Of a DNA stretch of 64,000 bases, positions 1 through 64,000 are shown piece after piece. Below the pieces are notes generated by a model. The model was given only the letters and a program-made list of their open reading frames with translations, made no database searches and was not told where the DNA came from. This stretch comes from Convolutriloba macropyga (lineage: Eukaryota), in contig NC_134477.1 of the NCBI RefSeq assembly GCF_964194025.1, forward strand, positions 12,710,001-12,774,000. The letters run 5' to 3'. Numbering within the stretch: the first letter of the stretch is position 1; every line of letters starts with the position of its first letter. The translations under genes were made by a program, and so were the position numbers.

Positions 1-2947
1 CAGTTTTTTTCATCAAATAGTAACGAAGGTCTATTCGTGGTCGGACCGTATTTACCGCATCTGGCCACGCCTCCCTTACTAGAGTCCCAACTTCGGCGAT
101 AGCGAAAATGGCAGACGTGCCAAAATACAGGCTTTTCAGTTTCAGCAAATTAGAGATGGGGAATATATTCTTCTTGTTTCTGATTGGCTAAGCGCTGAAC
201 AATTCGCTTGCCATAATTTCCGCGTTAAAAGATACAGTGTTTCAGATGGAGCTAAAAAAATTGAAGACGATCCAAAATATAACAAATTTATGACTGACCA
301 ATCAAACTTGAGAAATTCTAAAACCCTTTCCTGATTGCGCACAAAATCCAATGTCTTAAGATTTGATGTAAAATAAAAAAGATCAGGTATGGCATTAATC
401 AAAACAAAAACATTTTTTTTGGGAGTAACAGGGTCCTACATTTGATTGTGATAGCTTCATATCAAGTCACACTTGCCGATGGGGCAGGGCATTGGCCGCA
501 AGGCATGGCCGAACGCGGTGGATTTCATGATCAAGCATTCATTTTTCGTTGAATGTAGGCTAATTGAACGCCTAAATTAATTGCAAGATTTTAAAAATCT
601 CGACCAGTCAGAATTTTTGATAATTCTTTATATTGGCATGTTTATCTGTTGAAACGCTACAACCTCAAATATGCCTAGAAATCATACCTGACCAAAAGCA
701 ACATAAATTTAGGTATCTAAAGTGATTCATAGGTAACAGCGACGGGAGTTATCTGTTTCCTGTAGTTCTCTTCTGATAGATTGCGTTTTCGGTGTGATGT
801 ACTAATTAAATTTAATTGTGTTGTTTCTTTTAAATTAAAATTTTATCTGCAATCCTGAGTTTTTTCTCATAAGATTTAGGACTAGGATAGGAACGGATTT
901 TTTGTTACAAAACTAGGAGTAGAAATGGCTTTCGCGGCTTTTCTTTGTTTAGGGTAGGTTAAGAAGCAAAAAATGGCCGTACTGTTGTTAATCTTGCAAG
1001 AACTTGCAAGAGGATGTTAATCTTGCAAGGTGTTGCATGATTCTTATCATCCTAAATCGACTAGGGTTGACATCAAGTTCCCAGGTACCGCTGATGTACG
1101 GCCGCGGCCCGCTAAGCATGGTCCAATTAATCAAGTATTCTTTTAACAAATTAAGCTATGTTGACTATCATATAAAGGAGTGCTCAATGTTATAACACTG
1201 ACTATTGTTCAATTAACCAATCAGATTGGTTTAAAAGCCTTTATTTTGGAACTACTCAATTTTTACCCACTCCTTTTAAGTTGCGCAAACTTTTTCAGTC
1301 GAAAAAAGTTACGCCGTTTTGCTGATTTATGAAAAGAATTCTGTTTGGCATATTTTTTCTTCTGAAAATTTTAGTCATGGTTACTTGTGATCTAGGAACA
1401 TCATTTGTTTTCACCTATGGAAATAAGAATTGGGCCTGTTCTATGAATAGATAGCGCTATTCAATGAAACAAGTTTGATCCATCGTTCATTACTGTCAAA
1501 GATTTTGTAAAAAAAATTTAATATCTAATTTGACGAAATATGTTTAGTTGAGGTTGTTTTAAGAGGATATCCAGAAAAATGGAACAAAATTGAAAATTTC
1601 CGAACTGACTTTGTGATCTTATTGAATACCCGAAAAATTTTGAAATCAACTAACAAATACCAATACACTTCTTTAAATTCATTTACATAATTTGAAAACA
1701 TTTTGCTTTCCCTCCCTTCCCTTCTGTTCTTATTAAGTCTTTTCGCAAATTGGAGACCTCGTCTAGGATGAAAAAATCGGAAAAGAGAATAATTTTGCAA
1801 GAAATCTCAAAGACTGTGTCAGACATTATAATGCTAACCTGATTTGTTCAACGAAGTTAAAAGCACCTGTGTAGATTCATGTATTTAATTTTTCTCTTAT
1901 AAATCTTGACACTGCAATGAAAATTACCAATATTTGTTGTGAGATAAGTACGTTCTAGTTTGAGCAGTGCAATTCGTGAGTCAAGTTTCAAAGGGTCTAA
2001 GCAGATGATAATACTATGAATTACACCAACTAGTCTAAATGTGTCGAGCTTGCGGGTATCCCATCTAGCCCATTTTTTTAATAGCCGCCCTCATCTTCTC
2101 ATAGTCCGTTCTTGGTCTAGTAATCTGTTTAGTCAATGAAAATTCTTTGAATTTTACGTCAGGACTTGTCCTGTTATGTTATTTTACTTCGTCAAACTTC
2201 TTTTCGCTTTACCATTTTGCCGCTTTTTCGACATTTTGCGTGAAATCTTTTTGACTTCTCTAGGCTAGTTTCTCTCTTCTCTCATTCTGCTAAAAGTGAA
2301 CTTTAACATCAGTTGCTAAGCAAAGCAATTCAAAATGAACAGAGTCGGTATAAAAAATTGAAGTCAGAAATAGAAATGGGATAAACCCATAAAGCCCAAT
2401 TTTAGATGCCCGCTATTTGAACGTCGTTCCTATAAGTCTTAGTTACCACCTCTCATGCTTATTGGTGTTAATAGTAGCCCCTGAATCCTCTCTCTAAGAA
2501 ACAGAAGTATGTTCAACTACGAAATGCCATCAAAATAAATCGGACTTAAAAAATATTTTTGTACAAAAATCTTTTTTTTTTCAATATATTCTATTCGTTC
2601 AATCCCAATCATGCTTATTGGAATCAACGGCGGCTATTTTCCAGCAATCTGCCGGGTATGTTTCTTCTTTGTTGTTCCTCTAAGGCTTTAGCTCTTAGCT
2701 CTCTATAGCTAAGTTTAAATTTCAACAAATGGAGGTTTTCTTATAGACTATTTCAAACTTATGTTATGCTCAATTTAAACAAGTTTGTTCTCTCTCAACC
2801 TTATTACAGTTTAAAATGAGTCTATATTTTTTGTCAATAAAACTTAACGCCAATTCAACTGAGGAGGGTCTGTAGTTTTCCATTCAAAACCCGAAACAAG
2901 GGATTCAAAAAATTCAGCTCGTTCAACAAATAATTGGTTATTTGTAG

Positions 2948-5900
2948 GTGGACCACTACGCTCAACAGGTGGACAGTGGGGTGTTCCAGGCGTATGACTG
3001 GGGAAGCAGGACTAAGAACAAGAAGCATTACAACCAGCCCACTCCCCCTGTCTACAGTGTCTGGAATGTCACAATACCAACTGCATTATTCTCCGGAAAA
3101 CAGGTACCTTTGTGCTCACACAGTAGTTTTAAGACGACGTTCATTCGAGACAACTTGTGGAAATTTGACAGATTTTACCAATAAAACAAAAAAAATCTTT
3201 TATTAAAATTAGACGCTTTTTCCGGGATTTGAGAATTTTGGAAAAAATGAAATTTAAAATATCTAGTTGAAAAAAGTGTAAGAAAACATACAGGGAATAA
3301 AAAATGAAAAAAATCAATAAAAATATATTAAACTAGACATACAGAAGTAAATTAAGAAAGACAAGCAATGAAACTGTATTAGACAAGGAGGCTCAGTGAT
3401 GTGCTTTCGCACATAAAGTTCCGACCCCGCTCTTCCGCATTTTTGACTGAACTTTCTACCCAATTAGGAAGAAGTAGAAAACTTTCAAAAATTCACGTAT
3501 TGTTCAGCAAACCACTAATTGGATAAATTAATGCCGCATTAGATGGCCAATGAGACCTGCCTTTAACGAGAATACCAGACAAAACAAACGTGAAATTCAA
3601 ATAAAAAACAAACCTTAAGTACATCCGAAAGTCGATTTCTATATAAAAAAGAAGACACAGTAATAAACTCAAAACGGCATTAGATAAAACCTAAACAATA
3701 CCACTTAAGCTGCGCAACACAAAAAACCATACGACCTGGCCTCAATGAGACTCTGTAACAAATCGACAAAAACAGAAGAAAGGACAAAGTTGAAAATAAG
3801 CTTCGATTTTTGAAAACCAATAATTTCTAAGTGATTAAAACCGTTGGATATCAACTGAAATTACTGAAAAGTTTCATTTCTTCTTGAGTTACAATTGTGG
3901 GAGCAATTGAGACCACTTCGTTTATACCTCATGAAACATGCCAGTATCCAGTAAATGTCGCCCGACTACGAAAGAACTAAAAGTTCAGGCACATTTTTTC
4001 AAATATAAAATAATTTAACAAGAAAACGGTATCGCAGCCGTTAAAACCAGAGGCAATGCATTGAAAACATTAAGTTGGTTTGACTGTTTTTTCTGTTTCT
4101 TTGAACGTAAAAAACACCCTATTAGAGCAATAGTATCGCAAGGAAACAAAAAAGCAGCCACAAAATTAGTAGATGTCTAGAAATCCCCTTTTTTAAATGA
4201 AATTTTCATATCAAAGCCAACAAAACTTCAGCTCGCCAGAAGGAAGTTGCAACCTAAGTTTTTCGATACTAGGTATACATTGACGAAAGTAAGACAAAAG
4301 TGACGAAGTCAAAAATTTCCTTGAGTTTTTAAAGCAAATTTTTTCGAAAAAAAAAATAAGATTTCAACTAAAACTAAATCGGATCATCTTGCGACTTTTT
4401 ACAAAAAACCAAGAGGGCTTGCTCTTAGTGAGACTAAGTCGTAGGGCTACAAAATACAAAAAAAAACAAATACGGACACATCTCAAAATTTCACAAACAA
4501 CTTGACGATACTACAGTTTTGAAATCAATTAAACTGTATAAGCATATAACCAAAAGGTATAAACATCAGAAAAATTTTGGCGTGGTTCAATAAAAAGATG
4601 ATAAGAAGTGTAAAAAATGAGATTAATTAACATGATGACATTATCAATAACAAAAAATGTTTGTTTAAGTTTTTTTTCAATCTTTGAAATCATTAATTTA
4701 AAAGTCAATAAAACTTTAATTAATAATTGAAACCATTAAATTGATTCAATTAAAACTCTAGAGGACAGCTTTGTGATTATTAACGGAAAGTTGTGAATAT
4801 CTAAAAAAAGACGACAAATACTGGTAAAATCTAAATTTTCTAATAAATTCTGCAAGAGAACGATATCCCAGGCTTTAAAATCATCATCAAAAGCCTTTAC
4901 ATAATGTCCAATTTCTCTAAATGAAAAACGGCTTTTTAATTGATGCATTTAATTTTCATGTAAACAGAGAAGAGCATAAAAATGCGCAAACATTTAATAA
5001 TCACAATCTTACCAAAGCCAAGAAACCGTTAGTTATGAGTTGAACTAACAAATAAATCTAATTTTTTTCACAAAAAAGAGAAGACAGACTTGTCTTTACT
5101 TCACCATTTTTGAAAATTAACAGAAATGAGATATAAGGATGCATATTTCAAAAATTCTCTGATAATTTCTTAAAACTAATATATACAAAGTCTTTAGAGC
5201 ACTCAGATATCAAATCAAACCAGTAATTTTGTATCAATGACAACAAACAGATTTTTAATTAATGGTTGAGACCAGGTCAGTAGACTGTAAAGAACAAAAT
5301 CAGGCAAAATACAGGAAGTCTATATAATTTTGCAAAAACAAATTGCAAAGCCATAAAGACCTGATATATAATATGTTGTCTTTCTTGTTGTCATTGTTGC
5401 CGGTAATTAATATAAAGGAACAAAAAATACAAAAATCATTTGAAAAAAGATCACGCCCCATTACATTTTAAGATGAGAAAAAATTTTAAGATAAAAGTCC
5501 ATGAAGTGAACAACGCCAGACCTCATGTAGCTGCACGTCCAACTAAAACACCTAGTGGTCACAAATATTTGAGTAATAGATCAACTGGCGAACGAAATTT
5601 TACAAAATAATAAAAATAAATGAAGCATTTTGGACAGAGCAGTTAAACTAGAGAAAAACGGGCAAATTTTTAATTCAAGAGTTCTCTTATAGGAAACAGA
5701 AGTTAAAAAACCCTCTTTTGCACTTTAAGAATATTTTTTAAAGGTTTGCATTTTGGCCAAACTCAAAGAAAGTGGAGGAAAGAAAAGTAAAATTATACTT
5801 TTCTTAGACAAAGACTTGAAATTCAAATAAATCAGCAAAAACTTTACCTGGATAATACGGAAGAAACCATTAAGAATATCTCTTCTATTGTTAAATTTGA

Positions 5901-7294
5901 ATCCAATATAACTGTTGTTGATAATAAGAACAAAATTAAGCTTAATTGGGGAAAAATTTTGTAAGAAACTTATGGAGAATAAGAAGGAAAACAAGATCGG
6001 TCTACCATTCACAAAAGTTTAAACCTCGATAAATCCTTGGAGAAAACGAATTTCAAAAAATCATTTTGACTATATAGTCTACGTTAGACAGGTTTTCAAA
6101 TGAGACTACTCACAAATTTGTACTATAAGTATATCGATCGGCTAAAATTGACTTAACAAAAGAATCCCGTTTGAGTATATAGTTCCTTCCCCCACTAATG
6201 TGAGGTTTGAAAAAAAACAAAAAAAGATTTATCAGTATCACTTAGTAAAGCGACCAGTTAACTTTCCCAGTACAAAAGTGTATTTTTTTGGTTATTAAAT
6301 TCCGGAAAAGCTGTAAAAAAAATCTACTGCAGTTTCGTTTTTCATATTTTATTTCTGATAATGAAAGTTCAGTAAAACGTTTACAATACTTATTCGTTCT
6401 GTGTCTCCAGAAACTCAAAATACTCACAAAACGTTCCCATCTCATACATTTTAAGCGGAAGTGAAAGACATCATGACAAAAATTGAGGGAAGACAAAATA
6501 ATTGGAACACGAGTTGTTCAAAGTGAACACCCCAACAACAAATTTTGTGCTGAGAATTTAGGTCATTCCCAATATAGCACAGATTAAGTGGTCAAATAAC
6601 GTACAGCCCTACCCTACCCCTCCCCAATTACGGGAAATTCATCACAAAGGGTGGCTAAAATGTGGTGGGTGCTATAATGGAAAAGGCCCTAGAAATTTGA
6701 TAGATTTCAATTTTTCGATCAGAAGACATTGATTTAGTGGAATGCAGGACTGTTGAGTGCATTGTTATCAAAAAATCAATGGAATACTCTACGTTCTACA
6801 GCAACAACAAACATTTTTCTGGATCTCAAAGTATCATGTGGCGATAAGAATCTCGATTTCAAATAGTGGCTATATGATCATTTTTAATTCATGGTTGAGA
6901 CCATTTTTCTCGATCTCAAATTTTTAAGATTCGAATTTTAAAAATTTGAGATCGAGAAAAATGGTTGTCGTAGAATGTCCTCCATTTATTTTTTTGCTTT
7001 ATAAGGTTTATTAATTTTCGAAAGTACTTTAAATGAGTTATTTTAGAAGCCTACGGATCAATGAATAGGGGGCCAACCAAACACCGTTTAACCAAACAAA
7101 CATTTCATATTTTTCAGGATTCGCTGGCTGACCCTCAAGATGTTAGTTGGCTGGAATCACAACTTCCAAACATGGTGTTCAGCAAACAATACGACCAGTT
7201 CAACCATCTCGACTTCGCCTGGGGTCTCAATGCTCGTTACTCTGTCTACTCCGATTTAGTCAACTTGTTGGACATGTACGTGTACGAAAACTAA
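2948..7294 (+). CDS. LIPA: Acid lipase (lysosomal acid lipase/gastric lipase family, alpha/beta hydrolase); last two coding exons, join(2948..3103,7118..7294); upstream exons not found in the window. Symbol is family-level.
   Basis: Exon 2948-3103 (tttgtag|...CAG|gtacct) reads VDHYAQQVDSGVFQAYDWGSRTKNKKHYNQPTPPVYSVWNVTIPTALFSGKQ. It joins in phase 0 to exon 7118-7294 (ttttcag|) DSLADPQDVSWLESQLPNMVFSKQYDQFNHLDFAWGLNARYSVYSDLVNLLDMYVYEN*. Family motifs FQAYDWG, HYNQxxPPxY, catalytic Asp (DxLAD) and His (HLDF) are present. AATAAA at 7413. Confidence 0.93.
3383..6210 (-). mobile_element. Non-autonomous Helentron/HINE (DINE-1-like) element with internal degenerate satellite, copy A (lipase intron)
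   Basis: Left end: acaaggaggctc, stem-loop ATGTGCtttcGCACAT (3399-3414), subTIR GTTCCGACCC (3418-3427). Right end: conserved ~200-bp block ending gtttgagtatatagttcc..hairpin..A-run, shared with copies B and D. Internal attgagacctgtc and aaaacggtgtcgaagccgttaaaacc repeats. Confidence 0.7.
6900..6965. repeat. 66-bp near-perfect palindrome inside a small inverted-repeat element (~6791-6978)
   Basis: accatttttctcgatctcaaatttttaagatt-cg-aattttaaaaatttgagatcgagaaaaatggt, with a single G-T mismatch. Confidence 0.9.
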
Positions 7295-8009
7295 TATCAC
7301 AAAGGCCCATTAATATTATGGAAACAACACGTTGGAAAGATCTACAATATATGTTGACCAACAGAACATAGTATGAGAGAAAATATCAGACTTGTTAATG
7401 CCACTTTATGACAATAAAAAATATCCAAAATGTCAAAACTCTAATTTACACGCTGCTAAAGGTACGGTTATTGTATCTTTAACTTTGAAAATAATTTCCA
7501 ATTGAGTTCTTAGTGCGTAGCTGTTTCCTTTTCCCGAGATAAGACATGACCAACCCGAATTTTTCCTTTTATATCGTTATGTTGGTAGATGTATATGTCG
7601 TATTCAAATCTTAAAGCCATTGGCAGCGTATAACAAGCATTTGGTTCTATTATTATGAAAAATGGCTAAAATTATCATTGTTCGCTTAAATACAGTCTTA
7701 ACTAACCCGTTTTTTAACCGCAGCACAGTTAAAAGAACCCTTCTGCATAGCCTTACTTCATTATCGATTATCTGAATATACGTCATTGTCAGCCACTCTG
7801 CTTTCAGTCGTGAGAATGAATGGAAAAAAACAAAAAAATTAGTTCAGCTTTATTTTGCTTGTGCTAATATTTAAGTGGCAATTGAGAAAGCAGCGCATGA
7901 TTCTTGAGCTGATTTCACACCTTCAGATCAAAATGTTTTGAGGCGTTTCTGAAAAAAGAGAAAATTTGACGGTCAGCCTGACAGCATTAAACAAACAATC
8001 CCATAGAAG

Positions 8010-11000
8010 GGGGAAAGGCTACTCGGTAATTTACACAATGTTCTGACACCGCTTATCCACAAGTTTAGCCTAATTGTACACCAAATGAGGAAGAGGCAGA
8101 AAACTTTCAAAAATCTCACCTTTTGATAAAAAAATTAGTGTATGAATGAAATTTTCCTTCCAAATAAATTCACTTCGTAAAGTGAAAAATGCCAAATTAG
8201 TGGGCCAATGAGAACTGCCATCATTAAGATTAAAAGTAAGACAAACGAAAAAGGTCAAATATCAACAACAACAAACATTTACAAACAAAACTGAATGTAC
8301 ACTTTTTTTTGAAAAAGTTACATAATAACAAAGTCAAAAGAGCCTCAAATAAAACCTAAATTAAACAAATTAGTTTGTACTTCACAAGAGAGAACATGTG
8401 CCCAGTACTTGATGAGACTCAGTAACAAGTAGACAAAAGGAGCAAAAACGGCAAAATTAAAATTTACGATTATTTTATTGAAAACAAATAGTTTCAAAAA
8501 TTGAAAACATACAGATATCAATTTGAAACTTAAATGATGTTTATTTTCAGGAATAGCTCAAAGTGAAGACACTGTGACCTGTCATTGTCCAGCAAATGTC
8601 TTACGTCGACAAAAACGAACGACAAGAAAAACAAAAATTTTATTAAGTTTCTACGAAAACGGCGTCGAAGCCATTAAAACCATAACCTATTCCGTAAAGT
8701 AAGATATAATCAACTGCATCTTCTTTGAACACCAATAAAGATATTTGTGACCTCTGAGAAAGGCGACTAGGTAGAAAGTATTACAAAATGAAGGAAAAAC
8801 GAAAAAAGGGATTAGTTAAATAAAGTTTTGTTTTTTTTTTCAAAAGCAATCTTTTCAAACACAAAAAGGCTTCATCTAGCAATGGATATCAGTCAATTGT
8901 TTCCTTAGTTTATGCAAAGGAAGCCATTGAGATCTGCTTTTAGTCAGAATGTTTCATATGTCGACAAAAAGATCAATAAATAGAGCAAAAATATAAAATT
9001 AAATTATTTTTTTCTGAAAAGTGCAATCAAAGCAATTAAAACAATTAGTTACTAAAAACCCCATACATGTTCAATTCTTTAGACAAACACAACAGCAAAG
9101 TAGACAAAAACAACAGCAAAGTCCAATTTTCAAATACATATTGAACAAATTCGGTAGACAAAAACAACAGCAAAGTCCAATTTTCAAATTCATATTGAAA
9201 TGCATCAGCAAAATCCAACTTTAAAATACATCCAAGTAAAGAAAGCATTCAACTGTCAACTGAAGTCAGTAAAATAGGTTTCTATGTTGTTCTACAGGAA
9301 GTTGCTAAGACCTGCAATTATCCAAAATTTATCATACGACTACAAAAAGTAAGACAAATGAAGACAAAAGTCAAAAATCAAATTAATCTTATCCAAAAAA
9401 CCTGTATCGAAGCCGTTAAAAAAGGCGAAACTCTAAAAACACTAAATATAATCAATTTTCCCTGTCTTCAACACCAACAGTTTGGGAAAATTTAGAGCAT
9501 AAATCTTGGTCTCCTCGTGACTCAATCCTGGCACTCCGGTGAAGGCGCTTTCATTTCAGGCGACTAAGTCACTGAAGTGACTAAGATTTATATTTTAACA
9601 TATACCTAATTAAAACTGAAACCAAATTCCTTTATGTAGTAAACTGCTGTCAATAGAGCTTGGCTGCTTAAATTCGTGAAAGCAAGAGCAATTGAGATCA
9701 CGTAACTGAAAAAATCAAAAACAGTCAAGCAGTAGTTTTGCAAAAGCGCCTCCCACTACTAGACTGATTGCTTCAATTAACGTTTGAGAGACATTAAGAT
9801 TTTCTGAAACAAAAGATGGTTTTGCCTGACGCAAAATCATGAGCTTACTAGCCTCACAAGATGATTGTAGCGGCTGTCTTTTTTCATTTTCTTTACATAG
9901 GAGATTAGAAAAAACTTCCATAGGTCTATGTGCGAAATTGAGACCTGTTATTATCCAGACTACATGTGCGTCAAAAACAAACGACAAATTCAGACGAGAA
10001 ACCAAAAATTTCACTAAATTTCGCCTGGAAACGGCGTCAGAGCCGTTTAAACCATATTATATTCCGTAAAAATTAGGTTGTAACTAAGTGCGCGATTTTT
10101 GAACAACAATAATGAGATATGCGACCTCTGAAAAACAATACAAAATCACAAGCATTAAAAAGGGTACATTTTCATTTTTCAAAAGAAATAAAATTCAGAG
10201 ACATAAAAACATTAGTTTTCAAATGAATTATTTTGATAGTTTCTTTTGTTTCTAAAACCATTGAGATCTGTCACTATTCAGAATATGTCACACGTGGACA
10301 AAAAAAAAACAAAAAATTGACAAATTTCAAAAAAAGAATAAAATTTTTCTGAAAAAAACGTTTTTGAATTCTTTCAAACAATGAGCAATGCACAAAAAAC
10401 GGCGGCAAGGATAAATTGAGCTTTTCCTCAGTCCCAATAATTGGTATGCGACCTGTAAGTACTGAGACTAGGTAACCAGTAGACGAAAAAAACAGTAAAA
10501 TGCAAATTAGAAAAAAATCTGTACATAATTTTCCAGATCATTTGACTTCGGAATCAAGAAAAACATTACTTGTCAACTCAAATTAGTATACAGGGTCTTT
10601 TGTTCATTCATACAAAGCCGCAAAGATCCAAAGATCTGCTTTTATCCTGAGTTTCTCTTACGACTACAAAAACCACCGACAAATGTAGACAAAAACAGAA
10701 AATTTCATTGAATTCTTCTTGATGATTTTGAAGCAGTTAAAACTATAATCTGTTCACTAAAAGACTGATGGGTTCAATTCTCCCTTTTGTCTAAATGCCA
10801 TTGATGGGATATGTGACCTGTCAATAATATGACAAGATAAGAAATCTCGTTTAATAAAAACTGATGGCATCAAAGCAGAAAAACCATTACCGAAAACGTA
10901 AAGCAGTACTAAATTTTAAATATCAACCCATAAGAAAAACTATACAACCTGTCTTTGTTGACCTCAAGCTAAAATTTAAACATAAATAGACAAAAGTTTT

Positions 11001-11665
11001 TAAGGCTTAAAAATCCACTGTTTATTTTAAAAAGTCAAAACGTTCATAAGTTTTTGACTAACCAAAAGATAGGTTTCGTTGAACTCCAGAGGAAGCCAAC
11101 TGGACTTCTCATAAGTACATTTTGATAGAAATTGTTTTGTTCTTCAATTAACGCAAAAAAGCTAACTTTGCAATTATTTTTCAAAAAAATTGAGTCATTA
11201 CAATGCGATTTTTTTGGATTTTAAGGAACTTCGATGAAACAAAACTAACTTGCCGTTTTTATAAAAAAAGGCAGGATTTTGGAAAATTTAGCAATAATTT
11301 TTTTCCAAAAATTGGATCAAACAATCAACAACACTATTTTGTTTTTAGAGATATAACCAATAACACCAATTTAAAATTATTTTTAACAAATTGGCGGAAA
11401 AATGCGCAAAAATACGGAAAATGTGAACAAAAACAACCAAAATCAATCTAATGATCACAAAAGTTTAAACTTCCAACGTTCTTAAATGGAAAAAACAAAA
11501 TTAATAATTCTTTTTATTTCTATATTCTATGCTGGACGGGCTTTCTAATGGTGTCACTCACAACGCTCTAAGATGTCACTTACAGCCCTCTACTGTCGGC
11601 CAAAATTGAATGTTAAGAAAACTCGTTTGAGTATTTAGTTCCAACCCAATAAAATGGGTCGGAAC
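8010..11665 (-). mobile_element. Helentron/HINE-like element, copy B
   Basis: Left end gttctgacaccgct...ccaaatgaggaagag matches copies A and C. Right end hairpin GTTCCaACCCA-ataaaa-TGGGTcGGAAC (11638-11665) contains the inverted subTIR. Many internal satellite monomers. Confidence 0.7.
9100..9200 (+). repeat. Local tandem duplication with a 54-bp period
   Basis: gtagacaaaaacaacagcaaagtccaattttcaaat.catattgaa occurs at 9100 and 9154. Confidence 0.9.
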
Positions 11666-11904
11666 AAAAAAAAACATTTTGATTGTGCTTTGTTATGCGA
11701 ACCGGTAAAAAACCAAAAACTTTAATATAACATTTTTCACCTTTTTTGCACTGTTTTTTCTATGAACGTTCTACTTTTTTCCACAATAAAATCATTTACG
11801 CAGCTCTCTCTTTTGATGTAGTCATTTTGTGATAAATGGGAGTTCTGAGATGATTAACGTAATGTCAAGTCTGATCAATAGGAGGTTAAATTAATAATTT
11901 AGTT

Positions 11905-12507
11905 CCCTTGTTATCGAAGAATTCAAAATCTCGCAAGAATCTGGCAAGAAATCTTGCAAGAAATCTTGCAAGATAATACATTGTTCTTCCATTTATCTTG
12001 CATTATTCTTGCAAGACGTGAATTCTTCTGGCAAGAATCTGGTAAGATTTTGGATTCTTGTTGCACGAATCTTGCCAGATTTTGAAATCTTTTTTTAGTT
12101 ACCTGGCTGGATGATGATGGCAGACGAGCTAACATTGTCAATGTTAAGCATCAATATTTTAATATGGTGCTGGATAAATTACCCACAGCCATGTTATAAC
12201 CTGACTTTGGAGCTATTTCCAGCATGATTTGTCTTGTTTGGCTGACGTCCTATAAAACGTTTTAACATCATTTTCACTAGTTTTTATTCTAGAGATTTTT
12301 TCTTTCAAGATTTTTAAGACTTTTGCAAGATTTCGAATTCCACTAGGACATCTATGAGGTATGAAATCTGTCTTAACGTCACAGTCGGTTGTTTAAATTA
12401 CTAACCAGAGCTATGAACGGCCATTTTTATGTTTTGGGCAAGAATCTTGCATTTTTTTAATCATCTTGCAAGAATCTTGCAAAAATTGATTCCGGTTATA
12501 ACTAGGG
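11905..12507. mobile_element. Non-autonomous DNA element rich in TCTTGCAAGA palindromes
   Basis: Ends ccct(t/a)gttat...ataactaggg, with clusters of (a)tcttgcaaga near both ends. Related fragments at 990-1067 and 45065-45270. Confidence 0.65.
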
Positions 12508-12749
12508 TTACCACTAGGGTTACCATTCAATCAGCAAAACTACTAGGGTTTTGGTGATTGAATGACGTGTTTTGTTTCCAGTTGTAAATGAAATACATCT
12601 GTTTTGTTCTCAGCTTTTGTCCAATGTAACGTACGAGTATCTCTTTTGTCAGAGAAGACGTGTTAAATCTAACTGAGCGCAACAATATTGTGTTGTTGGT
12701 TCAACCTTAGTCGGTTAAAAATTTAAATTTGTTTATTTGTTGAAAATGA

Positions 12750-23900: not shown

Positions 23901-26357
23901 AGGATACGGTGTCATCAATTATAAAACTGCTCAGTTGCTGAGTCCATCCGGAAAAAACTGCATTGCTCTACCCCCGACTAGGCTCTGTAATAATATCATC
24001 TTCATTATTCTTCTAGTTTTCATAACTGTTTTATCTGATTAAAATTGAATTCGTATTTTTAGAACGTTTTTTCCCGCATTTAGTAAAGGCTACCGACAGC
24101 ACTGTGATTGATTTTTTTTATCCCACAAGATAAAAACAACAATGGTTGTTTTGGTTACAATCCAACGGTTTGAGGTCCACGAAAGCTGTTTCCACGAGAC
24201 TATCAGATTCCACCATTTCTATGATAACGGCAAAAATTTAAACAAAAGGTGTTGGGGATCAATTTATGGTGCTAAAGGCTCAGTGTATAACAAAATTCAT
24301 CCTTATTTTGGTTTTGCTTGTTGAAATCAAGAGAACAGCTTAAACACACGTGCGTTTGAAATCGGTTATAAATTATCTCCATCTGTGAAGTTCTTCAAAA
24401 AAGTTTATAATGTTGATAATTATTTTTCATGGCTCATAGACCAGTGAAGGTATTAAAGGCTTTTTATACAACTTTTTTTTATTTGTGGCCAAGTTTTTGT
24501 GGCCAATAATGGCTGAAAAAGAAAAAGTTTGACCGATTTAAAACTATTTACTCCATTTCGGGAAAGGCTAACTTCAATCAGTCTCAATATCTGTATTTTC
24601 ATCAAAAGTTCTAAAAACACAAATAATCACAATTGAAGTATGATTATATATAAAATCTCGTAACACAAAAGACTAGTATATAAGCTCCCGCATCTGTGCT
24701 TCTGCACAGCTACTTCTGTCCTTCCATTGAATTTATTTGAAAATATTAGTTTCCGCATTCAAGAGTTATTGTTCGCCGAAAATGTATGTTCAATAAGTAG
24801 CATTACTGATGTTGATTTGTGCAGTTTGTCATATTTCAAGAGGTTTACAGAAAAAAAAAGTTTAGCAGTATCATTAGTTTTCTGGTACTGTTTCCGTTTT
24901 CGCGTTCGTCTGACTTCAACTAACTGTCAAATGCGATCTTATTCCCATAGCATTATAAAAACCTGGTTTGAGGCTAGCTGCTACTATCATTTCATATCCT
25001 GAAAAGACATAGAATGCAGCCCTTTCAAAAGGAATAGTTTTTCAGAAACTAGAAAGCGCTGAATAAAAAACAATTACAACAAATGATCTTATAGCAAATA
25101 TCTTATAACTAAACTTACGACAAACAATTGGTAACTTCTCGTTTAATTCATGTTAAATTCAAAAGTACATAAAAATTTTAAAAATATTTTCTTAATCTAA
25201 CCAGGACTACTTTTAGGAAGACATCTAGTAACTTTGTATTAACGGAGAAATAATTCGGAGAAACATCTTGCTATTAACGTTATTGAAGCTGAGATAAGCG
25301 CAAGAAAACTGAAGTAGAAATATAACGTCTGCAAAAGCCCGAACATTAGTTGAATATATCATTATCTGAGGAACTTATCATTAAAAAATGCTTCCAACAA
25401 CAGATGACTCGAAATCACAAAATCTGCTTTTTACTCCCAAGAATTTTTGGCCGAAATAGTACAGTGAAAAGCTTCAGCTCTTAAAGACCAAACAAAATTT
25501 TAAAACCGTTTAAAAATTCCAATGTTTATTTCTTAAAAAAATAAAACAACAAACGTTTTGGCGGTGAAAAAAGTCAAATTGCGAATCAGGAAACTTGATA
25601 TACACACTTGTTATACAATTTATCAGAACTGAATTTAATATTCAGTACTGATATCTGTTAATTCCGCATGGAAGTACTCTGAGACACGATATCACATGAT
25701 AAAAGTTATCAGTGTTTTGAATAGTTTATGACACCTTGTCTGAGAAAAAAGAGGGGATTTAATTTTTCTTTTATTTTAAAAGCTCATAATATCCAGCTTA
25801 AACTCTTACCAATACTATTTAAAAGAGTAATTTAAAAATGGCATTATTAGTGACAATTTGTCATTCGTTAATTCATCCTCTAATTAGGAACCAGCAATTC
25901 AAGCGGATTAGTGCTTCTCAAATCATTGTTTCCTAATAATGCTAAGTTATTACTAGTATTTCATAACTATTTTGGTTAATTTTGAGGCAGACGTTAATCC
26001 ATAAACATGGCAAGTACTGCTAAATGGTGTGTAAATTAACAGTAATTAGGGAGAATGAATAAAAATTAGGTTTCAGATTTTCAGCCATAATCGTGATTCT
26101 GTTGCTTTGATTTTGCAAAAATTTAAATCCTCCCATTTTTTGGAAACACGCTATTGAATATCTAATTGTTAAAACTTTTTTTCATTCAGGTTGCTCACAG
26201 ATTTTCAGTTAACCATTCGCTCCGGCCGCAAAAATTTGATCATTTATTAATTTTTTAACCAAAATTAAGGAAATCAAATCAGTGTCAATCGCGCTTATTT
26301 TTAATAAACTTTTAAGATTTTACACATTTTTTTCAATTTCTCCTATATTTTAAAACG

Positions 26358-28078
26358 ATGAGTTGTTTTCTCAGCCGAAGTGATTATTTGGGCAGCCAAT
26401 CGGGTTTATGCAATCAAGGTCAATTAGCCGACATTTCGGGATGTACAGTTACACTGAATTTGGCCACAAGAACAACAGCTCAGATAGCCACGGATGGCAT
26501 TATGTGCAGTTTGACAAGAAATGAACAGGTAATTAAGCCCGTTTTGTCCCAGCTTTTTACCACTTAAATTTGTTCTTCGTTCAATCATATTCAGCATAAA
26601 CAACTGTACTCGAACTAATTTTAAAGCTTTCTGGTAATTAGTTTTTTTTGTTCAATTTATGAGAAAAATATAGGAACTAAACCATAGCACAGAAAACATT
26701 TTTCATTTGCATTTTTGTGAAGAATAGAGTTTCTAAAATTTTCGATCTTCGATCACTAAGTTATTCTTTTTAAAGAATTCTTAAATTGGTTGTTTTCCTG
26801 GTTTAACGGCAATTTGAGGAAAAGGCTTTATTTCCATTTAACCATCTCAATTTAATTCTGTCACCACCTGGAAACTTTCATTTCCTGGAAATAGCATACC
26901 AAACCATACTTTAATTGATATTCAAAACACGTGAAAATATTTGCGTCAAAATTTTATCATTAATGCTAAAATGATACCTCATTTCCGGTATCTATTAATC
27001 TTTTCACGCCCATCAATTAATTCACACAAGACTCATTTCGTTTCAGGTCGAAAACAAGAATTGCGAATTCAACACGGACGTCTTAGCTAGTAGTTTGCAA
27101 AGCGTCCTGACACCTGCCTATGATTACCAAACATCAAAACTCATCTCTAACAACTCCGGCCGAGCAAATTCTCAATCACTGTACCATCAAACCAGCCGAC
27201 AAACACCCGAAGACACAGTCGCTTTCTCGTCTAAAATTCCGTCTCAAAAGTCTGGTACATTTATCAGAAGAAAACCTTTTCAGAGAGATTTCCAAAAGTC
27301 GGATACAATGTTTGGCACGTTTACAACGCATTCCACCAACACTATCCCCCATTCAAGAATTTCAGCCACATCGGGGTTCACCGAAAGCAACCACGCCAGA
27401 CTTCTCGCCAGAAATGGACCGCTGATTTTCCCGTTTGGGGAGGAAAACACGCTTGTGATTGACTTCACAGAAGCTAGAAAAGCAGATAAGAGTAAGGAAT
27501 TTTCCCGTGGACGACCTATGTGGATTTATAACAACATGAATCACGAAAGCGACGAAGAAGATAAAGAAAATTCAGCACCTCGCAAAAATTCGACAAAAGT
27601 CAACAGAAAAGCAGAGGACGTTTCGGCTTTGTCTCATCTAGCACCCGGATCAAACCCGGACCCGTTTAAGACGCAAAGCTTTTTAGCTCCAGGACGACCA
27701 AGCGCTTTCTGTCCAGTCAGAAAGGCGAACCGAACATTCTCTCCTACTGGAAGCGGCAAATCTTTCGAATCTTCGAGCAGTTTGGAAAATACTCAAAGCG
27801 GGTCGCAAAATGGTAGCCAAGAGAACGTTGGAAACTCCGAAAGACGAAGCCGACCTGGCCGACGACAGTACCGAAACGGCGACAACCAAAAACCAGGAAG
27901 AAACGTCAACAAACCCGTGAAAGCGCAAGGTCACATGAAGGTCGTTGGGTCAAGTTCCCCATCGTCACCCGATTTCAAGGTCGACAAAGCGCACCCAAAG
28001 TACAAAACCGAGAGGTGTGTCAACTTTCCGATGGGTCATTGCAAGTTTGGCGACAACTGTGCCTTTATTCATCAGTAA
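26358..28078 (+). CDS. CCCH zinc-finger RNA-binding protein (TIS11/ZFP36-like finger, single and C-terminal); join(26358..26528,27047..28078), ~400 aa
   Basis: The long ORF ends KYKTERCVNFPMGHCKFGDNCAFIHQ*, i.e. a KYKTE lead-in plus CX7CX5CX3H. The frame is open back to the acceptor tttcag|27047. An upstream ATG exon 26358-26528 ends GAACAG|gtaatt in matching phase 0. The first exon is less certain than the second. Confidence 0.82.
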
Positions 28079-29058
28079 CAAATTTACATAGACAATGGGT
28101 TCGATCCCCGGCAAGTGCCAAAACTTAGAAAAGCTCGATATGTTATTTCGACATTTAGAATGTTAGTTATAACATATTTAGTTTAAGTTTTCGTGTTTAG
28201 TAAAAATGTAAACGTATGTACACCTTTTGTCTTTATCTAGTCATTAACTTGCTGATTTATAACTTGCTGTTTATGATTTTTCATAACTTGATGCACAAAT
28301 TTGAAAGTTTTCAATTTCACTTAACCGATATTTGAAAAACTGTTGAAAAATTTTGGTGATACATTTTAAAGTATAATGTTCCAATGATTGTTCTCCGATA
28401 ATTCTCTGTAAATACCTTTCTTCGTGCAATCAACTAAACTAGTGTGAGCTGTTTTAACTACAAAATACACCTGTGTTATTTTGTTATTAACTGAGCTGTA
28501 ACCAGCTTGATATTATTAAAATCATTGCATTGTGTGTGTGTGTGATCATTTATAACTAAGTTAACTTAGTTTATAAATACTTTTTGTGGTCGTGACTTAA
28601 CTGACAACTTTTACTGAAACGTGTGTTCATTCAGATATTGAGTACTTAACGTGTGAACTTTTCATTACAACTTTGTTTTTGATTGTCTTGAAAGAGTAAT
28701 TCAAATTTTAGTAACAAGAATATTCTTTTTTTCCAAACATTACAACTTGTACATATAGCTACACTCTGCTTAAAAAAATACGAAATTTACACCGCAAAAT
28801 ATCTGCACATATAAATCTGCATACCTATGTTCGGTTGTATAGATTTAAGAAGAAAAAATCAAGGTTAATTGGAAGCGTGGAAAATTGAAAACTTTCGAAA
28901 AGAGTTAAAAAAAATCGGTGAACAATGCTAAATACAACTTAAACTGCACGTCTAATAGTTTACTTAAATATTGCTCGATCGGCTTGCTATTTAATTTACT
29001 CGAAGTTCTATACGGACCAAAACGTCTCTCTTCAAATTAATTTAAATCACCTGTTATC

Positions 29059-32000
29059 ATGGCCGATGATTCGAAACCTAGCGATAAACAGACACAACCG
29101 TCTGATTTCGAACAATGGCGTCAGCAGCACTCCCCATTTCGATCTAATGAGACTCCCAGTTTTTCGGCCACTAGAGGCACCAGCAGCAGAGCTAATCAGA
29201 GTGCTCAAACGTGGAAACAGAAAGCTATGGAACAGGAGAATGAAAGCGAATATTACAGGAAAGTTTTGTTGAAATTGTTTTTGAAATAAACATTGCTCAT
29301 TTGTTACGTTATTTTCCAGTTTGATTACACTCACAGAAAAGAATGGGAGTAATTACTGAGCTAAGTTAAAGCTAACCAAGGCATTATTAATTTTTAGTTT
29401 TGATTGATCAGTATTCAAAAAATCTATAAAAAAGATTAAAAAATAGCTCTGGTGGCACCAAAAACCATTAAACATCATGGATTGCAAAGTGGATAAAACC
29501 CCCAGGTTGAGGTGCCAGACCGAAAGTCGATATGTCCAGACCGTCCCAGACGGAAAGTGTCTATGTCCAGACCCTCCCAGACGGAAAGTGCCTATGTCCA
29601 GACTTTCGTGCGTTCAAAATTTTTCGTGCGTTCATCGTGCGTTCAAAACTCCCTATGTCCAGACTTTCGTGCGTTCAAAATGTTATATGACCAGACTTTA
29701 GTGCGTTCCAAATTAAAATTCCATTATACACAGGCTGCGATTTTACCTAATGCCATTTTACCCAATACCAACTAACCCAATGCTCTTTGGTCTTTTCGTT
29801 CAATTATCTGATTATAATTTAGCAGTCGTTATTATAAGGATGTTTTAAATTGTTTATATGGACAATATAATCCCATGTTCGGTTAAGATTGTTTCATATG
29901 AAGTCCCACGGGCATTGGGTATAATGGCATTGGGTAAAATGAAATAGGGTAAATTGTCCTGACACTATTATTAACATTCAGCAATCTGACATGTGTGTTG
30001 TTCGTTTTTCTCTCCAAACGAATGGGAAAAGTTCAGGTGTAGCTTCTCGTATAAGTTATGAATTGTTTTTCAATAGCCTTCTTCCTCTTGATGATTTTTT
30101 TAGGTTTTCCATCACCAATATGGGACTCTTATCGCTTGCTCTGTCTTTTGAAAACAAAAGAATCTATATTATCCAAAAAATCCTTGGCTTGGTAATTTGC
30201 GTTCGCACATAAATTTCCTAAGCTGATCATCTACATATTTCACTTAATTGTCTACCAAATGAGGAAGAGTTTAAAAAAATTAACATATCAACATATCATT
30301 CAACAAATTACAATATGAATAAAACAGTCTACCCTAGAGGGCCTATGAGACCTGTGACTATCATAATATGACTACCAAAAAAGACGGCGATAAAATCCAA
30401 ACATTTACAAATATTAATTACGACCAAAACTCGTTGTCCATTTTGTGAAAAAACTTATTAACCAAATCAAAATGGCATCAGATCAAAATTATACTAAGAG
30501 GATTAACCAGTAATTTATATAAAAAAATGAGACTTTTCCTCGATGGAACTTGGTAACAAGCCTACGAGAAATGAGCAAATCGGCAAAGTTTAGAAAAAAA
30601 ACCGCTTTCTTTGAAAAGAATTCATTTCAAACTGATTAGAAAGATTATGCATCAAATAAAATCATTGAGAAGTTCTTTAAAAACTACCTAGAGAGCGATT
30701 GAGACCTCTCATTATCCAGGGTATGTCATAAGATTGCAAGAAACGACAAATACAGGCAAAAAGGAAAAATTTGCACAACAAAATTTGAACGAAAAAAATT
30801 GCACGAAAACGATGTCCCACCCAATTGAACTCGAAGCTGTTCATTAAAAACATTGAAAATCATTGATTTTTTTCCAATGACGCGAGGGCCGCCCATTATT
30901 GTGATACAAAGAAAAGATAACAAAAACCTACAAAAACGGGCGAATATGCAAAAATCTCTAATATTGTGTGAAAACTGATTGTACCAAAAGACAAAGACCA
31001 TTTTAGACCAAAGACAGAAATTAAATCGTTATAAAAAGCAAAAAATAGTTCAATAGATAACAGTTGTGACCTGTCTATAGAAACGCTAAGCTACAAATTA
31101 ACAGACACAAGATTGGCATATCTCAAACATCCATTCTCTTTTAAAAAAAACAAATACTTTTAAAGTTCACTGCCAGCGTAAGCTTTCGATTAAAAGAGTA
31201 GACAGTTTATCTTACAACTTTCTAGAAAACTAATTGCCACTGTCATTAGTGAGACTAAATCTTAAGCCTATATTACATTATAGACTTAACATTAAAACAC
31301 AAAATTAAATACAAGCTGCACTAAAAAAATTCACAAACAACTTTACGAAATCACAGTTTTGAAGCCATTAAATTAAAAAATATATTACAATTTGTAAAAG
31401 TTTATAATATAAAACATAAAATGTGTTAAGCTCACATATGTATCTATAGGTGGCCACTGAGACAATTAATTATCCAATATTTGGCATACGACAACAAAAA
31501 TAACAACAAATAGAGGTTAAAAATAGAAAACCCAACGAAAATCGGCAAGAAAACGGTGTCGCAGCCCTTTAAACCTTATGTTATGAAAACAAAATGTATG
31601 TTCAGTTACCAATTTTTCGAAGCTTTTTTCAGTTGAATTGTTAGGTAATGTGACAATTTACCAAAGAAACAAAAATAACAGCAAAAATAGGACACTATTC
31701 GAAAAAATCAAAAAAATTGTGTCTGAAAAGTCGTAATTCTAAATACAAGAAAACTTTCTGTCAAAACACTTCGCCAAAAAATAGATTGTACTCTATAAGT
31801 AAGGAAGTTTTATTTGTATTTTGCTGAGAATAATCAAAAAGTTGACTGAAATAATTATAATAAATTACAGTTTCAAAAATCACTGAATTTTTCCTAAAAG
31901 AAATACTTTCAATGACAAAAGAGACATTAGGTAACAACCGAATGCATGGTACAGGCTAACTTACACCTCTTGAGGAAGCCATTTGGATCTTGAGTGGTTG

Positions 32001-35000
32001 AAATTAGTAATCAGACTGCAAAAAGAATAAAAATTGAAGGCAAAACACAAGATTTCAGTTGAAGTTTACAAAAATTCTTCCTCAAAGCCATAAAAAAATT
32101 CTTAAGTTCTCTGAATACAAGCTAAATCTATATTCGGCATTTTCGGAGTTGTCATTATTGAGGTCATGAACAAAAAACTTTGTCAGTAACTAGCATTCAA
32201 AAGACAAAAGCAAATTATTTTGAAAAAAGAAAGCACCAAAATATAAATTAAAAAACTTCTGATTGTAATAATCCATAACAATATCTAACCTAAAACCGAT
32301 CTTGCCGCGCGCCCAACAAACCACGCAAGTGTTCCAAGGGTTTGAGAATAAGACCAATTGTTGAGTGAAATTTGTCAAATATTAAAAAAACAACGATGTA
32401 TTTTTGTATAATCTGCAAGTTAAATCTGCAAAAAACGACAAAATTTTAATTCCAGAAAACTTTCAACGGTGAGCCTAGTTTAAACAAAGGCTCATTTCGA
32501 TGTTAAGTAGTCTTTGTCAAGGTTTCTAGGTCACTATGTCTGGCAAACTTTAACAAAGTGGACAAAAAAGCATACATTTTGCAATTTCTCACGAGAAAAG
32601 TTCGAATTTTGAAAATGTTATCAAATTTATAGCCAAAAAGCTTCAATCAGACAATTAAGCAACAATTTTGTATCTCTAAGGGTAACAATAACACTCTGCC
32701 GTTAAAAATTTCAACTTATTTTGACTTATATTAGCGAAATTGTGCCAAATTTTAGCAAAAACTACTGAAAATGTGAACAAAAACAGTCGAATGTTCACAA
32801 ATTTTTAAACCTCGATAACTCCCTGTAAAAAACGAAAATAAAAAAATCTTTTTAATTCCGTATTCTACGCTGGAAGGGCTTTTCAATGATACCAATCACA
32901 ACTCTCGACGATGAATATATTGATCGGCCAAAATTGTCTGAAAAAAAAAATCCCAGTTGAGTATATAGTTCCTCCCTCCCCACTAAAGTGGGGGTCGAAA
33001 CAATTATTTTTGCGAATGCAATTTTATCATTATTCGCTACTCGCAGTTCTGCCTTTTGTTTTAATTGTTATCATTTAAAACATACTAAGCTGACTAAGTT
33101 GATCAGTTTCATAGTTTCAATGGCGCATTAATTTTTTATTGCTTCTAGCTTTCTTGGTACTAGGCAGGTTGTACATTTTATTATTGATACATATTATTAT
33201 TATTAATATTTTTGTTATTGGAAAATAATTTTTGTAGGAAGAAATTGAACGAGACCAAGAGTGATTTGGTAACGTTGCAACAGGAGGCAGCCTCGTCTGA
33301 AATAGATCACGCTCGAGAGATAGCCGAGACACAACTCAGTTACGAAAAGGTACCATGACCTAAACAAAACCACTTCTGAGTTTAATAATTGGCAAATTTG
33401 CAAACATATCAATCACATGGCAAATTTTCGTTTTTCTTTGTGTATGTGATCCTAGGATTGAAATTTTGTAGTTGTAAGAGAGTGTAGATAAGGATTCAAT
33501 TACATAGTTCTAGACATTCAAGTTTGCCAAGTTTTTTGTATCTGTTTTAAGTTGCGGGAACAACCAACTCGTTTTGGCTGCGATAAGGACAAAAGTCATT
33601 GTTTTTTCAAGTTTCACTTCAAGTTTCAAGTTATTAACCAAAAATTGTGTATGCTAGACTTTTACTCGACTCAGAACTCTGATTTTAAATTCTCACTATA
33701 GGTCATAAAGTTTCAAAAAGTGCTCATTTAGAATTTATTGGTTTTCAACTCAGCCTAGGCATCACTGCGCTGCAAATTTATTAAAAACATCAAACTATAT
33801 GGCTCTTTGTTCTCTAGGATCTGAACGCGTTGAGGAAAGAAAATGTGGAAGGACTGGAGAGACTACACGAACAAAGGAGATCTGAACTGGAAGAAAGTTT
33901 GGATTTGAGAGATGAGATTGCCAGACTGGAAAATGGTTAATAAAGATATCCAACTTCACATTACAAACTGAGCTACTATCAAGTATTCCAAGTCAGTTTG
34001 CTCGTAGAAATAATTTTGGAAAGTTTTGGACTCATGAAAAAAATTACTGTATGTACAGCTGTTTGACCGTCGGCTATTTCAGCTATTGCAAATAACTTTA
34101 TCAAATTATCGGACTAAAAATAAACAAAAGTGAAGAGTGGAACTTGTAGTTAAAACTAAGTTGTCATGTAGTTCCTTTGGAATTGTTTTTGATTGCATAG
34201 CAAATCCAAAAGTGTCCACATCATCAAAGTATATGATAAGAAATGCAGAAAAAATCAACTTTAATTTTCAATTTTAATCATATTTCTAAAAATCAGCTGT
34301 ACAAAAGAGGAGACTTGGAAAAAAAATGCTGTTGAAAGAATCTCACAAACAAAAGATTTTGAAAAAAAATAGGAGAAAAGTTCGATGCAAAAACAATGGT
34401 CGATTTTGCCTTCTCATCAGATTTCTTTCCCAAAGCTGCAATTTAGGATTAAAATAAAACAGTTTATAAAGAGAACTAACTGACCCAGTTAGAACGAATT
34501 GCCCTGCAACGTCTGACTGGGATGTAAAGTAAAAAAGCCTTATTTTAAGTAGTAAACGGCCGCCAATTGAGGTCACATTCTTGAAACTTGGAATCAGCTA
34601 GCAATTTAGATCACGCAAAAAGCCAAAAAATAAAGACGTAAATGTCAATTGAAAAACCAAACACGGTCAAGCTAAAGTTTTGCACACCCACTACCACAAT
34701 TATTGACTCAATCGTAACTGGAGAGCAATAAAATGCTTGAAAAAAAAAACAAAATAACGGTTTTGCTTGAGGGCTTATAACGAAATTTTGACAGCATGTC
34801 AGGATAATTTTAACAGCAGCCTCGTTTCTTTTAAATTGAGGAACTAGAAAAGTGTCGGGTCAAAAACAACATGAGTAAATGAGAATTGGTCTGATCGGAA
34901 ATTAAGAAAAAAAACCATCCAGAAGATTACAAGAGCGATCTGAAAAATTATTCTAATTGGAAAAAATTAGACAATAATTCAAGATTTCTAGAACTAACAC

Positions 35001-38000
35001 ATAATTGAGAAACCTTCATTTAGAATAAATCTTCTAAAACAAAAAAAACGACAAAAATTGTCTTAAAAAATGACATATTATTAGTGTGCCTCTCTGAGCT
35101 CCAAGTTCTTTTTGCAATAAAAAACTCTTAAAGCGATGAAATGTTTTGTTCTTAAACTTGAAAATGACAAAAAATAGACAAAACCGTCAACAAATCTGTT
35201 TCTCCTCACCAAATTTAAAACCCAAATAAAAGGGCATGAACAATATATTCAGATTTGCACAAAATATCATTTTGAGATTATTTCAAACAGGTTGTTAAAA
35301 TTGCTATACGCAAAATTGACGCCTGTAATTAGAAAAATTGCGCAAATTTTTTGTAAGTTGGTTATTGTGCATTAAAGACACGCTGTATTTTAAAATCAAT
35401 TGCATTTTTCTATAATTAAATTATTTCGAAAATAATTTGAAGAAACTGCACCACATCTTCAACTCTTTGTGTCCTGATCTTCTCTACTTGAATCATGATC
35501 TTTGACAACTTACGGCATTTCTATATAAATGCAGATTATGCACACATTAACATGAACAAAATTCAACTAAATGTTATAGCTAATTACTTTCATTCTATCT
35601 ATCTCCATTCAGTTATATATGATTACGTACAACTATGCCGACGTAATACTATGCCGATTATAAGAGTGCCGAAAATTTATTCAATTTTTCACCCGATAAA
35701 TTTCGAAACTGCTATTACCAATTCATTATGAATTAAATGCTAACCGAATAACGTTTTCAAAGCAACTAGGGCACGCTGGTCAGTATTCGGTTGTGATAGA
35801 TTCATATCAAGTCCCACGGGCCGCTGAGGCATGGCCGTGGCCCGCAATTATCATTGTTTGTTTTAAATATTTCTCCCTCCAATTATCTTGTCCTGATAAA
35901 TAATAAAATCCAAAATCTCACAACTTCATTGTGATTGGGTCAGAAATTTTGCGCTCATTTCAGTTAAAGTGATTTGATTGGTTTAGAAATTTATCGGGAG
36001 AAAAAATGAATATATTTTCGGCACTCTTATAATCGGCATAGTATTACGTCGGCATAGTTGAACGTCACCAACTTAAGTAGTACAATAAGCTTAACTTAGG
36101 GCGGGCTACAAGTTATTTAATTTTGCATGCGCGTAATGTAAATGATTGGTATACAAATTAGTGCGAATGTTAGCGAAGCGATTTGGGGAATTAATCGCCG
36201 ATTTTCGCAACGATTTTGCCGCCAGAATTGGCTGCCGAGATTAGCGACGAAGAAAGACAATTTGGTCGGCGATATTCGCATTGTCGCTGATCTTGGGCAA
36301 AATTGCTACGAAAAACCAAGAAATTCCAGTTGTTTGCTTCTTATTTAGGCAGTAGTAAGAGTTTTTGCTCAAAAACGAAGAGCAGGCTTTTCGTTAGTTC
36401 AGTGATTTAATTATCTATGCCATCATTGCTATCCTCAAGTAATCTGATAGCAACACTTAGCTCTTCAGAGACTTATGTTAGACTGCCCAGATGGAGGTTC
36501 CAAAGTCTATTGGCGTAAGATAAGGAAAGCGTAGTCATCATGCTCAAGTTTTTTTTTTGAGTGACGTGTTTGTGCTGAGTGAATAACGTGAAATCCAATT
36601 CAACAAAAGTTTACATCTAGACCATATCAACAAAAAACGTCTATGTCCAAACTTCCGTGCGTTGAAAAAAATTTGTGCGTTCTTCATGCTATGAAAAGTG
36701 CGCATATCCACATTTTCTTGTGCTCATTTATACATCCAGACAGTGACCGCGTAACATTGAACGCTCAACAAACAACAATGAACGCGTTCTTTTGAACTGG
36801 ACATACTCACTTTTGGTCTTGGTCAGCCTGGATATATAGAGTTTTGTCCGAGAGGGTAGTGCTTGCGCGCTTAGTTTATGCCAATATGAAAATTTACAAA
36901 AATAAGCACTTCAAATGAAAAACTTGAAAGTATGGTTAATCAGTTGTGTCTCGTATTTACGAATAGTAAATAAAGGTACACTTTATCCTAGTTAGTTGCT
37001 CATACGTCTTCACGATAGAAAATGCTAAAAGTTCAATTGAAGTTTATGATTTTTGTCGTGGTCGATAACACGGGTCAAAAGAATTCAATAAATTGAATTT
37101 TAAATTAAAATTGGATCTGAAATTATACTAAAATTAGCACGTATTTATAGTACATATCTATGCAAAAAGATACAGAGAAAATTTAGATTACCTCAAAATA
37201 TTATACTTGATTGACATGTGAATGATCACCTGGAGTGAACCATCATAAATTTAGAGCTTCAAAGTCAACCTCAACCTTCAGAACCCACATTACCCACAGG
37301 GCAACATCCTGAAGAAACAACCCACTCCCAACCCCATCAACGACCTGTCATCTTCGATTCCGAGTTACGTCAATTACTCACAACCTGTGACATGATCAAT
37401 TCATCGCTTCAACAACAACATCAACAAATGAGTGAAAATGCTAATCAGAGGTCAAAAGAGCAGACTGATGAAGAGTTGAAGCGATTGAGAGATAAAGTTC
37501 AAAGTTAGTTGGGACAGATTTGGATTAAAACTTTGGTACTATAAATGTATAAAAACATAATTTTCGGAATATATTTCAATAAGCACGGTTGAAGAGAACT
37601 AATCAAGGTTTCTTAATTTTCCTTTTTTTTCTCGATTTATTGAATTGAATTGAGTAGCAACATAGACATGATAAATTACACTTCATATGAAGTCACTTAG
37701 ACATTAAAACGTTACAATGTCCATTTTTTTGCTCATTTTTCCTTAAAATATTAATCTAATCTACTTTGTATTTGAGGTCTGATTTCTATTATAGAGATAA
37801 ATTGAGATATATCATTACTAACAGCAGTGAGTCACGGTAAAGTATTTTTGTTTTGAGCAAAAAAAATAATGGCAGTTTTAAACCATAAGCCGTACTGTTT
37901 TCTCAATAGCTTGTGATGTCGGTGTAAATAAGCACAAATTAGTCGCTCTGCGCTCTGAAAAGCTCCATTAAATTGAAGAAAAAGTATTTTGATAATATAA

Positions 38001-41000
38001 TGCAGTTCGATAACGCCAAAGGAAATAATTAGGAATCGATTCGTAATTTCATAATTTCGATTTTGTAATTTTTTAAGGTCCAGAATCGATTCAGAACATT
38101 TTTAAGGTCTAGAAGAGAACTTGAACTCGCGAGCTCAAAGAGACGAACACAATGAGCATTCTTCAAACACAGCTGCAACTACTGCTGCGGCTATCAGCCA
38201 AAGTCAACTCCAGTTCTCAACACTGTTGGAGAAAACAATTGCCGATCTCACCCAGAAAACCCACGTGGATGAGAAAATAGGCCAAATGGAAAGGTCAGTA
38301 CTAATAAGCGCTCAATAATGACTGAATAGTGAGCGTTTGAAGAAGCTATTGCTTAAAACCATCGAAAAAAGTCGTTGAGTTTTTGATGTCGAGATCTCGA
38401 CTTATTGCAGACTCCGGGCCGAGTCGTCAGCCAAACATCGTAATATAGCTATTATAGCGGCGAAATTACAAATTTTAGCGGCGAAATTACAAATTTTAGC
38501 GGCGAAATTACAAATTTTAGCGGCGAAATTACAAATCTTCTGCAAATTTTAGCGGCGAAACTATGCCAACTTCATCATTAATACTAAGCAGTGAAAAAAT
38601 CATATTTTGTCATTGAATGTGGTGAATATATCCTTTTTACCCTTTTAAAATTTAGGGTTGAGGATTCTCATGTACGGTATAAAAATGTATCCAAATTTAT
38701 TTGAATGGAAACTTCGTTAGTTATTAATATACAATTTAGTTTATTTTTACTATGAACAGGTACGCCCAAATGAGCCAAGAACAGGTCAGCTTGCTCAGAG
38801 GCAGATTGCAAGACGAAAAGGAAGAAAGAGAGAGCACACGTGAACAGATCAACAAACTCACTAGATGCATGAACAGCAAAATTCAGAGTGAAAAGTTAGT
38901 ATAAACACTGATCGAGGTATAGTTAGTCCCACAAAAAATCAACACAAGCGAATGTTCAAAAAATAATTCAGACACGCAAATGAGCATCATAATTGCAGAC
39001 GTTGGATTTAATTAAATTTGAATTTTGACCCGTTAAAAGTTCGCTTGATAGCGCTGCAACTTAATGAGACTAACTATGCCCCGAAAGAGTGAGCATGTTC
39101 AAAATCTTACATGATGATACATGCATTTTAGTGGCAAAATTTGAGTAAGATCAGACCCGTCCAGATTCTAGTCGAATTAATTGAAAAGTTTTGACTTTCT
39201 AGATCTTTCAAGATAGTCTTTAGGAAAGCATCAGTAATCTCTATACGAAGCTAGCTAGAGATTTAAAAGATAACTGTCTTTTTTAAAGAAAAAAGCAAGT
39301 TTTTAGAGCGAAAAACCATGAGATGATGATACCTCAAGTACCTTAAGATGGCAACTGTTCACATGGATTTATAAAGAGTTCAGAGTATTGAAAAAGATAG
39401 AATACCAGTGCTGCGAACATAATTTGTATCGATGTATTTTTTTCCAAAACGGGTATCTTGCAAAAATTATTTAAGTTAAACAACGGCCATCTTGAAATAT
39501 CTTCCAAAATCTTGTGAGATAATACGAAAAAACCAATTGTATGTTTTTGACTGAGGACCATGGAGAACTCGGATTAGACTTGACATCGTGTTTAGAGATA
39601 AGACTTCATATCAATGAAGAGATTTTGACGAAGAGTATTTTGGAAATGCTACGCCTACCCCAAATTGCACATGAAAAACTATAAATTTCGCAAACTTCCC
39701 GAAAGAGTTGCAAGGAATCTAAACTAGTCTTTTTGATCAAAGAAAATGTTTTTCAGCTGCAAAATTTGTCTCTGCTAGGACAGAAATTGTATCCTGTTCT
39801 ACTTTTCTTGCTCCAAATCTCCTGTTCTCGGGAATCTAGAACACGAAAAGTTTTCGCAGACAAAAAACAATATCTATGATCAAAAAGCAAGTTTAGATTC
39901 CTGACAATATATACGGGAAAGTTGCATTTTTTTTCAGTTTTTCTTTACTATGAAATTTATGAAACCCATATAATAATCTCGGAATTAAAATTTTTAAATC
40001 AACCAGATCTATATTTACTAGTAGATAAAAGGCAGAGAAACATTTCCCATAATTCAAACTATTTCAATGTTTTCATAAATCACCTCCAAATTTAGCAAAT
40101 TATATGAAACACAAACAAATTTACTGAGAAAGAGCAAACTATTTTTTATGAGTTCAGACTGCTGCACTGGAATTTAAGAAGAGTTCAACGGAATTAGTAA
40201 TCGCCTATACGATATTCTTGGTACTGAGAACACTAAAATTTTGACATTTTAACTCAATAATGGAGAGATCAATATGACAGACAGCATCAACTAATAAAGG
40301 CACCAAATGAGATGTTAAGTTGCCTCCTTTAGACAACAAAAAAATTGAATATGTACACATTGTCAAAAAAAGATGTTTCCTTTTAATTTTTAAACTCCCT
40401 TTTCAGAATAAACTCAAAGCGCTTGTTCTGCGATGAATAGAATTAGCGTATATGCGCATGAGTTTTGACTCAAGTAAAAATACAAACATATAAGAAGATT
40501 AAAACTAGAATATCGTCGAAAAAAAATGACTTATTCTTTAAATGATTTCTAAAGAAAAAAATGGAAACTCTGTAATTAAAATTGATGATAAACTTATCGA
40601 GTAAAAAAGTATCTTTTTTTAATGCAGATATATACTGAACGGCGAAAGTAAGTTAGCACCCCTATTTTCACAGAGTGAAAAAAAAATCATTTTTTGAGGC
40701 ATTATTATTCCAAATTCAAATCACATTTTGAAGTCAATTTTTCCACCATTGATCCCCTACGCTAGCCTTCTGAACTAATTACAAAAATCAGATAGAATGC
40801 AACATTCACCTACCAGAAACGATAGTGTAAATTTGATGAATTACATCAAAATTTTACCTTAAAAACAAGTTAGCAAGAAAAGATTACAATTTATTCACAC
40901 TTTTTCTCTCTCTAATGTTCAACACAAGTGCAAACTTAGTCATAGTTGTTGAACTAAGCTAAAAATATATCACATCTTGTGACAAGTTTTTCTTTACTGT

Positions 41001-44000
41001 GAAACTTGGATGGAGTTTATCAACTTTACATTGGGATATTTGGTAAGTGAATTTTGTGTTTATTTGAGTTTCATAAGTACTCGAGAGGATTACTGTAGGG
41101 GATCAATGGCATAAAAAAGTTTTTAAAATGTTCCTTCAAGTTGGGGTAAAATTGCTTTAAAAATTGAATTTTTACTTCATGAAAAGAGTGGGTGCTTAAT
41201 TTTGCCGTTCAGTTCACAAAAAATAGAGTCATTGAATATTAATTTTTTAAAAGGATTGTTTTAAAACCAAAAAACAAGATTGAGTGAATTCTGCTGAACA
41301 ATTTGGATTAATACGTAGACATGCATGCATTAACTTCATTTGTTACGGAGTGCTCTTGTTATACGGAATTTTGAAAACAACTAAAAACTTAATTTTTCGC
41401 GAGAAATTATTGAAGTTACGCCACGTTTGAATCAGCTAAACAAAATCAAAGCCCGGAGCTTGCGTCGATTTGGGTTACTATTATTAAATCACGAATCGAA
41501 TTAAACCTATTGAAGGAGTTTGGTCATGAGAATAGTTGAGACGCCAAAAATTTTAACCCAAATTCGTATCAGCCCAATTGCAGATAATTTTGTACGAATG
41601 TTACATGGATTGCAATTGCATCACGTCAAAACTTCAGCAAGATAATGTTGAGATCTGAGTTTATTGCTGAACTGAATTACAATGACAACAATTTTAGTAT
41701 AAATCAGTGACGAGAATGAGTTCGGAAATTTTCTATGGGGCCGAATAGAGGTAGAGTACAGTCTTTTGCTGCAAAACATTTATCTAGCGGAGTCTTTCTT
41801 TTAGTCAAGACATCAACAACAGCTCCACTTTCTCTCGACTTAGTTAGAATTAGTGCTAAAACGCTGACGCTTGAAATAGACTTCAAACAGCAGCTCTTAT
41901 TGATCAGTGTTTCGCCATGACCAGGTAGGTTGTCGTTGATAATTGGGATCGTTTTCGTTTGTGCCCTCCCAGTACGTTATACTTCCGAATTACAGAGCAC
42001 TTAGCATTACTTAATAAAGCATTATGTAGAAATATGGCACGTGCCCGTGGGGATGGGGTGCAAATAATACGCATCCACTAATCTTGGGGAGGGGGGGACA
42101 AACGGAAAGATCGGTAGAAAAACGTTATTTCTCGACCATCTCTGAACCATCTGATATAAGCTAACAAATTTTGACGATTTTGTATGATATGATGTCTTTG
42201 ATGATCAGCCATAAGTCACTCAGGAAATTTCAATATGAAAAAAACTTTCGGACATTGCTTTCGGTAGAGAGCTCCTTGATTATTGCACGCTACTTTCCTG
42301 GTAACCAATTCAGAATAAGAAGAGTCCAGACTGGTCCTTTTATGATGAGCCGCCAAAACGATTATGTCAAAAAAAGATGTTTGCTTTTAATTTTTAAACT
42401 CCCTTTTCAGAATAAACTCAAAGCGCTTGTTCTGCGATGAATAGAATTAGCGTATATGCGCATGAGTTTTGACTCAAGTAAAAAGACAAACATATAAGAA
42501 GATTAAAACTAGAATATCGTCGAAAAAAATGACTTATTCTTTAAATGATTTCTAAAGAAAAAAATGGAAATTCTGTAATTAAAATTGATGATAAACCTAT
42601 CGATTAAAATAATATCTTTTTTAATGCAGATATATACTGAACGGCGAAAGTAAGATAGCACCCCTATTTTTACAGAGTGAAAAAAAATCATTTTTTGAGG
42701 CATTATTATTCCAACTTCAAATCACATTTTGAAATCAATTTTTCAACCATTGATCCCCGACGCTAGCCTTCTGAACTAATTACAAAAATCAGATAGAATG
42801 CAACTTTCACCTACCAGAAACGATAGTGTAAATTTGATGAATTACGTCAAAATTTTACCTTAAAAACAAGTTAGCAAGAAAACATTTCAATTTATTCACA
42901 CTTTTTCTCTCTTTAATGTTCAACACAAGTGCAAACTTAGTCATAGTTGAACTAAACTAAAAACATATCACATCTTGTGACAAGTTTTTTTTACTGTGAA
43001 ACTTGGATGGAGTTTATCAACTTTACATTGGGATATCTGGTAAGTGAATTGTGTATTTGAGTTTCATAAGTACGCGAGGGGATTACTGTAGGGGATCAAT
43101 GGCATAAAAAAGTTTTTAAAATGTTCTTTCAAGTTGGGGTAAAATTGCTTTAAAAATTGAATTTTTACTTCATGAAAAGAGTGGGTGCTTAATTTTGCCG
43201 TTCAGTTCACAAAAAATAGAGTCATTGAATATTAATTTTTTAAAAGGATTGTTTTAAAACCAAAAAACAAGATTGAGTGAATTCTGCTGAACAATTTGGA
43301 TTAATACGTAGACATGCATGCATTAACTTCATTTGTTACGGAGTGCTCTTGTTATACGGAATTTTGAAAACAACTAAAAACTTAATTTTTCGCGAGAAAT
43401 TATTGAAGTTACACCACGTTTGAATCAGCTAAACAAAATCAAAGCCCGGAGCTTGCGTCGATTTGGGTTACTATTATTAAATCACGAATCGAATTAAACC
43501 TATTGAAGGAGTTTGGTCATGAGAATAGTTGAGACGCCAAAAATTTTAACCCAAATTCGTATCAGCCCAATTGCAGATAATTTTGTACGAATGTTACATG
43601 GATTGCAATTGCATCACGTCAAAACTTCAGCAAGATAATGTTGAGAGCTGAGTTTATTGCTGAACTGAATTACAATGACAACAATTTTAGTATAAATCAG
43701 TGACGAGAATGAGTTCGGAAATTTTCTATGGGGCCGAATAGAGGTAGAGTACAGTCTTTTGCTGCAAAACATTTATCGAGCAGAGTCTTTCTTTTAGTCA
43801 AGACATCAACAACAGCTCCACTTTCTCTCGACTTAGTTAGAATTAGTGCTAAAACGCTGATGCTTGAATTAGACTTCAAAAAGCAGCTCTGATTGATCAG
43901 TGTTTCTCCATGACCAGGTAGGTTGTCGTTGATAATTGGGATCGTTTTCGTTTGTTACCTCCCAGTACGCTATACTTCCTAATTACAGAGCACGTAGCAT

Positions 44001-47000
44001 TACTTAGTAAAGCATTATGCAGAAATATGGCACGTGCCTGTGGGGGTGGGGTGCAAATTATACGCATCCACTACGCTGGGGGGGGGGGGCACAAACGGAA
44101 AGATCCGTAAAAAAACATTAAGTTTCTCGACCATCTCTGAACCATCTGATATAAGCTAACAAACTTTGATTATTTTGTATCATATGACGTCTTTGGTTAT
44201 CTAAAAATTACTCAGTAAGTTTAAAAATGAATCAACTTTCGGACATTGCTTTCGTAGAGAGCTCATTGATTATTGCACGCTACTTTCCCGGTAACCAATT
44301 CAGAATGAGAAGAGTCCAGATTGGTCCTTTTATGATGAGCCGCCAAAACGATTGCAGCAAACGGGAGCCTTATTAATGTGCAATTATACTATTTTTATTC
44401 TTATCTGACCAAAGTGGGGAGAATAAAAACAAACAATTTACATGTGGAAAAATAAAAAAACGCCGATGAAATGAGATTCATAAACTGTTGATCTGTTGTA
44501 ATGATAACCACCGTTATGTTAACCAAGTTAATTGTCAATTAAATGTTATAATTTAAACTTTCCCGGTTCACCAAAGCAATAACTGCCTGGGAAAATGTAA
44601 AAAAGTTACAACAAAGATGGAATGTGAATTTTGATGAAAGGTTTCAAAATAAATTTTCTGGTTGTGTTTATTTATCGCCATTGTTATGAAGCAAAGATTT
44701 CTTCTGTTTCAGATTAAAAGAACATTATCAAGAGTTTCGTTGGAAGGAGTCGGAGTTACGCAATGAAATCAACAAACTAGAAAGCAAACTCAAAAACAAA
44801 CAAACACAAGTTGAGTCTGTTCAAAATGAGCTCAATACTGAAAAACTGAAAAGTTTGCAGAAGTTACAAAAGGCAGAGAAACAGAAGATGCACCTGGAAC
44901 AACAGCTGTTGAAAGTCGACCTGGATACCAACAAAATGACTAAACTTGAGTATGTTAATTTGAAATAGAACCCATAAAAACCTAAATTGGAAAATTGCAT
45001 GACTTCTCCAAGCGAAAACGAAAAGAATAACAATTGGTAACCTTTAAGTATGCTTGATGTACATACCCACTGAAATGAAACTTGATAGTCTTGATAATAA
45101 ACATATTAAAACATGGAAAATCTTGCCAAGATCTTGCCATGTTACATGGCAAGATAATATCAAGATATGTAGAAATTTGCAAGAATTTGCAAGACATCTT
45201 TGCATGGGTGTCAAGAAACAAGATCTTGGCAAGATTTTCAAGACAGATGAACCATGACTTGGCAAGACGTACCAAGTATTACAAATTCAATAGCACCCAA
45301 GAACGAGATATAGCACGAAATCATAGAACACGCTCTCGTTCATTAAATCAGTGCTTTTTTAAGGCGCACAATTTCAATAAATTGTTTTTCCAACACACTT
45401 CTACGCTATTTTTTTACAATGTTAATTAATTGGGCGTATTTTTTTGCAACTATTATGTCTCGCCTCTGTTTTTATGACCCCATCGCATAAATTATGGGTC
45501 GTTATATAGAATTTTACTATATAAAAGATAGCACTTGACCTTGGGGTGGGGTGTAAAAATTATATACCAACGTACCTAGATGGGGACGCAGAATAGGTCT
45601 ATTTTCGTTCCATGTTCAAATTTTCACATTGATGACTCAATCAATTGTTTCAAAGAATCTGCTCAATTTTTATTAGTGACCAAACTCTGTTTGGTTGCAA
45701 AATATTAGCCCTGTATCTTTCAATGATTTTTTGAGGTTTCTTAAATTCTCAGGTTTATCATTTTTTGGAGTTGATTTTTACAACTTTAGTTTATTTTTTT
45801 TCTCTCTCTTGAAAAGTGACAACATGGCGCATAAATTTGGGACAGTTTGTGTTCGATTTAGACAAGAGTTGAAGAAACGAGATAGCGACATAGATGAGTT
45901 GAAAGAGAGACTAATCTCAGCTGAGGAGAGAGAAAGACAGCTGAAGAGGAGTGAGGAACAAGTGTACATTGAAAGGGAACAACTCAGAAGCCAACTCATT
46001 TCACACAAGTACAGACCAGGACAACCCCATCATAACAATGTTAGTAACAAAACCCAAGGAACATTTTTTGACTGATCTTGGAGAATTAAGTTTGAAGAAG
46101 GGTTTCTCGTCAATTATCTTTAAAATGCCTCAAGGCATTACCCGACCAGGCTTCTTTGAACCCTATTGATGGACTGCCATATCTGAGTGATGCGTTTGTG
46201 TTGAGTGAATAACATGATTAATAAACTCGTTTTCAGATTCTGAAAACCAATTTATTAATAAACTGCTTATAGAGCTCTTTTGACCAGTAATAAAGCTGAT
46301 TCCAAGGAGATCAATGCTGGCCGAGACCTAAAACCATAATGAACACACTGGCCCATCTGCCGGCCCGTATTGACTTCTCAAGTGACCGTTTCACGCTTCA
46401 TTTTTAAATTTTTAAGTGAGTTCAATTGCTTGTTGCTAATAAAAAAGTGATTAAAAGTGATTTTTGTAGCGCACAATAGTGATGATTATGGTGTATTCGG
46501 AAATGTTGTTCTTGAAAAATTTGGCCCATTTTTTTCAGTGTTTACCAATTTTTTCTGCAGCATTCTTCAGAAATTTGAATTAAGAGAAGCAATCTAGTCT
46601 TGATGAAAAAGGAAGAAATAATTCAATTGAACATATCTTTACATATGTTAAAATTTATTGGGCGTTTTTTTTACTAATTTTTTAAAAGCTTTTTTGTTGA
46701 AAGAATGTCTTTGCTATTTGTCATCCATGGAGCTAGACATTGATTAAAATGCATAGGCGACACAGGCATGTGCCAATTTTTTTGATGAACTTTTGCAGAA
46801 CTAGCGCTTTTTGCATCTTAGTTGTAGTTGAACAGGAAAATTTGACTACTTGATAAAAATAACAAATCATAGGTGCTTGTTAGTTTTCTATTTCAGAGCT
46901 TCGCTAACTAGGTTCTAGCAATTTTCGTATTTGCAATTTGTCAGTTTAAACAAATTTTGTATTTATTTTTGTACTTTGTCGGGTACGTTTTTGATAAGTG

Positions 47001-50000
47001 ACCGCATGATAAGACAGAACATGAAAGCGTGAATAAGGTTTGAAAATTTTTGGTGAAAGAGTTGTTTTCTGTTTATGTTTGCTTTTAAAAATTTAGCGAA
47101 AAATGTAGGTATGAAAAAATTATTTTTTAGTTTCAGGCAAATTTTTTTTGGTCAATTGGTTCTTCTAGCATGTATTATTAAGTTTGAAAACGTTTTCAAT
47201 TTTTTTTTCAATTTTTTGAATTTCTCTGTGGTTTCATGGAACTTCTAAATACGTTCGAGCATTTCTTTTTTCAAATTATTCTAAAGCAATCGAAGATGAA
47301 CCGATTGAGTTAACTTTTTGTGACTATTTGGTTTCTAATAGATCTTGGATATTTGATTAAATTTTGGTTCAAATTGATTATTTGAAAAGTTTTTGCCCTA
47401 TTCTGTTACTTTTTTAGTTTTGTTTTTTGGCTCAATATTCTAATTTCAATTCCTTGGTAAAGCTTATTTTCTCGTTTTTGAACTATTTCCCTAGTTTTTG
47501 AAGACTAATGTGCGTTTTTAGTAACAAGTAGTGTTTTTCTGCCTTTTGTTGTTCAGCAAGGCATCTTGCAAGCCTTTGAATTACATTATTTTTGTAGCTT
47601 CCTTGGAAAGTCAGAAACATTTATGATCTATCAATTTAGCAATCAAGTCAAGCGTCTAATTTCAATTTCAAGAAACCAAAGATATTACTGTTTGGAAGAA
47701 AGCTAAAAAGCTATATAACAAAAGAAGGTTTTTACACAGGCGTAAAAAACTAGAAATACTAACAACTTCTAAGAAAAACAGAAAACCGAAGTTTAAATGA
47801 CGTCTAGTTTGACGACGGGTGTTATGATAAAAACTGATGAAACTCTTATTTTCATTACCTTTTATTGAAAACCCTGCATTAAAGTTTGACAGCTCTGTGA
47901 CCTGTGGTATGGTTTCAGCTGGACTTCTCAGAACTCTCCAAACAACAACTGGAAGACAAACTACTCTCATCAGAAGAGAGAATTGCGAAGCTACAATCCA
48001 GTTTGCGAAAAGCAGCCGAAATCCACAGACGGAAGAAAGGACAACTTCAGGACGAAATTCATGACCTCAAATACAAGCAAAAGTTGAAAAATCCATTAGG
48101 AATAGATTTCACTTCAAGGAATGGAGCACAAAATGACACTAAAGTTCCAAGAAGTAGCTTTGAAGTTGATAAATTAAAACCAACCAGCGGGTCTGTGTCG
48201 TCTTTTGAAAGAACGCCCTTACGTTCCCAGAGCTTAAGAAAATCCGACTTGCTCCAAAACCAGTTTCTAGGCAGGAACTCATGGGAAAACGACCGGATGC
48301 AGAAATATGGAGATTTTCCGACGGAAGATTTGACTTCTAGACACTTTGAAGAGGCAGCGAAGAGATTAAAAGATGATGACATCGATCTACAGGAAATATT
48401 TGCAAGCGCTGAACAGGTATAGTTTGTCGAAACTAAACGCATAACTGATTAGCATAAAAGGTACGACATTTTCTAGCTAAGGCAATACTCAAATTTTTAA
48501 TATAGATACGCGCTATTTTGGTATAACAAAACGAGAAATGGTTTCTGTCTGATCAATCAACGTCAAAAACAGCCATAGAATCCGCTCAACAGTAAACACG
48601 TGGAACTGTAAAATTAGCCATGCTAAAAGTAAATAAGTTTTCCTCAACCCTTGAGCTCGAGGGTTCCAATCGCACCTAAGGTCGTAACAGGTGCGACTAA
48701 TTAAAGTTGAAACAGTATTGTGTTAAAAGTATGAGGCACGTTTGATAAATTACTCTTGGGCGGTTTGCTCAATTGAAACTTAATCATCAGGACACTGGTT
48801 ATTTTGTTTGAAACCAAACATTCTTGAACCCGTGTCCGGACAAAACAGACCCCAATTGCAAAATATTCCTGGACAAAACAATCCCAGATAAAACTGTCAC
48901 CAATTGCGAAACTTTCCCAGACAAAATAGTCACCGACAAAAGTGGGCAAAAAAGTCCCAGACAATTTAACCCCTAAAAAATATGGAAGTGAAGTTTGGTC
49001 ACGGTAAACTGTATCGAATGCCGAACGTACGGTTAATATTGGCCCATGTTTGTTGCTCATGTGGCCTGTCTTGAAATCATGCCCTACAATTAAGCCAATT
49101 CTTGTATAATGAGGCCAAAAGGTTTGCGTTCGAGGCCACACGTGTCTCTAGGGTGTCAGGACAGAATACCCAATGCCAAAATAACCAATGTGTCAAAGTA
49201 ACCGAAATATACCCAATATTTTATCCTAACGTTGAAGCTACCAGAACGATTATTTAGCATAATATCTAGTTAGTGCATTTGGTCAAGCCTCGCGGACCAT
49301 GGCCATACCCCAGCGGCCCATAGGACTTACTATGAAACTATCACAACCAGACATGGGATTAAATTATCAGCTTAATTGTCAGAAAACATATTGTAATGCC
49401 GAGTTCTAATTTGTAATCGATTTTTTGAACGAAAAGATCAATTGGAAAAAATTGGGTATCTTGGCATTGGGTACTATGACACATTGGGTTTTTGGAGTAC
49501 GTACAACTATGTCGACGTAATACTATGCCAACCTTTGAGTGCCGAAATTGGAACTGATTTTAAAATTGCCGAAACTGTCAATACCAATTATCAATTAACT
49601 GCTAGCGGAATTTATTTTCAAAGCTAACAGGGCACGGCACGCTGATCAGTAGTTCGGTTATGATAGATTCATATCGAGTCCCACGTGCCTCTTAGGCATG
49701 GCCATGGTACGCAATTATTAATGTTCACTTTGAATTTATCTTGTCCTGCTAAATAATAAAACATAAAATCTCACCACTTCATTGTGATTGCTTCAGCATT
49801 ATTGCGCTCATTTTAGTTGAACTGATTGGTTGAGAAATTTAACGGTAAGAAAATTGAATAATTTCCGGCACTCCTATACGTCGTTATCGTTGTACGTCAC
49901 CGGTATTTTGCTTTGGGTTCGCTGTCATGTAACCGTCCCAAGATAGGGTCGAAAAATGAAACAAACTTAATCCGAGCCAAGAGTTAGCCCAAGTTGATCA

Positions 50001-53000
50001 ATGAAAATTTACCTTTCCAAATTTAATCTCCCCCTATGCTGACTTAAGTGATCTCAACCTTACATTACTTCTTTCATAGACTGTTTTTATTAGGGAAATG
50101 ACTAACTTTCAGAAGAAACTTGCACTCTCCTGAATACTATCTAAAATCAATCCGGTAGAACTCCTATCGTTTCGACTCTGTACTTTTCGATAAGAATCTC
50201 CAGGCAGAAAAAAATTCTAAACAATTCGTTTAATTGGACTCACGCTAATTGCGTGACCTCCATCGATCTTATCCAGCAATACCTCTCATTTAGGCCGAGT
50301 GGCATCAAAGCAGTTTCTGCTTTCATAGGACTTTTTCATCGACTGTTTACTTTCAAATTCAATCATTACAGACCATTCCCGCGCACCTATGCAATTTGGC
50401 ACGGTGGCGCATAGAGTACGGACATGCTCGGGACAGATCATTGTAGCAGAGTCCTGTCAAGCAATGCCTCCGATTGAATTATCCAACTTCGGTAGAAGAA
50501 GTGGAACCTAGAAAGCGTCGTTCAAATGCTCGAATTAATGAAATCCGTCGCGTTTCTGTTAGATTTGCATGGTCTGCAGATGTACAAATCTGATTGTTCG
50601 TGCGGTTCAGGTTGTCTTTATATGCTGAATCCTGTTCTCTTTCTATCTTATTCCAGACCGGAAGCCCTTACTAAAAACAGCGCACTGTGTTTGAATTAAT
50701 TCTAGGCTATAAAAATTTCTCTCAGTTCAATATTGCTTATTTCCGATTACAGTCCTAATCGATGCAAACAGTATTAAATAAAACGCCTTTTCCATCAAAT
50801 CGGTTAATTTTGGTTTCTATGCCCAAATTTTTATGATTTCGAAAGATCGAAAGATGAAGGAAGTGAGGAATACGAGGCAAAAAAATAACATGGAGAGGGG
50901 ACTCAAACTCTCAGCCACGAAATTATGTGTTCCTCGACGGTGTAGATGAATCCCATATTTAGACACCCGTGAGGCATAAGGCTCTGATGGAACTCCGCAG
51001 CAACCTAATGCCCTCCGGGCATTACTGATTATCGCGCGCTTTACCTAGACGAACAGTCAAATGGTCATATAAAAAAACAGACGAAAAGTCAGTAGTATGA
51101 AAAACTTCATTAACATAGCTGGCAGATTGCCAGAAAACAGCCGCAATAGCTTCGTAGATCTGCAGTCTCAAAAAAACAGTACAAAAGACAGACCAAAAAA
51201 ATTCGTCTTTTCATTGAAGGGTGATATGTTAAATTTTGATTAAAAATCTGTATAAGTTTTTGCTGCCTCTATTAGCTGTTCTCAAATAACCTTCCTTTAG
51301 AGAGACCCACACCCATTTGACCATATCTCTTTGAATTAAAGTAAATAAAAGTCAATTTCAAAGTGAGGAAGTCATTTTTGAGAGTGAGGTAAGTCAAGTG
51401 TGACCAAAAATTTAATCACGCGCATGAACAAAAAACTCGCTCCACTAAGAGCGAAAAATGACGCCAAAAAAATCACGCCCTCTAGTTGGAATTGCAGGAA
51501 CGAATGAACAAAAAGCAGATTTGAAGTGGTTGTGACGTCATATGGTCGTAACAAAAATCGTGACGACGAAATTAAAAAACATGGCAGGACAAGTCCTGAT
51601 AAACAATTCAAAGAATTGAATGAAAACTTAGAATTACTCTACCTGACCAGCAGATGAATTCAATGATGCTAGCCAAAACACAATCGAAAACATATCAAAA
51701 AATTGAGAAACAAACAATAAAAAAAACTAAACAAATGTATAATCATTGATAAAACTTTGAAGCTTTTACCCCTAAGGCAAAATTTGATACCTTTAAATAT
51801 ACCTAAATCGAAAATTTGATCAAAACCAAATTTTGTTTCTGAGATTGGTGCAGTTTTATATCTGCAAGGCCTGAAAAAATTCATTGGCCCTTGAAGATCG
51901 GTTAACTCGAAGATTTTCAAAAATTGAAAAAATGATATCAATTGAAATTTTAATGCAATGCTGCTGAAAATCGTGATATTAATTTCTTAAGAATCATTTC
52001 CTAAGAAATGATTCTAGTGTCTCTAGAGGCTATCCAGCAAACCAATTCTAAGCCTTAAAAATTAATTGGTTCAAAGATCGATAGGCAATAATTTTTATTA
52101 AAAATTTCAAAAAACAGAAATTCGTTCCATTAAAATAATGAAAACCATCCAATTGCCCCTAGCAACTATTTAATTACATTCTATCAAACCCTGTGTGAGG
52201 TTATCTTGCTACTCAGGCAAGAAAAACTGAATAAAAGACAAATGTTTTGAAAAAAAAAACAAAAAACTTGCAAATTTAAGAAAATTTTCAAAATTCTAAA
52301 GGTTAAATTGTGGAAAACAATTCCATTGAAAGTAACAATTATGCAGTAATTTTTTGCAGAACGTGGAGTAGGTTTCCTGGCACTTAAGAATGGACAAATT
52401 CCAAAAATTAAAAAAAAAACTTTAGGAAACTTCAAATTGCAGATTTTATCCAAAAAAATGCTAAAAATCGAGACATTAAAATGTTGAAAACCACTCCATT
52501 ATTCCTAGAAACCATACAACGCCTAATTATCAAATGTTAAAGTAGATTCCCTGGCCCCTGAAGCTGGAAAAACGCAAAAAATGACAAAAATTTTCAAAAA
52601 ACTAGAAAAAAAAATGGCAAAAACTGGTACCATTTTGTGTGTTTTTGTGTTTGTAGTACCAAAACATATGGCTCATAAAATGGTCATAACAAGTACTTTT
52701 GTCTGGCAAAAGGCCTTCATCAACTATTTAAAACTTCAACCTAAGAATAATCAAGCAAAAAACTTTAAAAAATCACAAAAAACATGAAAAATTGCACCAT
52801 TTTGAGCCCAAAAACTCCTAAAAATGACCTTTTAACCTTGAATTGAGGCCATCCCAGCAGCTGCAACACTCTAAGCACTTGAAGGACTACTAACGTCCAC
52901 TTTGGGCCTTTAATGAAACTTAATGCCCGCTGGGCTTTACCTGTTTATCCCGTTTTCAAAGATCAAAGTCATTGAAAAATGTGAACACATCTTAAAAAAA

Positions 53001-53909
53001 ACAGCGCCCCAATACAATTCAAATTCTTTGAATTGTAAAAACATAGCAGGACAAGTCTTGACGTACAATTCAAAGAACTTTCATTGACTAAACAGATAAC
53101 TAGACCTTGAACGGACTAAGAATGGATTGGGAAAACCATTTAGAAAAAAATCCGATCCAAAAAATCGAAAAAAACAGTAAAAATCAAAGTGAAATTGCCG
53201 CATGTGAACAAAAAACCACTAGCGAGAAAGCGAATTTTTGTTCAAACACCGTTTTCTCACTCTAATTTAAATTTAGAGCGAAAAAATTTCACGCCGCAAA
53301 ACCACTCGCTTTTTCGCTCCACTTCCTGTTTCGGCGTGACCGAAATCACTACTCCAATTTGACTTCAAAAATCATGAAAATGTGTGAACAGATCTTAAAA
53401 AAAAGACAGCGCCCCAATACAATTCAAATTCTTTGAATTGTAATAAAAAAACCAAGAGAAGGCCAATAATAGCCCCAGCTACCGCTGTGCGGCTATTAAA
53501 AAAGACCACCAACACTAATATAATTGCGAAAACTTAAAGTAAGAGCAATTAATAAACATCTGTCGAACTGGAACAATTAGTTCATTGAAACGGTGGTTAG
53601 CACAAAATATCATTGCTTAGCACAAACTACGAAGCTAATAGAGGTTTTTATCGACCTGTTGAGAGCATTTTGTTTTAGAGATCAAGGCGGTCTGGAACAA
53701 TAATGGCCAGTTACTACCCGCCCATGGATTTCAGTCATCCTATCGATTATCCATCACAGTTCCAAAGGTCCACCATTCCAAGAAACAAATTCAACTATCA
53801 ATCAACAGCGACTGAACCGTTTTTGTTCCCGTGCGAAATTGTTCACGCAAAAACGAGGACAAAGGCAAATGCCATTCTGGAGAAGATAGCCAATTATGAG
53901 AAACTGTAG
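29059..53909 (+). CDS. Uncharacterised long coiled-coil protein, ~714 aa; join(29059..29258,33238..33349,33818..33935,37255..37503,38107..38293,38760..38894,44713..44949,45862..46039,47919..48416,53679..53909)
   Basis: Ten E/K/Q/L-rich exons (e.g. DLNALRKENVEGLERLHEQRRSELEESLDLRDEIARLENE; KLKEHYQEFRWKESELRNEINKLESKLKNKQ; QELKKRDSDIDELKERLISAEERERQL). Phases match at all nine junctions (2,0,1,1,2,2,2,0,0), total 2145 nt. Introns 2-9 are GT-AG; intron 1 fits best as GA-AG. Confidence 0.85.
29505..29965. mobile_element. Two adjacent MITE fragments: a ~32-bp subterminal tandem array (cccagacggaaagtg.ctatgtccagac) followed by a partial copy of the 19237 family
   Basis: Tandem units at 29520-29710, related to 36635-36850. 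29740-29965 has tacccaat/attgggta arms and ends aattgtcctgacac. Confidence 0.65.
30180..33003 (-). mobile_element. Helentron/HINE-like element, copy D (intron 1 of the coiled-coil gene)
   Basis: Degenerate left end (gcgttcgcacataaa...ccaaatgaggaagag); internal monomers at 30340, 30697 and 31550; conserved right block ending gttgagtatatagttcc..ccccactaaagtggggg..gaaac. Confidence 0.68.
35625..36065. mobile_element. MITE with ~52-bp near-perfect TIRs
   Basis: acgtacaactatgccgacgtaatactatgccgattataagagtgccgaaaat has its reverse complement at 36014-36065 with one mismatch. Same family as the nested element at 49494-49900. Confidence 0.85.
38456..38560 (+). repeat. 21-bp minisatellite (agcggcgaaattacaaatttt): three full units plus partial copies
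   Basis: Identical units start at 38456, 38477 and 38498; a near-complete unit at 38519 and a partial copy near 38551. Confidence 0.95.
39685..39925. repeat. Imperfect foldback (inverted repeat), likely a MITE remnant
   Basis: aacttcccg..ggaatctaaactagtctttttgatca at the left pairs with tgatcaaaaagcaagtttagattcc..cgggaaagtt at the right. Confidence 0.65.
40361..44353 (+). repeat. Head-to-tail tandem duplication of a ~2.0-kb unit (40361-42364; 42365-44353) in intron 6 of the coiled-coil gene
   Basis: Both units start tgtcaaaaaaagatgttt and end gatgagccgccaaaacgatt, and are colinear throughout. Confidence 0.95.
40634..41213. mobile_element. Foldback/Tc1-like MITE with long imperfect TIRs (second copy 42636-43206)
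   Basis: actgaacggcgaaag..agcacccc at the left and gggtgcttaattttgccgttcagt at the right; inner arms ccattgatcccctac / gtagggggatcaatgg. Confidence 0.7.
49152..49934. mobile_element. Inverted copy of the 19237 MITE, carrying a nested second MITE at ~49494-49900
   Basis: Outer ends ggtgtcaggaca.../...tgtcatgtaacc. Inner element has acgtacaactatg..gagtgccgaaa TIRs and an imperfect TSD ggt(a)ttttg. Confidence 0.75.
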
Positions 53910-54099
53910 TTTCTAAAAGAAGATTCGATTGAAGCACGTGAAAATTTCTCCGGCAGGTCATGCCCTGTACTATTTAAGGTTTTAGTTTTTTTCCACTTGT
54001 AAATTAGCGATCACTTCTGTAATGGCTCAAATGTAAACACAGTTGTCTTTGAATTAAAATTTTTTCCAACAAATGTTGAATTGAAGAATGAGACAATTA

Positions 54100-54259
54100 G
54101 GATCTTTTCCCGTTTGCCTCCCCCCCCTACGGTACGTTATGCTCCCCCTAGTTACAGAGCACGTGTCTTTACACAGTAAATCATTATATATAGGCACGTC
54201 TGGGGGTTTCAAATATGCACCCACTAATCTGGGGGTGGGGGCACAAGCGGAAAAGATCC
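54100..54259. mobile_element. ~160-bp MITE (other copies ~41946-42111 and ~43939-44106)
   Basis: TIRs ggatcttttcc / ggaaaagatcc with C-run and G-run arms; the interior tacgttat..ttacagagcacg..ggcacgt..ccactaatct is shared by the three copies. Confidence 0.7.
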
Positions 54260-55072
54260 GACAATTTTAATCTAAATTAAATGTACAAAAGTTAGTGATA
54301 GTACTCTCAAGACAAATTCATTATTAATTAGTGACCTTAGAATATCAGTCATTATTGCACCTTGACGTTTACGACTTTCCTCAAATTAAGTATATTATAT
54401 TTAATTGCAAGCTTCGAAAACATTGTATTAGCTCCCTGCTCAATTTAGTTTAACATCAAAATACTGCAACTTTCAGATTCAGGAAAATGTTTGATTTTAG
54501 AGTTAAAAGATTAGGCAATATCACGTAGGTTGCGTCCTTAACTTGATTGAATAATTAGGAACAAAATTGTGATCACAGACAAATTGCATCTAATGTAAAA
54601 ATATCAAAGCACGGCGAAGATCATTTTAATAAATAGCACTTGTGTTCTGCTCAAAAACTAAAATGAATGCTAATGATGTTACTAACTAATAGAACAGCAT
54701 TTTCCGAAGAAAAAAAATTACCGAAGATCTTAATAATCATACCAATTGTATTTTGATCTCAAAACATGAAGAGACACATTAATTGATATTCTTTCCCCGA
54801 CTCCTCCAATAATTATAGGTTCCTATGTATGATACTCTTATCAAGAAGTCGCTGGGTTTGTAAGAAAAAATCTGCATATAATTCTCTTTACTATTAATGT
54901 AATCCCAAACTCCTTCAAACGTTTTTTGTACGTTTTGTATTAAGCATTATTTATGAATCAGCAGAAAAAAGGACATGATTGCACTTGAACTTTTTAACTT
55001 ATAATCCGAAACCGAAAAATACTAGGTAAAATGAAAAAGCATAAACCTCACAGATATAATCGCAAGTAGTAA

Positions 55073-58000
55073 TTAAGAACCCATGATAGTTTTGATCATA
55101 TCGTCAAACTTGACCATGCCGTCTGAATCCTCGAGAGAGTTGAGAATAGTATCTGCCTCGTCTTCTGAGAGACGTTCTCCCAGTTTAGTCAGGATGTGTT
55201 TGAGCTCTATGCTGGAAATCCGCCCATTTCCATCCTTGTCGAAAACTTTGAAGCCCTCGTGGAAGTCGTTGGCTGTGCTGGAGACGCCTATAAAAGGGGT
55301 TAAAAGTGGGTCACAATACTTGCTGTATCACTAGGAGTCCCGTACCTCTAATGCACGCCTGTTCGTTTTTCATAGATAACATCTGTTTGCTATAGATTTT
55401 AAACATTTTTACATGCTTGTTAGATTTTAAGGTATTAAGGGTTACTTTGAGCCGAGGCTTGAATTTTTATTCGGTTCACGTATTAACAGAAAAATCTGAT
55501 TTGTCTGCGCGGCCTTTTTCTGTCCCTATTAAGCACACACAAGCAGGATTGGATAGAGAGTTTGCAAAAAGCTTGGTGTCTGCGAAACAAAGAACTCTTA
55601 CGTTGCGCTAATTGAAAAAAAAGCGTGTCATGAGTATAATTTTTCGAAATAAAAACATAACCCACTACCGTCGGGCGAATTGCTCTCAAACAACTGGCGA
55701 GCGGTTGCCTTCGTCAGAAGCTAGCTACGGTTTAGAGAGGCTAGCTTAGCTTAATTGAAGGGGTGGGGGTGAGCGCTGCGGGAGGAGCGAACGGGGGGGG
55801 GGGGGTCGAGCGCTCTGGGTTAAGGGTGGAACGATGTGCAGATGATTGGGTTGTGAGTGTTCACAGCCCCACATCAACCCTATACTACTGTGAGCTAATG
55901 TGGGGGGGGGGGGGGGTCAAACTTTATGAACAGCCCTTCGCAGCATGAACATGTCTCCAAAACAGTTTCGGTGAATTGTATTCTTAGAGTATAGTAAGGC
56001 TTAGAGCACTAAGAGAACTTAATGCCCTCCGAGCATTACCTGTTTATCCCGTTTTTGAGGACAAAGGTGTCAGACTAAAAATCGGTCAGGCAAAAAATCG
56101 CATAATTCTTTTAATTAATCAGTAGTATTGTTACACTAAGTATGCGCTTTTAGTTTTAAAAAGCGTAGCAACAATTTGCTACATATTCAACATCGTAGTT
56201 CACCGCCGAAATTAAGAAGTTTAGAGTATTGAAACTTTACCATACTAGAATCTTTGCTTCATCATAAAATAAGTCGGCCTTCCCTAGCGGGCTTGTCCTA
56301 GCGTGTCTACCTTCAATTCGGGCTTACTGTTTTGATGATAACAGAAAAACATAGCCTGCAGTTTGCCGGAATTGCTGAAAAATAAGAATTGCGAGCCGCA
56401 GAATACAGATAGAAACAGATATAGGAATAAGTTGCAAAACTTATCGAAGTCGCTTTAAAAAAGGTGTAAAAACTTCCAGCAATATAATTAGGAACGGACT
56501 ATGAATGGATTGAGAAAAATATTTAGAAAACCCATAAAAATTGAAACAACAGTAAAAATCAGGGTAAAATTGCCGCATGTGAACTAACCTTGCCACAATC
56601 AAAATATTTCAAGCGGGGAATTGGTGGGAGTTGGAGGGGTCTTTCCCATTATAGCCCCCCCCCCCCCCCCAATGAAATTATAGCACTCCCATTATGGCAT
56701 AATTACCATAATTGTGGGGGGGGGGGGGGGTTATAGGTTATCTGACCACTAAGCTGGGGGGGCTATAATGGGAAAGACCCTGAAGGAGGATAGTGTAAGC
56801 AGGGTGGTCAATGTGGGGGTGGGGTTCATAGAGGTAGGGGAATGGGGGGCGCATGAGGTAAAAAAAATGGGATTAAAAAAATTCCAATTGACCTCTTCAC
56901 CTTGAATATAACCCGTAGGTCGTAAATGCTATAAATTACACACTAGCTACTGTTAAAGTCCAATTTTCGAAAACTAAAGGCAATAATCAAAAATGGAGGT
57001 TAAAGCTCGAATAGAAAAGTCAAAATTCAAGTCTTAGACAAACTCCGCAAAAAATCGAGTATATTCTGTTTTGCAGCTCAGTGGGCTTATAACTTTTTGC
57101 CCCCTTAGGCGCACGTGTTTTTTACATAGCAAGGTCATATAACAAATAATTTGTAACTGCCGGGCATAAAAATACTTGCTAACATAAAAGATTCCAAAAA
57201 AACACAATAGGAAGACTCTAAGATTTAATTCCGTCAATAAATTAAAATTCAATGATGGGAAAACATAACCAACAATACATCTCCAAAAAGAGAAAGAGCG
57301 AGCGTGCCGTAAGTATAATTTTTCAGAACCAGCTAGCGTCGGGTAGATTGCTCTCAAACGACTGGCGAGTGGTTGGCTTCATCAGTAGCTTGCTACGGTT
57401 TAGTGACTAGCGTTAGCTTAATTAAAGGGCCAGGTGAGCGCGGCGGGAGGGGCGCACTGTGGGTGGGTTCAAGACTGATCTTATTATAAAGCAATTAAAT
57501 CAGTCTTATTTTTCCTTCAAATCCATCGTTCTTTTCGCTCAGTCGCGCTTTTCAACCAAAATAGACCGATTTCACTGCTTTTTCATCCAATAGACTGATT
57601 TTATAGCTCTACATCAACCCTATACTACTGTGAACAAATATGGGGGAGAGGTGAAGTGTGGTGGTTCAAACTCTAAGAGCCGCTTATATCTCCAAAACAG
57701 TTTGGTGAATTGCATTCTTAACTTTAACCGGGTCATACTTTGAAGACATTAATCAATAATATGCATGAATTTGAGCGTAACTAAGAAGCAGTTTTGTATT
57801 ACCGTACAAAATTAACGGCGCTCTAGGAAATTCGCGGTCACTGTTTTACTGATAACAGAATAACATGGCCGGTAGATTGCCGCAATAGCTGCGAAATAGA
57901 CTTGCGTGCCGCAGAATACATATAGAAACAGATGTAGAAATAAGTTCCAAAACTTATCGACGTAGCTTTAAAAAATGCGTGATAAACTTCCGGCAATATA

Positions 58001-61000
58001 ATTAACAATGGACTATCAATTTATTGGGAAAACCACGTAGAAAAAAAATCCGATAAGAATTACTGACACAATAGAACAAATAAGAGCAAAATTGCCGCAT
58101 GGAAAAAAACCACTAGCGAGAAAGCGAATCACCGTCTTCATTCTTAACTTAAATTTAGAGCAAAAATAGTTGACACCGCCAAACCATTTGCTTTTTCGCT
58201 CCACTTCCTGTTTCGACGTGACCAAAATCATCACTTCAATTTGACTTCAAAGATCGTAAAAAAAGAGAGAACAGATCTCAAAATGAAACAGACGTAGGAT
58301 AGCAGAAACAACTCGAAGCGTCGTACAAAAAAATCTTTAAACTAACCTTGCCACAATAAAAAAAGTCAAAAGGGGATTGGTGGGAATTGATGGAGGTGGG
58401 GGTAAGTGGGTGGGGGTGCAATGTGAGGGAAGGGTACATGGAGGGGGGTGAATGGGGAGGAGGCGCATGAGGCAGTTAAATAGGATACAAATTCTTAATT
58501 AACCTCTTCACCTTGAATATTACATTTAGGTCCCAATTGCAATATATTACAAACTAAGCCACCGTTAAAGTCCAATGTTCGAAAACAGAAGTCAATAATC
58601 CAGAACGGAGGTTAATGCTCGAATAGAAAGTTCAAAAATCAAATCATAAACAAAATTGCTTTCTGCAAAAAACAGAATATATTCTATTTTTCCCCTCCCA
58701 GCCTAATGCGCTTATATCTTTTTCTCCTCTTAGGCGCCCGCGTGTTTGTGTACATAGTCCCCTGCTATATAACAAATAAATTGTAACTGGGTGGGTAAAA
58801 AAAACTGGGTGGGGGGCAAAACATAGTAGATCCCAGGAAAAAAACTCCGGAACCGCTTCAAGTTCGACTTACACCAGAAGCAACTTACATATAAGCCAAT
58901 AAGTAACTGAAAAAACGAACACTTTCATATTAAAATTCAATTTGAAACAAAAACCGGAGGTTTCAAATTATCAAGGAAGAATAAAATTAAAAAATTTTTT
59001 AATTTCAACTCCAAAATTATTGTTTCTAATAGACTGTCTAATACGATTTAATTATGTCAATTTATATTCAATGGTGGGAAAACATAACCAACAATACATC
59101 TCCAAAAAGAGAAACAGCGACCAAAAGGAGATTTAAAGGAGAGAATCTATAAAAACCTTTAAATTTTTGAAGTTTCCTAAAATTGCGAAGTCTCAATAAC
59201 TGTTTCCAACACAACCTAAAAACAGTTCCTGGTTATTCATTGAGAACTACACGGCACCAAGATGCACTGGAAATTACATAAAAGATAAGCAAGAAGTGAA
59301 ATACTTCAAAAAACTGCAGAATTGATATAAAAAAACTATGAAAACATGTGCAATCAAAAATTTAATTAATTTCATTTAGTAACAAAAAAACTAGCATCAA
59401 CCTTCATTAAACGATTAAACATGGAATAAATAACCTGAAAGGCGAAAACCGGAAGAATTAGGCATAAAAATTAGGCACAAACTTAAATTGATATTTATCA
59501 AATCAAAAGGCAACGAATAACAACATAAAAACATAATAATCCCTCTACAAAACTACCCCACTCACTAAAAACGCGAAATCACAAAAATGGCTCAAGATTG
59601 CATATAAAACTTTAATATATAATTGATACGATTAAAAACTCTCCAAAGTTTACATTTACTTTGATATGGTTTAGAAAAACCACTTTACCCGGTAAAGTAC
59701 AGTTAAAACTAAAAAACTGCTTCGAAAAAGCCGCACACGGTCATAAATTTCTCTCGCTTAGCAAAATTCTTACTTTTCACGCCTACTTTTCTTCCGTTTT
59801 GCCTGAACACTTAGTTTTCACGGGCGGCATTAACTTCTACATCCTGTTTTTAAAAAATCGATTAACATAGCTGGCAGATTGCCAGAAAATAGCCGCAATA
59901 GATCGTAGATTTTCAGTCTCAAAAATCAGTAAGACAGACCAAAAAAATTCGTCTTTTCATTGAAGGCTGATCTGTTATACTTTGATTTAAAAAATCTGTA
60001 TAAGTTAATGCTGCCTCTAGTAGCTGATCTCAAATAACCTTCATTCAGAGTGACACACACCCATTTGACCTTATCTCTTTGAATTAAAGTAAATAAAAGT
60101 CAATTTCAAAGTGAGGAAGTCATTTTTGAGAGTGAGGTAAGTCAAGTGTGACCAAAAAATTAATCATGCGAATAAACAAAAAAACTCGTTCCACTTAGAG
60201 CGAAAAATGACGTCACGCATGCAATTCAGTTGAAATTGCATGAACGAATGAACAAATAGTGGCTGTGACGTCATATGGTCGTAACAAAAATCTTGACGAC
60301 GAAATAAAAAACATAGCAGGACAAGTCCTGACGTACAATTCAAAGAATTTTCATTGACTAAACAGAGAACTAGACCTAGAACGGACTATGAATGGATTAG
60401 AAAAACCATTTAGAAAAAATCCGATCCAAAAAATCGAAAAAACCGTAAAAATCAAAGTGAAATTGCCGCATGTGAACAAAAAACCACTAGCGAGAAAGCG
60501 AATTTTTGTTCAAACACCGTTTTCTCACTCTACTTTAAATTTAGAGCGAAAAAAATTCACGCCGCAAAACCACTCGCTTTTTCGCTCCACTTCCTGTTTC
60601 GGCGTGACCGAAATCACTACTCCAATTTGACTTCAAAAATCATGAAAATGTGTGAACAGATCTTAAAAAAAGACAGCGCCCCAATACAATTCAAATTCTT
60701 TGAATTGTAATAAAAAACCAAGAGAAGGCCAATAATAGCCCTAGCTATCGCTGTGCGGCTATTAAAAAAAGGCTCTACCAATACTCTCTCGGAGTCGTAA
60801 AAAGACAGTGCCCCAATACAGTTCAAATTCTTATTCAAATTGTTATTAAGTAAATGGTTAAGTCAGAACTCTAGTTGAAAAACTCTAGATAACACTAGAT
60901 GCTTGTTCTTTAAACAAATTTGTAACACGAAAATTTTGATAACTTAACCTCGTGATAAATCAAACAATACGTAAGCGTTACATTACAATTCTAACCTTTA

Positions 61001-61230
61001 TCCTTCAATGACAAGTACATAGGGATAAACTGCTCAAATGTCAGCCTCCTTGTAGGGTCCTGCTTGAACCCTGACACTCGATCTACGTCATACTCTGTTG
61101 GGTTCAGGCCGAGTGATCTCGCGAGGGCCCCAACACTCTTGGCCTCAATTCGCCCGTCTCCCATTCTGTCAAACAGGTGGAACGAATCACGGAACTCAGC
61201 CATTTGATCATCACCCAAAGCAGCTGGCAT
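55073..61230 (-). CDS. MYL6: Myosin essential (alkali) light chain, MYL6/Mlc-c-like, 149 aa; complement(join(55073..55287,60996..61230)). Symbol is family-level.
   Basis: MPAALGDDQMAEFRDSFHLFDRMGDGRIEAKSVGALARSLGLNPTEYDV...RLTFEQFIPMYLSLKDK|GVSSTANDFHEGFKVFDKDGNGRISSIELKHILTKLGERLSEDEADTILNSLEDSDGMVKFDDMIKTIMGS*. ELC motifs FDRxGDGxI, RxLGxNPT, FEQFxP and DFxEGFKVFDK are present. The intron is phase 1, GT(60995)-AG(55288). A further acceptor (ttttttcag) lies 17 nt upstream of the ATG. Confidence 0.95.
55650..59115 (+). repeat. Diverged ~1.7-kb tandem duplication in the MLC intron (~55650-57295; ~57325-59115)
   Basis: Colinear anchors: attgctctcaaac (55679/57347), acatcaaccctatactactgtga (55871/57611), aactaaccttgccacaat (56582/58340), acctcttcaccttgaatat (56891/58502), aaaacataaccaacaatacatctccaaaaagagaaa (57260/59079). 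Confidence 0.85.
56637..56780. mobile_element. 144-bp palindromic MITE in the MLC intron
   Basis: TIR gggtctttcccattatagccccc / gggggctataatgggaaagaccc. Absent from the paralogous site (~58375-58400) of the tandem duplicate. A related degenerate copy lies at ~6560-6689. Confidence 0.8.
59861..60770 (+). repeat. Dispersed ~900-bp repeat; second copy split into 51109-51618 and 53036-53502; inverted fragment at ~2070-2195
   Basis: 60307-60770 is near-identical to 53036-53502, and 59861-60348 matches 51109-51618. Ends in an aatagcc..ggctatt hairpin followed by an A-run. Confidence 0.9.
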
Positions 61231-61869
61231 CTTGTACAAAGATTTATCTGAAAAAATTAAAAGAGGAATTTAATCGATACTTTTTCAAAACAGATGAAAA
61301 GGAGAGTCTGTATTGTGCGTTCGCACGGAGTGTTCCATTAAATGTAAACATTTCATCACATCCCAAAAATGAACATAAACCCTGTATTTGATCAAAAGTC
61401 AAAGTGTATGCTTTTTCAATTTTATTATCATTAGAAAAACTTTGTTGACTGGAAATGACTCTCCTCGAAGCAGAACTAAAATAAAAAATCGTATTTTTTT
61501 TCGAAAATGAGCTTGCGAAAAATTTTATCATGTTTTTATATTTCCCATTTAGAACTCAACACATTGAATGAATTTCTTAGTTTCATGATAAGAGTGCGGG
61601 CAATGGTTTTTGAGAACATGGAGCGTGCAAGACAATAGCAACTATTCGAAGCAACTTAGAGGCAAAATCAAGCGTGAACAAATTGCAGCAAAAAGCCCGT
61701 CAAAAATTTTGCTCTGCTTCAACCCATTAACCTTGACTGTTGCAACCAAAGCTAGCTAAAAAAAAACATTTTGAGAGTGAGAACGTCAGTAAAAAAGTGA
61801 GGGTACTCATGTGCGACAAAACTTGTGTCGCGCAAATGAAGACACAACTAACTCCAATTATAGTTCGAA

Positions 61870-64000
61870 ACAAGGAGGCTCGATAATGTGCGCTTGCCCA
61901 ATGATTCTACCCGCTCGTCTATATTTTTGACTTAAAGGTCTATCAAATGATGAAAAAGAAAAACTTAAGAAGAACTAAAGAAAAATAAATACTGTTCGAA
62001 ATTCATTGGTTAACAAGTAAAACAATTGATGTAACGGTCAATTTCAAAATCATTACTTACGGTCAATTTCAAAGTCTATTTTTAAAAAAAATCAAACAGT
62101 CACAATATCATCAGACAAAAACTAACAAATTAACTTGTTCTTCAATTCAAAGCAGATCGAAACTGTCTTTAAAGAGACTGGGTAAAACAAGAATAAGAAG
62201 GTGCAAAGACAACAACCATCAGATAGATTCTTATGCAACTCCATCGGATCTACTGCGAACAGACATCAGTGAGACAATGAATTAAATAATAGCGTAGAAG
62301 AGCCATCAGAACCGCCATTGTTGAGACTAGGAGACAAGATCAACAAAATCAATTAACAAAATCCAACGTTATTTACTATCAAAAATCAATATCTGATTTT
62401 TACTAAAACTCAATTAAGTTAAATTTGCATCAGATGAAACCAGATAAAACTCTAAATAGCATAAGATAAACTTGTACATATCATCAAAAGAAAAAACGCG
62501 TAAGACTTCAAAAACATTTCACCGGTCCATAATAACTAAGTAACAAGTCAACAAAGGGCAAAAATTGACAATACGTTTATATGGAGACAATTAACTTCAA
62601 AATAAGAAACACTACCTAACAATAAATTCTTTTAAAACTCCATAGGAAGCCATTGAGACCTGTCATTATCCGGCATATATTAGGTCTAAAAAATGACAAA
62701 AACATCCAGAACTCGAAAATTCGGTTTAACTTTGCATGAAAAAGGTGTCGAAGCCCTTAACACCATACGCTATTCAATGAAACCACTACTTATCTTTAAA
62801 TGCTTCTATCCTAAAACCCATGAGCAACGCCATTATGTTGTAATATACACAGAAAACCAAAAAACAAAAAAACAAAAAATGGTCAAATATACAGAAATCA
62901 AAACTTTAACTTTTGTGAAAATTTGAATTATCAGAGTCAAAAAACCATAAAAAACAACTGCTGTGCGGAATAGATTTTCTTCTCTAGAAAGATGAGGCCG
63001 CCTTAGATTACTGAGACCAAGCTACAAAATGAAAATTCCAAAGACAGATAATAATTACAAATATAAAAAAAACATTATATTTTTTTATATAATTCTTAAG
63101 GAAAAACGTACAAAGATTTGCAACTAAATTAAACTATATAGAATACCTTGAAACTTCATTGAAATCCAGTTGCACCACTCATTAGTGAACACATATCTTA
63201 AGACTACAAATTAATACCGAATACAGGCAGAACTCAAAAAAATCCACAAGGCAATCAACTGAAAGTGATGGAAGGTCAATTTGGTTACATTTGAACATCA
63301 ATAAACCTTTATTATATAGGTAAAGTTTGCAAAAAAAAACAAAAAACACACAAGTAATGGCCAGTAAAGACAAATCAAAAAACTTTTATGAAAAAAGTCA
63401 AAGCCATAAAACCATCAGCTGCAACATAAAAACAATAAATTGTTTATCGTTTGATTCGCCGAAAATTGGATCGGACAAGTCAGTAATGATAATAAGATAC
63501 CAGTTGTCAAAAAGCAGAATAAAAAGTGGCAGAGCTTAAAAACACAATCAAATTCTTTCAAAGACCAATTATCCATTTATTTCGATGTCACTTTGTCATT
63601 AGATATCTGAAATCTCTGAATTAAATCATTTACGTCTTCAGAGGAAGGCAATGAGATCTGTCATCATCCAGTCTATCTTATGAGACCACAAAAACAAGAA
63701 AAAATACAGGCAGAAATCAAAAATTAATTTAGGCTAATCGATAAAATTAGTCTTATGTTCAATTGCGTTTTCTTTCAAAACCAGTGGGAGTTTTTAGGTT
63801 GATGACCTGAAAAGGCAACAACTTCAAAAATGTATGAACGTCCAAAATTCGCATTTTGTAAAAAAACTCGGTATCGAAGCCATAAAACCATTGGTTAAAA
63901 AAGATGCTAGAAAAATTAAACTTCTCGAAAAAAATGCAGCTTTTCTTCAATGCAAGAAAATGAGACAGTTTAAAAATAAGTGCAGAAGTGAAAAAGATTT
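61870..64000 (-). mobile_element. Helentron/HINE-like element, copy E (runs off the window)
   Basis: acaaggaggctcgataatgtgc...ccgctc..tatttttgactt end; internal monomers at 62648, 62740, 63645 and 63866. Confidence 0.65.

Follow-up and report, generated by a model that had tools for sequence, protein, structure and literature searches.

Introns whose 5' splice site begins with GA have been described in the copepod Eurytemora affinis, together with GG donors (Robertson, 2017; PMC5714493), and in the appendicularian Oikopleura dioica, where GA-AG introns occur (Frey and Pucker, 2020; PMC7072748). In both species, an AG at the end of the exon and an A at +3 mark the GA donors, and GA and GG introns are missed by predictors limited to GT and GC (PMC5714493; PMC7072748). 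Both papers cite Brackenridge et al. (2003) for the GA donors of human FGFR1-3, 5' splice sites that are used by the major spliceosome; use of the FGFR site is described as part of alternative splicing and as requiring a canonical site that lies 6 nt upstream (PMC7072748). Our literature search turned up no report of non-GT donors in acoels.

Here, we analysed a stretch of 64,000 nucleotides from the acoel Convolutriloba macropyga (NC_134477.1, positions 12,710,001 to 12,774,000; hereafter the window, in whose own positions all coordinates are given), where an earlier note, made from the DNA letters, had proposed a GA-AG intron in a coiled-coil gene. The letters, coordinates and frames that it gave were all correct (ATG at 29059, exon 1 end at 29258, acceptor tttttgTAG ending at 33237).

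Results

Gene model and predicted protein

The predicted coiled-coil gene consists of nine exons, and its joined open reading frame encodes 654 aa. The features of the gene and of its first intron are as follows, with ^ marking a cut; L001, L002 and L003 denote, respectively, a separate ENA assembly with 4-8% divergence from the window, a relative, and a third acoel species.

29059..29258, + strand: coding part of exon 1, ATG to TAT TAC AG, 66 codons and 2 bases, from ORF and frame
29259..29264, + strand: proposed GA donor, CAG^GAAAGT, donor consensus everywhere but +2
29259..33237, + strand: intron 1 under the GA-AG pairing, 3,979 nt, high-copy repeats for the most part
29263..29268, + strand: rival GT donor, AAA^GTTTTG, in frame only with an exon start at 33242
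33224..33237, + strand: intron 1 acceptor, T-rich tract and TAG, aataatttttgTAG, then the G of exon 2
33240..33241, + strand: second AG (gGAAG^AAA), acceptor required by the rival GT-AG pairing, TAG 4 nt upstream
33238..33349, + strand: exon 2, G AAG AAA TTG ... GAA AAG, donor AAG^GTACCA, orthologous exon in L002 and L003
33818..33935, + strand: exon 3, donor ATG^GTTAAT, compared with L001 and L002
37255..37503, + strand: exon 4, acceptor choice confirmed by L002 (E-L at exon start)
38107..38293, + strand: exon 5, compared with L002
38760..38894, + strand: exon 6, compared with L002
44713..44949, + strand: exon 7, compared with L002
45817..46039, + strand: exon 8, compared with L002
47919..48422, + strand: exon 9 including the stop codon, compared with L002

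A Pfam search returned no significant family for the predicted protein and no match for the other ORFs of the window, and the ESM Atlas gave coiled-coil families only, with weak and mixed matches. Moreover, the exon 1 peptide had no hits by HMMER against 1.8 billion cluster representatives, and the search with exon 9 matched solely the genomic ORF itself, with no transcript-derived protein.

The A at +2

The A at position +2 of the proposed donor (29260) is genuine and old; it is common to two lineages that show about 14% synonymous-site difference over exons 1-3. The same base was read in DNA contigs from the runs X1, X2 and X5, representing at least two samples, and in L001, which also has AG^GAAAGT. 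The X1 and X2 contigs were identical to the window over 29134-29433, and the divergent X5 contig carried 8 SNPs and a 3-nt deletion, none within 29259-29264. Nothing was found in favour of T as the true base at 29260, with the A being either an error of the assembly or a null allele private to it, and this explanation, already refuted at the DNA level by the recurrence of the A, has a negligible probability.

The join of exons 1 and 2

In L003, exons 1-3 form one uninterrupted exon, and this intron-free orthologue aligns to residues 17-119 of the model (E = 2e-11) and is gap-free over more than 20 residues to either side of EYYR^KKLNE. Exon 1 alone matches the L003 ORF (E = 7e-5), in an alignment that stops at 29259. 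The comparison shows the join of exons 1 and 2 at the level of the predicted protein, which bears out the seamless coiled-coil that the earlier note had read across it. Furthermore, compared with L001, exon 1 has a dN/dS of 0.22 (p = 0.004), a sign of purifying selection that is confined to the proposed frame, exons 1-3 are jointly under purifying selection (p = 1.6e-4), and exon 2 differs by 3 synonymous changes and one D>E replacement. Judged from these substitution patterns, exon 1 is coding and under purifying selection.

These data bear on whether the gene model is wrong, that is, whether exon 1 stands by itself as a small ORF (76 aa) that is not spliced, or whether exon 2 follows a hidden intermediate exon, another first exon or, for instance, a trans-spliced leader. 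The 76-aa ORF does stay in frame in L001, because the indel there is of 3 nt, and the L002 orthologue apparently starts at an ATG within its equivalent of exon 2; no exon 1 was seen in L002, where the search for its orthologue yielded nothing beyond an 11-aa match that resembles a chance hit, in sequence that looks non-coding. In the acoel S. roscoffensis, spliced-leader trans-splicing involves about 30% of genes (PMC9911081), which counts for such a model, and the published S. roscoffensis leader is absent from the window. Against it, exons 2 and 3 have no ATG and yet are under selection, and exons 1-3 lie within a single exon of L003; the alignment, gap-free across EYYR^KKLNE, would rule out both an incorrect first exon and an exon hidden between exons 1 and 2. 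No credible intermediate exon emerged from a scan between exons 1 and 2, its one weak candidate being 29 nt long and inside a repeat, and no other ATG-bearing first exon with a GT donor above 1 bit was found over 28079-33237. A wrong gene model is close to refuted on these comparisons, and we regard it as very improbable.

The position of the cut

As the earlier note had described, exon 1 ends in TAT TAC AG followed by GAAAGT, with a consensus mismatch at +2 alone, exon 2 at 33238 is open only as G AAG AAA TTG, and the neighbouring GTs are in phase 0 (29263) or phase 2 (29268 and 29277). Its statement that exon 2 needs a phase-2 donor was too strict, as the GT at 29263 with an exon start at 33242 gives the same ...EYYRKKLNETK. 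Likewise, a stop does follow the GT at 29263 if it is joined to 33238, by frameshift, but not if it is joined to the AG at 33240-33241, where the frame is kept. Two pairings remain, GA at 29259 with 33238 and GT at 29263 with 33242, and they give an identical protein from mRNAs 1 base apart. The GA-AG mRNA would read ...TATTACAG^GAAGAAATTG, with AAG as the first Lys codon after Arg, and the shifted GT-AG mRNA would read ...TACAGGAAA^AAATTGAAC, with an A at the third base of that codon (AAA).

On a donor matrix built from the 11 GT donors of the window, a small sample, with +1 and +2 omitted, the GA site reaches +5.8 bits, level with the best real donors, and the GT at 29263 has -2.8 bits, under all 11 GT donors, and departs from the consensus A, G and T of positions +4 to +6. 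Regarding the acceptors, the GA reading takes the first AG after the T-rich tract, while its rival needs an AAG and must skip the TAG that lies 4 nt upstream, directly behind the tract; among the 8 other acceptors of the window, again a small sample, no AG between -17 and -3 was closer than -14, and none of the 8 had one so close.

The canonical alternative, with donor AGG AAA^GTTTTG (29263), acceptor gtaggAAG^AAA and exon 2 from 33242, is in frame, leaves the protein unchanged, and has a GT and an AG that follow the general rule. The donors of the window are only loosely conserved (e.g., GTACCA, GTATAG), and AAG acceptors are in use at exons 5 and 8 and, in L001, at exon 3. In addition, when a human donor is mutated at +1 or +2, a GT at +5/+6 sometimes serves as a cryptic donor, which counts for the shifted pairing, and the GT at 29263 doubles as the +5/+6 GT of the GA donor consensus. 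Apart from the poor donor and the skipped TAG, with which the GT at 29263 would lead to frameshift and stop, this alternative makes the perfect consensus CAG^G.AAGT around 29259 a coincidence, and we consider it unlikely.

The GA-AG pairing is the better-scoring and most likely reading, and intron 1 is probably a GA-AG intron spanning 29259-33237, with cut sites placed from the sequence. Several observations count against it. The other 7 introns of the gene and 4 further rebuilt introns of the window all begin with GT, the same protein is obtained from the GT-AG pair shifted by 4 nt, and the ends of intron 1 are unpaired (z = -0.6), in contrast to the non-GT introns of L002 (-2.8 and -4.5). 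To our knowledge, nearly all spliceosomes studied fail to splice when +2 is A, which also weighs against GA-AG.

With two donors 4 nt apart and two acceptors 4 nt apart, the sites would compete, and both pairings, or other registers or regulated alternatives, might be used, part of the transcripts maybe being unproductive (GT at 29263 with 33238 leads to a stop). The purifying selection on exon 1, however, implies that a productive product is made, and such mixed use seems improbable. Two run searches for RNA returned only DNA runs, as judged from a read depth that was even between exon and intron, and the spliced junction, with both readings allowed, had no hits among metagenome contigs.

Non-GT donors in a relative

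In L002, the conserved protein requires two GG donors, and this comparison of predicted proteins shows non-GT donors in the orthologue. Both (GGATGG and GGACCA) match the consensus poorly, and the ends of these introns pair (z = -2.8 and -4.5), with stems of about -23 kcal/mol. These donors suggest that +2 may be relaxed in the clade, which counts for GA-AG. Within the window, no other non-GT donor was found at the end of a long ORF; taken by itself, intron 1 is one candidate junction.

The body of intron 1

Word depth over intron 1 is 1e4 to 6e5 in the DNA runs, and several different repeats make up the intron, among them a 31-nt tandem repeat (29512-29716). It is present and collinear in L001 and absent from L003, and the acceptor aataatttttgTAG is identical in L001 and in the X2 and X5 contigs. 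The intron combines an exon-end AG, an A at +3 and an AG acceptor behind a pyrimidine-rich tract. No pairing of its ends was detected, the duplex of -11.4 kcal/mol being no better than those of shuffles and of other intron parts. With 3,979 nt and several repeats, it is not one short element bounded by terminal inverted repeats and flanked by a target-site duplication; both borders share only the 5-nt AGGAA, which is not above chance because 3 of its 5 letters are splice consensus.

U12-type introns start with /RTATCCTT and carry, close to their 3' end, TCCTTAAC as a conserved branch site. A minor-spliceosome intron was considered and rejected, as the donor here reads GAAAGTTTTG and the last 60 nt are without TCCTTAAC.

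Discussion

In the mechanism that we propose, intron 1 would be of the U2 type, with its cuts at AG^GA...AG^G (29259-33237). From textbook knowledge of the snRNAs, the donor CAG^GAAAGU would pair with the U1 snRNA 5' end at 8 of 9 positions, because it matches the consensus apart from A for U at +2, and the U6 ACAGAG box would pair through +4 to +6 (AGU). The A at +2 would be tolerated by the spliceosome, and the acceptor would be the first AG behind the T-rich tract (TAG, 33235-33237). An Rfam scan of the window gave no matches at all, snRNA genes included.

More broadly, we tentatively suggest, short of calling it the expected outcome, that in this acoel an A at +2 is acceptable to the major spliceosome when the rest of the donor fits the consensus, without paired intron ends. 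If so, a relaxed +2 might characterize the lineage in general, the third such animal lineage beside the copepod and the appendicularian, and no special trick of hairpin-closed, transposon-derived introns. In this context, intron 1, with its full consensus around the A and its lack of paired ends, bears on whether the tolerance lies in the spliceosome itself or in intron structure. If the intron is cut at GA, gene finders limited to GT and GC would lose the first exon of this gene and those of many others in acoel genomes, and, if true, there would be a bias in the gene sets used for placing Xenacoelomorpha in the animal tree.

Intron 1 can be compared with the GG introns of L002, which belong to the same clade and likewise appear to have a non-T at +2, an exon-end AG and a lineage-specific position, whereas intron 1 has unpaired ends, is a repeat patchwork of 3,979 nt, and carries a donor that otherwise has the full consensus. 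When a human cryptic GT at +5/+6 is used, 4 nt are inserted and the frame is shifted. Such cases have the geometry of the rival pairing at this locus, in which a consensus donor is disabled and a GT lies 4 nt further downstream; unlike them, that pairing would also need an acceptor shifted by 4 nt, past a better TAG. As far as the FGFR1-3 sites are summarized in the papers cited above, the likeness lies in a GA 5' splice site that would be used by the major spliceosome, and the difference in that intron 1 has no upstream GT, just one 4 nt downstream. Finally, the GA introns of E. affinis and O. dioica are backed by RNA-seq, whereas the acoel intron is known here from DNA, and the host is a different one, an acoel; in its predicted anatomy, however, intron 1 resembles them in the G-A at +1/+2, in the obligate exon-end AG, in the A that follows at +3, in the use of an ordinary AG as acceptor and, presumably, in removal by the major spliceosome.

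Results

Nine open stretches of the window join into a clean 654-aa reading frame, the first intron of which (29259-33237 in the GA-AG reading) is the one at issue.

Exons of the coiled-coil gene
29059-29258, forward strand, exon 1
33238-33349, forward strand, exon 2
33818-33935, forward strand, exon 3
37255-37503, forward strand, exon 4
38107-38293, forward strand, exon 5
38760-38894, forward strand, exon 6
44713-44949, forward strand, exon 7
45817-46039, forward strand, exon 8
47919-48422, forward strand, exon 9

Introns 2-8 are all GT-AG, with donors GTACCA, GTTAAT, GTTAGT (three times), GTCAGT and GTATGT. The gene product is a generic coiled coil, with no significant family match in Pfam and weak, mixed coiled-coil families only in the ESM Atlas. 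Donors of the window most often read GTTAGT or GTTAGA, with T at +3 (16990, 37504, 38895, 46040, and 60994 on the minus strand), and not GTAAGT. Exon 3 has a TAG acceptor in the window (33816-33817) and an AAG acceptor (~16424) in L001, a contig of a second lineage from another ENA assembly; exons 5 and 8 have AAG acceptors as well.

The letters and frames given in the earlier note for both ends of intron 1 proved correct on re-reading. Exon 1 starts at ATG 29059, runs for 66 codons and ends as TAT TAC AG at 29258, followed by GAAAGT; left unspliced, its frame reaches a stop at 29287. Position 33238 is preceded by aataatttttgTAG, and G AAG AAA TTG is the only open reading of exon 2. When two nearby donors were paired with two nearby acceptors and translated, two of the four combinations were open, namely GA at 29259 with 33238, and GT at 29263 with 33242, which uses a second AG at 33240-41. 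Both yield the identical protein, ...ESEYYRKKLNETKSDL, from mRNAs differing at a single base (AGG AAG AAA for GA, AGG AAA AAA for GT). The stop claimed for the nearest GT therefore arises with the TAG acceptor only, the in-frame second AG having been overlooked.

A CCCH zinc-finger gene lies on the same strand (26999-28078), ending 980 nt upstream of exon 1, and its ORF (27095-28075), used as query, recovered three relatives in ENA assemblies (L001, L002 and L003). On the contigs of all three, the coiled-coil gene adjoins the CCCH gene (neighbor order kept in 3/3), a conserved synteny between species with CCCH proteins 36-44% identical to that of the window. In one acoel species among them (L003; CCCH 36% identical), a single open exon spans exons 1, 2 and 3 (ORF 7641-8075, ATG 7701, donor TTGG|GTAAGT at 8047); L003 lacks introns 1 and 2 and retains the phase-1 intron that follows exon 3, with a GTAAGT donor. 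Model residues 17-119 align to it by tblastn (E = 2e-11), WKQKAMEQENESEYYRKKLNETKSDLVT of the window matching WQHNSIQLEKEVEFYRNRFNDARTCLVT without a gap; exon 1 by itself also matches (E = 7e-5), and the reverse alignment stops at 29259. Since the L003 exon is uninterrupted and the alignment gap-free, exon 1 is part of the gene and joins directly to exon 2. On this alignment an incorrect first exon, an unseen exon between the two and a trans-spliced start at exon 2 were set aside, and a wrong gene model is very improbable. The intermediate exon that the earlier note had named as a refuting case is contradicted by the same join and by a middle-exon scan, whose one candidate, of 29 nt, is weak and lies within a repeat; likewise, the stretch from the CCCH gene to exon 2 holds no exon that combines an ATG with a decent GT donor. 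A further relative, another acoel species (L002; CCCH 44% identical), shows no exon 1: the 700 nt following its CCCH gene yielded nothing equivalent, and the start of its coiled-coil gene is apparently an ATG (11751, in region 11700-11830) that aligns to Leu80 in the window protein, four codons downstream of an in-frame TGA.

The run searches yielded five runs, all from one study, and word depth was examined for four over 28700-33700. Depth was even across unique exon and intron stretches (~20-90), so these runs are DNA, and rose to 1e4 to 6e5 over repeats, including very high-copy elements at 32708-33041 in intron 1 and 33543-33700 at the start of intron 2. Intron 1 (3,979 nt) is composed of several high-copy repeats, and a 31-nt tandem repeat occupies 29512-29716. 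Contigs of runs X1 and X2 showed zero differences from the window across 29134-29433; that of X5 showed eight, plus 3 nt missing at 29266, with 29259-29264 unchanged. At 92-96% identity to the window, L001 shares the variants of X5 and reads TACAG|GAAAGT at the donor and tttttgtag|GAAG at the acceptor. Because X1, X2, X5 and L001 share the A, the base at 29260 is no assembly slip and no private allele, and an error for T, raised in the earlier note, is ruled out. Run X4 (sample S2) gave no contig of at least 95% identity over most of exon 1 (29034-29200), its flanks being covered. A third allele that has diverged further, a deletion or a filtering effect could account for this.

Between the window and L001, exon 1 in the proposed frame carries 8 synonymous and 8 non-synonymous changes (dN/dS 0.22, p 0.004; 0.67 and 0.86 in the two other frames), exon 2 carries 3 and 1 (D>E; 0.08, p 0.028), and exons 1-3 together 12 and 9 (0.18, p 1.6e-4). 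These ratios indicate that a working exon 1 is kept in both lineages, each with A at +2.

Since protein comparison is blind to the choice between the GA donor and a GT-AG intron shifted by 4 nt (29263 with 33242), the sites themselves were scored. The donor matrix was built from 11 GT donors of the window, seven of them in the coiled-coil gene, the other four distributed over the myosin light chain, GATA and lipase genes. With +1 and +2 omitted, CAG|GAAAGT scores +5.8 bits, on a par with the best real donors. The shifted intron keeps the frame open and the protein the same; however, its donor AAA|GTTTTG scores -2.8 bits, below 11/11 GT donors, and it must bypass TAG and take AAG 4 nt later. 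The first AG downstream of the branch site is normally used, and TAG is preferred over AAG. The GA reading takes the first AG after the T-rich tract, and none of the eight other window acceptors has an AG, between -17 and -3, closer than -14. A consensus donor at 29259 would be expected to have GT at +5/+6, and the GT at 29263 is no more than that. Donor and acceptor scores agree and, from matrices that are small and crude, would favor GA by several hundred-fold in total. We consider that intron 1 is probably GA-AG, that the shifted GT-AG intron is unlikely, and that mixtures or other registers are more improbable still. The GA-AG intron of the earlier note is thereby the best supported of the readings, by the join, the A at +2 and the site scores, although its protein does not distinguish it from the shifted intron.

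Discussion

Donors with a base other than T at +2 seem to be needed in L002, where two introns have to be cut at GG for the conserved protein to be preserved: 11826-12302 (CAG|GGATGG ... aatcag|GAT), at the same position as window intron 2, and 15673-16104 (TAG|GGACCA ... aatgtag|AC). The resulting five-exon model is open, with no gap against the window protein at either GG junction. How far the lineage tolerates such donors sets the prior for the GA-AG reading. If the gap-free alignment is right, the intron at L002:15673 (phase 1) lies 4 nt further 5' than window intron 5 (38294, phase 2), which could reflect intron sliding or two independent insertions.

The donor of intron 1 is full consensus except at +2. 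The GA cut would likely depend on U1 and U6 recognizing the donor in the ordinary way by its eight matching positions, and on a catalytic center likely to accept A at +2, structure-assisted pairing of the splice sites being the less likely route. No host snRNAs were found within the window, and for that reason this mechanism is one that we infer.

No paper on non-GT donors in acoels was found. GA donors in E. affinis and O. dioica come with an AG at the exon end, which is obligate, and with A at +3 (PMC5714493; PMC7072748), and both features are likewise present at window intron 1. The ends of both L002 GG introns pair strongly (-23.3 and -22.7 kcal/mol; z = -2.8 and -4.5), and those of the GT introns of L002 and the window do not. 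In contrast to those GG introns, intron 1 is without paired ends, its best duplex (-11.4 kcal/mol) being no better than shuffles or other intron parts, and it offers a clean test case without hairpin ends.
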